Source: an uncultured delta proteobacterium (GTDB taxonomy: Bacteria; Desulfobacterota; WTBG01; CAIYCZ01; CAIRTM01). Taken from it: a DNA stretch of 64,000 bases. The notes beneath the pieces were generated by a model that saw only the letters and a list, made by a program, of their open reading frames with translations, had not been told where the DNA came from and made no database searches. The stretch covers positions 1-64,000 of the forward strand of contig CAWDSQ010000030.1 in assembly GCA_963804955.1 (NCBI GenBank), in the 5' to 3' direction. The number at the start of each line of letters is the position of its first letter. The stretch's first letter is position 1. Positions 1 to 64,000 of this stretch are shown piece after piece. A program made the position numbers and the translations under genes.

Positions 1-35
1 ACGAATCAGCTGCTCTACCACTGAGCTACGCTGGC
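1..35 (-). tRNA. tRNA-Thr(CGT), 5' half only (truncated by window edge)
   Basis: Reverse complement reads GCCAGCGTAGCTCAGTGGTAGAGCAGCTGATTCGT: acceptor 5' strand, D-arm AGCTCAGTGGTAGAGC, anticodon arm CTGAT-T-CGT. Confidence 0.9.
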
Positions 36-45
36 GGTTTGCCGG

Positions 46-711
46 TTACAGGAATGAAAAGAATGAACGCTTGATGAAGTCGAAATTGCTTTTTATTTCT
101 TTTTTGCCTTCGATAATCTCGTTGTGGCCGGGCAGCAGATAGGCGGCATCAAGCTGCGAAATAGCCTCGATGCTCTTTTTTAGCGTTGCGCTGCTGCCGC
201 CGGGGAAATCGGTTCGGCCGATGCTGCCGCAGAAGACCACATCGCCGGTTATGAGCGTTTCTTTTTCCGGCCAGTAGATGCAGATGGAGCCAGGAGAATG
301 GCCCGGAGCAAGAATGATTTTGAGATTAATACCCGCCGCGCTCAGATCGCCTTCCTCTGCATAGAAATCGATGCGGTACTTCGGCTGCTCAAGCCCGAAC
401 ATTCTGAAAAACTCTTTGCCGATGGTTTCGAGAAATTTTTCCTCGTCTTTATGCATGGTCATTTGAACGGCGCTGTCCATGAAGTGGGCGACCCCGTCAA
501 GATGATCGGGATGGGCATGCGTGGTCAGGACAAGCTTGATGTCCCCGGGGTCAAGGCCATCGCGCTTCATCTGATCCAGAATGCCCGGCACATAGCGCTT
601 GAGGCCCGGGTCGATAAGAATGAGGCCGTCGCCCTGCAGCACATAGGTGTTGCAGTTGTTTTCCATCATGTTCGTCCATGGATATGCATAGACGCCATCG
701 GTGACTTTCAT
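46..711 (-). CDS. MBL-fold metallo-hydrolase (glyoxalase II-like)
   Basis: THAHPDHLDG (HxHxDH), PGHSPG, TGD and PGH motifs. Confidence 0.9.
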   Translation of the reverse strand: MKVTDGVYAYPWTNMMENNCNTYVLQGDGLILIDPGLKRYVPGILDQMKRDGLDPGDIKLVLTTHAHPDHLDGVAHFMDSAVQMTMHKDEEKFLETIGKEFFRMFGLEQPKYRIDFYAEEGDLSAAGINLKIILAPGHSPGSICIYWPEKETLITGDVVFCGSIGRTDFPGGSSATLKKSIEAISQLDAAYLLPGHNEIIEGKKEIKSNFDFIKRSFFSFL

Positions 712-830
712 TGCCTGTCTCCATGAGTATTCTTAGGTAAAATCCTGCTATTTTTACCCTAAACCGCAAAAAATTTCAAGCGGGATTTGGGCATGGCTGT
801 AAATAATTGATGCTTTTTTGCAATAACCCT

Positions 831-859
831 TTGACTAAGCACAGTTGAGTGCTTAAGTT
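831..859 (+). promoter_or_regulatory. Putative sigma70 promoter of lon overlapped by a palindrome
   Basis: TTGACT-N17-TAAGTT, with TAAGCAC-N6-GTGCTTA palindrome at 836-855. Confidence 0.4.
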
Positions 860-981
860 AAAGGGCAAAGTTTAGAGTACGGCGTACAGAGTTTTGCCTG
901 CTTGACCGGGGTTGTAAAATGGTATATCTAAACGTAACAGAGTGTTTTTGAATCTATTTAATGTAAAGGTGGCCTATTATT

Positions 982-3427
982 ATGTATCAAAATGACAAAG
1001 AGCCAGTTGAGATCCCCGATGCACTGCCCATGCTTCCGGTGCGCGACATTGTGATTTTCCCCTATATGTTTCTTCCCCTGTTCGTGGGCCGTGAATCCTC
1101 CATAAAGGCGGTCGAATCAGCCATGGAAAAGGACAGGCTTATTCTGCTGGTTACCCAGAAAGACCCAGCCAATGACAAGCCCGGCCCCGAGGACATCTAT
1201 CCGGTCGGCACCGTGGCCATGGTGATGAAAAAGCTGAAGCTGCCCGATAACCGGATCAAAATACTGGTGCAGGGAATTGCCAAGGCCCGCATCAAGAGCT
1301 ATGCCCAGGAGGACCCCTCCTTTCTGGTTGAGATTGAAAAGATCGAGGAGATTATTCTTACGGATCTCAGCGTTGAAATCGAAGCGCTCATGCGCAATGT
1401 GAAGGAGCACTGCGAAAAGATCCTGTCCCTCAAAGGCCTCGTCTCCCCCGAAATTATGGAGGTGCTGGAAAATGTAAACGATCCGGGCAGGCTGGCAGAC
1501 CTGGTTGCCTCAAATCTGCGCCTCAATATTGAAGAGTCGCAGAAGGTGCTTGAAATACATGACCCGGTGGAGCGCCTCAACAAGGTCAACGAACACCTGT
1601 CAAAGGAGCTTGAGCTGTCCACCGTGCAGGCAAAGATCCAGACGCAGGCAAAGGAGGAGATGTCCAAGACGCAGCGCGAATATTTTCTGCGCGAGCAGCT
1701 CCGGGCCATCAAGGGCGAGCTTGGCGACCTTGATGAAAAGGCGCAGGAGGTGAATGAGTTTTCGGAAAAAATCAAAAAGGCCAAAATGCCTCCCGATGCG
1801 GAGAAGGAAGCCCGCAAGCAGCTGACCCGCCTTGAGCAGATGCACCCCGATTCGGCCGAGGCCTCTATCGTGCGGACCTATCTCGACTGGATGGTTGATC
1901 TGCCGTGGAACAAATCGACAAAAGACTGCCTTGACATTGCCAAGGCCAAAAAAGTGCTCGACGAGGACCACTATGATCTTGAAAAGGTCAAGGAGCGCAT
2001 TCTTGAGTACCTTTCGGTGCGCAAGCTGAAGAAAAAAATGAAGGGCCCGATTATCTGCTTTGCCGGCCCTCCGGGCGTGGGGAAAACATCTCTGGGGAAA
2101 TCGATCGCGCGGGCGCTCGGGCAGAAAGTTCGTGCGCATCTCTCTTGGCGGCATCCGCGACGAGGCGGAAATTCGCGGGCACCGCAGAACCTATATCGGC
2201 GCGCTGCCGGGCCGCATCATTCAGGGCCTGAAGCAGGCCGGCACCAACAACCCCATTTTCATGATGGACGAGATCGATAAAGTCGGCGCCGACTTTCGCG
2301 GCGATCCGTCGGCGGCGCTGCTTGAAGTGCTCGACCCCGAGCAGAACTATGCCTTCAGCGATCATTATCTGAACATTAATTTTGATCTGTCAAATGTCAT
2401 GTTCATCACCACGGCCAATATGGTGGAGCCCATCATGTCGGCGCTCAAGGACCGCATGGAGATTATCGAGCTTTCCGGGTACACCGACGAGGAAAAGCTC
2501 AAAATAACCCGGCAGTTTCTCATCCCACGGCAGCTGGAGGAAAACGGCATATCGGAGGAGTATATAAAGATTTCCGATGAGGCCATTCTTGCTGTTGTGC
2601 ATCAATATACGGCCGAAGCCGGGCTGCGCAACCTGGAGCGTGAAATCGGCACGGTCTGCCGCAAGGTGGCCCGCGCAGTGGCCGAAGGCAATAAGGCCGA
2701 GCATAAAATAACCAAGAGCAATATAAACAAATACCTCGGCGTTCCCAAGCGCCTGCCTGAAGAGGACCGGGAGGTCAATGAAATAGGCATCGCCACCGGC
2801 CTTGCCTGGACGCAGGTGGGCGGCGAGCTGCTGTATATAGAGGCCATGCTCATGAAGGGCAAAGGCAACCTGGTGCTTACGGGATCGCTGGGTGATGTCA
2901 TGAAAGAATCTGCTCAGGCAGCCCTTTCCTATATCCGCGCGCGGGCCGATGCGCTTGGTATCAGCCCGACGCTTTTTGAAAAGCACGATATCCATATCCA
3001 TGTGCCGGCAGGCGCCATCCCCAAGGACGGCCCCTCGGCAGGCATTACCATGGCAACGGCGCTTATCTCGGCCATCACCCGGGTCCCGACCAGCAAGGAC
3101 ATTGCCATGACAGGGGAGATCACCCTGCGCGGCCGCGTGCTGCCCATCGGCGGGCTCAAGGAAAAGGCCCTTGCGGCGCTGCGGCACAATATCACCAAAG
3201 TCATCATTCCCGAGCGCAACCGCAAGGACCTTGAAGATATGCCCGAGACCATCAAAAACAAGATGGAGTTTATTTGCGTCAACACCGTTGATGATGTTCT
3301 TGATGTTGCGCTGGTAAAAAAAGTTTTGAAAAAAGGCCCTGTCGCACAGGCGCTGAAAAAGAAAAGCCCGAAGAAAGCCGCTGCCGCGACCACACAGCGC
3401 ACTAAAAAGAAGAAACGTGCAGATTAA
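982..3427 (+). CDS. lon: ATP-dependent Lon protease (one apparent frameshift near 2120)
   Basis: LON N domain ([13 protein letters not shown]), Walker [15 protein letters not shown], and [15 protein letters not shown] protease motifs across ORFs 982-2280 and 2060-3427. Confidence 0.95.
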
Positions 3428-4409
3428 AAAGCTCGGCGAATTCGGCCTGATCGAAAAGATTGCCCGCAGTGCCGCCGTATCGGACCCGCAGGTGGTGAAA
3501 GCCATCGGAGACGATGCGGCGGTCGTTTCTCTCAACAGTACCGCCTGCCTGCTTGTCACCACCGATATTCTGAAAGAAGGCATACACTTCAAAAAAGAAT
3601 ATTCAAGCCCGTTTGTTCTGGGCAAAAAGTGCCTTGCCGTAAATTTAAGCGACATAGCCGCCATGGGCGGAATGCCTCAGTACTACTTTGTTTCCATAGC
3701 AATTCCGCCGGACACGCAGTATGGCTTCATCCGGGAGCTGTACCGGGGGATGCAAGCTCAGGCGCGGCGCTTCGGCGTTCAGCTTCTGGGCGGCGACACG
3801 ACGGCCTCGCAGGATTCGCTTGTGGTGAGCATAACCCTTCTGGGCAAGGCGGCAAAAAGCCATGTGCTGTATCGCCATGGCGCCGGCCCCGGCGATCTGA
3901 TTTTTGTGACCGGCACGCTGGGCGATTCAGCGCTGGGGCTTATGCTGCTTGAAAAAGGCGGGGTCCCGGCGCACAACGGGCTTGTGAAACGGCATAGCGA
4001 CCCGCAGCCGCGCATTGAGGCAGGGCAGGCTTTAGCTTGCAGCCGGGTTGCAAGCGCCATGATGGACATAAGCGACGGGCTGGCCGGCGACCTTCGGCAT
4101 ATTATGAAGCAGAGCAGGGTGGGCGCGCGGATTTTTCTTGACCGTTTGCCGCTGTCTGCGGCATACAGGAGACAGTGCCCGGCGCTTGTACGGAATTTTT
4201 ATACGCCGGCACTTTGTGGAGGCGAGGATTATGAATTGCTGTTCACGGTGCCGCGGCGCAATGAAAAGCGGGTGCGGCTGCTTGCTGAAAAGCTTGCCTT
4301 GCCCATGACCTGCATCGGTGAGATAACTGATAAGCGCAGGGGGCTTGTAGTTGCTGACCGGCACGGCAAAAGGGTCAGGCCTCTTCCGACAGGCTTTCGG
4401 CATTTTTAA
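3417..4409 (+). CDS. thiL: Thiamine-monophosphate kinase
   Basis: [33 protein letters not shown] and [10 protein letters not shown] motifs. Confidence 0.95.
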
Positions 4410-4520
4410 GACAGGCAAAGAATCAGGCTGTAGACTATAGGCTGTCCGAGCTGACGAGGCGAAGTCGAATCGAGACTGAACTGAAGGACTAACGCCCGGC
4501 TTTACAACGAAAGAGACGCC

Positions 4521-5270
4521 ATGAACGAAAAGGACATTGAAAAGCTTCTCAAGCAAGTTCAGAAAGGGGCCCTCTCGGTTGAGTCTGCGGTACAGAACCT
4601 CAAGACGCTGCCTTTTGAAGACATAGGCTTTGCCACTATCGACCATCACCGCGCCATGCGGAAAGGGTTTCCCGAGGTGATTTTCGGTGAAGGCAAAACA
4701 GCCGGGCATATTATCGGGATCATGAAAAAGATGGCAGTGCATAAATCCCATGTGCTTGCCACGCGCATAGATGAAAAAAAAGCAAAGCTGATAAAAAAAA
4801 CGTTCCCGAAGGCTGTCTACCACCCGTCCTCCCGGGCGCTGACACTGGCAAGCGGCCCCATTGAGCAGCGCGGCCGCGGCTCCATACTTGTCGTGTCGGC
4901 AGGCACCTCCGATATACCCGTTGCGGAAGAAGCGATTGTGACTGCCCGGATCATGGGCAATGTGGTCGATCATGTGTATGACGTGGGCGTCGCAGGCATA
5001 CACCGCCTGATGAATGAGAAAGAGAAGCTTCTGTCGGCAAATGTCATAGTCGTTGCAGCGGGCATGGAGGGGGCATTGCCCAGTGTGGTTGGCGGCCTTG
5101 TCTCGCGGCCCGTCATTGCCGTGCCGACCAGCACCGGTTACGGTGCAAGCTTCGGCGGCGTGGCGGCGCTGCTGGGCATGCTCAACTCCTGCGCCTCAGG
5201 CCTTGCCGTGGTGAACATCGACAACGGCTTCGGCGCAGGCTATATGGCAAGCCTTATAAATCAGCAATAA
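4521..5270 (+). CDS. larB: Nickel pincer cofactor biosynthesis protein LarB (PurE-like)
   Basis: DHHRAMRKGFPEVIFGEGK, AGTSDIPVAEEA, DVGVAGIHRL, AVPTSTGYG and VVNIDNGFGA motifs. Confidence 0.92.
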   Translation: MNEKDIEKLLKQVQKGALSVESAVQNLKTLPFEDIGFATIDHHRAMRKGFPEVIFGEGKTAGHIIGIMKKMAVHKSHVLATRIDEKKAKLIKKTFPKAVYHPSSRALTLASGPIEQRGRGSILVVSAGTSDIPVAEEAIVTARIMGNVVDHVYDVGVAGIHRLMNEKEKLLSANVIVVAAGMEGALPSVVGGLVSRPVIAVPTSTGYGASFGGVAALLGMLNSCASGLAVVNIDNGFGAGYMASLINQQ

Positions 5271-5290
5271 TGCATGATGGCGATTAATCC

Positions 5291-5315
5291 AGGGGCGACC
5301 GGCCGGTCGCCCTAC
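5291..5315 (-). repeat. GTAG-type REP hairpin
   Basis: AGGGGCGACCGGCCGGTCGCCCTAC; the reverse complement begins GTAGGGCGACCGG and is palindromic. Confidence 0.6.
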
Positions 5316-5330
5316 TTAGGAACAATTGCT

Positions 5331-5872
5331 ATGCGCATTCTTAATCTCTACCACAGCCAGACCGGCAATACGCAAAAGATAGCCCTGCGTATTGCTGAGA
5401 CTGCAGCAAAGACGCACGGCCACAGCGTCGACACGCTGCAGGCGGCAAAAGAGCTTGAGGTCTGATGTGCTGGCATATGATTTTTTCTTTGTCGGGCTCA
5501 GGCGTCTACCAGTGGCTGCCCGGCAAGCCCATGCTCGATTTTCTGCGCGCTACCCGGCAGCGCTACTCGCAGGCAGGCCTTATCCGCCCCTGCTCCCCGC
5601 GCCTTGCGGGCAAGCACGCGGTCATCTACTGCACCTATGGCGGCGTGCATACGGGTATCAATGAGGCAGTGCCGGCGGTAAAGTTCTGCGGCCAGCTGTT
5701 TGATCATCTGGGCATAACGGTGCTTGATGAGTGGTATTTCATCGGCGATTTCAAGACCGATGAATTTAAAAAGCATAATACCGGCGGCCGTTTCGGCGAC
5801 ATAAACGGACGGCCGGACGAGCGCGATTTGAAAGAGGTTTCTGAGCGGGTACAGGCAATTCTCACCGTATAA
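5331..5872 (+). CDS. Flavodoxin-family protein (frameshift near 5462)
   Basis: N-terminal YHSQTGNTQKIA FMN-binding loop, continued by the 5465-5872 frame (GSGVY..., GRPDERDL). Confidence 0.75.
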
Positions 5873-5888
5873 CCTGAAAGGATTTTTC

Positions 5889-7235
5889 ATGAACGAGCAG
5901 ATATTTAGAGAGTATGACATTCGAGGAGTAGTGGCAACTGATCTTGTGCCCGAGACCGTTGAGAATCTCGGCAGGGCCGTGGGCACGCATCTGTTGCGCA
6001 GCGGCGCCTCAGAGCTGGTGCTTGGCCGCGACTGCCGCCTGTCGTCGGACAGCCTGCGCGACAGCCTCGTGCGGGGCCTGCTTGCAACGGGCATCAATGT
6101 TGTTGATATCGGCGTCTGCCATACGCCTCTTGTGTATTTTTCGCTTTTTCACCTGGCGCTGAACGGCGGCGTTATGATAACGGGCAGCCATAATCCGCCC
6201 GAGTGCAACGGGTTCAAGGTGTGCCGGGGCAAATCAACCATTCACGGGGCCGAGATTCAGGAGCTGAAGAATCTTATCCTTGCCCGAGACTTTGAAAAGG
6301 GTGAAGGCAGGCTGCGGCATGAGTCAGTGCTTGCGGCCTACTGGGAGCGGATCGCCGCGCGATGTGGGCATAGCCCGGCCGCTCAAGGTCGTGGTCGATG
6401 CGGGCAACGGCACCGGCGGCATGGCAGGCGGTGCCGCTGTTCAAGCGTATGGGCTGCGAGGTTATCGAGCTTTTTTGCGATATGGACGGCAACTTCCCCA
6501 ACCATCACCCCGACCCGACGGTGCCGGCCTTTATGCAGACGCTCATCGAGACGGTGAAGTCGGAGAAGGCCGATATCGGCATAGCCTTTGACGGCGACGG
6601 CGACCGCATCGGAGCGGTTGACGAGCAGGGCGCCATCATCTGGGGTGACCAGCTCCTTATCATTTACGCCCGCGAAATTTTAAAAGAACTGCCCGGCGCC
6701 ACGATCATCTCCGAGGTAAAGGCGTCGCAGAGCCTGTACAATGATATCACCGCACGCGGCGGCAGGGCCATCATGTGGAAGACGGGCCATTCGCTCATCA
6801 AGGCCAAGATGAAGGAAGAGAACGCGGTGCTTGCCGGCGAGATGAGCGGCCATATGTTTTTTGAGCACCGCTATTTCGGCTTTGACGATGCCGTGTACGC
6901 GGCCTGCCGCCTTCTTGAGATACTTTCAAAAACCTCTGCTCCGGCAAGCAGCCTTCTTGCACGATGTGCCGAAGACATACACGACCCCTGAAATACGGGT
7001 TGATTGCCCGGATGAGAAAAAATTTCCGCTCATTGAAGCTGTCAGAGATATCTTCAGGAAGAAGTATGATGTTATTGATATCGACGGCGCCCGCATACTC
7101 ATGCCGGGCGGCTGGGGTCTGGTGCGGGCCTCAAACACGCAGCCGGTGCTGGTGCTGCGGTTTGAGGCGGACACGCCCGAGCGGCTGGAAGCTATCCGGC
7201 GCGAGGTTGAAGCCGAGGTGAAAAAGCGTTTGTAG
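5889..7235 (+). CDS. Phosphomannomutase/phosphoglucomutase (several apparent frameshifts)
   Basis: IFREYDIRG, TGSHNPP, FDGDGDR, GEMSGH and WGLVRASNTQP motifs over consecutive frames. Confidence 0.92.
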
Positions 7236-7319
7236 AAAGAAAAATGCTCTTAAGACAATAAAAATGCCTGATGGAAACTGGATCAAGCGGAATCCTTTCT
7301 TTGCTGTCAGTTGGTGGGC

Positions 7320-7347
7320 GGGCTCGCGGTTGCGGGCCCTTTTTTTT
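7320..7347 (+). terminator. Intrinsic terminator
   Basis: GGGCTCGC-GGTT-GCGGGCCC hairpin followed by a T run, between convergent genes. Confidence 0.7.
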
Positions 7348-7357
7348 GTTTATGGAT

Positions 7358-7872
7358 TTACGGTTGCGATTCTGCGGCAAGTGGCGCGGTAAGCCTGTAA
7401 ACGCAGAAATAGTCCGAGACGGCATCCGACTTCATTTTCCCGCCAAATGCTTTTGCTGCAGCCTCCGATGGAAACATGCCGACATACACCCGCTGCCAGG
7501 TTCCGCTGCCGGGCAGGTCGGTTTCCCTGATAAAGACCGGCTGGCCCGTTTGCGCTGCAATGTTTCTGCGCTGCGCTGCTGGGCAAAATCAGGCCGCTTA
7601 AATGAAAAGAGATGCACGCTGTAGAAATGATCCGCCGCTTCGGCGGGTGCTGACGGGATTGCCTTTTGTGTTTGTGCGGGCTCAGCAGCGGGCTCGGCCT
7701 TTTGGGGCTGCTTTGCGGTGGCTGCATATATTTTCTGCTCTACTGATATGTCAACCGGGAATTCCTGCCGCGGCTCGGGATCGGGGCGATAGACAAACCC
7801 TCCGCCGCATCCTGCGCATGCAGCCGTCAGAAGGAAAGCGCAGCAGAGTAGGCCACTGTGCACAATGTGCAT
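7358..7872 (-). CDS. SPOR-domain putative lipoprotein (frameshift near 7548)
   Basis: Signal peptide with Cys, Pro/Ala linker and YSVHLFSF; the shifted frame gives GTWQRVYVGMFPSEAAAKAF, typical of SPOR domains. Confidence 0.65.
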
Positions 7873-7930
7873 TTTGCCATTGCATGGTTGGGGATACTGC
7901 GGTCATTTTTTAAAAAGCCCGTCAAGAGGA

Positions 7931-8188
7931 TTATGCTTTGCAGCAACGTCCTGCAGCATTTCCTGCCGCGTCACGTTCTGCGAATGAAAAGTAGTCGCAG
8001 AAATTCGAGTTTTCTTTATCAACGACGCGCTCAGCCTGTGATTCCCGGCATTTATTATGCGAGCCTGAATCATAAAAACGGCAGTTCAGGCAGCAGTGCA
8101 GATCAGCGTTGCAGTGCGGGCAGGTATCGGTGCGCCCTATCCGATCGCCTGTTTCGATTGGTTTTTTGCAGCTATGGCAGTAAGGCAT
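7931..8188 (-). CDS. Small Cys-rich putative metal-binding protein
   Basis: MPYCHSC...CPHC...CCLNC...C...NFCDYF pattern. Confidence 0.7.
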   Translation of the reverse strand: MPYCHSCKKPIETGDRIGRTDTCPHCNADLHCCLNCRFYDSGSHNKCRESQAERVVDKENSNFCDYFSFAERDAAGNAAGRCCKA

Positions 8189-8362
8189 TCGGAGCATCTC
8201 CCGTATGCAGCCTGTAAGATTGTATTTGTGATTAGCACAAATTATGCTATAAATCCATAACTTGCCAAAAGGGGGGCTCGCTAAACCCGTGTGTTTGGGC
8301 ATTCAAAAGGCTTTATAATAATAACGATGTTTATATAACAGCATTTAAGTGAAGGAGTAGCA

Positions 8363-8779
8363 ATGGGATCAAATACTAAAGAAATACGTGAGATGCAGAA
8401 GCAGAAGCTTGATGCTCGGCTTGCCGCACGCAAGGCTGAACTTGTAAAGCAGGGGCTCACAACCGATGCCCAGCAGAAGAAGGACAAGGTCCTTCTGCAT
8501 CTGAAGGCTGAGATAAAGCGGACCGCCAGGGCCGTTGCTTCAATCGACAAAATGAGGAAAACTGTTGACGACGCACATCAAAAGAAAATCGACAATGCGG
8601 CAAAGGCTGCGGCTGAAGGCCCCAAGAAGAAAAAGGCGCCGGCAGCTCCCGTGAAGGAAGCAAAGAAGGAAAAAAAGGAAAAGAAGGCTGATAAAGCAGA
8701 AAAGCCAGCGAAGGCTCAAGGCTTGACCCGCATTTTTTGCAGTGTCGCGCCTATCGTGCAAGGCCGGGATCACCAGTGA
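8363..8779 (+). CDS. Lys/Ala-rich basic hypothetical protein
   Basis: RBS AAGGAG; coiled-coil N-terminus and very basic tail. The true stop may lie earlier because the ORF runs into the terminator. Confidence 0.7.
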   Translation: MGSNTKEIREMQKQKLDARLAARKAELVKQGLTTDAQQKKDKVLLHLKAEIKRTARAVASIDKMRKTVDDAHQKKIDNAAKAAAEGPKKKKAPAAPVKEAKKEKKEKKADKAEKPAKAQGLTRIFCSVAPIVQGRDHQ

Positions 8780-8799
8780 GTGATTCCGGCCTTTTTTTT
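8760..8799 (+). terminator. Intrinsic terminator between convergent genes
   Basis: AGGCCGGGATCAC-CAGTGA-GTGATTCCGGCCT followed by a T run. Confidence 0.75.
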
Positions 8800-8891
8800 C
8801 AGGCCGTGCTCACCTTCAGCTGCTCGACAAAATCCTTCTCAAGCCTTCGGTCATAGGCTTCTTCCTGGTCTTCATTGTGCACATTTTCCAT
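8799..8891 (-). CDS. Putative 30-aa acidic small protein (MENVHNEDQEEAYDRRLEKDFVEQLKVSTA)
   Basis: GGAG RBS 6 nt upstream of the ATG; the stop abuts the terminator. Confidence 0.45.
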   Translation of the reverse strand: MENVHNEDQEEAYDRRLEKDFVEQLKVSTA

Positions 8892-9073
8892 GACATACTC
8901 CTTGTCAAAGTAATTTAAAATATATTATAGTTCAAATATTGATATAAATTTCGGGGCATCAGTGACAGGAAATTGATTTTTGCAGAGGCAGGTTTTAAAC
9001 CTGTGTGTTCAGTGATTAGCTGACGTTTTGCTCAGCATGATTTTATCCTTCAATCAAGCGATGGCAGGATTCT

Positions 9074-9469
9074 ATGAACGAAAAAGATCTGATTGATTAT
9101 ATGTATATAGGCCTGTTCTTTCTGTGCGGCATCGCTGCAGCAGGCGCTCCGATTCTTATATCGCATCTGGTGCAGCCCCGCCTGAAAATTGCAAAGGCAA
9201 CGCTTCAGACCTATGAGTGCGGCAATATACCCTTCGGCCAGTCCTGGGATTTCCGGCATGGCATAGGCTTTTACAGCTACGCTCTCATCTTTCTTGCCTT
9301 CGAGGTCGATGTTCTCTATCTCTATCCCGTTGCGACGGTCTTTCATAAGGTGCCCGCGCTTCGCGGCATCGGCATGTTTTTCATATTTCTCGGCATACTT
9401 GCCCTTGGGCTTGTTTATGCGTGGCGAAAAGGGGTCTTTTTATGGACGAGCGAAAAAAAGATATATTAA
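9074..9469 (+). CDS. nuoA: NADH-quinone oxidoreductase subunit A
   Basis: [18 protein letters not shown] and YAWRKG motifs; three TM segments. Confidence 0.9.
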
Positions 9470-10038
9470 ATCTCAATGAGTATGCGGCAAAGCTGCGCCG
9501 CCGGGCGGACGAGGCTGCTGTGTACGAGGCAGCGCCCCTTGCCCGCATACCTATCGTTGAAAAGATACTTGATGCCTGCCGGGCCAACTCCCTGTGGCCG
9601 CTTACGTTCGGCCTGTCATGCTGCGCCATCGAAATGATGAGCGCCGGCATGGCCCGCTTTGACATATCGCGCTACGGCTCGGAGGTTTTCAGGCCTTCGC
9701 CGCGCCAGGCCGACCTCATGATCGTAGCGGGAACCGTCAATAAGAAGATGGCCGAAATCCTGGTGACGCTGTACGAGCAAATGCCCTCTCCCAAGTGGGT
9801 TATTGCCCTTGGCAACTGCGCCATCTCCGGCGGACCGTTTGCCGGTGATGACAATTACTACGTGATTGAAGGTGTTGACAGGCTTGTTCCTGTGGATGTG
9901 TATGTGCCGGGCTGTCCGCCGCGGCCCGAAGGGCTCCTTGAGGCCATACTGAAGCTGCAGGAAAAGATTACGGGCAAGCGGCATCCGTTTCCGCAAAACA
10001 GGCACAAAACAGGGGAAAGCACATGCTCGACCAGGTGA
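9442..10038 (+). CDS. nuoB: NADH-quinone oxidoreductase subunit B
   Basis: [22 protein letters not shown] and [10 protein letters not shown] motifs. Confidence 0.93.
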
Positions 10039-10508
10039 AATTCACAGATGAGCTTAAGGCCCTTTCCGAGACAGTCGACCTGGATGAACAGGCAACCCGT
10101 GGCTGGCATATGAACGTGCGCCTGCAGGCAGACCGTTTGCTTGAGTGCGCGGAACTGCTGCTGGCGCATGAGTTTTATTTAAGCTTTCTTACCGTCGTGC
10201 ATGTGAGGCCTGACTGCGAGGTGGTCTACCAGTTCGGCCATTTTGAGAAACCCTGCATGATTATGGTGCGGGTTTCCGCCGGCGCCGAAAAGGCCGTGCC
10301 ATCTATTGCAAACATTTTTCAGGGTGCGGCATGGCATGAGCGTGAGGCCCATGATTTTTTTGGTGCTGGTTTTACGGGACATCCCCACCTGCAGTCGCTT
10401 ATCCTTTCCCGCGAAGAGCGCGATTTCAACCCGCTGTTGAAAGGGGATGCGCAGCTGAAGTCCAGCGCCGACATTTTCCCACCACAGCCGCAGAGCGATG
10501 GCCACTAG
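10023..10508 (+). CDS. nuoC: NADH-quinone oxidoreductase subunit C
   Basis: [23 protein letters not shown]...GHP...PLLK motif. Confidence 0.85.
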
Positions 10509-10532
10509 CTGTTGCGTCCATCCCAAAAACAC

Positions 10533-11804
10533 CTAGATTGTTTGCCGTGCGAGAAGATTTTCCAGGTACCGGGATTTCATCTGGCTGCTTGCCATAAGCT
10601 GCTTGACCGGAGGCAGTTTTAGAATGACGCCCAGTATGGCAGCCATGACCCGGTGATTGAGATGCGCCTGATTATCAAAAACCAGATGATGAAGGGTGCC
10701 CCGCTCTATTGCCATCAGGACAATGCGATGCGCGGAATTGACCGGGGTGATGACCCGCTCCGCCCGCGGCAGCAGCTCTATTGAGGCTGCCGGGCAGCTG
10801 CGCACGCATACGCCGCAGCCAAGGCAGATATCGGGATTCAGCAGGGCTTTTTTCTTGTTTGCCGCGTTACCCGCCACCAGCTCCAAAGCATTGACCGGAC
10901 AAACCGCTATACACTTGCCGCAGCCGGTACAGACAGCATCCTTTATGCGTGGAATAAAATTGGTCGTATGCACGGGATGAAGCGCTGCAAACCGCTTTGA
11001 TGCCAGCAGCGCCTCGCAGCAGCAGCCGCAGCAGTTGCAGATAAAGGCCGGCCTTTCGCGGACATTTTCCCCGAACTGTACCAGATTGTTTTCATAGGCC
11101 TGGTGTAAAAGTTCAAGGCATTCTGATTTCCCGGCTTTTCTGGCCATACCATGCTTTGTCAGCGAATAGGCCGCGCTGTTAAAAGACATGCAGATTTCCT
11201 GCGGCGCTGCGCAGGCCTTTCCCAGATGCTGCATTTTATGGCGGCAGTAGCACAGGCCGATGCCGATGTGCCGGGCCGTTTCAATAGCGTGCGAAGCCCG
11301 TTCATAATCCAGGACCCTGACAGCAGTGCCTTCCGGCAGCGCGGGCTCATGCACAAAAATTCTGCCAAGCTGGGTCTCTCCGGTAGTGAAAAGATTCTTT
11401 ATAAACTCATCTTCCACATTCAGATACTGGTGGAGAAGCTCTGAGAGGTTTTTCTGGTCAATATCGGTGCGCACGCGCATGAGTGAAAATTCTATAAAGC
11501 CCGCCATGGGCGGGGGCAGAACATACAGCGGCTCGCCGTCGCTTTCAAGGTCAACCAGCAAGCCCCGGTCCGCCAGATCATCAAGCTTCAGGCGAGCGTC
11601 TTTTGCAGACATTTTCCAGATTCCGGCGATTTTTTTTACGGTAAACGGCCTGATCGGCGTAAGCGACATCAGGCGGGCATCCTGTTCGGAAAACAGCACT
11701 TTCAGGATTTTAAAAAGCAGCTCTGACGGCGGCGCGCCCTGCGGAAAGCGGTTGAGCCTTTCCACCAGCTGCTGATAGGCCGATGCATGAGCGATGTGAG
11801 ACAT
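10533..11804 (-). CDS. 4Fe-4S dicluster domain protein, last gene of the ars cluster
   Basis: CYCR, ICNCCGCCC and two CxxCxxCxxxCP motifs. Confidence 0.85.
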   Translation of the reverse strand: MSHIAHASAYQQLVERLNRFPQGAPPSELLFKILKVLFSEQDARLMSLTPIRPFTVKKIAGIWKMSAKDARLKLDDLADRGLLVDLESDGEPLYVLPPPMAGFIEFSLMRVRTDIDQKNLSELLHQYLNVEDEFIKNLFTTGETQLGRIFVHEPALPEGTAVRVLDYERASHAIETARHIGIGLCYCRHKMQHLGKACAAPQEICMSFNSAAYSLTKHGMARKAGKSECLELLHQAYENNLVQFGENVRERPAFICNCCGCCCEALLASKRFAALHPVHTTNFIPRIKDAVCTGCGKCIAVCPVNALELVAGNAANKKKALLNPDICLGCGVCVRSCPAASIELLPRAERVITPVNSAHRIVLMAIERGTLHHLVFDNQAHLNHRVMAAILGVILKLPPVKQLMASSQMKSRYLENLLARQTI

Positions 11805-11828
11805 GCCTTTTGTTTACATCAAAACAGA

Positions 11829-12515
11829 TCAAAATAAAAAATATATTTTGCTATGTAATACAATCCGATCAAAATTAAAACAGCACCGGTTAGCTATGCG
11901 CACAATGCGTTCTGCAGCAGTAATCTTTTTAAACAAACCGCTCACCCAGTGAACACCGAAAACAATTGCCACGGCAAATACGATGACCGGCAGGCCGGTG
12001 CCAAGGCCGTAGACGAAGGGAAACAGGAGCGGAGACTTGCTGCTGACGGCAAGGGGGATCAGGCTGCCGAAAAAAAGCGCCGCAGATACCGGGCAGAAGG
12101 CAAGGGCAAATATGATGCCCAGCAGCAGCGCTCCCCATGCCCCACGGCTTTTCAGGCTTTGCACCCGCGCCTGCGAAATAACAAAACCCGAAAAAGGCAA
12201 AGCTATCAGATCAAGCAGCACAACGCCGGTGAGAACCAGCAGCGGTCCGATTACTTTGGGCATATACATCTGCAGGTAGTACGACACCAGGGGCACATTG
12301 ACCAGGGACGCGCTGATGCATGCTCCGAGCGCTGTATAGCAGAGTATTCTGCCAAAGATATAGCTTGAACCCGACCACAGGACGGTGGACTTTTTTTTGA
12401 TATCCCGGCTGATGAAGGATACGGCAGCAATATTGGAAGCCAAAGGGCAGGGGCTCACCGAGGTGAGAATCCCCAGCCACAAGGCCGACAGAATGGGCAG
12501 TGTTTGCTCGTCCAT
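11829..12515 (-). CDS. ArsG-like / DsbD-type (cytochrome c biogenesis-like) membrane protein
   Basis: LGILTSVSPCPLASN and LAFCPVSAALFF motifs; multiple TM helices; ars context. Confidence 0.75.
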   Translation of the reverse strand: MDEQTLPILSALWLGILTSVSPCPLASNIAAVSFISRDIKKKSTVLWSGSSYIFGRILCYTALGACISASLVNVPLVSYYLQMYMPKVIGPLLVLTGVVLLDLIALPFSGFVISQARVQSLKSRGAWGALLLGIIFALAFCPVSAALFFGSLIPLAVSSKSPLLFPFVYGLGTGLPVIVFAVAIVFGVHWVSGLFKKITAAERIVRIANRCCFNFDRIVLHSKIYFLF

Positions 12516-12524
12516 GCTGCGTGC

Positions 12525-12957
12525 CTACAGGTATGCTTCGACTTCTTTTTTCACATAGCTAAAAAAGGCCGTCTGATCTCCTACGTTCTGCCATACGGCA
12601 GGTAAATTTTTCCAGGCCGTCTGCTTGCCGTTTTCATATTTCACCAGCACCAGCGACCGGGTCACGAGCTGATAATCCTGCACAAAATGCTGGTTTTCAG
12701 GCTCGTCGATATTTATCGGCTGAAACACCAGCGCCCCGCTTTTCAGCTGCTGCGCAAAATTGAGCTCGATGGCCTCCCGTGAATACTGCTCGATTTTTTT
12801 GCAGGTCGCGCAGCGAAAATTGCCGTGGAAATAATAAGCGGCGATAAATGACTTTGATTGTGCTGCCGGCGCCTTTTTTGCTGTGGCATTGTCAGCATGC
12901 GACGCAGTGTATAAGCAAAAAACAACTGCAATAAGCAGTCAGTAATTGAGCAGACAT
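12525..12957 (-). CDS. ArsF-like thioredoxin-fold exported protein (N-terminus frameshifted)
   Basis: The frame upstream of ORF 12525-12728 reads YYFHGNFRCATCKKIEQ (CxxC), then ...VFQPINIDEPENQHF. Confidence 0.7.
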
Positions 12958-13124
12958 TATTCCTGAAATTGTTCTATTTTTATCCTTTATGAGAATATAG
13001 TGTCATTCCAGTGAGCAATCTCTGCCTTGTCGTAGGGGCTCAAAATTTTGAGCGACACGGAATATCAAGATTGCAGCGTGGCTCTCTCATGTAATGTCAA
13101 CCGCTGGACTTTTCGGCATCATAT

Positions 13125-13559
13125 CTAACTAATCAGGCTGACCGCCTGATGCAGTTTCAGCTTCAGGAAACGACCGCATGATGCATTATCGGCAAGCCGC
13201 CTTTTTACCGCATCCTTGACCCTTGCAACCGCATCCGTATCAAGCACGCCATCATGGGGCTGCTTCTTAAATCCCAACTCGGTTACCACCACATAGTCGG
13301 TCATGGGCACTTCGGCATGTTCCAGAGCCTTTTTCGTGCAGGCAACCGGGCAGCCGTCAATGCCAATAACCCGGTCGGCGCCTCTGCCCGATGCTATCAT
13401 GCCGGAATTATGGCTGCCGATGCCGGCGAGGCAAAGCATTTTTGCAATGCCCTCCTGCTGCAGATCAACAGCGGCCTGATTTGCTATCTGCCCAACATTT
13501 GCAGCCCCTGAGCAGGTAAATAGTACTGTAGTCTTGCCCGAACAACATTCGTTTGCCAT
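13125..13559 (-). CDS. DGC-domain putative zinc-binding protein
   Basis: CSGAANVGQ, CLAGIG and IDGCPVAC motifs. Confidence 0.85.
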   Translation of the reverse strand: MANECCSGKTTVLFTCSGAANVGQIANQAAVDLQQEGIAKMLCLAGIGSHNSGMIASGRGADRVIGIDGCPVACTKKALEHAEVPMTDYVVVTELGFKKQPHDGVLDTDAVARVKDAVKRRLADNASCGRFLKLKLHQAVSLIS

Positions 13560-13591
13560 GATGTTTCTCCCTATATGTAACATGTATTTAA

Positions 13592-13765
13592 GTACAAAGC
13601 CCCGAAAACAAGGGGGCAATATTTATGTATACAAAAAAAATATGCCCTTTTTATCCCCCTTTGAAAAAAGGGGGATACAGGGGGATTTTTTGTAGTCTGA
13701 TAAATCCCCCTAACCCCCTTTGCTAAAGGGGGATTTTTCGCCCCCTCTTTTGCGGGGCTTTGTAC
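13592..13765. mobile_element. MITE with TAA target duplication, carrying a CCCCC-TTT/AAA-GGGGG REP doublet
   Basis: TIRs GTACAAAGCCCCG...CGGGGCTTTGTAC, flanked by TAA at 13589-13591 and 13766-13768. Confidence 0.7.
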
Positions 13766-13820
13766 TAAGCAATCAATCAAACCAATCCGCGTCGGCGGCC
13801 TAAGTGAAACCGATAAACCG

Positions 13821-14054
13821 CTACTTTGTAATCATTTTCTTGATTTCATCAACGCTCAGCACTTTCCCGGCTGATTTTACCTCTCCATCAACTGCAAGGG
13901 CAGGGGTAATCATGACTCCGGCATTCATGATCTTCTGTATATCCTCAACCTTGGTAACCTCAGCATCAATTTTCAATTCACCCACAGCCCCAAGAGCATT
14001 TTCAAACAGCTTTTTGCATTTGGGACAGCCAGTGCCCAGAATTTCAATTTTCAT
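13821..14054 (-). CDS. Small redox-active disulfide protein (thioredoxin family, MTH895-like)
   Basis: MKIEILGTGCPKC...TPALAVDGEVKSAG. Confidence 0.92.
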   Translation of the reverse strand: MKIEILGTGCPKCKKLFENALGAVGELKIDAEVTKVEDIQKIMNAGVMITPALAVDGEVKSAGKVLSVDEIKKMITK

Positions 14055-14243
14055 TGATTTGTTTCTCCTTTCATTGAAAAAATATTTTTTAACATCATTT
14101 ATTGTTTTTCAAATCCTTGGAAGTCCACTCCAAAGCCACCTCGACCTTCCCCTGTATCTATCACTTTTTTTGTTCATGAAAAAGGGGAATACCATTAGAA
14201 ACAGGCATAGCAACACGTAAGGTATTGCAGCCAGGGCATTTCT

Positions 14244-14543
14244 TTATTTACCTGCGGCCATTGTTTTACAGGTGGCAAGTATCCACTTTGCGTGAAACAG
14301 TATATGCAGAACAAGCAAACCAAGACCAATGCATGCGATCACAAGATGAATCGTTCCCCATTCATGTCTGTCCATGCCAAAAAAAGAAAGGTCTACATTG
14401 CTACCATACTTGATCCACCGCTTGCTGCCGGGAACAAGCATATATTTCATAAGGAAACCGATCCCGGCCACCAGCGCCATGCAAAGAAACATGAGGGCAT
14501 CAAGAATAAAGTTGTGTTTGGGCTTTATCATTATTTGATCCAT
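14244..14543 (-). CDS. DUF4405-like membrane protein (probably extends further via a frameshift)
   Basis: TM helices with RHEWGTIH and LHILFH His motifs. Confidence 0.7.
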   Translation of the reverse strand: MDQIMIKPKHNFILDALMFLCMALVAGIGFLMKYMLVPGSKRWIKYGSNVDLSFFGMDRHEWGTIHLVIACIGLGLLVLHILFHAKWILATCKTMAAGK

Positions 14544-14741
14544 ATGATTATTGCAGCATTATTTTTTATCGATTTTTTTGTTGCCATACCATGCATCCGG
14601 TTTCCGTGATGTTAGTAGAATTTTGCTTCTGGCTTTGGTACTGCACTCGCAAAAGAAAAACCGTTTTATAATCGCATCAAACACTGAAAATATTTTTTTA
14701 AGACACAGCATCCTCGCTCCGATGTCAAAAATAAAGGTTTC

Positions 14742-14942
14742 TATTTGCGCTTTTCCTGTAAACCCTCCAGAATGTCATCCTTATAGTTAAGCCTTTTTAT
14801 ATGCAGGCTCCTTCACAGTTTCCCCTTTTTCGTTCAAAGGATCACTGTAGGCACCCGCCTGATCTTCATCAATCATAATGCGGTCCAGTTCCATTACCTC
14901 CTGCGGTTCAAGAGAGACTGTCTTTTTTGTAATTTCCAGCAT
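14742..14942 (-). CDS. Small hypothetical protein (MLEITKKTVSLEPQEVMELDRI...), reading frame broken
   Basis: AGGAG RBS and ATG at 14942; the 3' end is uncertain. Confidence 0.35.
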
Positions 14943-14967
14943 AATGCTTCTCCTGTACGGCGAGTGA

Positions 14968-15312
14968 TCAGCCGTTCAATATTTTGCCGACTTCCTTGAC
15001 AATAACCGGCACCTGAACCATGCCTGCAGATTTCATCTCGCCGTCAATAATCACAAGCGGCGAAGGCTCTTCTTTAGTAGCCAGAAGTTGTCCAAACGTA
15101 GATTCCTTTTCCTGTGGCGCCATGAGCAGATCGACATATTCTGTAGCGGTCCTTCCCGGATACGCCGCTTCCAATGCAGCCTTCAATTCTTCGGCTTTGT
15201 TTTTCACCGAAGCATATTCAGGCCCGCAGGTTGTCGGTGTGCAGCAAGCGCATCCCTTGTTTATACCAGGCAGATCAAAAATTCTAATTTTCACCATATT
15301 TTTTGCAGTCAT
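14968..15312 (-). CDS. Cys-rich thioredoxin-fold protein, possibly an ArsD-like metallochaperone
   Basis: IRIFD...CACC...C N-terminus and PLVIIDGE; ars context. Confidence 0.6.
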   Translation of the reverse strand: MTAKNMVKIRIFDLPGINKGCACCTPTTCGPEYASVKNKAEELKAALEAAYPGRTATEYVDLLMAPQEKESTFGQLLATKEEPSPLVIIDGEMKSAGMVQVPVIVKEVGKILNG

Positions 15313-15349
15313 ATTTTTTCCTTCACGTATGTATTTAAAGAAACTTTAC

Positions 15350-16649
15350 CTAAAAAAACGTACCGAACAGCATGCCGGTAAACGTCGCCATGACAACTAC
15401 CAGTGAGCAATACACGACGGTTTTTTTCGTACCCATGATACTGACCAACACGAGCATGCTGGGAAGTGAAAGCGCCGGGCCGGCAAGAAGCAGGGCAAGT
15501 GCCGGGCCTTTGCCCATGCCGCTGCCAAGCAGGCCCTGCACGATCGGCACTTCGGTAAGTGTTGCAAAATACATAAAAGCGCCGACAACGGAGGCAAAAA
15601 AGTTCGCCCCCAGGGAATTGCCGCCCACGAGATTTGTTACCCATGCGTTGGGAATCAGCCCTTCATTGCCCGGACGCCCCAGCAGAAGGCCGGATACGAG
15701 CACGCCGCCCAGCAGCAGCGGAGTGATCTGCTTGGCAAAGCCCCAGCTTGCGCTGAACCATTCACCCGAGTTCCCCCTGATCACGGCTTGTGATTATGGA
15801 AAGCCCGATAACCCCAGCGCCGAAGGCGATAAGCGGCTCATGGGGAAACAGGAAGGCAAGCACGGCTGTCGGCACGGCGTCCCAGAGCAGCTTCGCCCAT
15901 GCCATGCCAAACCAGAGCACAAGAATGACGGCAAAAGCAAGCTGCTGAAAGACCGGTCAGATACCATTTGATGGAGTAGATTGCAGAGAAGAATCCTTCA
16001 TTGGAATCGGGTTTGCCCCAGTTTGCAAAAACAAGAATTGCAACCATGAGGGCGAAATAAAGTGTGTTTGCCAGAGCGGTCGTTTCACCTCCGGCTCGGG
16101 CATGGCCATTTGACCGCTAGCCTTGGCGATTTCCTCCTTGCGAAATATCAAATGCATGAGCAGCCCGATAATAACGCTGAAAACAACAGCGCCTGCGGCG
16201 CGGGCAACACCGATATCAAGCCCCAGAATGCGCGCGGAAAGAATCATGGCAAGCACATTGATTGCCGGGCCGGAATACAGAAATGCGCTTGCAGGCCCCA
16301 GGCCTGCGCCCATTTTATAAATTCCACCGAAAAGCGGCAGGACCGTGCAGGAACAGACGGCAAGCACGGAGCCCGATACTGACGCCACGCCGTAGGCAAG
16401 CACCCTGTTTGCCCGTGCACCGAGGTATTTCATGACTGATGCCTGGCTGACAAACACGGAAATGGCGCCTGCTATGAAAAAGGCCGGAATAAGGCACAGC
16501 AGCACATGCTCGCGGGCATACCACTTGACCAGCTGGAACGATTCCGTTACCGCATTATCAAACCGCGGCACGCCAACCGGCAGATAAAAGCAGGCAAGAA
16601 AGGCCGCGATGATGACGGCAAGAGGCTTCCATTCAGTTTTCCAGTCCAT
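15350..16649 (-). CDS. ArsP-family permease (several frameshifts)
   Basis: REHVLLCLIPAFFIAG, LAVCSCTVLPLF, FLYSGPAIN, MYFATLTEVP and LLAGPALSLP motifs. Confidence 0.9.
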
Positions 16650-16691
16650 GGTTCGATTTCTCAAAAAAATTCATTTATAAACACAAACTCC

Positions 16692-17015
16692 AGATCTCTC
16701 CCTCCGGTCGAGATGACTGAAAGGGTCGGTTGAAGATGACAGCACTGTTGAGAGTAATAAAAAACAATGTCATTTCGACCGAAGAGAGAAATCTCAAAAA
16801 TTCAAACGTATAGCGAGTCCGTTGTTGCGCCAAGCTCGGCAATCCTTAAAAACCAGATCTCTCCCTTCGGTCGAGATGACAAAAGGGTCGGTCGAGATGA
16901 CGAATGGACCGGTCGAGATGACAGCCCTGCTCAGAGTAATAAAAAATAGTGTCATTTCGACCGAAGGGAGAAATCTCCTTCCTAAGATGTCATTTCGAAG
17001 CGAAGCGAGAAATCT
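16692..17015. repeat. Left array of REPIN-like hairpin units
   Basis: Arms TGTCATTTCGACCGAAG(A/G)GAGAAATCT at 16768 and 16950, variant at 16988. Complementary arms AGATCTCTCCCT(T/C)CGGTCGAGATGAC at 16692 and 16855. Period 182 bp. Confidence 0.92.
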
Positions 17016-17031
17016 TTTTCGGGGGAAAAAT

Positions 17032-17322
17032 TTAAAATTTTAAACTTAAATCCTCCCACTTCGGATTATTCTCAATAACCAGTCGATTCTTTTTTTCTCG
17101 CCGCCATTTCTTTATCTCTTTTTCTCTGGAAATTGCAGCAACCGGGTCTTCAGTTGTTTCAAAGTAAACAAGCTTGTTAACATTATATTTCGAGGTGAAG
17201 CCTTTAATCATCTTAGTTTTATGCTCCAGTATTCGCCGTTGCAGATCATTTGTCATGCCGATGTACATGACCTTGTTGTTCGAATTTGTCAGAATGTAGA
17301 CGAAAAACAGTTTATCGTTCAA
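17032..17322 (-). CDS. Stand-alone GIY-YIG nuclease (UPF0213-like, 96 aa)
   Basis: FVYIL...YIGMTNDLQRRILEH...FTSKY...LVYFE...AISREKEIK...NP; expected catalytic Y/R/H/E/N residues present; TTG start. Confidence 0.92.
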   Translation of the reverse strand: MNDKLFFVYILTNSNNKVMYIGMTNDLQRRILEHKTKMIKGFTSKYNVNKLVYFETTEDPVAAISREKEIKKWRREKKNRLVIENNPKWEDLSLKF

Positions 17323-17363
17323 AGACTTGTCCTTGAAATCATTTCAAAACTAGTTGCACTTCG

Positions 17364-17887
17364 AGATCTCTCCCTCTGGTCGAGATGACGAATGGACCGG
17401 TCGAGATGACAGCCCTGCTCAGAGTAATAAAAAATAGTGTCATTTCGACCGAAGGGAGAAATCTCAAAAATTCAAACGTATAGCGAGTCCGTTGTTGCGC
17501 CAAGCTCGGCAATCCTTAAAAACCAGATCTCTCCCTTCGGTCGAGATGACAAAAGGGTCGGTCGAGATGACGAATGGACCGGTCGAGATGACAGCCCTGC
17601 TCAGAGTAATAAAAAATAGTGTCATTTCGACCGAAGGGAGAAATCTCAAAAATTCAAACGTATAGCGAGTCCGTTGTTGCGCCAAGCTCGGCAATCCTTA
17701 AAAACCAGATCTCTCCCTTCGGTCGAGATGACAAAAGGGTCGGTCGAGATGACAAAAGGGTCGGTCGAGATGACGAATGGATCGGTCGAGATGACAGCCC
17801 TGCTCAGAGTAATAAAAAATAGTGTCATTTCGACCGAAGGAAGAAATCTCCGTCCTAAAACCCATTTCGGACCGCAAGGACAAATCT
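17364..17887. repeat. Right array of REPIN-like hairpin units
   Basis: Left arms at 17438, 17620 and 17823; right arms at 17364, 17525 and 17707. Units of 182 and 203 bp with an identical internal spacer and 21-bp subrepeats ending CGGTCGAGATGAC. Confidence 0.92.
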
Positions 17888-17916
17888 TAAATTATAAGCT
17901 GTAAAAGCAAGCCCTT

Positions 17917-18326
17917 TCAATCTTTGAAATTTCCCACAAACTCCCGGATCTCATCCCGCACTTTTCTAAATGATTCAAGAACTTCCTGATCGCTTCCCGT
18001 AACTGCCGCAGGGTCGTCAAAACCATGATGCGTTTTTACACCTTTTCCGAAAAACACCGGGCAGTTCTGTGCCGCGCTGCCGCAGAGGGTAATGATATAA
18101 TCAAATTCTTCTTATGGGCAGGTCGTCAATATGCTTTGATGTCTGGCCTGATGGCATCAATGCCGATTTCACGCAGCACCTCTATGGTTTTCGGGTGCAC
18201 GCCCTTTGGCTCAGTGCCCGCGGAAAAAACTTCAAATTCATCACCGCGCAAGTGCCGCATGAGCCCTTCGGCAAGCTGGCTGCGGGCAGAATTGCCGGTG
18301 CAAAGAAAGAGTATTTTTTTTTTCAT
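17917..18326 (-). CDS. arsC: Arsenate reductase, thioredoxin/LMW-PTP type (frameshifts)
   Basis: ILFLCTGNSARSQLAEG, ITLC...NCP and FDDPA motifs. Confidence 0.88.
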
Positions 18327-19145
18327 GGCATATTTCCCTTCCGGCTTTTCGCCATAGACAGTGATGGATAGGATTTGAGCGCCGGAATTTTTAAATTCAT
18401 CAAGCTCCTGCTGCGATAAATACTGCAAAAGAATGGAATCGGGTATGGCATACACCTTTTCTTTTTTTATTGAAATATTGGCAAATCCCGCTTCGGCAAC
18501 AATACCCAGATACGCGTCCTTAGTTAAGCGCGCCGGCCACACAGCCTGCATACATTTCAGCGGCAGATTGTATTTTTGGGGCAGCTTTCCGTTAACGACT
18601 ATATCTGAAATACCGAATCGTGCCGCCGGGCTTCAGTACGCGGTAAATTTCCTGAAATGCTTTGAGTTTATCAGGCACAAGGTTTATGACGCAGTTGCTC
18701 ACAACGACATCAGCAGTGTTGTCATCAACCGGCATGTGCTCTATATCCCCAAGCCTGAATTCGACATTTTCACAGCCAAGCTTTCGGCATTTTTCTGTGC
18801 CCGCTCAATCATGGCCTGCGTCATGTCGATGCCGATGACCTTGCCTTTTTCGCCGACAATTCTTCTGGCAATAAAGACATCATTCCCCGCGCCTGATCCA
18901 AGATCAATAACAGTTTCTCCCGGCTTTAGATCCACTGCCTCTGTCGGTATGCCGCAGCCCAGGCCCAGGTCGGCCTCCTTGACATAGCCGTCTTTCTTTG
19001 AATAGTCCGGGCTGAAGGTTGTGTAGATTTCCGCATCCGCACTGCCCGGGCAGCAGCAGGAACAGGAAGCAGCCGCGGGCGATTTCTTTGCAATCTCTGC
19101 GTATTTTTCTTTAACGATGTCTTTGATTTTGTCTTTGTCGTCCAT
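18327..19145 (-). CDS. arsM: Arsenite S-adenosylmethionine methyltransferase (frameshifts)
   Basis: Cys-rich N-terminus, [28 protein letters not shown]-terminal ITVYGEKP. Confidence 0.88.
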
Positions 19146-19169
19146 GAGTGGCTGCCTCGTAAAAGGGTA

Positions 19170-20231
19170 TCAAACAGTTCCGTTAGGAATGTTAAAATAC
19201 TTCTTCCTGAAATAGAGCGATACATTGACAAGGCTGATAAGCACCGGCACCTCGACAAGGGGGCCGATGACGGCGGCAAAGGCAACGCCCGAGTTGATGC
19301 CGAACACGGCAACTGCGACAGCGATGGCAAGCTCGAAGTTATTGGACGCCGCGGTAAATGACAGCGTTGCGCTCTGGCCGTAAGGGGCGCCCACCTTTTT
19401 GCTCATAAAAAATGACACGAAGAACATGATGACAAAATAAATAAGCAGCGGTATGGCGATGCGCACAACATCGAAGGGGATTTTTACAATGAGTTCACCC
19501 TTAAGGGAGAACATGACAAGAATGGTGAACAGCAGGGCGATCAGCGTTATCGGGCTGATTTTGGGGATGAATTTTTCCTGATACCATTTCTTATCTTTTA
19601 TATTTATGAGCGTGAAGCGCGTGATGATGCCTGCGATAAACGGGATGCCAAGATATATAAAAACGCTTTCAGCGATCTGGCCGATGGTGATATCGACCAC
19701 AACGCCCTTCAGCCCGATCATGGGCGGCAGCACGGTAATGAAAATCCAGGCATACAGGGAAAAGAACAGCACCTGAAAGACTGAATTGAAAGCCACAAGC
19801 CCGGCGCAGTATTCAGTATCGCCTTTGGCCAGATCATTCCAGACAATGACCATGGCAATGCAGCGGGCAAGACCGATCATGATAAGCCCGACCATGTATT
19901 CGGGATAGTCGCGCAGAAAAACAATGGCCAGCACGAACATAAGGATAGGCCCGATGATCCAGTTCTGCACCAGCGACAGCCCGAGCACTTTAAAATTGTG
20001 AAACACCTCGCCCATTTCTTCATATTTCACCTTGGCAAGAGGCGGGTACATCATGAGAATAAGCCCGATGGCGATGGGAATATTGGTGGTGCCGGACTCG
20101 AACTGCTTCCAGAATCCACCAATCCCCGGAAAGAGATATCCCCAGCCGACACCGACAAACATGGCAAGAAATATCCAGAGCGTCAGATAGCGGTCAAGAA
20201 ACGATAGTTTTTTTGTCAGGCTTTCAGTCAT
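19170..20231 (-). CDS. acr3: ACR3-family arsenite efflux transporter
   Basis: [36 protein letters not shown] and GPLVEVP motifs. Confidence 0.96.
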
Positions 20232-20249
20232 GATTCATTCCTCCTTCAA

Positions 20250-20594
20250 TTATTTTTTACAAATTTCCTGTCTGCACAGCGTAGCCGCTGTTTTTCTATC
20301 GTGTTTCACACAGGGGTCATCATTAACCCAGGCTTTAAGCTGCTTGAGTATCAGCGGGGCATACTGGTTTACCTGTTCCCGGCAAAGCCTGTAATCAATC
20401 CACTGGCCTTCGCGTTCATCGGTAACCAGGCCGGCCTCTTTGAGAAGGCTCAGATGCTTTGACACGCTGGGCTGCGTTATGCCCAGGGCTGCCGACAGCT
20501 CGCATACGCACATGTTTTTCTGCTCGAGCATCTTCAGTATGCGCAGGCGGTTCTTGTCGCCTGCGGCTTTTAATACTTTTAAAAGTTCTCTCAT
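20250..20594 (-). CDS. arsR: ArsR/SmtB-family metalloregulator
   Basis: KAAGDKNRLRIL, MCVCEL and QPSVSKHL motifs; GGAG RBS before the ATG at 20594. Confidence 0.93.
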   Translation of the reverse strand: MRELLKVLKAAGDKNRLRILKMLEQKNMCVCELSAALGITQPSVSKHLSLLKEAGLVTDEREGQWIDYRLCREQVNQYAPLILKQLKAWVNDDPCVKHDRKTAATLCRQEICKK

Positions 20595-20612
20595 GCACAG
20601 CTCCATAAAATA

Positions 20613-20665
20613 TATATAGCTATTTAGCTATATAGTATATTAGCAGTAAAAAAGGGGGTTGTCAA
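20613..20665 (-). promoter_or_regulatory. ars operon promoter and putative ArsR operator
   Basis: Minus-strand TTGACA (20665-20660)-N17-TAATAT, followed by the palindrome TATATAGCTA-NN-TAGCTATATA at 20613-20634. Confidence 0.65.
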
Positions 20666-20717
20666 TTGAGAACTGTGAAAAAAACTGCAGCCGGGTGGCG
20701 GGAAGCAGGGGGGCATG

Positions 20718-20776
20718 GTAGGGTCAGACCTGCGTGTCTGTTACGTTGCAGGGCGCACACACCGGTGCGTCTCTAC
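20718..20776. repeat. GTAG-REP doublet
   Basis: GTAGGGTCAGACCTGCGTGTCTG ... GGGCGCACACACCGGTGCGTCTCTAC in inverted arrangement. Confidence 0.6.
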
Positions 20777-20786
20777 TAAGTAGTGC

Positions 20787-20943
20787 CTGAACGAAAACCC
20801 CACTGTCAGCGAAAACTGTCATTTCGAAGGAGTGGAGCGACTGAGAAATCTTAAGCACATGCAAAGATCTCTCCCGCAGTCTGCTCTGAGCGAAGTCGAA
20901 GGGGTCGAGATGACATGGATATAAAAACAGGGTTTCCGTTCAG
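20787..20943. mobile_element. MITE-like element containing a solo TGTCATTTCGA/TCGAGATGACA REPIN (20817-20915)
   Basis: Inverted repeats CTGAACGAAAACCC and GGGTTTCCGTTCAG (13/14 match); internal arms match the GIY-YIG array arms. Confidence 0.6.
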
Positions 20944-20959
20944 CTCCTCAGTAGACGTT

Positions 20960-21071
20960 CCTAGAAAAGAGGGGCAATATTTTATTTATAAAAAAACACG
21001 CCTTTTTAATCCCCCTTTGAAAAAGGGGGTACAGGGGAATTTTTCGCCCCCTTTATTGTGTGGGGCTGTAC
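20960..21071. mobile_element. Shorter, degenerate copy of the 13592-13765 MITE
   Basis: Shares AGGGGCAATAT, CCCCCTTTGAAAAAGGGGG.ACAGGGG, TTTTTCGCCCCCT and the end GGGGCT..GTAC-TAA. Confidence 0.6.
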
Positions 21072-21149
21072 TAAGAGATTTCCCGGCGTTCCATTTTATA
21101 CGCCTCATTCCATAGGTAATGACGTGCGCTCCTGAGCGAAGCAAAATAA

Positions 21150-21187
21150 AAACAGCGGAAACACCCGTTTAGGCATTTCCGCTGTTT
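21150..21187 (-). terminator. Intrinsic terminator
   Basis: AAACAGCGGAAA...TTTCCGCTGTTT hairpin with A/T runs on both sides. Confidence 0.6.
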
Positions 21188-21264
21188 AAATTTTTTTAAC
21201 TACCAGTAAATCAGATTGCTATATTCGCATCCCTGTCGAATGTCCACCTGATCAGTTCGCCACT

Positions 21265-21450
21265 TCACTCGAAGGGTTCAGTGCTGTCCATATCTTCTGC
21301 TATAACGCCTTCAGCTTCGGCATTTGCCCAGACAGATAAATAGGCATCCACCTGGGAGGTATCGCTCCTGCCGCCTAAAATATAATCATCAGGTGTTTCC
21401 GTGAGGGCTGCTAAAAAAAGCAAGAGTGTTGCCATAAGCAGCTTTTTCAT
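21265..21450 (-). CDS. Small acidic protein with signal-peptide-like N-terminus
   Basis: AAGGAG RBS; MKKLLMATLLLFLAAL start. Confidence 0.55.
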   Translation of the reverse strand: MKKLLMATLLLFLAALTETPDDYILGGRSDTSQVDAYLSVWANAEAEGVIAEDMDSTEPFE

Positions 21451-21707
21451 GTGCATCTCCTTTTTTATGCTTTCTACTATATATTGTAGTCTATATCTAA
21501 ATAAAGTCAATATGTAGTGACATTATTTTTTTATTTTTGGAAACCTACCCTTTAAACGTTTATGACAGGCCGACGGTTGCAAAATAACTAGTTGAATTAC
21601 CGTAGATTTTCTTAGATTGTCCAAACTTACCCTTGCTTTTTTTTGTTTTTTGTGGATAATAATAAATTCCTTGAATATCGCATGGCGGCAGATGCCGTCT
21701 TTTTTAT

Positions 21708-21831
21708 TGTCTTCAGGAAAACCATAGCCTGTGGCGAAGTTTCCCTGAAGAAGGCAACTGAAACACTTCGTGTTTTTTGATTGCGCCCTTTCAGGGCGAA
21801 ATCATGTCACCCGTTAAGCGGGTGGCTGTTG
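21708..21831 (+). ncRNA. Structured 5' leader of typA; motif shared with 34544-34621
   Basis: Stem TCTTCAGGAAAAC/GTTTCCCTGAAGA plus three further hairpins. Confidence 0.45.
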
Positions 21832-21876
21832 GCCCGCACAACGTAACCCATAGAAAATCAGGATACCCCTCCAGCA

Positions 21877-23662
21877 ATGATCAAGCAGCACAAAATAAGA
21901 AACATCGCTATTATAGCGCATGTCGACCATGGCAAGACGACGCTTGTCGATCAGCTTTTTAAGCAGAGCGGCATGTTCAGAGATAACCAGAATGTGGCCG
22001 AAAGGCTCATGGACTCGATTGATCTGGAGCGCGAGCGCGGCATAACCATCGCCTCCAAGAACGGCTCGTTCAAATACCAGGACTTTCTCATCAATATCAT
22101 CGATACGCCCGGCCATGCCGATTTCGGCGGGCCAGGTCGAGCGGGTGCTCAAAATGGCCGACGGCGCCGTGCTGCTGGTGGATGCGCAGGAAGGCCCCAT
22201 GCCGCAGACCTATTTCGTCTTGAAAAAGGCCCTTGCCATTGGTTTGCCCATTATCGTCGTCATCAACAAAATCGACAAGCCTGCTGCACGGTGCGACTGG
22301 GCCGTGGATCAGGTATTTGATTTGTTTGTGAAGCTTAATGCGCCCGAGGAGATTCTTGACTTCCCCATCGTCTACGCCTCTTCCCGCGACGGCTATGCCA
22401 TCAATGAGCTCGGCGACGAGCCATCATCCATGGAGCCGCTGCTGCAGAAGGTTATTATTCACATACCCGCTCCTGCCGGCGACCCGGAAGGCCCCTTGCA
22501 GCTGCTGGTGAGCTCCATTGACTATTCGCCCTATCTCGGCCGGCTGGGCATCGGCAAAGTCACATCAGGTACGCTCAATGTCAATAAAGACATCGTGATG
22601 GCCCGGCGCGACGGCACGCTTGCCCCTGCCCGCATCACCAAGGTGTACCGGTTTGAAAGCAATCAGAAGGTGCCGACCGACACGGCGGGCATCGGCGAAA
22701 TCGTGGCCATTGCCGGCATGGAGGATGTGACCGTAGGCGTCACCTTCACCGATCCCGACAACCCCATTCCTCTGCCTCCCACGGTGATTGATCCGCCGAC
22801 GGTGTCGATGAACTTTATCCCCAATGATTCTCCTTTTGCCGGCCTTGAAGGCCAGTTTGTCACCTCCCGCCAGCTCGACGAGCGGCTGGAGCGGGAGACT
22901 TTTTCCGATGTGGCGCTCGTGGTCAAGCCGCTTGAGGACCGCGTGGGCTTTGCGGTTTCCGGCCGGGGGGAGCTGCATCTCTCGATCCTGATTGAGCGCA
23001 TGCGCCGCGAGGGCTATGAGTTTCAGGCAACCCGTCCGCAGGTTATCATGCAGGAGAAGAACGGCGAGCTGCTCGAGCCCTATGAGGAGCTGACCATTGA
23101 TGTCGACGAGCTGTATATGGGCGCGGTCATTGAGCGCCTCGGCATGCGCAGGGGCCAGATCCGGGAGATGAAGCAGGGCCAGGGCATGACGCGGCTTTTA
23201 TATGCAATTCCCACCCGCGGGCTGCTGGGCTTTCGCTCCGAGTTTATGACCATCACCAAGGGCATGGGCGTTATGAACTATGTGTTCAGCCACTATGGCC
23301 CCCATGCCGGAGAGATGCGCAACCGCAAAAACGGCGCGCTGGTCGTGAAAGCACCCTGCACCACAGTAGCCTATTCGCTGTTCAACCTGCAGGAGCGCGG
23401 CAGGCTTTTTGTCGGGCCGGGCCTTCCCGTGTATTTGGGCCAGATCGTCGGCGAGAATGCCCGTGACGACGATATGATCGTCAATCCCGCCCGCGGCAAA
23501 AAGCTTACCAATATGCGCGCCGCAGGCTCCGATGAAAACGTCGTTCTCACCCCGCCGCTCAAAATGAGCCTTGAGGACTGCCTTGCCTGGATCAATGACG
23601 ACGAGCTGGTTGAGATAACCCCCAAGTCCATCCGGCTGCGCAAACGGCAGATGCCAAGATAG
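21877..23662 (+). CDS. typA: Translational GTPase TypA/BipA (frameshift near 22130)
   Basis: [51 protein letters not shown] and [14 protein letters not shown] motifs. Confidence 0.96.
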
Positions 23663-23671
23663 GGCAGGGGT

Positions 23672-23766
23672 GTAGGGGCGCGGTGCCCGCGCCGCAAGTT
23701 CGGAGTCATGAGTTCGGAGTTGGGAGTGCAGAAGCCGTAGGGTGGATTAAGCGCAGCGAATCCACC
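23672..23766 (+). repeat. GTAG-REP cluster; block A (23672-23724) recurs at 26150-26204
   Basis: GTAGGGGCGCGGTGCCCGCGCC...GAGTCATGAGTTCGGAGTT and GTAGGGTGGATTAAGCGCAGCGAATCCACC. Confidence 0.75.
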
Positions 23767-23883
23767 ACATAATGCAAAACACAGAACGTAGATACTATGA
23801 AGGAAAGGATCATTTGACAGGCGTCACGTCTCGGATATGCTAAAAAAGTCACGTCAATAACTTTCAGCATAAAGGAGACAAAC

Positions 23884-25027
23884 ATGGCGAACAATCAAAT
23901 GATCCAAACCGAGGCAAAGAATAGCACAGGTAAGCAGGTTTTGTACATATCCCTTGAACTGTCCAACAAGAAATGGAAACTGACGTTTGGGGACGGGCAA
24001 CGCAGGAGGGAGCGAACAATAACATCAGCAGATCTTGAAGAGTTTAAGGAAGAGCTGGTCAAGGCCCGGAAGCATTTTAGACTGGATGAAGATTGCGCCA
24101 TATACAGCTGTTATGAATCGGGACGAGACGGGTTTTGGATACACCGGTATTTGGAGAGCATAGGGATAAAGAATATCGTGGTGGACTCGGCCAGCATTGA
24201 AGTCGAACCGGAGGCATCGGCGGGCCAAGACGGACCGGGTAGATGGGTTAAAGTTGTTAACCATGCTGATACGGCACTTGGGAGGAGAGCAGAAAGTCTG
24301 GAGTGTGGTACGGGTTCCGACACAGGAACAGGAAGATGAACGGCGACTCAACCGAGAGAGGGATCGGCTGTTAAAGGAACGGGGAGCACATGTAAGCCGG
24401 ATAAAGTCGCTACTGATATTGTATGGGATACATGCAGAGGTAGGCAGTAAATTCCTGAAGCTGCTTGAGGAAGTGCGAGCCTGGGATGGCAGCAAACTGC
24501 CAGAGCATATCGTGCAGGAGATGAAGCGGGAGTATGAACGGATAGGGGTGCTGGACCTGCAGTTGAAGCAGATCAATGAAGAGAAGAAGCGGCAGCTTGC
24601 GGCAAGTCCTGAACAAATGCGCAAGGTAAGCAAGCTTGCCCGGATACGGGCAATTGGGCCGATCAGTTCATGGGATTTGATCTATGAGTTTTTTGGCTGG
24701 CGGGAATTCAAGAATGTGAAGCAGGTGGGAGGTGCAGCGGGTCTTGCGCCAATGCCCTACAGCAGCGGGGATATGCAGATCGAGCAAGGAATAAGCAAAG
24801 CGGGCAATCGGCGGATACGAGCTTTGCTGATAGAGCTAGCCTGGGGATGGCTGAGATGGCAGCCTGGCAGTAAGCTAAGCACGTGGTTTCATGAGCGCTT
24901 TGGAGGGGGCAACAAGCGGATGAGGCGAATAGGGATCGTGGCGCTGGCCAGAAAACTGCTCATAGCGCTGTGGAAGTATGTTGATCACGACATCGTGCCG
25001 GAAGGCGCGATACTAAAGATGGCATAA
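23884..25027 (+). CDS. IS110-family transposase/recombinase (frameshift near 24207)
   Basis: RuvC-like N domain (ISLELS, CYESG, AKTDRVDG) and C-terminal Tnp20 domain (IGPISS, GLAPMPYSSG, ISKAGN, VALARKL). Confidence 0.92.
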
Positions 25028-25029
25028 AG

Positions 25030-25310
25030 GACATACAACCGGAGGAAAAGGATTTGATAGGCATTCCAGTTGGTGAAGCCCTTCGTACCCGCCCTGGGTC
25101 TAAAAGCACCGTCTTTGTAGATTGAAGGCTTCTTAAACTGGTTGGACTGACGCCAATTGGCGCACGCAGTATGTGGATGCACGGTTATAATACCGGCACG
25201 GATAGAAGGTGGTTCCGGGCAAGGTTCCCGGAAAACGACAAGCCCAACCGGCCAAAACGGAATGAGTATCAAAAGATAAAGAAAGAAAAAAACAAAAAAA
25301 ATTAACCCGA
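25030..25310 (+). ncRNA. Putative bridge/seek RNA region in the IS right non-coding end
   Basis: Two stem-closed loops carry target-matching (ACCCGCCCT, GTAG) and donor-matching (AGTAT, ATAGAAG) segments. Exact RNA ends are unknown. Confidence 0.7.
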
Positions 25311-25375
25311 GGCTTGACAACGGTCCTCATAGAAGGGCGGGTGCCAACCCGCCGGAATCATACAAGCAGGGTCGG

Positions 25376-25454
25376 GGTCATCCCGCCCGTGCTGTTGCCC
25401 GGAATAACGACCTGCCCGTCAATACCTTCATCAATCCGAATTACTTCCTTTGCA
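25376..25454 (+). repeat. Direct repeat block B, copy 1
   Basis: GGTCATCCCGCCCGTGCTG...TTACTTCCTTTGCA, near-identical to 26282-26361. Confidence 0.9.
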
Positions 25455-25474
25455 CAGCCGTAGTACTACAACCG

Positions 25475-25876
25475 TTATTTCGCATGAATACGGGTAGAAA
25501 ATTCTCGGGGGGAAAGGATGCGGCATCCGCGGAATTTTTTTAGAATCAGCAAGTCATTGTCGCCCGTAATAAGATACTCGGCCTCGCCTGCTGCTGCAAG
25601 CCCGAGAATGTGGAGATCGTTCTGGTCGCGGCAGGAATCAATTGGGATACGTGCTGGTACAACCATTGTTGCATTTTCATGAATAAGCGCTGTGATGCTT
25701 TCGATTGTTTCAGCAGGCAGTTTTAATTTTTTACTGAAGGCGGTCCGCACCTCGTCGATCAAATCGGCGCTGATAAGTACTTGATGGCTGTCGAGACAAA
25801 GTTCAAAAACAGCTTCGCACAGACCATGGGCGGCAAATGCGGCGATGATAACGGACGAATCCAGCACGATCTTCAT
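25475..25876 (-). CDS. PIN-domain (VapC-like) toxin
   Basis: MKIVLDSSVIIAA...CRDQNDLHIL...YLITGDNDLL. Confidence 0.92.
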   Translation of the reverse strand: MKIVLDSSVIIAAFAAHGLCEAVFELCLDSHQVLISADLIDEVRTAFSKKLKLPAETIESITALIHENATMVVPARIPIDSCRDQNDLHILGLAAAGEAEYLITGDNDLLILKKFRGCRILSPREFSTRIHAK

Positions 25877-26088
25877 GAGATCGCCTTGAACACATCCTCA
25901 TCTGTCATAAAACCCTGCGCTTCGGCAAAAGGCAGCACCTGCTTGCGCAGTGCCCGAAATTTCTCAATTGCCACATAGCGGCGTATCGACTCCCGCACCA
26001 CATCACTGACTGGCTTGTGCTGCTTTTGGCTGATCTGCTGAAGGTCGGAACGCAGGTCATCCGGCAGGCGTATGGTTATTGTATTCAT
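25873..26088 (-). CDS. Ribbon-helix-helix (CopG-like) antitoxin
   Basis: MNTITIRLPDDL...SDVVRESIRRY...TDEDVF; ATGA overlap with the toxin gene. Confidence 0.88.
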   Translation of the reverse strand: MNTITIRLPDDLRSDLQQISQKQHKPVSDVVRESIRRYVAIEKFRALRKQVLPFAEAQGFMTDEDVFKAIS

Positions 26089-26096
26089 AGTAAGAC

Positions 26097-26125
26097 AATG
26101 TAGCACAAACAGGTTTTTCTGTCAA
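26097..26125 (-). promoter_or_regulatory. sigma70 promoter of the TA operon
   Basis: TTGACA-N17-TACATT, 8 nt before the antitoxin ATG. Confidence 0.6.
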
Positions 26126-26149
26126 TGCCGCGCTTGGTGGTCCGGAGTC

Positions 26150-26361
26150 GTAGGGGCGCGGTGCCCGCGCCCGCAAGTTCGGAGTCATGAGTTCGGAGTT
26201 TGGGTAAGATCAAGATTTCAAATTCAAAATTCAAAATTGAAGGCATGAAAATGCACGTTGTTCAGAAAATCGAAGATGTGAGGTCATCCCGCCCGTGCTG
26301 ATGCCCGGAATAACGACCTGCCAGTCAAATACCTTCATCAATCCGAATTACTTCCTTTGCA
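26150..26361 (+). repeat. Second copies of blocks A (26150-26204) and B (26282-26361), with TTCAAAA heptamer repeats between them
   Basis: Direct alignment by eye to 23672-23724 and 25376-25454. Confidence 0.85.
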
Positions 26362-26555
26362 AAGATGGTTGAGCACGTAGCACGCAGGGTGCGCTTCGCG
26401 CACCATTTTTTTTATCGTGCACCGTGCATACTCCGGAAAATAAATCAGCCGCATTTTTTTCTCTCAACTCAACTTATGAGCTAAATCAACAAAGTCAACA
26501 ACGTCCCCTAGTTGTTCCCTAGTTGTTCCCCATTAAAATAAATTCCGGCTACAGG

Positions 26556-26608
26556 CTGGCGTGGTGGAGCGCAGCGGAACCACATCAAGTGCAGCGCCCT
26601 TGTTCGAC
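26556..26608 (-). other. Truncated attC site of the third cassette
   Basis: Minus strand GTCGAAC-AAGGGCGCTGCAC...GGTTCCGCTGCGCTCCACC; the distal GTT box was not found. Confidence 0.55.
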
Positions 26609-26649
26609 TTTATTCATCTAGTTCATATTTGTTTCTTGTTCGGCAATTT

Positions 26650-27378
26650 TTAAGAAATTTTTCTCCAACGCTTGAACGCCTTCACGTCATCGGCTGTTAG
26701 CAAAAACCATTCATTCCTGAGTCGTTTATCTGAAAACCTGCGATGCCAGTATGCCTCAATCCCTGCTGGATCATCTGTCTGTATGACGTGAATTGGCTCT
26801 ATTTTTCCTGGAAGTTCAATGCCAATCTCTCCCTCTCTACGGAGCATATTATTCGTACGGCCTATCTTATATTCGCGTCGAGTGCCGTGCTTGATGAGGT
26901 AGACAAATCCAAGGTCTTGTTTTGCACAACTACCAGAGTAAGGTTCTGTTGTCCGTCCTGCGGATAATACAGGACACATCGGCACAACGTCAGCAAATGC
27001 TTTATTGGCTAAACAAAACTCGCGCACCTTGTCAACAGTCTGACGTTTCGATCCAAAGCGACGGAGTGTCTTTGAGTTTGGGAAGGTGGTGTCAGATCGA
27101 GCTTTCATTCTTAACTCAGCTTCGACGGGATAATGACCGAGTTTCCTGACGAGTGTAGCAAGCCGTTCGAGCAAGAAGGCGTCTGAGTATGCCTCCCGCT
27201 TTTGGTTGGGCATGCAGCCAGCTTCTATTACGGCATCACTCCATCGTACCCAATATTTGCCACTCCAGTCACTTTCTCGAATGCCAGTTTCCGTTTCGAA
27301 TGCTCTTCTGCCGGGCGCGATTCCACCAGCGGCCTTTGTAAGGCGATGAATTTCATCAAGAATTTGCTGTTTATTCAT
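26650..27378 (-). CDS. Cassette gene: GIY-YIG (T5orf172/MUG113-like) nuclease with N-terminal helical repeats
   Basis: C-terminal GFVYLIK...YKIGRT...RRE...IEAYWHRRFSDKR...EWF. Confidence 0.8.
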   Translation of the reverse strand: MNKQQILDEIHRLTKAAGGIAPGRRAFETETGIRESDWSGKYWVRWSDAVIEAGCMPNQKREAYSDAFLLERLATLVRKLGHYPVEAELRMKARSDTTFPNSKTLRRFGSKRQTVDKVREFCLANKAFADVVPMCPVLSAGRTTEPYSGSCAKQDLGFVYLIKHGTRREYKIGRTNNMLRREGEIGIELPGKIEPIHVIQTDDPAGIEAYWHRRFSDKRLRNEWFLLTADDVKAFKRWRKIS

Positions 27379-27392
27379 TTTTTTATCCTGTT

Positions 27393-27451
27393 GTCGAACG
27401 TCACGGCTGTGCGGCGCGCGGTAGCGCGTACGCACCAGCCGATGGTTGGCC
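27393..27451 (-). other. attC site (59 bp)
   Basis: Minus strand GGCCAAC-CATCGGCTGGTGCGTACGCGCTACCGCGCGCCGCACAGCCGTGAC-GTTCGAC; imperfect hairpin with AAC/GTT ends. Confidence 0.85.
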
Positions 27452-28120
27452 GTTACCATTCTTCAGGTCCACGATCACTGTTGCCACTCGCCTCGCCAGT
27501 TTGCTGTCCTTCAGTCCGAGGCACTTGTGGGCAAGACGAGTAGCACCTTGCCATTCTTCCCGAGAGGCTGGTTCAGGAACATCCGGCGCGTTCGCGAAGT
27601 CGATGAATACGAGGTAGGCATCCTTTTCGTTGATCCCGGCCAGAAAGTAGAGATGGGCTAGGCGATTGGCCATCTGGTAGAGCGGCGCGTACCAGCACGC
27701 GTCTTTGCTCGCATGGAATGCTGACTTGGCCTCGTCCAAGCGATTCTCGATTCTACGGAGCGCATCGGGCGATGCCTTGCTCCGAAAATCGACGGCCTCG
27801 TCAATGTGGGCCTTGGCTTCAATGAGGATCAGTTTGCCGTCCGTTGTGCGGGCCAGACCGTCCCAGCGCGGCCCACTCTTGGGCCAAAATACCTCAAGTG
27901 GCATAGTCAGTTCGTCAACACCCAGACGGTCGAGGAATGCCTGATCGTAGTATTCCGCGTAGTCATCGTCCTGAAGCGGCGACCGCCAGTCTAACACAGC
28001 CTTTCGCCAACCGAAGGCTTCGGCGATAGCTGTACCCAGCACATCGGGATACTCGCGCACGATCAAGCGTAGCCAGTGCTCGCTTCGTGTTGCCTCCGGC
28101 GGTCTTGGTCTTCTCGGCAT
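27401..28120 (-). CDS. Cassette gene: hypothetical PD-(D/E)xK-like nuclease
   Basis: GPRWDGLA...LILIEAKAH and YQMANR motifs; the stop codon lies inside the attC. Confidence 0.7.
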   Translation of the reverse strand: MPRRPRPPEATRSEHWLRLIVREYPDVLGTAIAEAFGWRKAVLDWRSPLQDDDYAEYYDQAFLDRLGVDELTMPLEVFWPKSGPRWDGLARTTDGKLILIEAKAHIDEAVDFRSKASPDALRRIENRLDEAKSAFHASKDACWYAPLYQMANRLAHLYFLAGINEKDAYLVFIDFANAPDVPEPASREEWQGATRLAHKCLGLKDSKLARRVATVIVDLKNGNGQPSAGAYALPRAAQP

Positions 28121-28133
28121 ATTTCATCCTCTC

Positions 28134-28191
28134 GGCCAACGATAAGGTCACCCTACAGGCTAACGGAATCGTCTCCATCGCTTTGTTGGGT
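28134..28191 (-). other. attC-like site (58 bp, degenerate or chimeric)
   Basis: Minus strand ACCCAAC-AAAGCGATGGAG...CCTTATC-GTTGGCC directly after the cassette-1 stop codon. Confidence 0.7.
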
Positions 28192-29205
28192 TTATTTTAT
28201 TTCTTGTTTGTTAAAGTATTTGACCATCCCGTTTCCAATCGGGACATAGTCGATCAGACTTACATCAAATCCGGATTTCTTGATATGTTGACCGACGGCC
28301 CTAATATAAGTTTCATTCGGCACAAACTTACCTAGAGCCATAACCTGTTGGCCTAGATTCGTCACAACATATGCTGCAATCGCCAGCTTTTTAGCTGGAT
28401 CAGCATGCTCGATCAACAGTCCTTTTCTATGGCAAAGCAAGGCACATGTAAATTTATCTTTGACGGTTGAATTAATAGTCCTTTGAAGACCTAATGAATC
28501 TACACCTGTAACCACCCCGAGTTCTTGAAGTTCAAGCAGAAAACTGAATGAGATTCTTTCCGCTTCCAGTGCTTCCTTGGGCTCTCTCGCAATAAAATCA
28601 ACAAATGTGAGTGTTGATATCTTTTCGATGGTCTGAGCCTCTTCTTTGCTTAAGTTTCTGACAAACTCCAGTAGCCTATATGAATAGCTTCCGGGGTCCT
28701 TCAATTCGCCAGCAAGAATACGGCCCCATATAGCTTGCAGCTCATTTGTTGATACGTCTCCGGCGTAATCTCTCCAGCGATATAACCAGTCTGGCTCGAT
28801 TTTTTTAGTAGATGGGGCCGATTCATCATTCTTCAAGTCGTCTTCCGCATGAATTACCGCTTTGGCAACATTCACTTCTTTGCGTAGCGAGTCTGCAACA
28901 GCTGATGCAGCAGCAATCTGAAGAGGAGGCTTTTCGGGTCGCGTGTCTGCGGTTGGGGACTCATCTTTTGGCAATGCTGCTGTCAGTGAAATGGCATATT
29001 TTCCATCGCTTAGCTTTCGTCTGCCTGACCTAACCTCCTCGGCTTCACGTTCTGCTTCCGCTAGCGCGAGAAGTTCATAACGACGGACGTCGACTTGAGC
29101 TTTCCCCTCTCGCCTCACCTGCCAAGGACGCAGCAAATTGCCAACACCCTGTTCTGCGAGAGTTTCCCAAAGTTTGATCAATAGGTTTTCGCCTGGCCAG
29201 TTCAT
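28192..29205 (-). CDS. Cassette gene: DUF2806-like protein
   Basis: IEPDWLYRW...VSTNELQAIWGRILAGELKDPGSYSYRLLEFVRNLS motif; lower GC than the core genes. Confidence 0.8.
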   Translation of the reverse strand: MNWPGENLLIKLWETLAEQGVGNLLRPWQVRREGKAQVDVRRYELLALAEAEREAEEVRSGRRKLSDGKYAISLTAALPKDESPTADTRPEKPPLQIAAASAVADSLRKEVNVAKAVIHAEDDLKNDESAPSTKKIEPDWLYRWRDYAGDVSTNELQAIWGRILAGELKDPGSYSYRLLEFVRNLSKEEAQTIEKISTLTFVDFIAREPKEALEAERISFSFLLELQELGVVTGVDSLGLQRTINSTVKDKFTCALLCHRKGLLIEHADPAKKLAIAAYVVTNLGQQVMALGKFVPNETYIRAVGQHIKKSGFDVSLIDYVPIGNGMVKYFNKQEIK

Positions 29206-29216
29206 GGTTTTATTCT

Positions 29217-29358
29217 GCCCAACATAAATTTATATGGATATCCGTATTTTCCGGAAAATAGCCCTGAGCACGTACCTTTGTGCTTAGTAAAATTGGCAAA
29301 TAGATCGTCTTATTAAAAGATTTTTATCTATTACAGGATGTTATATGGATATCCGTAT
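29217..29358 (-). other. attI-like recombination site with an 18-bp direct repeat
   Basis: Minus strand ATACGGATATCCATATAA-ATTTAT-GTTGGGC just before the first cassette gene; TTATATGGATATCCGTAT at 29230 and 29341. Confidence 0.55.
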
Positions 29359-29522
29359 AACATGGCTGTTTCTCTAAAATGGCTGATTATTTTGTCTTTA
29401 CCCCGGGTTGCAGGAATGCAGAATAGCACCAGTTAGTTAGTTCGACAAGCGTATATTTTGATATTCGCATTGGCTGGATATTCGATTTCTTTGGTGTGCG
29501 CTGCGCATTCTGCGGTCTTCTT

Positions 29523-29800
29523 CCCCCTTTACAAAAAGGGGGATACAGGGGGATTTTTACAGGCCACCAAATCCCCCCGCCCCCTTTGCTAAAGCATTTA
29601 ACAAATTACTATAACCATTGTTCATGAGTTGACGAGAAACACAGACCTCGGTCATTCCGGCTTGCCGGAATCATTTTTCTGCACACCAAAAGGGATTCCC
29701 GTCAAGCGGGAATGACAAGAATAATGTCATACAGCTAACGCATGCAACTCTTTTTCGATTTTCGGTTACAAGATTTAGTTAAATGCTCTAAAGGGGGATT
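29523..29800. mobile_element. CCCCC/GGGGG REP doublet interrupted by a 197-bp MITE (29592-29788) with TA duplication
   Basis: TIRs AAGCATTTAAC / GTTAAATGCTC; TA on both sides; the empty site equals the intact copy at 13714-13735. Confidence 0.78.
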
Positions 29801-29858
29801 GTACGGCTAAAAGCCGTTGCGCCACAAATTCCATTTCGCCGATATTGAAAGGAGGTTT

Positions 29859-30691
29859 TCAGTGCTTTTCCGTTTCGGGGAAATACCTGTCCAGAAAGTC
29901 TTTAAACCCCTGCACGCAGAGCTCGCCTGACACCAGAATCCCCTCGTTGTGATCGCCCCTGATCTGAAGGAACTGCTTTGGCTCGGCTGCTTTTTCATAA
30001 AGCGTGAGGCCCATGTCAAAGGGAATTATTTCGTCATCGGGGCTGTGGATGATAAGCTTGGGAGCTGTGATTGCGGGTATTCTGTCGATGGTGGCATAGC
30101 TGAATTTTGAAAGCAATTTAACCGGCAGAAAGGGGTAGAGCCTGCCTCCAAGCTCGGGTATGGAGGTGAAGCTCGACATGAGGATAAGCCCGCCGGCACT
30201 GTGCCGCGAAGCGATTTCAGCTGCCACGGCGCCGCCAAGCGATTCGCCGAAAAGAATGATTTTTTCCGGCTTTTTTTTCTTCAGTTCAACCAGATAGCGC
30301 CAGGCAGATTCCGCATCGCGGTAGGTCCCTTTTTCGGAGGGTTGGCCCGTGCTGCCGCCATAGCCGCGGTAGTCAAAAATCAGCACGCTCAGGTCCAGCC
30401 TGTTGAAGATATCTATGGAATCGAGGCGGTAGGAAATATTGCCGCCATTGCCGTGGCAGAAAAGCAGCACGCCGCGCTCGTTTTCGGCCGGTATCCACCA
30501 GGCAGCCAGGTTTGTCGTCGTCGTGTTGTCAGATGCACCTCCTCGAAGGCCAGCTGTAGGGCGGCAGGGGTTACGTCAATGTCTTTTAACGGAAAATAGA
30601 GCAGCCGGTCCTGCAGAAAGTACACAAGCAGGAGCATGCCGGTATAAAAAATCAGGCAGGCAAGAGCGATATCAAAAAGCATTTTTTTCAT
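29859..30691 (-). CDS. Alpha/beta hydrolase (frameshift near 30510)
   Basis: HGNGGN, DYRGYG, GESLGG, IHSPDDEIIP and GDHN motifs; N-terminal TM anchor. Confidence 0.9.
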
Positions 30692-30704
30692 AGCTCGTCT
30701 TCAT

Positions 30705-30797
30705 TAGAGCATTTAATTAAATCTCATAGCTGAAAATCAGAAAACAGTTGAATGCGTTAGCTGTATGACTTCATTTCTTGTCATTCCCGCTTGACGG
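30705..30797. repeat. Inverted partial copy of the MITE right half (29699-29790)
   Basis: TAGAGCATTTAATTAAATCT...GCGTTAGCTGTATGAC...TTCTTGTCATTCCCGCTTGACGG aligns to the reverse complement of 29699-29790. Confidence 0.8.
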
Positions 30798-30933
30798 CCT
30801 GCACGGAAATCAAGAGCTTTTTTGGGGGGATCGGGATATCTGTTTCAATGGTTCGTCCCTCCTGCTTCAAACAATAGGTTTCCACCCCATCCCCAGTTTT
30901 AAGAGGGTATGTGCATAGAGCGCAGCCGGCAAG

Positions 30934-31560
30934 CTACCGATTCGACAGCGCAAGTTTCAGCGCAAGGCCGAGAAAGACAGCGCCTGCTATTTTATGCATG
31001 AAAGTCTGGGCGCGCGCTGACCGGTTCAACCACTGGCCAAGCGAGCCGGCCAGAACAGCTATGCCTCCGAAAACAACCAGTGTGGCGAGTATGAACAGGC
31101 CGCCCAGCAGCAGGAGCTGCAGCGACAGGGCGCCCCGGGCCGGATCGGCAAACTGAGGCAGGAATGCCAGAAAGAAGATGGATACTTTAGGATTGGTGAT
31201 GTTCATGATGATGCCGCGTCGATAGAGATGCCAGTGCTTTGTTTCACCGCCTGCGCCGGCCTGAATTTTTTCAGCAGAGGCATGAAAAGCCTGCCAGGCC
31301 AGCCAGGCAAGATAGCCTGCGCCGATGAATTTGAGGGCGGAGAAGGCTACTGCCGAGGTTTGAAAAATGACGGCCACGCCCAGGGCAACAGCCATGCTGT
31401 GGACGATGAGCCCCGTGCAGAGCCCGAGCATGACAATCAGGCCGGCATTTCTTCCCCTCAGGGCGGACTGCGTCAGCACGAATATATTATCGGGGCCCGG
31501 CGCAAGAGCAAGCAGCGTCGAGGCGGCTAAATAGGGTATAAGCGTTTCAAGGGGTATCAT
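30934..31560 (-). CDS. LysE/RhtB-family translocator
   Basis: APGPDN, LKFIGAGYL and NITNPKVSIFFLAFLPQF motifs. Confidence 0.93.
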   Translation of the reverse strand: MIPLETLIPYLAASTLLALAPGPDNIFVLTQSALRGRNAGLIVMLGLCTGLIVHSMAVALGVAVIFQTSAVAFSALKFIGAGYLAWLAWQAFHASAEKIQAGAGGETKHWHLYRRGIIMNITNPKVSIFFLAFLPQFADPARGALSLQLLLLGGLFILATLVVFGGIAVLAGSLGQWLNRSARAQTFMHKIAGAVFLGLALKLALSNR

Positions 31561-31669
31561 AGAAGCTTTTCATTTTGTTTGATGATTCTGCAGGCCCTGT
31601 GTTTAAAAACTTTTGTGTCCGTCCAACAGGTATTTCCCTTCCTGATCAGGAGGGGCCGGGTAGGTTTTC

Positions 31670-32419
31670 TTACAATCCCGGCTCAAGGCCCCGCAGAAGG
31701 GCCAGCACGTTTTTCCCGAGCACGCTGTGGTTGTAACCGCCTTCAAGTATGGCAAAGCAGCCGCCGTTGCAGGCCCGTGCCGCATCGCGCACCATACGGC
31801 CCATGGTTTCATAGTCCTGCGTTTTCAGAAGCCCGCCCCAGTCATCCTCGTGATGGTCAAAGCCCGCCGATATGCCGATGATATCGACCTTCAGACCACA
31901 GAGTTTTTCCTCGATTTCCTTGATATAGCCTGCACGGGTTCGGTTGGCCGGGTTCAAAATCTGAACCCAGTCTGTAGAGCCCAGTATGTTTATGGTTCCA
32001 TCGCCATTGTGCAGATCAAAATCGAGCACAAATGCGGTCTTTATGAGCTTTTCGTTTTTCAGGGCGGTAAGCGCCACGGCCATGTTGTTGAAATAGCAGA
32101 AGCCCCAGCAGGAGCTGGCCGAGGCATGATGACCCGGGGGCCGGATGAGGGCAAATGCCGGCTCGGTAAGGCCAATGCGGCCGGCCTGTATGGCGCCGCC
32201 CGCGGCAAGGGCTGCGATGTCGTAGACGCGTTCGAGCTTTACCGATTCGATATGGTCGATGCTGTGGGCTCCGCGTATTTGGTCAAGGGTTGCCTGTTCG
32301 GCAGTGATGAAATCAACCTTACCCTGTATGGCGGAGACAATGGCTTCCAGGCGGCCCGGCTCTGCCGCGGGGTCTGAGGTGTATTCGCGGTAGAAGTCTT
32401 CGTTGAAGATGACTTTCAT
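31670..32419 (-). CDS. Histone deacetylase-family amidohydrolase
   Basis: RPPGHHA, GFCYFNN, DFDLHNGDGT, SAGFD and LEGGY motifs. Confidence 0.92.
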   Translation of the reverse strand: MKVIFNEDFYREYTSDPAAEPGRLEAIVSAIQGKVDFITAEQATLDQIRGAHSIDHIESVKLERVYDIAALAAGGAIQAGRIGLTEPAFALIRPPGHHASASSCWGFCYFNNMAVALTALKNEKLIKTAFVLDFDLHNGDGTINILGSTDWVQILNPANRTRAGYIKEIEEKLCGLKVDIIGISAGFDHHEDDWGGLLKTQDYETMGRMVRDAARACNGGCFAILEGGYNHSVLGKNVLALLRGLEPGL

Positions 32420-32637
32420 GCGGATTCCTCCCTCTGATGAATCAGCAGAAATCAGGGCTATTCTTCATTTTCCCATTTTTAAAATCGGCGTGTGCCGCGC
32501 ATCGCCGGTTCAGTACAAATTTACAGAAAAGAGGGAGCGAGAAAATTTCCCCTTTTTAGCAAAGGGGGATTACACAGGCTTATTTTTTCGTATAAAATAT
32601 TACCCCTTTTTTTGAGGGGAGCTGTACTCTGCAGGTG

Positions 32638-34341
32638 CTAGAGCTCCTCATTCGCAGGCAGGCGTTCCTGCACCCAGGGCAGGGAGCTGCTGACGATTTT
32701 CCGGGTCATCCGCTGCAAGAGGGCGCTGTTTTTCAGAATATCAACTGCCAGCGGCGACAGGCGGTAATAGAAATTGATAAATGCCCTGCCCGAAGCAGAC
32801 CGTGCAAGAACCTCGTCGCGGTACCGGCGCAGTGTTATGATCTCTGAAGCAGTATCAGGGAAAAGAGAGTCCACGGCGCAGAGCGGAATGAACTGTATGA
32901 TAACAGTGGCAGGAGGGCTGCCCAGCTCGCCGTCGTTTGCAATGTAGGTAAAGTTATCCGAAGTAAAGTTATCCGTTCCATTAAAGCCCTTGTCCGGCTT
33001 GTATCTGAATGAGCCGTTTTCTCTCAGGACAAGCTCGCCGTGAAACGGGCCGGTGACAAGCAACGCCGTGAGCGGATCGCCGCTGGGGTCGGTGTCATTG
33101 GCAAGAACGCCCGGCTCAGGGATATAAAGGGGCAGATACCGGTTGGTGCTGTAGTTGTCGGAAACTGCAACCGGAGCGGTGTTGCCCATAGTCAGCGTGA
33201 CGGTCACAGCGGTTGTGTTGTCGCCGCCGGCAAGCGCCTTGTACGTGAAACTGTCGGTTTCGTTGAAATCGTCCTCAGGTAGGGTATAGGTAAAAGAGCC
33301 GTCGCTTTTTAAAGAAAGCGTTCCGTGGGACGGGCCCGTTACCAGCTTGGCGGTCAGCGGATCGCCGTCGGGATCGCTGTCATTGTAAAGAACCCCCGGA
33401 GCGGCGGCGGTAAATACAGACTTTATGCCGACGGTGTAGGAGTCCGGTTGAGCCTGCGGGAGGTCGTTTGCGCCGCGTAAAAAGGGGTAGGTAGAGCCAT
33501 CGAAAATTCCCCACACGGTTGTGAAATCCCATCCCGCAGCGGTAAAGGTGGCGCGCTTTTTCATGTCGGCCGTCGTCTTGCCAGTGCCGCCTGCGGAGCT
33601 GCTCTGGCCCGAGGTGCTGATGTCCCAGAAGCAGTTTGATATTGTCGCATTCGTGTTGTAGCCGATCAGCCCGCCGGTCCAGCTCTCGCTGCCGGTTACT
33701 TTGCCCGCGCTGAAGCAGGTGCTGATGGGGGTATTGACATTATAGCCCACCAGTCCGCCGACACCCCCGTTGCCGCTCACTGAGCTTGTGCTGTAGCAGT
33801 TGGAGATAGAAATAGGAAACAGGGCCTGGCTCCGCCCCACCAGACCGCCGACATATGAGTTCGCGCTCACCGAGCCTGTGGTGGAACATTGTTTGATGGT
33901 GCAGTTGTAATTATATCCCATCAGCGCGCCGGTATAATTCCTCCCTGTTACTGTAGCATTATCAAGGGCCAGATTTGCTAGTGTTGCAAGCTCGCCATCG
34001 ACATACCCGAACAGGCCGACATAGTCAGCATCCCCACGATTTATGAAAAGGTTGCGTATAGCGAAGCCCTTACCGTCAAAGGAGCCTGAAAAAGGACTGC
34101 TGTCGGTGCCAATAGGCTCAAAACCCGCACCGCTGTTCCAGCTGCGCGTTGCCGAGGCATCGATGTCGCCACCCAGCTCATAGTATCCGTTGAGCGGGTA
34201 GCTTGCGTTGTTGCCGATTTCCTGCAGCTGCTCAATGGTCGTAATGGTCTGACCCATGACTGAAGCCGGCGCAGCCATGAACATCCCCATCATGGCAAGA
34301 TGGGCAATAAAAATAAGCGTTATAGAAGAACTGCGTTTCAT
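32638..34341 (-). CDS. Secreted GLUG-motif / cadherin-like (Ig) repeat protein with CFI-box-CTERM-like tail
   Basis: Signal peptide; repeated VGGLVG motifs; two GVLxNDxDPxGDPLTA...GSFTY repeats; tail LRRYRDEVL...GRAFINFYYRLSP. Confidence 0.8.
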   Translation of the reverse strand: MKRSSSITLIFIAHLAMMGMFMAAPASVMGQTITTIEQLQEIGNNASYPLNGYYELGGDIDASATRSWNSGAGFEPIGTDSSPFSGSFDGKGFAIRNLFINRGDADYVGLFGYVDGELATLANLALDNATVTGRNYTGALMGYNYNCTIKQCSTTGSVSANSYVGGLVGRSQALFPISISNCYSTSSVSGNGGVGGLVGYNVNTPISTCFSAGKVTGSESWTGGLIGYNTNATISNCFWDISTSGQSSSAGGTGKTTADMKKRATFTAAGWDFTTVWGIFDGSTYPFLRGANDLPQAQPDSYTVGIKSVFTAAAPGVLYNDSDPDGDPLTAKLVTGPSHGTLSLKSDGSFTYTLPEDDFNETDSFTYKALAGGDNTTAVTVTLTMGNTAPVAVSDNYSTNRYLPLYIPEPGVLANDTDPSGDPLTALLVTGPFHGELVLRENGSFRYKPDKGFNGTDNFTSDNFTYIANDGELGSPPATVIIQFIPLCAVDSLFPDTASEIITLRRYRDEVLARSASGRAFINFYYRLSPLAVDILKNSALLQRMTRKIVSSSLPWVQERLPANEEL

Positions 34342-34543
34342 AGAGTCCTCTCACTTATAAAATTACGATTATCCCCCCGCACTTTTCCTCCAGCACGGGT
34401 AAGCATGTTGTAGATGCACAGTATAGATGCAGAATCCTTACAGGTCAAGCCCTTCAAGGGATCCATATACTATTTAAACCCTTTAGCACTGATTATGTAT
34501 CAAAGATATTTCACAAGCCGACCGGATCAGGCAGCCATTGTAG

Positions 34544-34621
34544 TGTCTTCAGAAAACCATAGCTTCTGACGATGGCTTATCTGAAGAAGGCATCTCAAAC
34601 ATGCATAGCGGGTGGCTGTTG
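34544..34621 (+). ncRNA. Second copy of the structured motif found in the typA leader
   Basis: TGTCTTCAGAAAACCATAGC...CTGAAGAAGGCA...AAACA...AGCGGGTGGCTGTTG shared with 21708-21831. Confidence 0.45.
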
Positions 34622-34758
34622 ACTTTGGAATGCGGAATATGGATTTTTTAATGCGGCTGTATGACACAATCCTCAATCCAAAATCGATTGGAGCCTCTCG
34701 CTTGTTGCCGTGTGCTGTATGCCCCGGCCGGGGTTTTATCGCCGGCTCATAAACCGGG

Positions 34759-35625
34759 CTAGACGATTTTTATCAGGTTCAAAGCCAGATATACCAGATT
34801 CTTCAGATAGGCCGGGTGCAGCTTTTGAGCTTTTTTGAGATAGGCAAGTCCCTCCGGTCGATTGCCTTTTTCGATATAGTGGCGGCCGATATAGTGGCAG
34901 GTGTCGGCAATGCGGCGCCGGTACATGTGCAGAGGGATTTTCTTTTTCAAATAGTTCTTTTCAAGCACTTTGAGGCGGTGGAGGCGGCCCGTGAGGCTGT
35001 CGGTGCTCATGCCGTCGGTGTTGTCGACATAAACGGTGAGGGGCTCATTGATGAAGCCGACGGCAAACTCGGCGGCAATCCGGAGCCAGTAGTCGTATTC
35101 CTCGCCTTCGCGCAGCGCCTCATCAAAGCCCCCGACCTTTTCAAGGCATGTGCGCGTGATGACGGCGGAGGATGTACGGATGAAGTTTTTATTGAAAAGG
35201 TCATAGAGTATCCAGCCTGATTTGCCGGGCCGGTTTTTTTCGCGGTAGGTGCCGTCAATCTGCACGGAACCGCACTGGCATGCGGCCATGCCGTATTCGG
35301 GATGCTCGCTGAACAATGCCATTTGCCGTTCAAGCTTGCCGGGCAGCCAGTAGTCGTCGGAATCAAGAAAGGCGAGATAGTCGCCCGCAGCCTGGTGCAT
35401 GCCTGCATTGCGTGCGCCGGCAATGCCTTTATTGTTCTGATAGAAATAATGCACCTTCGTACCATAGCCCGCCTCGACCACGGCTTTCGTGTTGTCCTGT
35501 GAGCCGTCGTCGAGTACGATAATCTCAAAATCCTGGTATGTCTGGGCAAAGACCGAATCAATGGCCCTGGTGATAATTTTTTCGCGGTTGTAGGTGGGGA
35601 TGATAACGCTGACCAGGGGTGCCAT
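34759..35625 (-). CDS. Glycosyltransferase family 2
   Basis: VSVIIPTYNR, LDDGSQD, ARNAG, FLDSDD and EEYDYWLR motifs. Confidence 0.93.
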   Translation of the reverse strand: MAPLVSVIIPTYNREKIITRAIDSVFAQTYQDFEIIVLDDGSQDNTKAVVEAGYGTKVHYFYQNNKGIAGARNAGMHQAAGDYLAFLDSDDYWLPGKLERQMALFSEHPEYGMAACQCGSVQIDGTYREKNRPGKSGWILYDLFNKNFIRTSSAVITRTCLEKVGGFDEALREGEEYDYWLRIAAEFAVGFINEPLTVYVDNTDGMSTDSLTGRLHRLKVLEKNYLKKKIPLHMYRRRIADTCHYIGRHYIEKGNRPEGLAYLKKAQKLHPAYLKNLVYLALNLIKIV

Positions 35626-35756
35626 GGTGTCCTCTGCAAAAAGTTGGCGGTGCACATCCGCAAAACCGTACCTTATCAAAAATCAGCATGATGCTCAAGG
35701 CTTTACGACTGAAGCGGGCCATATGCCGGGTTATGCCGCCATGTGGTGATATTCAA

Positions 35757-35784
35757 TTGACAAGAAGGATTTTTCTGCTAATGT
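35757..35784 (+). promoter_or_regulatory. Putative sigma70 promoter of the arg/lys operon
   Basis: TTGACA-N16-TAATGT with TG extension. Confidence 0.45.
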
Positions 35785-35827
35785 TGAAGTTTTGATGCGG
35801 AATTATGAAGAAGTAAAGGAATTTCAA

Positions 35828-36751
35828 ATGCAAAAGGACCTTTTGCGCATATACGACCTGTCCCGTGCGGACATGGACAGCATTTTTGAGCGTACTGCCG
35901 ATCTCAAGAAAAAGAAGAAAAACGGCACGACCTATGAGCCCCTCAAGGGCAAGACCCTCGGGATGATTTTCGAGAAGGCCTCCACCCGCACGCGCGTGTC
36001 ATTTCAGGTGGGCATGTTTCAGCTCGGCGGCCATGCCATTTACCTTCGCTGGACGGATATGCAGCTCGGGAGGGGCGAGTCGATAGCCGATACGGCCCGC
36101 GTTCTTTCGCGCTATCTTGACGGCATTATGATCCGAACCTTTGCGCAGTCAACGCTTGATGAGCTGGCCCGCCATGCCGATATACCGGTCATTAACGGGC
36201 TTACCGACCTGTGCCATCCCTGCCAGATCCTGGCCGACCTGTTCACGGTGATTGAAAAGAGGGGCTCCTATGACGGGCTTAAGGCGGTCTATATAGGCGA
36301 TGGCAACAATATAGCCCATTCCTGGATCAGCGCCGCCCTGCGCCTGAACTTCGATCTTACCCTTGCCTGCCCGAAGGGCCATGAGCCCGATTCGGCCCTC
36401 CTCGAGCGCGCACGCAGGGAGGCAACTTCGAAAATCCTTATGATGCAGGACCCTGTTGAGGCTGTGAGCGGCGCTGATGTGATTATCACCGATACCTGGG
36501 TGAGCATGGGCCAGGAGAAGGAATACCGCGAGCGCATCAAGGCATTTCAGGGCTATCAGGTGAATGAAAAGCTTTTGGAGCGGGCCACAAAGGATGTGCT
36601 GGTGATGCACTGCCTGCCCGCCCACCGGGGCGAGGAGATAACCGACGAGGTTATGGACGGCCCTCATTCGGTGGTGTTTGACGAGGCTGAAAACCGGCTG
36701 CATGTGCAGAAGGCGATTCTGGAAACTATGCTGATGTGGATAACGAAGTGA
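35828..36751 (+). CDS. argF: Ornithine carbamoyltransferase
   Basis: STRTRVSF, HPCQILAD, TDTWVSMG, HCLPAHRG and EAENRLH motifs. Confidence 0.96.
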   Translation: MQKDLLRIYDLSRADMDSIFERTADLKKKKKNGTTYEPLKGKTLGMIFEKASTRTRVSFQVGMFQLGGHAIYLRWTDMQLGRGESIADTARVLSRYLDGIMIRTFAQSTLDELARHADIPVINGLTDLCHPCQILADLFTVIEKRGSYDGLKAVYIGDGNNIAHSWISAALRLNFDLTLACPKGHEPDSALLERARREATSKILMMQDPVEAVSGADVIITDTWVSMGQEKEYRERIKAFQGYQVNEKLLERATKDVLVMHCLPAHRGEEITDEVMDGPHSVVFDEAENRLHVQKAILETMLMWITK

Positions 36752-36927
36752 GCATAAGTGGCTTCGCCCTGATGCGCGATTTGTAGCATTTGTTTGGCTG
36801 GGTTAGTGCAGCCAAGTTTCTTCTGGCTTACGACCTGCAAAAATAGGCTCTGTTACGGCGCTGATAGCATTGTGTTCAACCCAAAACAACAATCTAAAAT
36901 CTGAATTATTGATACAGGAGATGCGGT

Positions 36928-38148
36928 ATGAGTGAGTATAAAAAGGTTGTGCTTGCCTATTCAGGCGGGCTTGATACGTCGGTTATTTTGAAGTGGCTGC
37001 AGGAGCAGTATCAGTGCGAGGTGATAGCCTTTGCAGCTGATGTGGGGCAGGGCGAAGAGCTTGACCCTGTGCGCGAGAAAGCAATGAAGACCGGCGCAAG
37101 CAAAATTTATATCGAGGACCTGCGCGAGGAATTCGTTCGGGACTATATATTTCCCATGCTGCGGGCAAATGCGATTTACGAGGGCACGTATATGCTGGGC
37201 ACCTCGATTGCCCGGCCTTTGATCGCCAAAAAGCAGGTCGAGATCGCCATTGCCGAAGGCGCCGACGCGATTGCCCACGGCGCCACGGGCAAGGGCAATG
37301 ACCAGGTGCGCTTCGAGCTGACGGCCTATGCGATCAAGCCCGATATCAAGATCATCGCTCCCTGGCGCCAGTCAAACTGGGAGCTCACCTCCCGCACCGC
37401 AATGCTCGATTATGCTGCAAAGCACGGCATCGACGTGCCGGTGACGGCTGCCAAGCCCTACAGCAGCGACCGCAATCTGCTGCATATAAGCTTCGAGGGC
37501 GGCATTCTTGAGGACCCGTGGAATGAGCCCCTGGATGATATGTTTCTTTTGAGCGTATCGCCGGAGAAGGCGCCTGATAAGCCCACCTATGTTGAAATCG
37601 ACTATGAGCAGGGTAATCCCGTTGCCGTCGACGGCAAAAAAATGAGCCCGGCTGACCTGCTGGCGCATCTGAACAAGCTTGGCGGCGCAAACGGCGTCGG
37701 CCGGGTGGATATTGTCGAGAACCGCTATGTGGGCATGAAATCGCGCGGCGTGTATGAGACGCCGGGCGGCACGATTCTTCACGCTGCGCACCGCGCCGTG
37801 GAATCCCTCACCGTCGACCGCGAGGTCATGCATTTCAAGGACAGCATGATGCCCAAGTATGCCGAGCTTGTGTACAACGGCTACTGGTTTGCCCCTGAGC
37901 GTGAGATGATGCAGACAGCTATTGATGATAGCCAGAAGTATGCGACCGGCACGGCGCGCGTGAAGCTCTATAAAGGCACCTGCTCGGTTGTGGGCCGGAA
38001 GTCGCCCTACAGTCTGTATCGCGAGGATATTGCAACATTTGAGACGGATTCGGTGTATCAGCAGGCTGACGCCACCGGGTTCATCCGCCTTAACTCACTG
38101 CGCCTGCGGGTTCAGGCAGCAGCCAAGAGGAAGCAGCATGGCGGGTAA
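36928..38148 (+). CDS. argG: Argininosuccinate synthase
   Basis: [31 protein letters not shown] and [10 protein letters not shown] motifs. Confidence 0.97.
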
Positions 38149-39533
38149 GAAGCTCTGGGCAGGCCGGTTTTCGCAGGGTACGCACAAGGCGGTGGAGGAG
38201 TTCACTGTTTCGCTGCACTTTGATCACAAGCTCTATACATATGATATTCAGGGCAGCATCGCCCACTGCCGCATGCTCGGCAGGCAGAAGATCATTTCCC
38301 CCGTTGAGGCGAAAAAGATTATTGCCGCGCTGCAGCAGATCGGCCGCGAGCTTGATCAGGGCAAGCTTGCCCTGCGGCCCGAGTTTGAAGACATACATAT
38401 GCTCATTGAGTCGCGTTTAATAGAGAAGGTCGGCCCGGCAGGCGGCAAGCTGCACACGGCCCGCAGCCGCAATGACCAGATAGCCCTTGACGTGAGCCTC
38501 TACCTGCGCGATGCGGTGTCCGACACTATCGTGCTTGTAGACTGCTGCGCAGCAAGCGCTGCTCGGCCTTGCTGAGAAAAATATCGATGTTGTGCTGCCG
38601 GGATTTACCCACATGCAGCATGCCCAGCCCGTTCTGCTGGCCCATCATCTGATGGCCTACTTCGAGATGCTGGGGCGCGACCGCGACCGGCTCGAAGGGT
38701 GTTTTGTACGCGTTAACCGCATGCCCCTGGGCGCGGGTGCTCTGGCCGGCACGCCGCATCCTATTGACCGCGCGTATGTGGCGAAATTGCTCGGATATCC
38801 CGAGGTGACACGCAACAGCATGGATACCGTGTCTGACCGTGATACACAGATAGAATACTGCTCTTGCGCCGCGATTATCATGATGCATCTGAGCAGGCTG
38901 TGTGAGGAGCTGATTATCTGGATGTCCCCGGAGTTTCATTTCATAGATATAGCCGATGCTTTCTGCACGGGCAGCAGCATCATGCCGCAGAAGAAGAACC
39001 CTGATGTGGCAGAGCTCGTGCGCGGCAAGACGGGCAGGGTCTATGGCAACCTTATGTCGCTGCTGACGCTGCTGAAATCGCTGCCCCTTGCCTATAACCG
39101 CGATCTGCAGGAAGATAAGATTTCGCTGTTCGATACGGTTGAGACCGTAAAAAGCTGCTTGAATATAATAGCGCTTATGCTGCCGGAGATACAGGTCAAT
39201 AAGGACAGGATGCTCGCCGCAACACAGAGCGGGTTTCTCACGGCGACTGATTTGGCCGATTATCTGGTGAGCAAAAAAGTGCCCTTTCGCACGGCCCATG
39301 AGGTTGCGGGCAAAGTTGTAGCCTCCTGCGTGAAAACCTGCAGGAGCCTGTGGGATCTGAAGCTTTCAGAGCTGCAGCGGTTCAGCCCGGTCTTCAAGGC
39401 CGATGTGATGAACTGGCTCACGATCGAGGCTTCGGTGAACAGCAGAAAATGCACCGGCGGCACGGGTACGGCTGCGGTGAAGAAAGCTCTGGCTGCTGCC
39501 CGGGCAGGGTTAAAAAAACGCAAGAAGCTATGA
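38138..39533 (+). CDS. argH: Argininosuccinate lyase (frameshift near 38545)
   Basis: [40 protein letters not shown] and YNRDLQEDK motifs. Confidence 0.95.
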
Positions 39534-39612
39534 ACGTGCAAACTGTGCCGTTTGTCATAGAAACGGTGCGCGCAGCGCACCCTACCTTATACTAGAAACG
39601 AGCTGAAACATT

Positions 39613-40671
39613 ATGAAACGATTATTGTCTGGATGTATGATATTGGCTCTGATGTGCTGCGCCTGCGGCAAGAAGGCTGATCCTGGCCTGCCCATGCCGA
39701 TTGTGCCGGATGCGCCGTCGCGGTTTCAGACTGTTGCACGGTCAGAGGGTGTTTTTATTCTCTGGCGCGCGCCCGAGCAAAATGTCAATGATACCCCCCT
39801 TGTTGACCTTGCAGGTTTCAAGATTATGCGCGCCAATGAGCCTATAGATGCCTTCTGCCCGAAATGCCCCAAAAACGTAAGCCGGCTTGCCGATATCCCG
39901 TATAAGGGCGACCGGGGCAAGGTGCCGGACAAGCAGCAGTATTATTATCAGGACACGGCACTTGAATACGGCATGGTGTATTTCTACCAGATGATGGCCT
40001 ACAATGATCGCGATAAGGACGGAAAAGCGACAAAGCCCCTGATCATATTCTGGGATCAGCCGCCGGCAGCCCCTCTGGGTTTCAAGGTTGAACGCAAATA
40101 CAAGGCCCTGCGGCTTTCCTGGCAGCCGGTAACGGCGCTTCAGGACGGCAGCCCGCTGGATGGTTTTGCCGGCTATAATATTTACCGGACCAGGCGTCAG
40201 GGTATCTATGAAGAGGGGCCGGTTAACAGCGAGCCTGTTCAGGAGCCTGTTTATGAGGATGTACCTGAAAAAATAGATGAAACCTATTTTTATACGGTGC
40301 GCGCCGCATGCCTGGTGAAAGAAACCATGGTGGAAAGCGGGCCGTCAAGCGAGCTGCAGGTTGCCTATATGGACATGACGCCGCCCGGCGTGCCGACGGG
40401 CCTTATTGCCATCCCACGGCATGGTGGTGTTGAGCTCAAGTGGATCGGCGCGCTCCAGAAAGATATCACCGGCTATAATATCTACCGCAGAGAAGGCGGC
40501 GCAGGCTTTGTGCGGCTGAACAGTAATCGCATCACGGAAACTTCCTGGATCGATACAAGCGCACAGGAGGGAAAGAGCTATGTCTACGGGGTAACATCGG
40601 TTGATACTTCGGCGAAGGCTAATGAAAGCCCCATGTCTGAGCCTGCTTCCGTTACCTTTACTTTGCAATAG
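39613..40671 (+). CDS. Lipoprotein with fibronectin type III repeats
   Basis: Lipobox-like CCACGKK; repeated W..P...GYNIYR...Y.Y FN3 patterns. Confidence 0.8.
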   Translation: MKRLLSGCMILALMCCACGKKADPGLPMPIVPDAPSRFQTVARSEGVFILWRAPEQNVNDTPLVDLAGFKIMRANEPIDAFCPKCPKNVSRLADIPYKGDRGKVPDKQQYYYQDTALEYGMVYFYQMMAYNDRDKDGKATKPLIIFWDQPPAAPLGFKVERKYKALRLSWQPVTALQDGSPLDGFAGYNIYRTRRQGIYEEGPVNSEPVQEPVYEDVPEKIDETYFYTVRAACLVKETMVESGPSSELQVAYMDMTPPGVPTGLIAIPRHGGVELKWIGALQKDITGYNIYRREGGAGFVRLNSNRITETSWIDTSAQEGKSYVYGVTSVDTSAKANESPMSEPASVTFTLQ

Positions 40672-40685
40672 GAGAGAGTATCGGC

Positions 40686-41942
40686 ATGCACGATTTTGTC
40701 TACAAGGGTAAGAGCCTGTATTGCGAAGATGTGCCCGTTGAGCGTATTGCTGCAGAGGCGGGCACGCCCCTGTATCTGTACAGCCGGGCAACGCTTGAGC
40801 GGCACTTCAGCGTTTTTGACGGGGCGTTCAGTGCGGTGCCCCACCTGACCTGTTATTCGGTCAAGGCCTGCTCCAATATCGCGCTTCTGAGGCTTTTTGC
40901 GCGCCTTGGCGCAGGTGTTGACGTGGTGTCTGGGGGTGAAATTTTCAGGGCTCTGAAGGCCGGCGTGCCGGCAGGCAAGATCGTGTATTCGGGGGTCGGC
41001 AAGCAGCGCGCCGAGATCGAGTACGCCCTGCAGTGCGACATACTGCAGTTCAATGTCGAGTCGGCACAGGAGCTGGAGCTTATCAGCCAGGTGGCGGAAG
41101 CTTGTGGGAAGAAGGCTCGCATTGCCCTGCGCATCAATCCTGATGTTGACCCGAAGACGCATCCCTATATTTCCACGGGGCTTAAAAAGAATAAGTTCGG
41201 CATCAAAATAGAGGCGGCCCTTGATGAGTACATGAAAGCCGCCGGGCTGCCCGGCATACAGGTGACGGGTATTGCCTGTCACATCGGCTCGCAGATAACC
41301 GAGGTGAGCCCGTTTGTCGATGCGCTCAAGCGGGTCAAGGCCTTTGTTCAGGCCCTGGCAGCCAGGGGCATTACCGTTGCCTATCTTGATATTGGCGGCG
41401 GGCTCGGCATTACTTATAATGAAGAAACGCCTCCTCACCCTTCGGAATATGCCCGGGCGGTGATCAGTGAAATGCAGGGCCTGAACTGCACGCTGATTCT
41501 CGAGCCCGGCCGCGTCATCGTCGGCAATGCCGGAGCGCTCGTTGCCCGCGTGCTGTACACAAAGAAATCCGAGGCGAAAAATTTCATCGTGGTGGATGCC
41601 GCCATGAACGATCTTGTTCGCCCGAGCCTGTATGATGCCTTTCATGAGATACGGCCTGTGCTGATAACCGGGGCGCCCGAGATTGCTGCCGATATCGTCG
41701 GGCCCATTTGCGAATCGGGCGATTTTCTGGCCCGCAGCCGCCAGATTGCCGACCTTGCCCAGGGCGAGCTCATAGCCGTCATGAGCGCCGGGGCCTACGG
41801 ATTCAGCATGTCGTCAAATTACAACTCCCGGCCGCGCGCGGCAGAGGTGCTTGTGAGCGGCGACTCCTTCAGCGTGATCCGGCAGCGTGAAACCCGCGAG
41901 GATATGGTGCGGCTGGAAAGCATACCCGACTGCTTACTATGA
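40686..41942 (+). CDS. lysA: Diaminopimelate decarboxylase
   Basis: YSVKA, HIGSQI, DIGGG, EPGR, GPICESGD and GAYGFSMSSNYNSRP motifs. Confidence 0.96.
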   Translation: MHDFVYKGKSLYCEDVPVERIAAEAGTPLYLYSRATLERHFSVFDGAFSAVPHLTCYSVKACSNIALLRLFARLGAGVDVVSGGEIFRALKAGVPAGKIVYSGVGKQRAEIEYALQCDILQFNVESAQELELISQVAEACGKKARIALRINPDVDPKTHPYISTGLKKNKFGIKIEAALDEYMKAAGLPGIQVTGIACHIGSQITEVSPFVDALKRVKAFVQALAARGITVAYLDIGGGLGITYNEETPPHPSEYARAVISEMQGLNCTLILEPGRVIVGNAGALVARVLYTKKSEAKNFIVVDAAMNDLVRPSLYDAFHEIRPVLITGAPEIAADIVGPICESGDFLARSRQIADLAQGELIAVMSAGAYGFSMSSNYNSRPRAAEVLVSGDSFSVIRQRETREDMVRLESIPDCLL

Positions 41943-41971
41943 TATTTTTTTTGAGACGGTGAAACAGGTAT

Positions 41972-42799
41972 ATGAAGAACATTCCTTTTTGTAAGATGAG
42001 CGGCTGCGGCAATGATTTTATCATTATCGACAACCGCAGCGGCGCCTGGGACGGGATAAAGAATCCGGGCTTTGTCAAGGCCGTGTGCCGGGAAAAGCTG
42101 TCGGTGGGCGCCGACGGGCTGATATTTATAGAAAAGTCGGATTTGTCGGATTTCAAGTGGCGTTTTTTTAATTCCGACGGCAGCGAGGCTGAGATGTGCG
42201 GGAATGGGGCGCGGTGCGCGGCCCGCTTTGCTTGTTTGAACGCCATTGCCGGATCGAGCCTGTCGTTTGAAACCCTGGCAGGCATCATTCATGCCGAGGT
42301 AAACGGCGCTATTGTCAAAACGCAGCTGTCCAGTCCGCGGAACCTGCAGATGAACCTGGAGCTTGCTGTCGATGGTGTCCACCTCACCGTACACAGCATT
42401 AATACCGGCGTGCCCCATGCGGTTCTCTTTGTTGATGATCTTGAGGGCGTGCCCATTAAAGAGCTTGGGGCAAAGATTCGTTTTCATAGTCATTTTCAGC
42501 CTGCAGGCACCAATGTGAATTTTATCAGCATCGGAGCCGACGGCAGCATCAGTATTCGCACCTATGAGCGCGGTGTTGAGGATGAAACGCTTGCCTGCGG
42601 CACCGGCTCGGTTGCGGCAGCTCTTGTGTGTATTGCCATGGGCAGGGCGGCATCGCCTGCGCTTGTGAAAACACGCGGGGGTGATATGCTGAAAGTGTAT
42701 GCCGAGCCCCAGGAGCCGCCTTTTGCCGAGGCCTATCTTGAGGGCGGGGCAAGCCTTATCTATACCGGTGAGATTTGTCCTGAAGCGTATGCAGGTTAG
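41972..42799 (+). CDS. dapF: Diaminopimelate epimerase
   Basis: KMSGCGNDF, EMCGNGARC, TGVPH and YERGVEDETLACGTG motifs. Confidence 0.96.
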   Translation: MKNIPFCKMSGCGNDFIIIDNRSGAWDGIKNPGFVKAVCREKLSVGADGLIFIEKSDLSDFKWRFFNSDGSEAEMCGNGARCAARFACLNAIAGSSLSFETLAGIIHAEVNGAIVKTQLSSPRNLQMNLELAVDGVHLTVHSINTGVPHAVLFVDDLEGVPIKELGAKIRFHSHFQPAGTNVNFISIGADGSISIRTYERGVEDETLACGTGSVAAALVCIAMGRAASPALVKTRGGDMLKVYAEPQEPPFAEAYLEGGASLIYTGEICPEAYAG

Positions 42800-42852
42800 A
42801 CGGCAGGCCCGCGGCAGAGAAGATACTGAAGGCAACAAACAACTCGGAGGTC

Positions 42853-43734
42853 ATGCATATGTTTAGAGGTTCCATGGTGGCTTTGGTCACGCCGTTCAAA
42901 AACGGCACGGTCGACGACGAAGGCCTGAGAAAACTCGTTGAGTTTCAAATCTCAAACGGCACGGATGTGCTGTGCCCCTGCGGCACGACGGGTGAGTCTG
43001 CAACGCTGTCTCTTGAGGAGCATGAGCGGGTGATACAGGTTACTATCCAGGCTGCTGCAGGCCGCGTGCCCGTTATGGCAGGCACGGGATCAAATAACAC
43101 CGAAGAAGCCATCCGCCTGAGCAGGCATGCAAAAAAAGCCGGCGCTGCGGGCTGTCTGCTCATCACGCCGTATTACAACCGGCCCACTCAGGAAGGCCTG
43201 TATCTGCATTTTCAAAAGGTTGCCGGGGCGGTTGACATCCCTGTTGTTCTCTATAATGTACCGGGCAGGACGGGTGTGAACATGCTGCCCGAGACGATAG
43301 AGCGCCTGGCAAAGATACCCACTATCGTGGGGATAAAGGAAGCATCAGGATCTCTTGAGCAGGTCAGCCAGATCATAAATCGCTGCGGAGAGGATTTTGA
43401 TGTTATTTCCGGTGATGATGCCAATACGCTTCCCATGATGGCGGTGGGCGGCGCAGGAGCAATTTCGGTCACGGCAAATATTGCTCCCCGTCTTTGCGCG
43501 TCCATGATTCGGGCTGCTCAGGCCGGCGACTGGACGGAGGCCCGCAGGATACATCACCATCTGCTGCCGCTGCACAGCGCCATGTTCCTGCAGACCAATC
43601 CCATTCCGGTCAAGACCGCCATCGGCATGATGGGTCTTGTGTCGGGCGATGTGCGGCTGCCGCTGTGTTCCATGCCCGATGAGCTTAATGCGAAACTGAG
43701 GGGCATACTGAAACAGTATGCATTAATACATTGA
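42853..43734 (+). CDS. dapA: 4-hydroxy-tetrahydrodipicolinate synthase
   Basis: GTTGES, TPYYN, LYNVPGRT, GIKEASG and TNPIPVK motifs. Confidence 0.96.
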   Translation: MHMFRGSMVALVTPFKNGTVDDEGLRKLVEFQISNGTDVLCPCGTTGESATLSLEEHERVIQVTIQAAAGRVPVMAGTGSNNTEEAIRLSRHAKKAGAAGCLLITPYYNRPTQEGLYLHFQKVAGAVDIPVVLYNVPGRTGVNMLPETIERLAKIPTIVGIKEASGSLEQVSQIINRCGEDFDVISGDDANTLPMMAVGGAGAISVTANIAPRLCASMIRAAQAGDWTEARRIHHHLLPLHSAMFLQTNPIPVKTAIGMMGLVSGDVRLPLCSMPDELNAKLRGILKQYALIH

Positions 43735-43760
43735 TGGAAAGGACAGAGAGGATGAAGGCA

Positions 43761-44682
43761 ATGCAAAAAACAGGACGCATGATTATGATGGTTTTTGCCG
43801 CGGCACTGCTCGCGGGACCCGTTGCATCCCAGGCCCAGCAGGGCCTCTGCTAAAGCTGCACCGGCACCGGCCAAGGACAAGGTCCTTGCCACCGTCGGCA
43901 AGGACAAGATAACCGAGGACAGTGTTTTCGCCCCGCTTGCCATGATGCCGCCGCAGTTTCGCTCCCGGTATGAAACGCCTGATGGGAAAAAGAAACTTTT
44001 TGAGCGCGCCGTACAGATGAGCCTGCTTTCGCAGGAAGCCCGCAAGCTCAATATCGACAAGAAAGAAGATATCGCGCGGCGCATCAAGGAAATGGCCGAT
44101 CAGTTCATCGTGCAGGAACTGACCAAGCAGGAAGTCATGGACAAGATTACCCTGACGGATGCCGAGATGCTCCAGTATTATAATCAAAACAAGGCGAGCT
44201 TTGCGAAAGAAGAGAAAGTGCGGGTCGACCTGATCATGTTTGACGTGAAGGACAATGCCACACAGCAGGTGAAGGACCAGAAAAAGAATCTGGCTGACCA
44301 GGCGCTGGAGCGCATCAAGAAAGGTGAAGATTTTGAAGCGGTGGCAAAGGAGGTTTCGCAGGACATGCGCACCAAGAACCGGGGCGGCAATGCCGGTCTT
44401 TTTGCCCGCGGAAAACGCGTTGATCTGTATGGTGAGGCATTTGAGCAGAAGGCCTTCTCTCTTCCCGTTAACACCGTCAGCGACGTATTTCAGGGCAAGG
44501 ATGGCTACTATATCATAAAAGTGATGGAAAAAAAGCCGCAGGAGCAGGAAACATTCGAAGAGGTAAAGCAGCGCATCGAGCGCACGCTCAAGACCGAAAA
44601 ACAGAAAGCGGCTATGGAGACGTATCTGGAAGGTCTTAAGAAAAAATATTCCGTCAAAATACTGGATGAAAGCATGAAGTAA
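43761..44682 (+). CDS. PpiC/PrsA-type peptidyl-prolyl isomerase (signal peptide frameshifted)
   Basis: VLATVG, GEDFEAVAKEVSQD...GG.AG and FEQKAFSL...GYYIIKV motifs. Confidence 0.85.
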
Positions 44683-44798
44683 AAGCCGGTTCTGTTTGTC
44701 AGGCAAAGGCGCTCGAAATGTTTCGGGCGCCTTTTGTTATGGCGGGGCTCCAGAGCGTTTTCTTTATTTTGCAGCCGCTTTCTCCATGCATGGCAAGT

Positions 44799-44907
44799 CC
44801 GTTCGTGGTGAGCCCTGAGCTTGACGAAGGGTCGAACCATGAACGGAAAGTCGACCTTCGACCATTCGGCCCTTCGATTTCGACAGGCTCGATGCAGGGC
44901 GAACGGA
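44799..44907. repeat. CCGTTCG...CGAACGG palindromic repeat family, with nested duplications
   Basis: CCGTTCGTGGTGAGCC...GTCGAACCATGAACGG and CCCTTCGA...TTCGACAGGCTC...AGGGCGAACGG. Confidence 0.6.
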
Positions 44908-45099
44908 TAGAGCTTGCATTTGACAGGTGGTTTTTATGAAGGCTACAGTATTTAGAAAAATGCTCTCGTGCCGCCCCTTCTCTGCCTATCTTGCGGTTGA
45001 CATGGAGGGGTGCTTCCCTTATAGTGTAAAAAAAGAAGCAGGGGGGAGTGAGATGCGGCTGGCAGCCGCCCCTGCATAATTGCCGAGTCGAGGGGTTGT

Positions 45100-47498
45100 A
45101 TGCCCACGCATGATGAAAAGACGGTGAATTTTCCTAAAGCTCAGCCCCCACAGCAGGGCAAAGCGCCGATCCCTCCAGAGATCAAGCAGCTTGCAGATCT
45201 TGTTATTCTTCTTAATATTCTCAAGAAAAATCTTGCCATCTATCCGGCCGGACACCACCTTATTGCGCAGAGCACCGGTGCTGCTATTGAGGCTCTTGAA
45301 AAATGTTTTCTGGTGAGCCCGGTAGTTACTATCGGCGCAGTAAAAGACAGCCTGTATGTGGGCGGCAGGCGCATTGAGGGGAAAAGCACCGTATTTCGGG
45401 ATTTTGCCTTGTCCTTAACCCGTTTGGGTATTAATTCTCTATCCCTTGCCAGGGGACTGGGCCAGGAAGAGCTTCTGCGCCTGCAGCGGCTTTTGAGCAT
45501 GCGGCCCGAGGATGTGCGGGCCCAGGGCGATATTGCGTCGCTGGCCGAGGCTGCTCAACTGCTCAATGTGAAAATCAAGCTTGTTGATTACAGCATGTTC
45601 CGCTCTTCGGAAGAGGATGTCATCAAAGGGCCTTCTGAACAAAAGCCTGCAGAACAGCTTAAGTTCGGTGCTGACATCTGGGATCAATTCATCAAGGGCC
45701 TCGGCGCAAACAGGCGAAAGGTGGCGGTGGCCCTGCACCCGCAGCCCGTGCCGGAGAAGGCGCTGGCGGACTTTCTTCCGGGGTAGGGCGTGGGGCCGAT
45801 TGACAGCGGCACTGTTTTGGGCGGCCAGGGCGGCGGCGATGGAGTTTTGGAAACAGGAACCGAGCTTAACGAAGGGGCCTTGGATGAGGAGCTTTCGCCC
45901 GGCATGATCGTGAGGATGCTCAATGACGGAACGCTGCCGGTTGAGCAGGCGGTTCAAAGCTATGCTGATGTGCTGGCGCAGTTTGCCGGCATGGGATTTC
46001 AGCGCAATATGCTGGGCAAGGAAGCGCTGCGGTTTTTCGACCGGATGAACATTATCCTGCATAACTTGAAAGGGGGCATTCGCAACCGGTTTCTCAAAGC
46101 GGCGTTTAAGCACATTTCAATGCTGTCCGGGCCAGGATGCTATGGAAGAATTGCTCAAGTGCTTTCCCGCCGATTTGGCAGCAGAGATGATGGGGGTTGC
46201 GGATCACGAGGGACAAAGTTTGTCGCCGTCGCTGCAAAAGCTTATGCAAAAATTTTCCGCGGTGCAGGACGGTATGACTGAACAGGAGGCCATGGCCTCT
46301 GCCCCGCCATCAAGCGCTGAGCTGCCGTTTATGGATGCCCTCAAGATACTTCCCAAGCGCGAAAATTACGAAAAGCATATGACAGCCGACTATGTCCAGC
46401 AGCTCGATACTATGGGCCAGGATACTCAGGACATAAAGCCGCCGCCGGAATTTTCCCTTGATGAACATCTTGCGAGCCTGGGCAAGCAAAGTCTGGATAT
46501 GCATATCGGCCGGGTGCTGATTGCCCTTATGGATCAGGATATCGAGCCTTCAGCCTATCATGATTTTACGCAAAAGGTCATTGAGCTGGTGCCCGAGCTG
46601 CTCGATGCCGGCAGCTTTCGGCCCATGTTCGTCATTTTTTCCACGCTTCGTCAGCACATCGCCACGAAAGAGCAGGCCGACATACGCGCACTTGCAAAAA
46701 TGGCGCTTCAGATTTTTTTCGAGCCTGCATTCGTCATGCAGATGGTGGCCCAGCTTGCCGAGGCCGGAGATGATGCCAGCGGCGATCTTCTGGACATGCT
46801 TCGTGAAACCGGCCAGCAGGCCATCCCGGAGCTGCTCGATCTGTATGCCAACAACCAGTCCTCCGAGGGCAGCCGCCGGCTGTTTGAGCTGCTCTGCTCA
46901 TTCGGCAGCCCGGTTGTTGAGGTGGCTCTGACGCGTCTGTACAACAGAAGTTTTTCGTATGTGCGGAATCTTCTGCGATTTATCAAGGCTGCTGGAGATG
47001 CGTCGGTTGCTCCGCATGTGCGGCCCCTGCTGAAGCACAGTGACCGGGATCTGCGTTATGAGGCACTGGAGGTGCTGCTGACATTCAAGGATCAAAGCGC
47101 TGCTGCAGCTTTGCGGCAGCAGATCCGCTCGCAAAGTGCGGTTGAGATATTGCAGGCGGTGCGGTTGATCCATGAATACCGTGTACCGGGCCTTGGCAGT
47201 GAACTGCTGCGCCTTATAAAAATCTTCATGCCCTTTGAATCAGATACGGCGCTGAACTGTCTGGTCCTGCACGCGCTGGGCGAAGTGGGCGATCCGGCCA
47301 TGCTGCAGCCTCTGCAGAAGATCGCGCAGGCACGCCTGACTCTGTTTCCCGGGCAATTTGCGCAAAACAAAAAGAGCTTTATTTGAATCATTGCAGTCAT
47401 ATCCGCAGGCAGCTGTCAGAGAACTTCTGGATATCGGGCTGCGCTCTGGAGATGAGCGGATACGGAAAATCTGCCGCAGCAGTTCGTCGAACACGTAG
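45100..47498 (+). CDS. Large HEAT-repeat protein (multiple frameshifts)
   Basis: ORFs 45100-45786, 45790-46281 and 46142-47386 are collinear; C-terminal YVRNLL...LLKHSDRDLRYEAL HEAT pattern. Confidence 0.7.
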
Positions 47499-47512
47499 GA
47501 GCAGGGCTTGCC

Positions 47513-48671
47513 ATGGATCAGCAGGGCTATTTTGATAAACTGTCCCAGGCCGTTTCGCAGCTTACGGCGGCAATTACCAATGTGTCCCTTTATCCCCCCA
47601 CGCATCCACGGGTCGCCCCGTATATCGACAGGACGCATGAAAGTTTAACGGAGATGCTTGAGATAACCACTCAGGTGATGATCCTGCTGATTGACGATGA
47701 GCTGGTCAGCAGCAATCGCAAGATTGTATTGCCCGGATCAGCCGCTCAGGTGTTTGTGAAGATACTTAAAAAAAAGGGTGTCGAGAGCATTTCTTTCATT
47801 ACCGGACTGCCGCGTTCACATCTTGAGAGCCTGATACAGGGGCTTGCCTCTACTGACGCAAAAGCCCTGCACTCGACGAGCTGCATAAAGCTCGGAAAAG
47901 TCGAGGTCGCAGGAGGAGCAGCCAAAGATGATGAGGGCAGATGAGGAGGATGAGGCCCTCAGAAAAAAAACCCTGGATGAAGAGATCAGAGAGTTTATCG
48001 ACTACCGGGAACACGGCCTGTCGAGCATGCGCGATATGTACAATGCCATCAAACAGGGCGAGCGCATGGACGTTAAGGTCATACATTCCATAGTGGGCGA
48101 ATTCGTGCGGCGCTTCCGCCGGGAGATGAACCCGCTGAGCCTGCTGGGGCAGATAAAGAACCATGACGAGTATACATTCGTGCATGTAACCAATGTAGCG
48201 CTGCTGGCCATGTGCCAGGCCGAAGCACTCGGCTTCAGCGGGTCCAATCTGCATGATATCGGCGTTGCGGCATTATTGCATGATGTGGGCAAGCTCATTA
48301 TCCCTGATACCATTGTCGCCAAACCCGCCTCTTTGACCAACGAGGAGCGTGAGGTCATGGAGCAGCATGCCACACTGGGCGCGCAGTATCTCTTGTCGCA
48401 GAAAGAGATTCCCAGCCTTGCGCTTCTGGCGGCGCTGGAACACCATATCAAGTTTGACGGCACGGGCTATCCATCAATTCCCGGCAAATGGCGCCCGCAT
48501 ATCGTCTGCCAGCTGATCACCGTCGGGGATGTGTTTGATGCCATGCGCAGCCGGCGTCCGTACCGCGATGCAATGCCGATGCCGGAAATCGTGAAAATCA
48601 TGCTTGCATCACGGGGGACGCTGTTTAACCCCATGCTGGTGGATTTTTTTCTGCGGCTCATCGAACGATGA
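47513..48671 (+). CDS. HD-GYP cyclic-dinucleotide phosphodiesterase (frameshift near 47935)
   Basis: YTFVHVTNV, LLHDVGK, EHHIKFDGTGYP and DVFDAMRSRRPY motifs. Confidence 0.88.
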
Positions 48672-48824
48672 TTGTTGTAACTCAGAAGCACCGGCGCCAT
48701 TTTTTTCAGCCTGCCAAATGTTTTTTTGCAAAAGATTTTTTGATAATGCAGTTCGTTTTTTTTCAATACAGCCTTTTGTTGCTATTGAACATTGTTTTCC
48801 GGACATACGGGGCAAAGGGGGATT

Positions 48825-49652
48825 ATGATACATGTCCAGGCAGCTGGTTCGACTGATGTAGGCAAAAAGCGCGACGGCAATGAGGATGCCTTTTTCATTG
48901 ATGATGCCCGCCAGTTATACGTGGTTGCCGACGGTATGGGCGGGCACCTGTCCGGGGAAGTGGCAAGCGGACTTGTTGTGGAGACGCTGCAGCGGTTATT
49001 CGGCAATGGCGACGCGGCTTCCGTCGCCATCGGCGATGACGCACGTTCTGCCGATGCCAATCAGCTTGTGCGGGGCATACGCGAGGCAAACAGGGTCGTG
49101 CGCAGCCGGGCGCTGGCAAGCGCTGAATGCAGCGGCATGGGCTCGACCCTTGCTGCTTTGTACTGCACCGACGGAACGATGATAGCCGCCAATGTGGGAG
49201 ACAGTCCCATTTATCTTGTGCGTGATGGAACGGCGGAGCTCATATCGGTGATGCATACCGTTGCGGCCGAAATTTCCGCCACGCAGCCAGGGCAGGCTCA
49301 TATGATCGATGAGCGCCTTCTGAACATGCTTACGCGCGCCATGGGAACGGCCGATGACGTGCTGCCAGATGTATGCGAAATCCAGTGCTTCAAGGACGAT
49401 GTGTTCGTGCTGTGCACCGACGGCCTGAGCAATAAAGTCACGATGGATGAAATCGCGCGCATTGTGACGGAGAATCTCCCGCAGCAAGCCTGCAAAGCCC
49501 TGGTGGATATTGCCAATGAGCGCGGCGGCGAGGACAATATTACCGTGGTTATTGTGAAAATAACCGCGGTCGATATGCACCTTCATCCGCTCATACGATT
49601 TGTACTTAAACTGCTTCAGCAGGCAAAAAAATATTTCAGTGCCGATTCATAG
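48825..49652 (+). CDS. PP2C-family Ser/Thr protein phosphatase
   Basis: TDVGKKRDGNED, VADGMGG, NVGDS, LCTDGL and GGEDNITV motifs. Confidence 0.93.
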   Translation: MIHVQAAGSTDVGKKRDGNEDAFFIDDARQLYVVADGMGGHLSGEVASGLVVETLQRLFGNGDAASVAIGDDARSADANQLVRGIREANRVVRSRALASAECSGMGSTLAALYCTDGTMIAANVGDSPIYLVRDGTAELISVMHTVAAEISATQPGQAHMIDERLLNMLTRAMGTADDVLPDVCEIQCFKDDVFVLCTDGLSNKVTMDEIARIVTENLPQQACKALVDIANERGGEDNITVVIVKITAVDMHLHPLIRFVLKLLQQAKKYFSADS

Positions 49653-49949
49653 GCCGGCATGACTGGCGCTGCGACAGAGGTTTTCAGGCGGCAGGGCATG
49701 GCGGCATGTCCTGCCGGTTCTGTTTCTAGAGCGCGAGAAATTGCAAAGGCCGCTGTTCTGTGGTAGCTTTTCGGTTGTGAGCAAGACAGGCCAGCCGCAG
49801 GTTGAGTTAAGGAATGAAACCTGACAATGAAATGAAAGAATAATTTTTTTTGCAGAGGCGTTTTGTGAACCGCCCTGCGGAACAAAAAACCTGGATTCTC
49901 CGCCGCGGCGGACCGGAATGACGGAGTTGCAATATGCACGGAGGATTGT

Positions 49950-50531
49950 ATGAGCAGTCAAATTGAGAAGAAAATAATGTATTTTGACAGCCCGGGCGAG
50001 CATAATACGGATGCTGCGCTTGATGCGGCGGTTGCGTATTGCCGGGCCAGCGGCTTGAAAAAAATCGTGCTTGCCTCCTCTACCGGCGCGACAGCGCTGA
50101 AGCTGAAGCAGAAGGCAGGCGCCGGTATTGACGTGATCGCCGTGACCTATGGTGCAGGGACCAGGTTTACTGAAGAGGTGGAGCAGTTCAACAAAAACCG
50201 CGAGGCGCTGGTGCACGCAGGTGTTTCCATTGTGCGGGGGGTGCATGCCCTGAGCGGGGCAGAGCGCACGTTTGAAAATAAATACAAAACAGGCTTTCTG
50301 CCGCTGAATCTCGTGTCGGACACGCTGCGGATGTTTTCGCAGGGCATGAAGGTCTGTGTCGAGGTCTCCATTATGGCTGCCGAGGCCGGCCATATTTCGC
50401 CGGCCGAGGATGTCGTGGCGCTGGGGGGCAGCGGCGAGGGTGCTGACACGGCGGTTCTTATGAAGCCGGCCTATGCAGCAAACATGTTCAGCCTGAAGAT
50501 AAAAGAGATACTCTGCATGCCTTGCGGTTGA
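49950..50531 (+). CDS. Pyruvate kinase C-terminal-like domain protein
   Basis: YFDSPGEHNT, VLASSTGATA, TLRMFSQGMKVCVE and GADTA motifs. Confidence 0.85.
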   Translation: MSSQIEKKIMYFDSPGEHNTDAALDAAVAYCRASGLKKIVLASSTGATALKLKQKAGAGIDVIAVTYGAGTRFTEEVEQFNKNREALVHAGVSIVRGVHALSGAERTFENKYKTGFLPLNLVSDTLRMFSQGMKVCVEVSIMAAEAGHISPAEDVVALGGSGEGADTAVLMKPAYAANMFSLKIKEILCMPCG

Positions 50532-50536
50532 AAAAT

Positions 50537-51772
50537 ATGGAAGGCTACGTTAAAAAAAGTTTCAACTCCGTACATGCACTTGTCCGCAAGGATATTGCCG
50601 CTGCCTGCCCGGTGGATGATCTCAATGATTTCTGCCGCGCTCTTTTTGACGAGCCGCCTGCAGATCAGCTTATAAAAAGGGGCAGCTATAAAACCATATA
50701 CCGCTCCGAGTTCGGCAAAAATTCCTGCATCATCAAAACATATAAAAATAAAGGGCTGTTGGGGCTGCTGAAGTCTGCTGCTGTTTCCTCGCGCGCCCGG
50801 CAGGAGTTTACCGCTGCAGCCTACATTCGCGGGCAGGGAATACTAACGGCTGCGCCGCTTATACTGGCTGAAAAAAAGACCCTGGGGATGGTCAGCGCCA
50901 GCGCGGTTGTGCTTGAATTTATAGAGGGCGCGCAGGAGTTGCGGGAGTTCTTTTTTTATGACCGCTCGATACTGCCCGTCGAGCGCCGGCATGTGGCAGA
51001 GCAGTTCGGGCGTCTGACAGCAGCCATTTTTCAGAAAGGCGTTTTTCAGTATGATTTTGCCCTGAATAATTTTCTAATCCGGCGCGAGGCAGACGGGTTC
51101 GGGCTTTATTTTATAGATTTTGAGCGGGTCCGCCTCAAAGGCGCAGTAACACGTGAGCAGAAAATCAATGTGCTGGCGCGTCTTGGCCGCGTAGGGGCTG
51201 AAATTGCCCTCAAGGACCGGCTGCGATTTTTGCGTGGCTATCTCGCGCAGGAACCGGGTTTTGCGGATAGCCTGCATAAGGCGGCCGCTGAAATGATCAG
51301 CGCGACTGTTGTTGCTATCGGCAATGACCGCAGGCGCTGCAGGCTGACCAGCATTTATACCCACGCCCGCTATGACCGCATACAGCAGGCAGAGCGCACC
51401 GGCCTGTGCCGCAAGGGAACTGATGTGCCGGTGCTTTTAAGCGCCGTGGCGGCGATTTCCGGCAGGGAGGCGGCGGGGCAGCTGGTCATCAGGCATGAGG
51501 GTAAATCGCTTTCCATACGCGCCATTTATCTTGAGCCCAAAGAGGCGGAAGATGCCTGGGCGGCGATGACGGCGCTGAAGATCGCCGGCATGCCCATCGA
51601 GCTTCCGCACGCTCTTGTCTGCTCTGAAATAACCGGCTGCCTGCTGCTTGAGCCGGCTATGCGACCCGCATGCGAGCGCTTTTTCGCCGCCGGCTCCCGC
51701 GGCGCACGTTTTATATTCCAGCATTTCCCTGCCGAGGTTGAACTGCTCAAAAGTTTGCTTGCCAAGATTTGA
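50537..51772 (+). CDS. Lipopolysaccharide kinase (Kdo/WaaP/InaA family)
   Basis: IIKTY, SRARQEF, QYDFALNNFL and FIDFER kinase-like motifs. Confidence 0.75.
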   Translation: MEGYVKKSFNSVHALVRKDIAAACPVDDLNDFCRALFDEPPADQLIKRGSYKTIYRSEFGKNSCIIKTYKNKGLLGLLKSAAVSSRARQEFTAAAYIRGQGILTAAPLILAEKKTLGMVSASAVVLEFIEGAQELREFFFYDRSILPVERRHVAEQFGRLTAAIFQKGVFQYDFALNNFLIRREADGFGLYFIDFERVRLKGAVTREQKINVLARLGRVGAEIALKDRLRFLRGYLAQEPGFADSLHKAAAEMISATVVAIGNDRRRCRLTSIYTHARYDRIQQAERTGLCRKGTDVPVLLSAVAAISGREAAGQLVIRHEGKSLSIRAIYLEPKEAEDAWAAMTALKIAGMPIELPHALVCSEITGCLLLEPAMRPACERFFAAGSRGARFIFQHFPAEVELLKSLLAKI

Positions 51773-51853
51773 TTTGCTGATACAATTGCTGCGGGGCGGC
51801 AGGCAGCATACGGGTAATGTGCAGGGGTGGGTTATTCATCTGGTGGAGGCTTT

Positions 51854-52795
51854 ATGGACAGCAGTGATGTTATCAGGAAAAAAGTCGACAATGCCGACGG
51901 CACGCTTACGCTGGTTTTTTACCAGGGCACTGTCGAGGTTGCCCGCACGATTGTCGACAGGAATTATGAGATCATTAATCTCCAGGGCGCCATCCCCGAC
52001 GGCATGGTCAAGCAGTACTACGATAGCGGCACCCTGTTCACTGAGGCGATCTATAAGAATAATCGCCGCGAAGGGCTGACGCGCATCTACCGGGAAGACG
52101 GCCCGCTGTGGATAGAGATTCCTTTTAAGGATGACAAGGCCGAGGGCCTCAGCAAGGAGTTTTATCCCGACGGCAAACTGTTCAAAGCCACCAGCTTTAG
52201 AAACGGCAAGCTGGACGGACGAAGCTGCGAGTTTTATGAGAGCGGCGCGCTCAAGGTCGAATGGAATGCTCTCGGGGGCAAACTGGAAGGCAATTCCCGG
52301 GAATATTATGAAAACGGCGCCTTGAAAGAGGAGTGGGAAAATGTCGACGGCAAGCCCGAAGGCCAGACAAAGGAGTACTTTGAAAATGGCCAGATCCGTG
52401 CCGTTGGCAACTGCATCAGCGGCCAGCGTGAAGGCCTGTATCGGGAATATTATGAGAGCGGCGTGATTAAGGGCGAGTGGAGCTTTCGCGACGGCAAAAA
52501 GGAAGGCATAGCACGAGAGTATTTTGAAAGCGGTGAAATAAAATATCTGGATACCTACCGCAGGGACCAGCGCGTCAATCGCAAGGCCTATCTTGAATAT
52601 GAAGGCCACGAGAAAAGCAGCCAGGAGCTGAGCGACGTTAAGGAAATCAAGGAGCTGCTGCTTTCCCAGACCGAGAGCTACATGCATTACCAGAATCAGA
52701 TTCTGGAGCGCATCCGTCTTGCCGATAAGCGGATTGCAGGGCTTGAATCCGTGGTCAGCGACTTGAAAACGCTTCTGTCAAACAGCACGCCATGA
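51854..52795 (+). CDS. MORN-variant repeat (YwqK-like) protein with C-terminal coiled coil
   Basis: About eight 24-aa repeats of the form GK.EG...EYYE.G; heptad-like tail. Confidence 0.85.
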   Translation: MDSSDVIRKKVDNADGTLTLVFYQGTVEVARTIVDRNYEIINLQGAIPDGMVKQYYDSGTLFTEAIYKNNRREGLTRIYREDGPLWIEIPFKDDKAEGLSKEFYPDGKLFKATSFRNGKLDGRSCEFYESGALKVEWNALGGKLEGNSREYYENGALKEEWENVDGKPEGQTKEYFENGQIRAVGNCISGQREGLYREYYESGVIKGEWSFRDGKKEGIAREYFESGEIKYLDTYRRDQRVNRKAYLEYEGHEKSSQELSDVKEIKELLLSQTESYMHYQNQILERIRLADKRIAGLESVVSDLKTLLSNSTP

Positions 52796-53250
52796 AGATC
52801 TATCTTGCCGGACCGCTGTTCACGCAGGCTGAGCAGGACTGGCTTCGCAGGCTCAAGGCACAGATTATCACCCGCGCATCGCCCGCGCCGGTTGAGGTTT
52901 GCTGGCCCCATGATCTGTTCTCCGATCAGGAAATAGCAGGCTGGGGCGACAGAGCCAAGCATGAGATATTTGACCGCTGTCGCGAGCATCTCGACAGGGC
53001 CGACGCTGTTGTGGCGCTGCTTGACGGCACGCAGGTCGACGACGGTACGGCCTGGGAGATCGGCTATTTTTATGCCCGCCGCAGGCCCGGCATGCCCATC
53101 ATCGGCATTCGAACCGACTTCAGAAAAGCGGGTGACACGGCCAATGCCTGCGTGAACCTTATGATCGACTGTGCCTGCGACGCTATCGTTACGACGGTCG
53201 ACGACCTGCTGCTCGAGATCGGGAAATTACCGGCGCATATGGCCAGGTAA
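52792..53250 (+). CDS. Nucleoside 2-deoxyribosyltransferase
   Basis: KIYLAGPLF, DDGTAWEIGY, RTDFR and NLMI motifs. Confidence 0.88.
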   Translation: MKIYLAGPLFTQAEQDWLRRLKAQIITRASPAPVEVCWPHDLFSDQEIAGWGDRAKHEIFDRCREHLDRADAVVALLDGTQVDDGTAWEIGYFYARRRPGMPIIGIRTDFRKAGDTANACVNLMIDCACDAIVTTVDDLLLEIGKLPAHMAR

Positions 53251-53405
53251 ACAGGGGGTATGACAGCTTCTTTTCAGGCGATGAGTCACTGGTGCAAGCC
53301 CGATGACCGGAATGTGCCGCGCAAGCCCCGCCGTGTGGCGGGGAGCATAGCTATGGATTATCCATTGCCGGCTCCGTTTCACATGAGTGTAAACCGCAGA
53401 CTGTA

Positions 53406-53981
53406 ATGAACATCATCTGGATCATCCTTCTTTCAGTCAGCATCGTCGCTGCGGCCTGCACAGGCAGGCTCGAAGCCCTCACCCGCGCCATGTTCGACGG
53501 CGCCAAAGCGGCCGTCGAGATTTCGCTGTTTCTGCTTGGCATCGTCTCGCTCTGGCTGGGCATTACAAAAATCATTGAGGATTCGGGGCTCATACACCGG
53601 ATTGCCCATATGTTTAAACCTCTGGTTACGCGGCTGTTTAAAACGGTTCCGCCCGACCACCCTGCCATTACCTCCATTACGCTTAACATGCTGGCAAATT
53701 TTTTCGGCCTTGGCAATGCAGCCACTCCCCTTGGCATCAAGGCCATGCAGGATCTTCAGTCGCTCAATTCCGACAAAGACACCATAACCTTCGAGATGAT
53801 GCTTTTCATCGTCCTGAATACGGCAAGCATACAGCTCATACCATTCACGGTCGTGGGGATACTTTCCGACTCCGGCTCGACAAGCCCCTCGGGCATCGTG
53901 CTGCCCACTATCTGCTCAACGGTTATATCCGCCTGTGTCGCCCTTGGCGTGCTATGGCTTTTCAGGAGGCTGAAGAAATGA
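53406..53981 (+). CDS. spmA: SpmA-like nucleoside-recognition (Gate) membrane protein
   Basis: ANFFGLGNAATPLGIKAM and LNTASIQLIP motifs. Confidence 0.88.
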   Translation: MNIIWIILLSVSIVAAACTGRLEALTRAMFDGAKAAVEISLFLLGIVSLWLGITKIIEDSGLIHRIAHMFKPLVTRLFKTVPPDHPAITSITLNMLANFFGLGNAATPLGIKAMQDLQSLNSDKDTITFEMMLFIVLNTASIQLIPFTVVGILSDSGSTSPSGIVLPTICSTVISACVALGVLWLFRRLKK

Positions 53982-54505
53982 AAACCATTGCCTTCATCTC
54001 CCAGCTTGCCATACCGGCCTTTATCCTTTTTGCCGTTCTGTACGGCGCCTGCCGCAAGGTGCGCGTGTATGATTCTTTCGTGTCCGGGGCAAAGGAAGGC
54101 CTGCAGGTCATTATGAATATTTTCCCGTACCTGCTGGCCATTTTCATAGCAGTGAAGGCATTCCAGGCATCGGGTATTTTTGATGTATTAAAGCAGGCAC
54201 TGTCCGGCCCGTGCCTGGCCCTTGGCATACCCCCCGAAGTTCTCTCTGTCGCGCTTATCAAACCTCTCTCAGGCAGCGCCTCAACCGCTTTTTTTATCGA
54301 CGTCGTGAAAACCTCCGGACCCGACAGCCTTGCCGGCAGGCTCTCGGGCGTCATTGTCGGCAGCGCAGAAACGAGCCTCTACGTGCTTGCCGTGTATCTG
54401 GGCGCCGTCAATATTCGCCGCACGGGCTATATCGTGCCCGTCTGCCTTATTGCCGATGGACTGGGTATCCTCATCGCAGCCGCAGTTGTGAAGCTGATGT
54501 TTTAA
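53978..54505 (+). CDS. spmB: SpmB-like membrane protein
   Basis: VYDSFVSGAKEG, KPLSGS, GPDS and GSAETSLYVLAVY motifs. Confidence 0.88.
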   Translation: MKTIAFISQLAIPAFILFAVLYGACRKVRVYDSFVSGAKEGLQVIMNIFPYLLAIFIAVKAFQASGIFDVLKQALSGPCLALGIPPEVLSVALIKPLSGSASTAFFIDVVKTSGPDSLAGRLSGVIVGSAETSLYVLAVYLGAVNIRRTGYIVPVCLIADGLGILIAAAVVKLMF

Positions 54506-54901
54506 GAGTTTATCTTATTCGTGTTTGAAGTTGAACTCATTCCATGACGTGCGAACAAAAAAATGATCCATCTTCAACCGGTTTCTACCCGTGAGCACGG
54601 CGCCTGAAAAAGCGATACCAGGACTCTAATGGAATGGCCTCTCAGCATGAAAACCCCCGGGCGAAAAGAAGCACACCTCGCTCTGGCGGGTAGGTATGCC
54701 TCGGGCACGGTGAGGCTTTATACGGAGCCGTTATTCTTCTGTGCTCGTGGCGTCATACTGGAAGGTTGTTTTCTCGACGGCGGCGAGTATGGCACAGCCT
54801 CTGCCCGGGGAAGGGAGATGAGGTGAACAAGTCCGGGCCTGCCACGGGCTTTATATGTCGGCGGTGCAGGTTTTTTTTAACGATTCAAAGGGGGGATGTA
54901 T

Positions 54902-55651
54902 ATGAAAAAAACACTGTCAGGAATTGCGGTCTTTCTGCTTCTTTTGGCACTGGGCATAGGGCTTTTGCTTTCAAAAATGCCGAAGAAAGGGCCGGCTCTG
55001 GTTGAGTTGCCCGGCGGTGTGCAGGGCGTTCTGTGCCGGTTTTCCTATAGCTGGATCATACCGAGTCAGGGAGGGGCTGTTCTTATCGACGCTGGCCTTG
55101 ATGAAAAAGCGCCGGATATCATTGCCGCGCTCAAGTGTAAGGGCCTGGGGCCTGAATCGGTTCAAGCTGTTCTCATTACGCATGGCCACGGCGATCATTT
55201 CGGCGGGGCCGGAGCTTTTCCCAATGCCCGTGTGTTTGCAGATAAAAACGATATTCCCTTTATACGCGGAGAGAAGAAGCGGGAGGGCATTGTGGGCAGC
55301 ATTTTTGGCAAAATTTCTTCAGGCAGGACGCCGCCGAAAAATCTCGAGGCTCTTCCGGACAAGGAGTCCATCCTTGTTGACGGTCTGACCTTCGGCATTA
55401 TCCGCCTCCAGGGCCATTCCCCGGGCAGTGTGGCGTATCTGTTGGGCGATATTCTGTTTTCCGGCGATGCTCTTATGGGCAGGGAAGATGGTGTTATGCC
55501 CCCGCCTTTTTTTTCCAGCGATGACCCTGAACAGAGCAAAAAAACGCTGACAGCACTTTTGAAGTTGCCCTTTTCAACTATCGCTGATGGCCATACCGGC
55601 GCCGTATTTGACGGGCACAAAAAACTTGAATCGTATCTTGAAAAACAGTAA
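54902..55651 (+). CDS. Membrane-anchored MBL-fold metallo-hydrolase
   Basis: N-terminal TM segment; THGHGDH, GHSPG, SGDA and DGH motifs. Confidence 0.88.
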   Translation: MKKTLSGIAVFLLLLALGIGLLLSKMPKKGPALVELPGGVQGVLCRFSYSWIIPSQGGAVLIDAGLDEKAPDIIAALKCKGLGPESVQAVLITHGHGDHFGGAGAFPNARVFADKNDIPFIRGEKKREGIVGSIFGKISSGRTPPKNLEALPDKESILVDGLTFGIIRLQGHSPGSVAYLLGDILFSGDALMGREDGVMPPPFFSSDDPEQSKKTLTALLKLPFSTIADGHTGAVFDGHKKLESYLEKQ

Positions 55652-55727
55652 ATGCCCGGGATGCAAGCCGCGCATGGGCTGCCCTGGCATTGTTTGAATC
55701 TTACGGGCAGGCACAGCCAGCGCCAGG

Positions 55728-58700
55728 CTACCGGCCTTCAAGCGCTTTTTGCACTGCCAGACCCAGATTCTGCATGGAAAAGGGCTTTAAAAGAAAAGCC
55801 CGTATGCCCATTTTTAGCGCCTGTTCCTCGGAAATCTTTTCACTGAAGCCGGTACAGAGAATAATGGGCAGGTCAGGCCGGATTGCAAGCAGCATGCCTG
55901 CCAGCTCATCTCCCCTGATATGGGGCATGGTCATGTCGGTGATGATACAGTCAAACCGGCCGGGGTCGGTGCTGAACATCTCAATGGCCTTCGCGCTGCT
56001 GGAAGTGCTGAAAACGGTATACCCGAGAGATTCCAGCATGGTGCGGCCGATCTGCATGACTGCCTCTTCGTCATCGACAAACAGAATGGTGCCGCTGCCC
56101 CGTGGGATTGAGGCGGGCTGCTGCGCAGCAGCCTCCTGCGGTTCCTCATCGATGCGCGGCAGCAGGACCTGAAACGCGGCCCCCGCCCCCGGCTCGCTGT
56201 CGACATGAATGCAGCCGCCATAGCTTTTTACAATACCGTGCGCGACGGCAAGGCCCATGCCCGTACCCTTGCCGACGGCTTTTGTCGTAAAAAACGGTTC
56301 GAAAATCCTTTCTTTGATGTCAGGCGCGATGCCGTGCCCCGTATCCCTCACGGTCAGCCGCACATAGGCCCCCGGAGCCAGATCATAACATCCGGCCATA
56401 TCTTCCGCTGTCCTGATGCAGGTCTCCTGGGAGATAGTAAGTATGCCCCCCGTCTCCTCCATGGCCTGTGCGGCATTGGTGCACAGGTTGATGATGAGCT
56501 GGTGGAGCTGAGTGGGGTCAGCCCTGACAACAGCATCTGCGTCGATGATATTTTGCCGTATTTCGATGGTGCTTGGAAGGGAGGCGCGCAGCAGCTTTAT
56601 CACTTCCTTGATGATGCTGCTTACTCTGAAAGGACTTGCCTCACGCGGGCTTTTCCTGCTGAAGGTCAGAATCTGTTTGACCAGCGAGCGCGCCCGGTCG
56701 CATGAACTGATGACATGGTGCAGCCGCTCAGTGGTTATACTGTCTTTGGGCACATCCATCATGGCAAGCTCGGTATAGCCGAGAATCGCGGCCAGGATAT
56801 TGTTGAAATCATGCGCTATGCCCCCTGCGAGCGTGCCGATAGCCTCCATTTTCTGTGACTGGCGCAGCTGCTCTTCAAGATATTTTTCGCGGGAGATATC
56901 CCGTCGATATGCTCAGTATATTAATGAGCCGGCCCTCTGCATCCAGAACCGGAGACAGCGTCTGTTCGACGCTTGCTGTTTTCCCCTCCCCGATTTTATA
57001 GTTCAGCACTCCGGTCCAGGCGCTGCCGCCCTGCAGTTGCTCATAAATGGCCTTGAAAAACTTCGGATCATAGATGCTGCCGGTAGCCTGAAAACCGTTT
57101 TTGCCGAGTATTTCATCAATCGGCCTGTTCATCTGGCTCACGACGGCCGGGTTTACGTACAATATAGTACCCAGGGCATCCATAATCAGGATGTTTTCAT
57201 GCGCCTGCTCAATGACCGAGCCTAAAAGCATGCGGTCGCGCTCTGCGTTTTTCCGCTCGGTTATGTCCCTGACAATTGCAGTAGCAAATGTTGCGCCTTC
57301 CGAGCTCCAAACAGCACGGGTAACTTCTATCGGGAATTCCGTCCCGTTTTTTTTCAGGCCGATGCTTTCGCTGCTTGTCTGAACACCATGCTGCAGGAAG
57401 GCATCACGCAGTGCATCCAGATCACCGTGCAAGCGTTCCGGAAGAAGCATGATGGCTTTTTTGCCGACTATTTCCTGCTCGGTATAGCCAAAGATTTTTT
57501 CAGCAGCATTGTTCCAGAAGACAATCGTCCCTGTGCTGTCAGCAGTTATGATGCCGTCAACCGCTGTTTCAAGAATAGCTCGCAGGCGCTCCTCCCTCTC
57601 GCGCAAAGCTTTTTCAGCTTTCTTGCGTTCTGTAATGTCACGCACAATGCCCGTAGCGAAAACTTCATCCCCTGATTTCCATATTGACTGTGACACTTCG
57701 GTCGGGAACTCGGAGCCGTCTTTTCTGACGCCGACGCCCTCTCTGCGGTTAAAGACAATGCGTTCTTTTCCCTGCTGCAACAGCCTCGTTCATTTGTTTG
57801 CTGTCACGGGCATGAAGACGTTCCGGAAGAATCGTATTGGCAGGTTTTCCGATTATTTCTGCGGCTGTATAGCCATAAATTTTTTCAGCAGCCTGGTTCC
57901 ACTCAATGATCAAGCCTGCGCTGTTGACGGTAATTATGGCGTCTACCGCGGTTTCGACAACGGAGCGGAGCCGCGCTTCGCGCTCCAGAAGAGCTTTTTC
58001 CGAATTTTTTCTTTCAGTAATATCGCGAATAATAGCCCGTCGCGAATACCTCATCCCCGGATTTCCATAAAGACTGCGACACTTCGGTCAGGGAACTCAG
58101 AACCGTCTTTTCCTGGTGCCACGGCCTTCTCGGCGATTAAAGGTCATGAACGTTCATCTGCCTGAATCAGAGCCTCGACGCCAAGCGCGTGCTGTCAGGG
58201 AACTTTACGCGTTCGGGTACAAGCACATTGATCGGCCGGCCGAGTATCTCTTCCGGCGGTATAGCCGAACATGTCCTGCAGCAGCTTTATTCCAGTCAAC
58301 GATCTGTCCGCTCGATGTCGGTTGTCACGACGGCGTCCACTGCGCCGTCAAATACGGCGCGGAGCCGCACTTCGCTCGCACGCACAGATGTTTCAGCGCT
58401 CTTGCGCTCCGTAATGTCGCGAATAATCCCCGTAGCGAATACTTCATCGCCGGATTTCCACACGGACTGGGATACCTCGGTCGGAAATTCGGAGCCGTCT
58501 TTCCTCAGGCCGACTCCCTCAATGCGATTATAGACAGTACGATCTTTACCCTGCTGCAGCGCGGCGCTCATGCCTTTGTTGTTCGAGTCATAAAGCCGTT
58601 CGGGAATAAGCATATTGACATGCCGGCCGAGCGCCTCGGCGGCGCTGTAGCCATACATGCTTTCAGCGGCCTTGTTCCAGCTGATAATCTCTCCCGTGCA

Positions 58701-59320
58701 GTCTGTTGTGACTATGGCGTCAATTGCGGTTTCAAAAACAGCGCGCAGCCGCTTTTCACTTGACGCAAGCTCTTTGTTGCTTGCCGTCAGTTGCTGCAGG
58801 GCAGCCGACAGTTCGACGGTCTTTCCCTCAACCAGTTTTTCAAGCGAGCTGCCGGTGAAGATCAAGTTCGCGCTCGATCTGTTCTTTGTGAGCAAGCTCT
58901 TTTTTGAGTCTGCGGCTTAAATCGCTGATACGGCCGATAATAAATCCGATAATGATAAAAGTAATTGTGCTCTGCAAGGCCTGCTCCGGATTTAATTATT
59001 CTCACGTACCAGTCAATGCCCATGATCTGGCAGATGACAATAGTTGGCCGCAAGCGACAGCAACCCGGCAGCAGATCCGGCTGCGGCTCCATACAGCCAT
59101 GCCGCAGTGATAACCGGTATGAAGGCGCAATCGCCGCCCATGCCGAAATTTTTCCATTTGTACAGGATAATGAAAATGACGATGTAGACGAGAACGGAGA
59201 GCAGGAAGTAAGAATCTCTTGCACTCCAGGCACGGACAGAGCGCGCTGATAGCACCTGGCCGGAACGGGTTGCCGTAATGATTTTTATTGTTTCAGGGGC
59301 ATCTGTATGAATCCACCATA
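55728..59320 (-). CDS. Membrane multi-PAS hybrid histidine kinase with receiver domain (many frameshifts; start approximate)
   Basis: [12 protein letters not shown]-box, [20 protein letters not shown] and FVDDE/TDMTMP/LKP receiver motifs; repeated ETAVDAI...WNxAAE...[15 protein letters not shown] units; N-terminal TM segments. Confidence 0.85.
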
Positions 59321-59576
59321 TGCGATCGTGGACATCGTTTAAGGGCTAATTTAAAACAATAATTGGATTGCTAATACATGATTGTTTTACAGAGTTTTCA
59401 TAATTTATTTATTGCACGTTAAAATTGTAAATGCAATAGCAGACCGGCATCAGGAATGCGGCGGTAACAGTGGGTGCTGAAAGTTTTATAAAAAGGCATT
59501 TTGATTGAGGGATAATGAACCTGCGACAGCCCGTGGGGTGGGCAGGATTTGCAGAGCGCGAAGCCGGGGAGTATAT

Positions 59577-62500
59577 CTATGTTCGAGGCGGGAGCAGGGC
59601 AACCCGTTCAGAGCATGCGCGGTGCCTGCGATGCTCGCGCAGATACTGAGCCGTGAGCGATTCCCGGAAATTTCCGCCGGCAACCTCATGTGGCGGGCCT
59701 GCGGCGACTATTCTCCCACCGTCTGCGCCGCCTCCCGGGCCAAGGTCGATGATGGTGTCGGCCTGACCAATCACCTCGAGGTTGTGCTCAATGATGACCA
59801 TGGTGTTTCCGAGCTCGACCAGTTCCTGCAGCACGTTCATGAGCTTTTCAATATCGGCAGGGTGCAGGCCCGTGGTGGGTTCATCAAGAATATAGAGCGT
59901 TGCCCCCTGGTCGTTTTTACACAGCTCCGCCGCTATCTTGATGCGCTGCGCCTCGCCGCCGGAGAGCGTTGGACTTGGCTGCCCGAGCTGCAGATACCCA
60001 AGGCCCATGCGCTGCAGGATGTCCAGCGGCCGGTGGATAGCTGAGAATCCGGTGAAAAAATCGCAGCCTTCCTCGACGGTCATGGACAGAACCTGCGAGA
60101 TATTTTTTTCTTTGAGAAGAATTTGAAGCGTTTCATCGTTGAAGCGGTTGCCGCGGCACTCGTCGCAAGCGACATACATGTCAGGCAGAAAGTTCATGGC
60201 AATCCGGAGCTTGCCCTGTCCCGAGCATTTTTCGCACCGCCCACCGCTGACATTGAAGGAAAACCTGCTTGCAGCGTAGCCGCGCATGCGCGCATCGGGC
60301 ACGAGAGCGTAGAGCTTGCGGATGTCATCGTAGAATCCTACATAGGTCGCCGGCACCGAGCGGGGTGTTTTGCCGATGGGCGACTGGTCGATTTCAATGA
60401 CGCGCCTGACCTGCTCGGCGCCTGCAATATCCCGGTGGCTGCCGGTAGACCCGAAATACTGGCCGAGCTTTTTGCGCAGGCCCTTGTAGAGGGTCTCGCG
60501 CACAAGGGTCGTTTTGCCCGACCCGGAAATGCCGGTTACCACCGTAAGCCGTCCCAGCGGGATAGACACCGTAAGCTCCTGCAGATTGTGCTCCCGGGCG
60601 CCAACCAGTGTGATATGGCTGCAGCCCGCAAGCGGCCGTGATATGCGGCCGTCCGAGCGCCGGGCTGTTTCGGAAAGCCAGGCCCCGGTGATTGAAGCCG
60701 GGTTTTTCAGTATTTCGGCAAGTGTTCCCGCAGCCACCACCGTGCCGCCATGCATGCCGCCGCCGGGCCCGAGATCGACAATATAGTCGGCGCTGCGTAT
60801 CGTCTCTTCATCATGCTCAACGATGATGACGCTGTTGCCCTTCTGCTGAAGCTCCCGAATGATGGAGATGAGCTTTTTGCTGTCATGGGGGTGCAGGCCG
60901 ATGGTGGGCTCGTCCAGCACATAGGCAACGCCCCGCAGGTTTGATGCCACCTGCGCCGCAAGGCGCATGCGCTGTGCTTCACCGCCCGAAAGCGTGTCGG
61001 CGCTGCGGTCAAGGCTGAGATAGGAGAGCCCTGCCTTGTCCAGCAGCTGAAGCTTCGGGATGAGCTCCTGCAGTATTGGCCTGGCGATCGCCCGGTGCTT
61101 GCCCGAAAAAGAAATTGTTTTCAGAAATGCGAGCAGGCCCGGGGCTGTCATGGAAGCAAGCTCGGCTATCGATTTGTCCGTGATGAGCACGGAGCGGGCG
61201 GCCTGGTTCAGGCGCGTCCCATTGCAGTCCGGGCAGCGCGACTCAATATGAAACTGGGCCAGATACTCCTGCATCTGCGACTCGTCATCGGCTTGCGGCG
61301 ATTCGAAAAGTGCTGCAAGGCCGGGGAATGATTTTGAGCCATGCAGCAGCGCCTTGTGCTTTGCCGGCGTCAGACGGGCAAGCGGCTCATCCGGTGCTAT
61401 GCCGAGGCTGCGCTCAATGCGGCCGATGATGCGTTTTTTGAGCGCCTGGGGCACCTGCTGAGCGATAAGAGCGGGTATGGCCCCGTCTTGAATCGACTTG
61501 TGGCGGTCGGCTATCATCAGCTCCGCCGACAGCGCTGCAACCGAGCCCAGCCCTTCGCAGCGGCGGCAGGCGCCTGAAGGGCTATTGAACGAGAACAGGC
61601 GGGGGTCGGGCTCTTCCATGCTGATGCGGCATTCCGGGCATGATGCTTTGATGCTGTAGAATTTTTCATCGTCCGGTGGCGACAGCACCATCATTTCCCC
61701 TCTGCCCAGCCCGAGGGCGCGGTTGACCATATCCTGAAGGCGCGGTGCGCTGAGTGCTGCGGGCGCACATTCAGAGGTGATGAAATCGATTTTGTGCTCG
61801 TGATAGCGCTTGATGGCGAAAATATTGCCGACCTCAACAACTGCGCCGTCTATGCGGATGCGGCTGCAGCCTTCAAGGCGGGCCCGCTGTATGACGTCTT
61901 TATGGAATCCCTTGCGGCCGCGCACCTGCGGGGCAAGCAGCAGCACCTGGCGGCTGCCGAAGCTGCGGGCAATATCGCGGCAGATGTCCTGGGGGTTTTG
62001 CGCTGCAAGGGGCCTGCCGCAGCCGGGGCAGTGCTGCTGACCCGCCTTGGCAAACAGCAGCCGCAGATAGTGATAGATTTCCGTGGCGGTGGCGACGGTG
62101 GAGTTGCGGCCGCCGCGCGAGAGCATCTGCTCTATGGCCACCGTTGGCGGCAGTCCCCTGATGGCATCCACATCGGGTCGCGCGAGCTGGGTGATATACT
62201 GGCGGGCATAGGGCGACAGCGTTTCAAGAAATCGGCGCTGGCCTTCGGCAAACAGAATGTCAAATGCCAGGGTGGATTTGCCCGAGCCCGAAAGTCCTGT
62301 GATCACGACCATCTGCCCGAGCGGCAGCTTGAGTGACAGGTTTTTGAGATTGTGTTCGCGTGCTCCTTCGATGGAAATGCAGTTTCCGCCATTCTGCGGA
62401 GCCTGCTTTTTACTGCCGCGCTGGACAGCTGCTGCCGGGTGGGTGTATTCCTTTAAAAAAAGGCCCGTGTAGGAACCCTCTGCCGCCATGATTTCATCAG

Positions 62501-64000
62501 GCGGACCCTGCGCCACCAGGCTGCCGCCGGCATGGCCGCCTTCCGGGCCGAGGTCAAGCAGGTGATCTGCGCATTTTATTATATCCAGATTATGCTCAAC
62601 GACGATAATGGAATGGCCCTGACGCACAAGGTAGTCAAAGGCCTGCAGGAGTTTTGCAATATCGTCATAGTGCAGCCCTGTCGTGGGCTCGTCAAAAAGA
62701 AAGAGAGTTCGACCCTGGCTGCCCTGCCTGATAAATGATGCCAGTTTCAGCCGCTGCGACTCCCCGCCCGAGAGCGTATTGGCCGGCTGCCCGAGCCGCA
62801 GATACCCCAGGCCCACCATGTCGAGAATGCGCAGGGGGGAGGTGATTTTGGGCGTATCGGCGAAAAAAGCGCAGCCTTCGGCAACGGACATCTCCAGCAC
62901 ATCATGGATGTTTTTGCCCTGCCAGGTTACTTCGAGCACTTCAGGGCTGTAGCGCCTGCCGCGGCATGCCGGGCAGGTCACATACACATCCGCCAGAAAC
63001 TGCATCTCAACCATTTCATAGCCGTCGCCCTGGCACTGCTGGCACCGGCCTCCCTGGCTGTTGAAAGAAAATGTTGAAGCCGTATAGCCCCGCTCGCGCG
63101 CGGCATCGGTCTGGGCAAACAGGGCCCGTATGGCCTCAAAAGCCTTCATGTAGGTGACCGGGTTTGAGCGCGGGGTTCTGCCGATGGGCCCCTGATCCAT
63201 AAGAATCACGGTCTCGGGAGCGTTTTTCCCCTCAAAGAAGCAGAGGCCTGATTTTTTATCGCGCTGCGACAGGGTTTTGTACAGCACGTCCTCGAGAAGG
63301 GTTGATTTGCCTGAGCCCGAAACTCCGGTTATGCAGACAAGCAGGCCAAGGGGGATGGTGATATCGAGTGATTTTAGATTATGAGCGGCTGCGCCGCGAA
63401 CCTGCAGGCGGCAGTCGGATGAGGGCCTGCGCCGCAGCCGGGGAGGCCTTATGGCAAGAGCCCCTGACATATATTTTCCGGTAAGTGATGCCGTGCTTTT
63501 TAGAAGCCCGGCCGGCGTTCCCGTAAAAACGATACTGCCGCCCCGTTCCCCCGAGGCCGGCCCCATGTCGATGACCGTATCGCTATTGGAGATAATATCG
63601 TGATCATGCTCAACGATCATCAGCGTATTGCCCATGTCCCTCAGGCCCTTCAGGATTTCGATCAGCATGCGCGTGTCGCGCGGGTGGAGTCCAATGCTGG
63701 GCTCATCCAGCACATAGAGCGTATTGACAAGGCATGAACCCAGGGCCGTTGTGAGGCTGGCCCGCTCCACTTCGCCGCCCGAGAGGGTGCGCGACTGGCG
63801 GTCAAGGGTGAGATACCCCAGCCCCACGCGCTCAAGATAGGAGAGGCGCGAGGCTATTTCCTGCAGCAGCACCGTGACGGTCGTATCCTCACCGGGGCGG
63901 GCCTGGAGCGCGCGGAAATAGTGGAGACAGTCAGAGATGGGCATGCTGCAGATATCGGCAATGGAGGCGCCGCCGATTTTATACAGCAGGGTCTCGTTCT
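59577..64000 (-). CDS. uvrA: Excinuclease ABC subunit A, tandem double-length form (5' end outside window)
   Basis: Four LSGGE signatures and three GxSGSGK Walker A motifs in the visible 1455 aa; a second [10 protein letters not shown] start occurs mid-protein. Confidence 0.93.

Follow-up and report, generated by a model that had tools for sequence, protein, structure and literature searches.

Genes and repeats at the locus

The window analysed here, a stretch of 64,000 nucleotides from an uncultured delta proteobacterium, carries a small GIY-YIG gene that lies among tagged hairpin repeats between two genes for arsenic resistance. The gene is called ssn-like below, for reasons given further on. 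The features of the locus are:

15350-16649, minus strand: arsP-like permease gene, downstream neighbour, frame broken
16650-17916: whole insert, 1267 nt, from the arsC stop to the arsP start
16692-16976: downstream array, with arms 16692-16718 (-), 16768-16794 (+), 16855-16881 (-) and 16950-16976 (+), a 60-bp spacer at 16795-16854, half-module subrepeats at 16882-16923 and a linker at 16924-16949
16988-17015, plus strand: proximal downstream hairpin module (repeat family D3), read tag-first (TGTCAT) on the strand opposite to the gene, 16 nt 3' of the stop codon
17032-17322, minus strand: ssn-like gene for a 96-aa single-domain GIY-YIG nuclease, TTG start, stop codon 17032-17034
17364-17390, minus strand: proximal hairpin module on the upstream side, read tag-first (CGTCAT) on the coding strand, 41 nt 5' of the start codon
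17391-17887: upstream array, with arms 17438-17464 (+), 17525-17551 (-), 17620-17646 (+), 17707-17733 (-) and 17823-17849 (+), a degenerate arm at 17858-17887, linkers at 17412-17437, 17594-17619 and 17797-17822, spacers at 17465-17524 and 17647-17706, a single half-module at 17391-17411 and runs of half-modules at 17552-17593 and 17734-17796
17917-18326, minus strand: arsC (low-molecular-weight phosphatase type), upstream operon neighbour, frame broken near 18120

As had been proposed in the original prediction, the insert splits arsC (stop codon 17917-17919) from arsP (ATG 16647-16649), with 1267 nt between the two genes versus 2 nt in a genome of the same genus, and inspection of the open reading frames of the locus revealed no HUH or DDE gene. 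The N-terminal part of ArsC gave a Pfam LMWPc match; when 17892-18320 was read in a single frame two stops were encountered, while the C-terminal part is open in another frame. The permease matched ArsP_1 (E 2.5e-41), and its open frame has 237 aa here versus about 435 aa in relatives.

The GIY-YIG gene, described earlier as intact, indeed runs from 17032 to 17322 on the minus strand without an internal stop, and its product matched Pfam family PF01541 with an E value of 2e-17 over 73 of its 96 residues (residues 6-78). Apart from a marginal overlap with T5orf172, the other Pfam families stayed below threshold. In an end-to-end alignment with 10 homologues, residues Y9, Y20, G22, R30, H34, E67 and N86 were invariant among all 11 sequences; by analogy with other GIY-YIG enzymes, they presumably include catalytic residues and the acidic metal ligand. 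A PDB sequence search with the protein gave no match at E values up to 0.01, and no NCBIfam model scored above its cut-off, a group I intron endonuclease family being found below threshold (27.2 bits versus a cut-off of 56). The gene is single-copy in the genome (G000) and differs from its counterpart in G001 at 5 nucleotides, 4 of them nonsynonymous, which are too few to judge purifying selection or dN/dS.

The genome contains two further GIY-YIG genes, a small paralogue (L180, 1414-1719; 25% identical, E 4e-6) and UvrC, and neither has a hairpin module alongside. The small paralogue is presumably of the YhbQ/UPF0213-like type, as judged by the motifs of that family. The label UPF0213-like, which had been given to the 96-aa protein, is therefore loose, the likely YhbQ-type paralogue being only 25% identical and devoid of flanking hairpins. 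Membership in this group was rejected, since the protein is no closer to that paralogue than to hairpin-flanked homologues.

Structure of the hairpin arms and arrays

The arm TGTCATTTCGACCGAAGGGAGAAATCT and its inverted partner were found 8 times in the window when up to 3 mismatches were allowed and never in 100 shuffles; looser matching gave 10 arm copies within 16692-17849. The direct-repeat blocks noted earlier are real, segments 16721-16977, 17391-17647 and 17573-17829 being 100, 95 and 78% alike and the last two being spaced by 182. The description of the 182-bp unit, with its 27-nt arms, 60-bp spacer and constant linker (26 bp), was likewise correct, and the 21-nt subrepeats were recovered as repeat family D2. 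The spacer is present in three identical copies and the linker in four, all of them at this locus and none elsewhere in the genome. The notion that the same degenerate arm closes both blocks held for one end only: the arm at 17858-17887 is degenerate, while the one at 16988-17015 forms a good module, with a tag and a GC-GAA-GC core, and by eye about 17 of 28 positions are the same in both. As for the 182-bp units, their number is that of the present assembly; public short-read contigs break at the arms and none bridges the arrays.

The hairpins share a skeleton that consists of a (C/T)GTCAT tag, an outer stem of 5 bp, an internal loop with tandem GA/GA, an inner stem of 2 bp and a triloop of the form GNA. 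Both tandem GA and GNA loops are well-known features of stable mini-hairpins in DNA. With nearest-neighbour parameters for DNA, single arms reached only -2.6 to -3.2 kcal/mol, which is no improvement on shuffled sequence (z -0.2 to -0.5). In a 114-nt head-to-head pair the single-arm folds face competition from a long hairpin between the arms (-23.4 kcal/mol, z -5.4). In several unrelated lineages, full hairpins have on their 5' side runs of half-hairpins, which comprise the tag and the 5' half of the stem and recur with a period of 17-22 nt. To judge by the split-NTS experiment of Chenal et al. (PMC11893778), such a run beside one full hairpin might yield several cut sites.

The skeleton is dispersed throughout the genome. 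The pattern GTCAT-N3-GA-N2-N3-N2-GA-N3-ATC, which imposes no pairing, matched 78 times in the genome and not once in the reversed genome. Among the 26 distinct sequences recovered, the five stem positions pair in 23, 23, 25, 24 and 26 cases, with several pair types at four of the five positions, and 21 have G-N-A loops. The stems thus covary. At up to 3 mismatches the arm itself has 53 copies in the genome, and the backwards control gave 0. Gene-less modules with this skeleton number more than 100 across the genome, mostly as head-to-head pairs, and identical dispersed copies are common (23 of one 25-nt form). Two Y1_Tnp (PF01797) genes lie at other places of the genome, neither of them flanked by tagged modules.

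Association of gene and hairpins in homologous loci

A strict regular expression for the tandem-GA hairpin, applied to 30 loci of relatives, matched in only 4 of them (L031, L032, L034 and L055). After this result, and once the flanks had been read by eye, scanners independent of the hairpin class were adopted and run on 80 homologous loci from many phyla, with reversed sequence as the control. With the loose scanner, 76 of the 80 loci had a GTCAT-tagged hairpin no more than 200 nt away from the gene, versus 13 of 80 in the control; genome-wide, this scanner has a high background (4148 matches versus 2333 in reversed sequence). It found the canonical pair, with one hairpin upstream on the same strand and one downstream on the opposite strand, in 51 of the 80 loci. 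The strict scan gave a tagged hairpin in 35 loci and a canonical pair in 18, compared to 0 of 80 in the control, and 75 of its 113 matches fell in the near windows. At the present locus, the position and orientation of the upstream module 17364-17390 agree with those in homologous loci, and the downstream module 16988-17015 has the canonical inverted orientation seen there. GA-containing hairpin classes, either this one or related ones, make up about half of the sample. Homologues were often located at contig ends.

Hairpin class also goes with the branches of the protein tree across phyla. On this tree, which was built from 92 columns and has 51 of its 86 inner branches unresolved, the hairpin classes, defined after inspection of the data, need 13 changes compared to at least 31 in 500 shuffles, whereas the host phylum needs 33. 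The closest homologue outside the genus, 71% identical, comes from an Anaerolineales MAG that carries an arm identical over all 27 nt.

Relationship to the Ssn family

According to Chenal et al. 2025 (Nat Commun, PMC11893778), Ssn proteins form a family of GIY-YIG nucleases of about 94 aa, whose genes are arranged as SRM-ssn-SRM. They bind hairpins that carry a (C/T)GTCAT tag (NTS/SRM) when the DNA is single-stranded, and the cut falls just upstream of the hairpin. The family corresponds to CDD entry cd10448. For four Ssn relatives, binding and cutting of single-stranded DNA are reported there to be strand-specific, with the cut 5' of the hairpin, and neither dsDNA nor RNA is acted upon. A mechanism for the pairing of nuclease and hairpin, of which none had been known to the original prediction, has been in print since 2025 (PMC11893778). 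Among the matches listed, no later work on Ssn was found beyond that study, and searches for literature linking GIY-YIG proteins with REP or REPIN, or dealing with COG2827, UPF0213 or YhbQ, returned nothing relevant.

The locus shares several features of this family. The 96-aa protein has the single-domain size of about 94-100 aa and no extra domain, the GIY/YIG tyrosines and the acidic residue expected to bind metal are conserved among the 11 aligned homologues, and the layout is that of SRM-ssn-SRM, with modules 17364-17390 (-) and 16988-17015 (+) next to the gene and the arrays beyond. Homology to Ssn is defined by an E value below 1e-10 to N. meningitidis SsnA (PMC11893778). As a proxy for SsnA, the protein was compared with 5 NTS-rich genomes, 4 of which contain homologues; three of these gave E values of 4e-27, 2.5e-23 and 1.4e-20 with 44-52% identity, and the best one (52% identical) has an exact NTS 18 nt upstream (+) and another 44 nt downstream (-). 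Within one order, 56 of 301 genomes contain the exact published NTS motif itself, versus 0 for the control.

The published SRM pattern, HGTCWYN(0-2)YYVSBRHN(0-5)WNVSBRGN(0-2)RNCYNB, was derived from 29 genomes (PMC11893778) and serves as a search aid, not as a definition. It has no match in the window, including all of the local arms, and 38 matches genome-wide versus 24 in the reversed control. In the homologous loci it matched 13 of 80, all of the NTS-like class, and none of the 42 with hairpins of the YTCGA, YCCGA, NYTGA and TGCGA classes, in which GA follows the outer stem. Since the pattern is a search aid, this mismatch marks a different hairpin class and not an exclusion from the Ssn family.

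We conclude that the locus is very probably a member of the Ssn/SRM system, which is the best explanation of the data, and that the 96-aa protein is a predicted stand-alone Ssn-family GIY-YIG endonuclease. It is a new example of a known system and not a new kind of element. The earlier suggestion that the protein recognises or nicks the hairpins is supported by its homology to the characterised family and by the comparative tests described above. From the published biochemistry of the relatives we infer that it would bind and cut single-stranded DNA in a strand-specific manner: the protein would bind its cognate tagged hairpin once the DNA is single-stranded and then cut that strand at a site 5' of the tag, a few nucleotides away from it, being inactive on duplex DNA or RNA. 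Because the gene lies between inverted hairpin copies, the predicted cuts would fall outside the cassette and on opposite strands. The cassette was inserted at the arsC-arsP junction, an insertion common to one genome of the same genus, and the arrays were probably built afterwards by local tandem duplication of the 182-bp unit.

Comparison with other repeat systems

Like the described Ssn/NTS-SRM systems, the locus combines a single-domain GIY-YIG protein of about 94-100 aa, a gene placed between inverted (C/T)GTCAT-tagged hairpins, and many gene-less hairpin copies throughout the genome. It differs in the hairpin, since NTS has a continuous ATTCCCGC stem whereas here an outer stem of 5 bp leads through a tandem GA/GA loop to an inner stem of 2 bp with a GNA triloop, and in that the hairpins form 182-bp tandem arrays inside an arsenic-resistance operon.

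The CGTC/TGTC-tagged REPs of Di Nocera, De Gregorio and Rocco 2013 (PMC3733652), which include Neisseria dRS3 and Rickettsia RPE, are similar too. They are described as short stem-loops with an unpaired terminal CGTC/TGTC tag and A-T pairs opening the stem, mostly in head-to-head dimers whose partners are often unlike, and no dedicated enzyme for them was found in that study (PMC3733652). Their continuous stems of 8-9 bp and loops of 4-5 nt (PMC3733652) contrast with the GA-interrupted stem and triloop found here.

In REPIN/RAYT systems, which consist of an HUH Y1 transposase and GTAG-tagged REPs, a single-copy enzyme gene is likewise flanked by its presumed hairpin substrates, inverted hairpin doublets are dispersed in the genome and the hairpin is recognised in single-stranded DNA. 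Their enzyme, however, is an HUH tyrosine transposase with a covalent intermediate instead of a GIY-YIG hydrolase, and the tag is another one. Membership in this group was rejected, as neither of the two PF01797 genes lies at the locus or is flanked by tagged modules. Free-standing GIY-YIG homing endonucleases are of the I-TevI and Seg type. They share with the present protein a small GIY-YIG catalytic domain and a gene that behaves as an insertion, but the present protein lacks a DNA-binding extension, its gene lies in neither an intron nor a phage context, and long duplex target sites stand against the single-stranded DNA hairpins predicted here.

Insertion sites

Ars operons lacking the insert, as looked for in relatives, do exist: in G002 and G006 a gap of 2 nt separates arsC from arsP, and in G005, G009 and G015 the two genes are direct neighbours. 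The cassette is present at the junction in G000 and G001 and absent from it in G002 and other relatives, while G017 carries a gene-less hairpin pair of another class at the same junction. In addition, a Gp49-like toxin gene that is intact in G002 is interrupted in G000 by a 247-nt segment with a hairpin pair. With one filled/empty pair, flanks that are about 88% identical and an apparently composite insert, no exact element ends or target duplication could be defined.

Alternative explanations

It is hardly credible that a free-standing homing-type GIY-YIG gene landed by coincidence in an existing REP-like cluster to which it is functionally unlinked. The gene has one locus in the genome and the repeats occur at about 50 other places without it, as such an accident would have it, but the gene-hairpin layout recurs in nearly all homologous loci of many phyla, far above the control, the hairpin class tracks the protein clade, the other GIY-YIG genes of the genome have no hairpins, and relatives are reported to cut at their own flanking hairpins (PMC11893778). 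Very little also speaks for arrays that encode a structured RNA, either as a partner of the protein or acting on the ars transcript. Within its operon of co-oriented genes, the insert would be part of the ars transcript, and covarying stems would suit an RNA hairpin as well. The tag, however, is strand-specific, with modules in both orientations relative to transcription, and the GNA loops with tandem GA are typical of stable DNA mini-hairpins. An Rfam scan of 16000-18600 at E values up to 1 gave chance-level matches only, to eukaryotic miRNA and lncRNA families (best E 0.36-0.99) and none at threshold, and SsnA is reported to show no RNA interaction (PMC11893778), which leaves the earlier idea of an RNA partner unsupported. 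A search of public sequencing runs with sampled words listed no RNA run, and none with half of the words. We further consider it unlikely that faulty assembly accounts for the tandem 182-bp arrays, or for their copy number, and that the true locus is a hairpin-gene-hairpin cassette only. Broken frames in arsP, arsC and uvrC do suggest indel errors, the frame of arsM is broken as well, G001 has the cassette without extra 182-bp units, and no public contig spans the arrays. Nevertheless, the units differ from each other as real diverged copies do (95% and 78% ungapped identity, unequal numbers of 21-nt subrepeats), and the cassette with both junctions is found independently in G001 and in two public runs, where it is carried by contigs, one of 447 nt covering 16950-17389 with 11 differences. 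Short-read assemblies such as G001 collapse tandem repeats, and the lack of the units in that genome is therefore uninformative.

A different question is whether the cassette is an active selfish element, in which Ssn spreads its own gene together with gene-less hairpin pairs, either by cut-and-repair (homing into hairpin pairs) or by excision and insertion of single-stranded DNA with ligation by the host. This bears on the role and not on the identity of the system, and we regard it as possible, if on balance doubtful. It would account for the filled and empty arsC-arsP junctions, the pair of another class at that junction in G017, the interrupted toxin gene, the many identical dispersed copies, the joint travel of protein clades and hairpin classes across phyla (33 host-phylum versus 13 class changes) and the frequent position of homologues at contig ends; a layout resembling an insertion sequence was remarked upon by Chenal et al. 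as well (PMC11893778). Against it, the ssn-like gene is single-copy, no target-site duplication or exact ends can be defined, and the insertions show that DNA moved but do not identify the enzyme responsible. The reaction of GIY-YIG enzymes is DNA hydrolysis, and they are not known for any strand-transfer chemistry. The sole biological role tested is the modulation of natural transformation in Neisseria (PMC11893778). That the enzyme propagates the repeats is put forward as a hypothesis there (PMC11893778), and it has the same standing here. Its most specific form is more tentative still: the hairpin-ssn-hairpin cassette might be a self-propagating element based on single-stranded DNA, which would travel together with its cognate hairpins inside a genome and from phylum to phylum. 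Its movement would start with a GIY-YIG cut beside the tag and be completed through repair by the host or through homing into gene-less hairpin pairs, and the half-hairpin runs might be footprints of the cleavage chemistry.

Significance for the Ssn family

As an instance of the Ssn/SRM system the locus itself is ordinary; it is of value for what it contributes to a field that is still young. A hairpin class with tandem GA and a GNA triloop, missed by the published SRM search pattern, is documented, and protein clade and hairpin class persist together across phyla, to the point of an identical 27-nt arm in a different phylum, as would be predicted from cognate specificity and joint transfer. 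The arsC-arsP junction and the Gp49-like toxin gene supply concrete filled and empty sites, and any model of the origin of the repeats must explain the recurrent half-hairpin pattern. The clade is a candidate for a new specificity among Ssn enzymes as tools for single-stranded DNA. If the self-propagating reading were true, Ssn would be the long-missing enzyme of the CGTC/TGTC-tagged REP superfamily, and mobility would be achieved without an HUH, DDE or serine/tyrosine recombinase.

Results

A GIY-YIG gene between hairpin arrays

SsnA of Neisseria meningitidis, a 94-aa single-domain GIY-YIG protein (cd10448), has been described as binding the NTS hairpin CGTCATTCCCGCGMAVGCGGGAATCYRG solely as ssDNA and on one strand only, and as cutting upstream of the NTS, while being inactive on dsDNA and RNA (Chenal et al., Nat Commun 2025, PMC11893778). 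According to that paper, three more Ssn homologues cut at the hairpins that flank their own genes, and at least one "Ssn-related motif" (SRM) lies near 71% of homologues, with motifs on both sides in 42%. A comparable gene was found in the window, where the following features were annotated together with two other loci of the source genome (G000).

17032-17322, minus strand: open ssn-like ORF of 96 aa, TTG start
15350-16649: arsP, broken frame (open frame of 237 aa versus about 435 in relatives)
17917-18326: arsC, broken frame
18126-19145: arsM-like methyltransferase gene, broken frame
L181 (G000:C16:148942-152172): uvrC, broken frame
L180:1414-1719 (G000 contig 7): second small stand-alone GIY-YIG gene, 101 aa, Pfam E 2.4e-16

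The 96-aa protein gave a Pfam GIY-YIG match (PF01541, E 2e-17) and has the size and the single domain of the Ssn type, and its catalytic-type residues are conserved in the homologue alignment. The gene is single-copy, a protein search of the genome retrieving only itself. A domain search yielded two further GIY-YIG genes, UvrC and the 101-aa protein; the latter shares 25% identity with the ssn-like protein (E 4e-6) and, from its motifs, we take it to be probably of the YhbQ/UPF0213 type. No tagged modules, that is, (C/T)GTCAT-tagged hairpins, were found beside either gene. The genome also has two HUH (Y1_Tnp) genes; both lie outside the ssn locus and no tagged modules were found flanking them. 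Attributing the hairpins to an HUH enzyme is unlikely.

Repeat blocks lie on either side of the ssn-like gene. The segments 16721-16977, 17391-17647 and 17573-17829 were 100, 95 and 78% alike in ungapped comparison, the last two being offset by 182 nt. With up to 3 mismatches allowed, eight copies of the 27-nt arm and its inverted partner (arms A and B) were counted in the window and none in 100 shuffles; looser matching gave ten copies, all between 16692 and 17849. In a genome search, the 60-bp spacer (three identical copies) and the 26-bp linker (four copies) were confined to this locus. The blocks, 182-nt spacing, arm, spacer and linker of the original prediction were all recovered. Its claim that both blocks end in the same degenerate extra arm held for their equivalent positions but not for their likeness, as the two arms are only about 60% alike by eye and one is a good module while the other is degenerate.

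Insertion between arsC and arsP

The ssn cassette is an insertion at the arsC-arsP junction, as had been noted. The distance from the arsC stop to the arsP start is 1267 nt in the source genome versus 2 nt in G006 and in G002, a genome of the same genus whose ArsP is 93% identical, and the two genes are likewise adjacent in G005, G009 and G015. In G001, also of the same genus, the same cassette is present in the same place and orientation, without the additional 182-bp units. A genome of another family (G017) carries at this junction a gene-less head-to-head pair of hairpins that belong to a different class (ATTGC stem; L144), about 130 nt before the arsP start, which is an independent hit at the spot where G000 and G001 carry the cassette. 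Elsewhere in the source genome, a 247-nt segment with a head-to-head pair interrupts a Gp49/HigB-like toxin gene (L161:7017-7263, contig 7), whose counterpart in G002 (L174:583-909) is intact and followed by an HTH_37 partner gene.

The cassette was also present in contigs of two public runs (447 nt over 16950-17389, 11 differences), including both junctions; these contigs stop at the arms, and the number of 182-bp units comes from this assembly alone. The broken frames reflect either assembly indel errors or gene decay; because those of arsP, arsC and uvrC are affected, indel errors are likely and caution is due.

Structure and spread of the hairpins

The arm consensus, TGTC-AT(C/T)TC-GA-CC-GAA-GG-GA-GA(G/A)AT-CT, consists of an unpaired tag and a stem of 5 bp, which leads through a symmetric GA/GA internal loop to a further 2 bp of stem capped by a GAA triloop. 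With 3 mismatches or fewer, this specific arm had 53 copies in the 4.26-Mb genome versus 0 in the backwards control. The structure was then assessed without assuming it, with the skeleton GTCAT-N3-GA-N2-N3-N2-GA-N3-ATC, in which no pairing is demanded and which matched 78 times in the genome and never in its reverse. These matches comprised 26 different sequences, in which the five stem positions were paired in 23, 23, 25, 24 and 26 cases, with several pair types at four of them (outer stems CTC/GAG, TTC/GAA, TCT/AGA, CCT/AGG and TGC/GCA) and C-G in 25 at the fifth (inner2); the loop was G-N-A in 21. Single arms folded as ssDNA at -2.6 to -3.2 kcal/mol, not better than shuffles, and for a 114-nt head-to-head pair the fold was a single long hairpin of -23.4 kcal/mol (z -5.4). 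Thermodynamic backing for the small hairpin is thus weak, and the case for it rests on the covariation, together with the poor credit that nearest-neighbour models give to tandem GA and GNA loops.

When longer inner hairpins were also admitted, 114 modules were counted in the genome. Beyond the ssn locus they are mostly head-to-head pairs of about 95 nt with tags outward, in several subfamilies differing in spacer and inner hairpin. The commonest pairs (subfamily A, e.g. C7:264510-264700 and C8:75740-75930) are nested in a longer palindromic element with outer inverted repeats (GAGACTGTGTCGCAATTAA...) and C-rich/G-rich ends, and therefore the dispersed elements are mosaics. The source genome (87% complete) also holds other hairpin classes (examples in the C14:73990 region and at C26:34850), namely ATTCT/ATCCT-GA types, ATTGC types and about 12 NTS-like CGTCA-YMCCGG hairpins, and lacks a cognate ssn gene for them. 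In G001, the NTS-like type flanks a second ssn homologue (L054).

Pairing of gene and hairpin among homologues

A match at E of at most 0.001 was found in 23 of 41 related genomes (source genome counted), many of them near a contig end (a few hundred nt away at most). All 11 homologues whose flanks were read (41-96% identity) had at least one tagged hairpin adjoining the gene, usually one on the coding strand 15-40 nt ahead of the start and another, inverted, right after the stop, with a stem sequence that depended on the lineage. Of the first 600 candidates in a one-genome-per-species scan, 596 were confirmed as relatives, and the best 80, from many phyla, were analysed. With a loose scanner, a tagged hairpin lay within 200 nt of the gene in 76/80 loci (reversed control 13/80), in the canonical two-sided arrangement in 51/80; a strict scanner (perfect 7-bp stem) found hairpins in 35/80 and two-sided ones in 18/80 (control 0/80), with 75 of its 113 matches in near windows at median distances of 39 nt upstream and 34 nt downstream. 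Since whole genomes give a high background with the loose scanner (4148 versus 2333 reversed), the argument rests on the control and on the near/far contrast (237 matches in 31.5 kb near the gene versus 232 in 199 kb farther away) and not on raw counts. The pairing is general, and coincidence is unlikely.

Co-phylogeny was assessed with five hairpin classes (the 5 nt after GTCAT), defined after the data had been seen. On a tree of 89 proteins (92 columns; three loci with internal stops dropped; 51/86 inner branches unresolved), hairpin class changed 13 times over 78 labelled rows, versus at least 31 times (mean 38) in 500 shuffles, a statistic that ignores near-copies. Host phylum changed 33 times over 71 rows (shuffle minimum 43), so the protein tree is matched far better by hairpin class than by host phylum. 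The window protein groups with its G001 orthologue and with homologues from two MAGs, of Anaerolineales (71% identical) and Methylotenera (62%); all belong to one hairpin class. Just downstream of the Anaerolineales homologue (L061), an arm is identical to arm A over 27/27 nt, which suggests, from sequence identity, joint horizontal transfer of gene and hairpin between phyla.

Relation to the Ssn family

The locus shares with Ssn/SRM systems the two-sided inverted hairpin layout. Homology to the characterised SsnA was tested by proxy, through homologues in NTS-rich genomes. The exact NTS motif was present in 56/301 genomes of one order, a tally that takes in two genomes flagged unpublished and used for this count only, versus 0 in the control. 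With the window protein as query, homologues were found in four of five NTS-rich genomes; three of them gave E values of 1.4e-20 to 4.4e-27 at 44-52% identity, and in the best, exact NTS motifs lie at 18 nt on the upstream (+) and 44 nt on the downstream (-) side. With the SRM search pattern as printed, there was no match among the local arms or across the whole window; the source genome gave 38 matches versus 24 in the reversed control, and 13/80 homologous loci matched, every one of NTS-like class. We read this mismatch as a limit of a pattern drawn from 29 genomes and not as exclusion from the family.

Runs of half-hairpins

The 21-nt subrepeats consist of the tag and the 5' stem half; on the tag-first strand they are stacked immediately 5' of a full module, at these positions of the window:

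16882-16923: half-hairpin units
17391-17411: half-hairpin unit
17552-17593: half-hairpin units
17734-17796: half-hairpin units

Such runs were detected at 7/112 other loci (L063, L067, L074, L082, L085, L192 and L032) versus 0 in the reversed control, each with at least three tags at a period of 17-22 nt and ending in a full hairpin. They involve several hairpin classes and unrelated lineages, with hosts that include Clostridia, an actinobacterium, an alphaproteobacterium and a cyanobacterium; the NTS-flanked homologue is also among them. The word "tandem" is absent from the main text of PMC11893778, where a "first half" (cut site plus half palindrome) is reported to be cleavable when paired with a separate second half. 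By analogy with this split-half cutting, the runs could offer several alternative cut sites; they could also be by-products of cutting and repair.

Discussion

When DNA turns single-stranded, in replication, transformation or conjugation, the window protein would, by homology, bind the tag-first strand of a module and hydrolyse that strand a few nt 5' of the tag. For a gene lying between inverted modules, cuts would be expected outside the cassette, on opposite strands, and the GA/GA loop may contribute to recognition. The original prediction, that the protein recognises or nicks the hairpins and propagates them, is favoured in its first part by the gene-hairpin association, the coupling of class to protein clade and the reported biochemistry of relatives (PMC11893778), while propagation of the repeats is hypothetical. 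The structured RNA partner that it offered instead is unlikely, SsnA being reported as inactive on RNA in the same source.

CGTC/TGTC-tagged REPs, mostly head-to-head dimers and including Neisseria dRS3, had been catalogued earlier and said to be without a dedicated transposase (Di Nocera et al. 2013, PMC3733652). The NTS-ssnA-NTS layout has been likened to an insertion sequence, with mobility hypothesised only, and in Neisseria the Ssn system modulates natural transformation (PMC11893778). That the system is selfish here is conceivable but rather doubtful; it may instead be domesticated and control incoming ssDNA, the role proposed for Neisseria, or be selfish and domesticated at once. The original prediction knew of no characterised mechanism for such a pairing; with the Ssn nucleases and their flanking hairpins published in 2025, the pairing is already in print, and the window locus is a further example of an Ssn/SRM system.

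Follow-up and report, generated by a model that had tools for sequence, protein, structure and literature searches.

Structure of the insertion sequence and its landing sites

The non-coding region at positions 25030-25310 of the window (the whole 64,000-base stretch of DNA analysed here) was found to lie within the 306-nt right end of a 1,542-bp insertion sequence of the IS110 family, the features of which are listed in Table 1. A whole-element search of the genome detected four full copies sharing 98-100% identity, a truncated left part of the element, a weak match to the left end, and no solo right ends. The similarity stopped exactly at the borders 23792 and 25333. The left junction of the window copy read GTAG/ATACT (from 23788) and the right junction CATAGA/AG/GGCGGGT (from 25328); the other three full copies each had ..GTAG on one side and AGGRCGGGTGCYAACCCGCC on the other, and the 2-nt core AG was present at both junctions in every copy. 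These borders were supported by an empty site, as a contig of the DNA run X1 joined 23789 to 25334. The 1,544 bases omitted at this joint corresponded to the element plus one copy of the core (1,542 + 2), the two core bases fitting either side.

Table 1. Positions in the window of the element, its target and the segments assigned to the predicted guide RNA
Feature	Position	Strand	Remarks
Left target dinucleotide GT and left core copy AG	23788..23791	+	Core AG at 23790-23791; GTAG ends 5/5 left junctions in the genome
Insertion sequence, IS110 family, IS1111-type layout	23792..25333	+	1,542 bp; left end of 92 nt, transposase gene, right end of 306 nt
Promoter-like TTGACA-16-TATGCT in the left end, upstream of the transposase start codon	23814..23841	+	Sole match in 23700-25450; consensus match only, shuffles giving a mean of 1.7
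Transposase gene, broken by one extra C at 24204	23884..25027	+	Reads as ORFs 23884-24339 and 24197-25027
Predicted bridge/seek RNA gene, conserved core	25066..25256	+	Nucleotide-level conservation with homologous right ends; downstream of the ORF
Target-loop closing stem, 5' arm GAAGCCCTTC	25075..25084	+	Consensus columns 46-57 pair with 134-147; compensatory changes at all pairs
Right-target guide	25086..25095	+	Complement of the top-strand core and right target AGGGCGGGTG; last pair U-G
Target-loop inner stem-loop GGGUC ... ACCG	25096..25111	+	Columns 74-77 pair with 114-117; 91.8% of cells paired; 4/4 pairs changed on both sides
Left-target guide UUUGU plus core AG	25114..25120	+	Top-strand sense of left target plus core; in the window copy only GU and AG match
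Handshake-type AU after the core, target loop	25121..25122	+	Equals the first two left-end bases
Target-loop closing stem, 3' arm GAAGGCTTC	25124..25132	+	Motif located; consensus pairing
Donor guide AGUAU	25168..25172	+	Complementary to the first five left-end bases, ATACT
Donor-loop inner hairpin	25176..25199	+	Columns 200-210 pair with 241-248; 92.1% of cells paired; 6/7 pairs changed on both sides
Donor guide AUAGA plus core AG	25202..25208	+	Identical to right end plus core, within CGGATAGAAG
Handshake-type G, donor loop	25209	+	Equals the first right-target base
Outward-facing TTGACA	25314..25319	+	14 nt from the right terminus; a circular form would give TTGACA-17-TACTAT across the junction
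Right core copy AG (25334-25335) and REP-like target hairpin GGGCGGGTGCCAACCCGCC	25334..25353	+	Same flank in 4/4 copies
Target-site sequence to be joined with the right end-AG-left end donor			TTTGTAGGGCGGGTG

The insertion point followed the GTAG that heads a REP-like hairpin. With up to three mismatches allowed, this hairpin was found at 18 sites of the genome, 14 of which were away from the element and often arranged as inverted pairs. One unoccupied example is TTCGTAGGGCGGGTGCTAACCCGCC at position 162359 of contig C24, and further GTAG-headed palindromes were also present. The landing sites of the element in this genome are accordingly conserved GTAG-headed hairpins. An integron attC reading, which had been prompted by a neighbouring PIN/RHH pair and by GCTAAC/GTTAGC in the loops, was dropped because the units were GTAG-headed palindromes in inverted pairs and thus REP-like. 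No link to a Y1 REP-associated transposase is claimed either. PF01797 was matched at position 145806 of contig C30 and at position 65206 of contig C20, and the flanks of the former lacked a hairpin of this family.

The two ends of the element shared a subterminal inverted repeat (ATA-CTATGA-A-GGA on the left and T-CTATGA-GGA in the reverse complement of the right end), which was 6 bp when perfect and 9 bp with a 1-base gap. It was absent from the 25 longest pairs of a repeat search with a minimum of 9, the criterion for the IS1111 group being 7-17 bp.

When compared with the other three copies, the transposase gene of the window copy carried the extra C at 24204 and three substitutions at most 17 bases from it. 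The three other copies, one with its gene at positions 74544-75683 of contig C30, encode an intact, uninterrupted protein of 380 aa (P0001), so that the frame-corrected transposase proposed for experiments in the preliminary description is needless. The protein matched the model NF033542 ("IS110 family RNA-guided transposase") at residues 22-367 with 170.7 bits against a cut-off of 140, and the C-terminal domain PF02371 was present (E = 1.8e-16). The N-terminal RuvC-like DEDD domain PF01548 scored 24.6 bits, under the cut-off of 29, and the 151-aa N-terminal fragment encoded by the window copy gave no match to it. Among 33 relatives, E78, D117, D120 and the residues of K-T-D-x-x-D were invariant and position 25 was a nearly invariant E; on the basis of the KTDxxD motif and a weak alignment, E78, D117, D120 and position 25 may correspond to the catalytic tetrad. 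The motif G-L-x-P-x4-S-G, present as GLAPMPYSSG in P0001, was likewise conserved, with G286, L287, P289, S294 and G295 invariant in the same relatives. The only solved structures among the relatives were those of the IS621 and ISCro4 transposases. A profile of the family matched these chains with E about 1e-9 in the C-terminal domain only, and placed ..pyssG.. on ..YESG.. of ISCro4, the S-G of the catalytic serine loop.

Guide segments in the non-coding right end

Among kin genomes, the intact protein was matched in only one of 60 (54% identity; E <= 1e-30), and the homologue set was therefore taken from two collection scans of at least 80 loci each; relatives at 70-87% were seen as proteins outside this set. 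A nhmmer search with the right end matched homologous loci on the + strand only, and all but one of them (L069) lay within approximately 600 nt downstream of a transposase match. In total, 133 right ends were aligned with MAFFT, and 102 usable loci provided 85 different target guides.

The RNAalifold consensus of the 133 sequences contained 24 base pairs, with compensatory changes in 22 of them. The consensus included the closing stem and the inner stem of loop 1 and the inner hairpin of loop 2, and only these three helices were well supported. The fold of the single sequence (25028-25335) was no better than those of shuffled sequences (z = -1.02; 14/100 shuffles folded as well) and taken singly lends no support. 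When the constrained fold of the window copy was projected onto the sequence-based MAFFT alignment, only 17-70% of cells were paired in the outer stem, in the stem that closes the donor domain and in two side hairpins (25151-25162 and 25213-25233); these four elements are poorly supported predictions from the window copy's own fold alone. A swapped-partner control based on per-sequence folding hardly separated the native (131/133) from the swapped combinations (108/133). A search of 23000-26500 on both strands against Rfam gave no match at E up to 1.

The six motifs pointed out in the preliminary description (25075-25084, 25087-25095, 25117-25120, 25124-25132, 25168-25172 and 25202-25208) were all located at these positions. 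The motif ACCCGCCCT at 25087-25095 occurred once on the + strand of the window, and its reverse complement was also found once, at 25334, precisely at the right junction, confirming that it is the exact reverse complement of the core plus the right target. The positions of the two target guides stood as described, but their ends were revised, the right-target guide reaching approximately 25086-25095 and the left-target guide 25114-25120. Short motifs such as GTAG and AGTAT were not significant alone in 306 nt, and neither was the single fold, and the weight of the RNA reading therefore comes from the comparison of homologues.

This comparison showed covariation between the guides and the DNA of each homologue. 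The right-target guide matched the right flank of its own locus at eight or more of ten positions in 49 of the 85 loci with distinct guides, while permutation gave a mean of 1.1 and a maximum of 6 such loci. The mean match in the 85 loci was 7.48, when compared with 4.28 (sd 0.12) after permutation. The other 36 loci remained below 8/10, some of them because the register was shifted by -1 or the junction had been called wrongly. An unbiased scan recovered each of the four guide segments, along with two positions of the handshake type. It found RNA positions 25087-25094 to be complementary to right flank +8 to +2, and 25114-25118 to be identical to left flank -5 to -1 (observed 0.66-0.96, expected 0.25-0.49, n = 113), the latter in agreement with a second analysis. 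Positions 25170 and 25169 were complementary to left-end bases 3 and 4, respectively (0.73 against 0.48 expected and 0.84 against 0.65 expected). The strongest single signal of the right junction was that of 25209 (alignment column 312), equal to right flank +2 (observed 0.85, expected 0.37, n = 93). The left-target guide matched only two to three of five non-core bases at the four full insertions of this genome.

For the donor loop, the 5' guide of 5 nt was compared with the left end in 88 distinct combinations. The pairing was perfect in 28 and became so in 12 more when G-T pairs were allowed, whereas the remaining 48 contained at least one true mismatch. Compensatory variants were seen as five pairs of guide and left end, namely AGTAT/ATACT, AGCAT/ATGCT, ATTAT/ATAAT, AGGAT/ATCCT and AGTTT/AAACT. 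This guide was without core pairing, GU being present where CU was expected. The 3' strand of the donor loop was nearly invariant across homologues, as were the element ends. In the motif CGGATAGAAG, seven positions were invariant (among them C151, G152, T155, A156, G157 and A159) and three more were at least 90% conserved. The first two left-end bases and positions 25121-25122 were AT/AT in 73 of 88 distinct combinations, AA/AA in four, AC/AC in one and discordant in ten; with 78 of 88 concordant and little variation to test, the comparison lends modest support to a handshake-type role for 25121-25122.

The four guide assignments in a two-loop bridge or seek RNA of an IS110-family recombinase, first read from one copy, were thus borne out by covariation across homologues, and we consider it highly probable that the right non-coding end of this element with an IS1111-type layout encodes such an RNA. 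The work also provides a comparative data set, an alignment of 133 right ends in which about 85 different natural target guides were compared with the flanks of their own loci. From it, the four guides of an IS1111-type RNA and its handshake positions are readable with no experiment. In terms of annotation, an unnamed insertion sequence now has fixed borders, a target and a guide RNA.

A scan of 23700-25450 detected no sigma-70-like promoter upstream of the RNA and no terminator-like site; the absence of such a promoter would be in keeping with an RNA that is processed out of read-through transcripts. Of 99 distinct homologous right ends, 98 carried the outward-facing TTGACA, with at most one mismatch, at a distance of 11-19 nt from the terminus. 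The RNA-library run X20 contained a 151-nt contig covering 25069-25219 with one difference. This contig is a hint of expression of the guide RNA, as the library may contain DNA and contigs are silent on strand, ends and level. Most of the transposase gene was without cover in the same run, and only pieces of the transposase genes of relatives were present in X19 and in X18, which is probably a DNA run; these gaps are not evidence.

Alternative explanations

The matches could be imagined to arise with no guide RNA at all, as DNA-level binding sites of the transposase at the ends and a target fragment left by imprecise excision, the helices then belonging to a terminator or a stabiliser in the 3' UTR. 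The RNA transcript is a prediction, its single-sequence fold is unremarkable, and ATAGAAG within the right end repeats the terminus and could be taken for a second, internal end-binding site, all of which would suit this explanation. We nevertheless regard it as very improbable. The 5' target segment and the flank are related as reverse complements and not as copies, and the segment changes with the flank in the 49 of 85 loci noted above, in which set 85 different sequences are represented. Both segments are fixed in internal loops between helices with compensatory changes, and no terminator-like site was detected in the scan of 23700-25450. In addition, experiments on the IS1111 family showed that the downstream non-coding region yields an RNA which is purified together with the transposase and determines the target (PMC11187229). 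It is scarcely credible that the hairpin GGGCGGGTGCCAACCCGCC belongs to the element, which would move the right border to 25354 and leave ACCCGCCCT pairing with the element's own end instead of a target. All four copies do carry the hairpin directly after CATAGAAG, with inter-copy similarity continuing to ..ACCCGCCG, but the element-free hairpins, some of which follow GTA or GTAG, speak against this border. A paralogue of the window insertion locus at position 253053 of contig C7 likewise has the hairpin without the element, and the empty-site contig joins 23789 directly to 25334. The hairpin was rejected as part of the element on these grounds, and the sequence after CATAGAAG in homologues also varies by locus and tracks the guide.

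A separate possibility concerns the window copy only and is compatible with the guide-RNA explanation, namely that the RNA is real and this copy is a dead relic, immobile and making no contribution, whose RNA gene is intact only through its youth. The extra C and the three substitutions within 17 bases of it point in this direction, and so does the right end, in which a single site distinguishes this copy from the others, as would be the case for recent copies. However, the variable sites among the four genomic copies numbered 1/306 in the right end and 35/1,144 in the ORF (Fisher p = 0.003), which argues for constraint on the RNA region, four copies being few for such a comparison. The neighbouring typA was likewise split between two frames, with the break near 22125; single-base assembly errors are thus possible, and the frameshift at 24204 may not be real. 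We consider a relic possible but rather doubtful. If the frameshift is real, the window copy, with its intact RNA gene, would be movable only with the protein from one of the three intact copies.

Proposed mechanism and relation to known systems

The observations can be arranged into the following route, which follows the published mechanism of the family. The recombinase would excise the element as a circle joining the right end, AG and the left end, and the circle junction would form the promoter TTGACA-17-TACTAT. Transcripts starting there would cover the transposase gene and extend into the right end; the RNA would be cut out of them and bound by the recombinase. The RNA is predicted to contain two guide loops, a target loop closed by 25075-25084/25124-25132 and a donor loop. 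The left-target guide has the same sense as the top strand and would therefore pair with the bottom strand, and the same is expected for the donor guide at 25202-25208, as it is identical to the right end plus core. Acting at the AG core, the complex of recombinase and RNA would then recombine the circle junction with a REP-like hairpin headed by GTAG. The handshake positions 25121-25122 and 25209 would match the partner DNA as it stands after strand exchange.

The element is a well-resolved natural case of the system described in 2024 and not a new system, and the known working of these systems is unchanged by the finding. The location of the RNA downstream of the ORF, noted in the preliminary description, is real but not distinctive, as it defines the IS1111 type (PMC11208160; PMC11187229). 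The element shares a long non-coding region downstream of the transposase gene with those encoding the seekRNAs of ISEc11, ISPa11, ISKpn4 and ISPst6 (PMC11187229). The description of a bottom-strand guide placed first was correct in that the first guide has bottom-strand sequence; it pairs, however, with the top strand. In all IS1111-family seekRNAs tested, the bottom-strand segment is preceded on its 5' side by the one complementary to the top strand (PMC11187229), and the RNA here agrees in this order and in the overlap of the two segments at the insertion point. The lack of an own RNA promoter, with only a circle-junction promoter, and the motif G-L-x-P-x4-S-G, given as G-L-x-P-x4-S(T)-G for the family, are further points of agreement (PMC11187229). 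The element therefore appears to work and to be laid out like the IS1111 type; this assignment is based on layout, the transposase of 380 aa being outside the 330-350 aa of the family (PMC11187229). In contrast to the published short seekRNAs, for which target matches only are described in PMC11187229, the donor loop was resolved here as well, by comparison and from sequence alone.

As in the bridge RNA of IS621, two internal loops each hold two guides pairing with opposite DNA strands around a 2-nt core, and the target guides, judging from the published pairing rules, take the RNA-sense forms N7-CU (5') and Nx-AG (3') required by the IS621 target ATCAGGC-CT-AC (PMC11208160). The target is also the GTAG/CTAC head of a REP, and a junction promoter can arise from an outward -35 box (PMC11208160). 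The AG core of the preliminary description was present, but it is the CT core of IS621 read on the other strand and is not distinctive. The core-adjacent positions of the 3' strands covaried with non-cognate DNA, as do the handshake guides of IS621 (PMC11208158). A full-text literature search, in which the texts were covered in part, found handshake guides described for IS110-type RNAs only and no link to IS1111. The differences from IS621 are that the donor 5' guide here lacks core pairing, that the proteins are only distantly related, and that the RNA gene lies in the right end downstream of the gene, that of IS621 being in the left end (PMC11208160). Because of this location, the order of guides and the core are mirrored relative to the transposase gene.

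The family search gave 8,000 relatives at E <= 1e-20, mostly from metagenomes of sediment, soil and groundwater. Among the plasmid matches listed, the transposase showed approximately 25-29% identity over partial lengths to genes of the IS4321 and ISEc45 families, the IS4321-family gene being 29% identical over 36% of the query. The short subterminal repeat (CTATGA, 1-base gap, GGA) is a further difference from the IS1111-family elements with published seekRNAs. We consider it an even question whether the element represents a sizeable branch of the family that has not yet been named. Such a branch would be characterized by transposases of approximately 380 aa that share no more than about 29% identity with the named IS4321/ISEc45 families among the plasmid matches listed, and by almost fixed donor ends and donor loop with an often rewritten target loop. 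Its RNA would map position for position onto the bridge RNA of IS621, including both handshake guides. If so, the "reversed" order of the IS1111 type would be the IS621 mechanism with the block of gene plus RNA turned round relative to the recombination site, and the branch would supply a ready-made set of natural guide-target pairs that share an unchanging scaffold.

ISPpu9/Ssr9 of Pseudomonas putida (PMC12288879) resembles the present case in being an IS110-family element in REPs, with a small-RNA gene downstream of the transposase and several copies in the genome; additional solo copies of the RNA gene are reported there, and the whole-element search found none here, the comparison being made by description only. 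ISPa11 also has a folded-repeat target, and its REP begins with GTAGGGCG (PMC13604230, Table 1), which is very similar to GTAGGGCGGGTG of the present target. The insertion point listed for ISPa11, between GG and CG, lies two bases to the right of the point used by the element here (PMC13604230).

Copies of the element and its target

The stretch at 25030-25310, which the preliminary description read as a bridge RNA with target and donor guides, was found to be the non-coding region 3' of an IS110-family transposase gene, and all the motifs listed for it were present at the stated positions. With 23780-25345 as query, the genome of the window proved to have four full copies (98-100% identical), a truncated one with the left 300 bases, and a weak match. 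Aligning the copies together with their flanks gave an element of 1,542 bp with AG at both sides, preceded in each case by ..GTAG and followed by AGGRCGGGTGCYAACCCGCC, beyond which the copies diverged. The transposase gene of the window copy is split, with PF02371 found on the C-terminal ORF. The other three copies do not have the C at 24204 and encode an unbroken 380-aa protein, P0001, which passed the curated NF033542 model ("IS110 family RNA-guided transposase"; 170.7 bits, cut-off 140) and scored below the cut-off of PF01548. In the alignment of transposase relatives, residue 25 of P0001, which may correspond to the first catalytic Asp of the DEDD tetrad, is a Glu that hardly varies within this branch. 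The typA/bipA GTPase gene directly upstream is also split into overlapping frames, so that a 3-kb stretch holds two broken genes, which makes errors of single bases in the assembly a live possibility. Variable sites among the four copies numbered 35 of 1,144 in the ORF and one in the 306 nt of the right end (Fisher p = 0.003 for these two regions), with 3 of 92 in the left end. The right-end site, 25040, lies upstream of the conserved RNA core.

The insertion target is the adjoining hairpin, with AG as the core. The alternative, that the hairpin is part of the element, was rejected on the observations that follow. The 19-mer GGGCGGGTGCCAACCCGCC occurs at 18 places in the genome with at most 3 mismatches, 14 of which do not adjoin the element; an element-free paralogue of the whole insertion unit (palindrome GTAGGGTGGATTAAGCGCAGCGAATCCACC, spacer and target hairpin) is present with its flanks on contig C7; and a contig from the DNA metagenome run X1 joins 23789 straight to 25334, leaving out 1,544 bases, and 2 bases at the joint fit either side. 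Several GGGCGGGTGCCAACCCGCC places have GTA or GTAG in front, and they often form inverted pairs with a spacing of about 40 bp. Further GTAG-headed palindromes exist in the genome, including GTAGGGTGGATTAAGCGCAGCGAATCCACC itself, 25 bp left of the insertion, and a small family of GTAG+hairpin repeats is recognizable, inverted pairs being common. The target hairpin resembles REP elements; the E. coli REPs quoted by Durrant et al. (PMC11208160) end in ..GGCCTAC(G), or GTAGGCC.. on the opposite strand. PF01797, the Y1 transposase domain, was above the cut-off at two places; the flanks of the C30 match contained no GTAG-family hairpin, and no link to a REP-like repeat was found there.

Other observations concern the surroundings of the copies. 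The truncated copy, retaining only the left end and the first ~77 codons (94% DNA identity), adjoins an unoccupied target hairpin of opposite orientation. The front of one full copy is abutted by a 36-bp piece, made up of left-end bases 1-21 followed by AGTATTAGCCGGTAG and preceded by ..CTGTAG, which may be a leftover of an earlier insertion or of aberrant recombination. Directly right of the window insertion, genes for a PIN-domain and a ribbon-helix-helix protein overlap by 4 bases and look like a VapBC-type toxin-antitoxin pair.

Coordinates of the element and of associated features
Feature	Location	Strand or remark
Element	23792-25333
Transposase ORFs, window copy	23884-24339; 24197-25027
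Promoter-like site	23814-23841	left end
Palindrome GTAGGGTGGATTAAGCGCAGCGAATCCACC	23737-23770	GTAG-headed
typA/bipA frames	21877-22320; 22115-23662	break near 22125-22135
PIN-domain protein	25475-25876	-
Ribbon-helix-helix protein	25873-26106	-
Element-free paralogue	C7:253053-253114
Truncated copy (L005)	C7:252705-253003
Full copy with 36-bp piece (L004)	C24:162429-163984	-
GTAG+hairpin repeats	C24:162359-162441; C24:165122-165198; C20:4863-4924; C33:124-182	examples
PF01797 matches	C30:145806-146141; C20:65206-65433
Tandem right-end modules	L088:~1640-2400	Burkholderia ambifaria scaffold
Stretch with the donor-loop insertion	L052:3012-3236

Covariation of the guides with flanks and ends

The protein family is very large. 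At least 8,000 candidates were scored by the word-index search, all at E of 1e-20 or better. The best-scoring relatives came from sediment, soil and groundwater, and two named ones are Geobacteraceae and Deltaproteobacteria MAGs. An alignment of 33 relatives led to a sample of at least 80 species-genome loci and at least 80 metagenome-contig loci with 46-58% protein identity. In these loci, nhmmer matched the window's right end on the plus strand only, within ~600 nt 3' of the transposase match except at the single locus L069. With up to 1 mismatch allowed, the decamer CGGATAGAAG was located 80-400 nt past the end of the protein match in 145 of the 161 loci; in the other 16 it is absent or the sequence ends early. 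After identical, curtailed or N-containing sequences were dropped, 132 regions and the window formed the right-end alignment. Locus L088 carries two tandem right-end modules behind one transposase gene, with CGGATAGAAG at 1731 and 2147, CATAGAAG 244 nt after each, and differing target guides.

To test the right target, each locus contributed the ten bases that precede the conserved GGGU (25086-25095 in the window). Their reverse complement was set against the twelve bases starting at the core of that locus's CATAGAAG junction, at offsets 0-2. A full-flank junction was available in 102 of 133 rows, reduced to one row per distinct guide (n = 85). At least 8 of 10 positions matched in 49 of the 85 guides and at least 9 in 27, while guides dealt to other loci reached 8 in a mean of 1.1 and a maximum of 6 cases (1,000 permutations); the mean match was 7.48 versus 4.28 permuted (sd 0.12). 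Some of the 36 scores under 8 are -1 register shifts or doubtful junction calls.

An unbiased scan of each variable RNA column against each variable DNA position (113 rows at the left junction, 93 at the right) gave as top signals identity of left-flank positions -5..-1 with RNA 25114-25118, complementarity of right-flank +8..+2 to RNA 25087-25094 and of left-end bases 3 and 4 to RNA 25170 and 25169, and identity of the first right-flank base with RNA 25209. The guide-target covariation proposed in the preliminary description as a check was observed across homologues, and the bridge RNA interpretation is supported.

In the donor loop, the 5' guide and the left end showed five compensatory variants (AGTAT/ATACT, AGCAT/ATGCT, ATTAT/ATAAT, AGGAT/ATCCT and AGTTT/AAACT). 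This pairing is imperfect, being perfect in 28 of 88 combinations, complete with G-T pairs in 12 more and truly mismatched in 48. The 3' guide ATAGAAG lies within CGGATAGAAG, of which 7 positions are invariant and 3 more at least 90% conserved; as it equals the right end plus core, which is equally constant, it is unable to covary. At locus L052, a 48-nt insertion (a 24-nt unit twice) separates the inner hairpin of this loop from the 3' guide.

RNA structure and promoters

RNAalifold on the right-end alignment detected three helices, two of them in loop 1 (its closing and inner stems) and one, the inner hairpin, in loop 2; compensatory changes were present in 22 of their 24 pairs. When the window's own constrained fold was projected onto this sequence-based alignment, both inner helices held (91.8% and 92.1% of cells paired), and the outer stem, the donor-domain closing stem and two side hairpins did not. 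Per-sequence folding with swapped 3' parts did not discriminate (native 131/133 versus swapped 108/133). We thus claim only the three helices.

The scan of 23700-25450 detected no promoter-like site ahead of the RNA, the only one being in the left end. The right end has TTGACA 14 nt from its terminus, and joining it via AG to the left end would create a junction promoter, TTGACA-17-TACTAT. TTGACA (at most 1 mismatch) was found 11-19 nt from the terminus in 98 of 99 distinct homologous right ends, most often at 16-17 nt, a spacing at which GATACT would be its -10 partner. ISEc11 is alike in that the junction promoter was the only one found, and its short RNA was concluded to derive from a longer one (Siddiquee et al., PMC11187229). 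A 151-nt contig from the metatranscriptome library X20 spans 25069-25219 with one difference, and is taken as only a weak hint of RNA expression.

Comparison with IS621 and IS1111-type elements

In IS621, a CT core is included in the pairing and the natural target is ATCAGGCCTAC (Durrant et al., PMC11208160). The target guides of the present element, ACCCGCC-CU and UUUGU-AG in RNA sense, share the form that IS621 must have for ATCAGGC-CT-AC. From this we infer that the AG core of the preliminary description is the CT core viewed from the transposase-sense strand. The bases after the core on the 3' strands, AU at 25121-25122 and G at 25209, match the starts of the left end and the right target, and so match the partner DNA as after exchange, like the handshake guides of IS621, which covary across IS110 orthologues (Hiraizumi et al., PMC11208158).

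The IS1111 family has its non-coding region downstream of the gene and a guide order opposite to that of the IS110-type ISEc21 (Siddiquee et al., PMC11187229), and the element agrees on both. It also shares the layout and the G-L-x-P-x4-S-G motif. Three features agree less well: its transposase is 380 aa long, where 330-350 aa is the length quoted for the family; its subterminal inverted repeat is short; and named IS1111-type plasmid genes, among the matches listed, had only 25-29% identity over part of the length. The element therefore works and is laid out like an IS1111-type one, the type being assigned by layout, motif and guide order. Structures have been solved for two relatives only, the IS621 and ISCro4 transposases, matched at E ~1e-9 in the C-terminal domain. 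The guide RNA system is of a kind already published in 2024.
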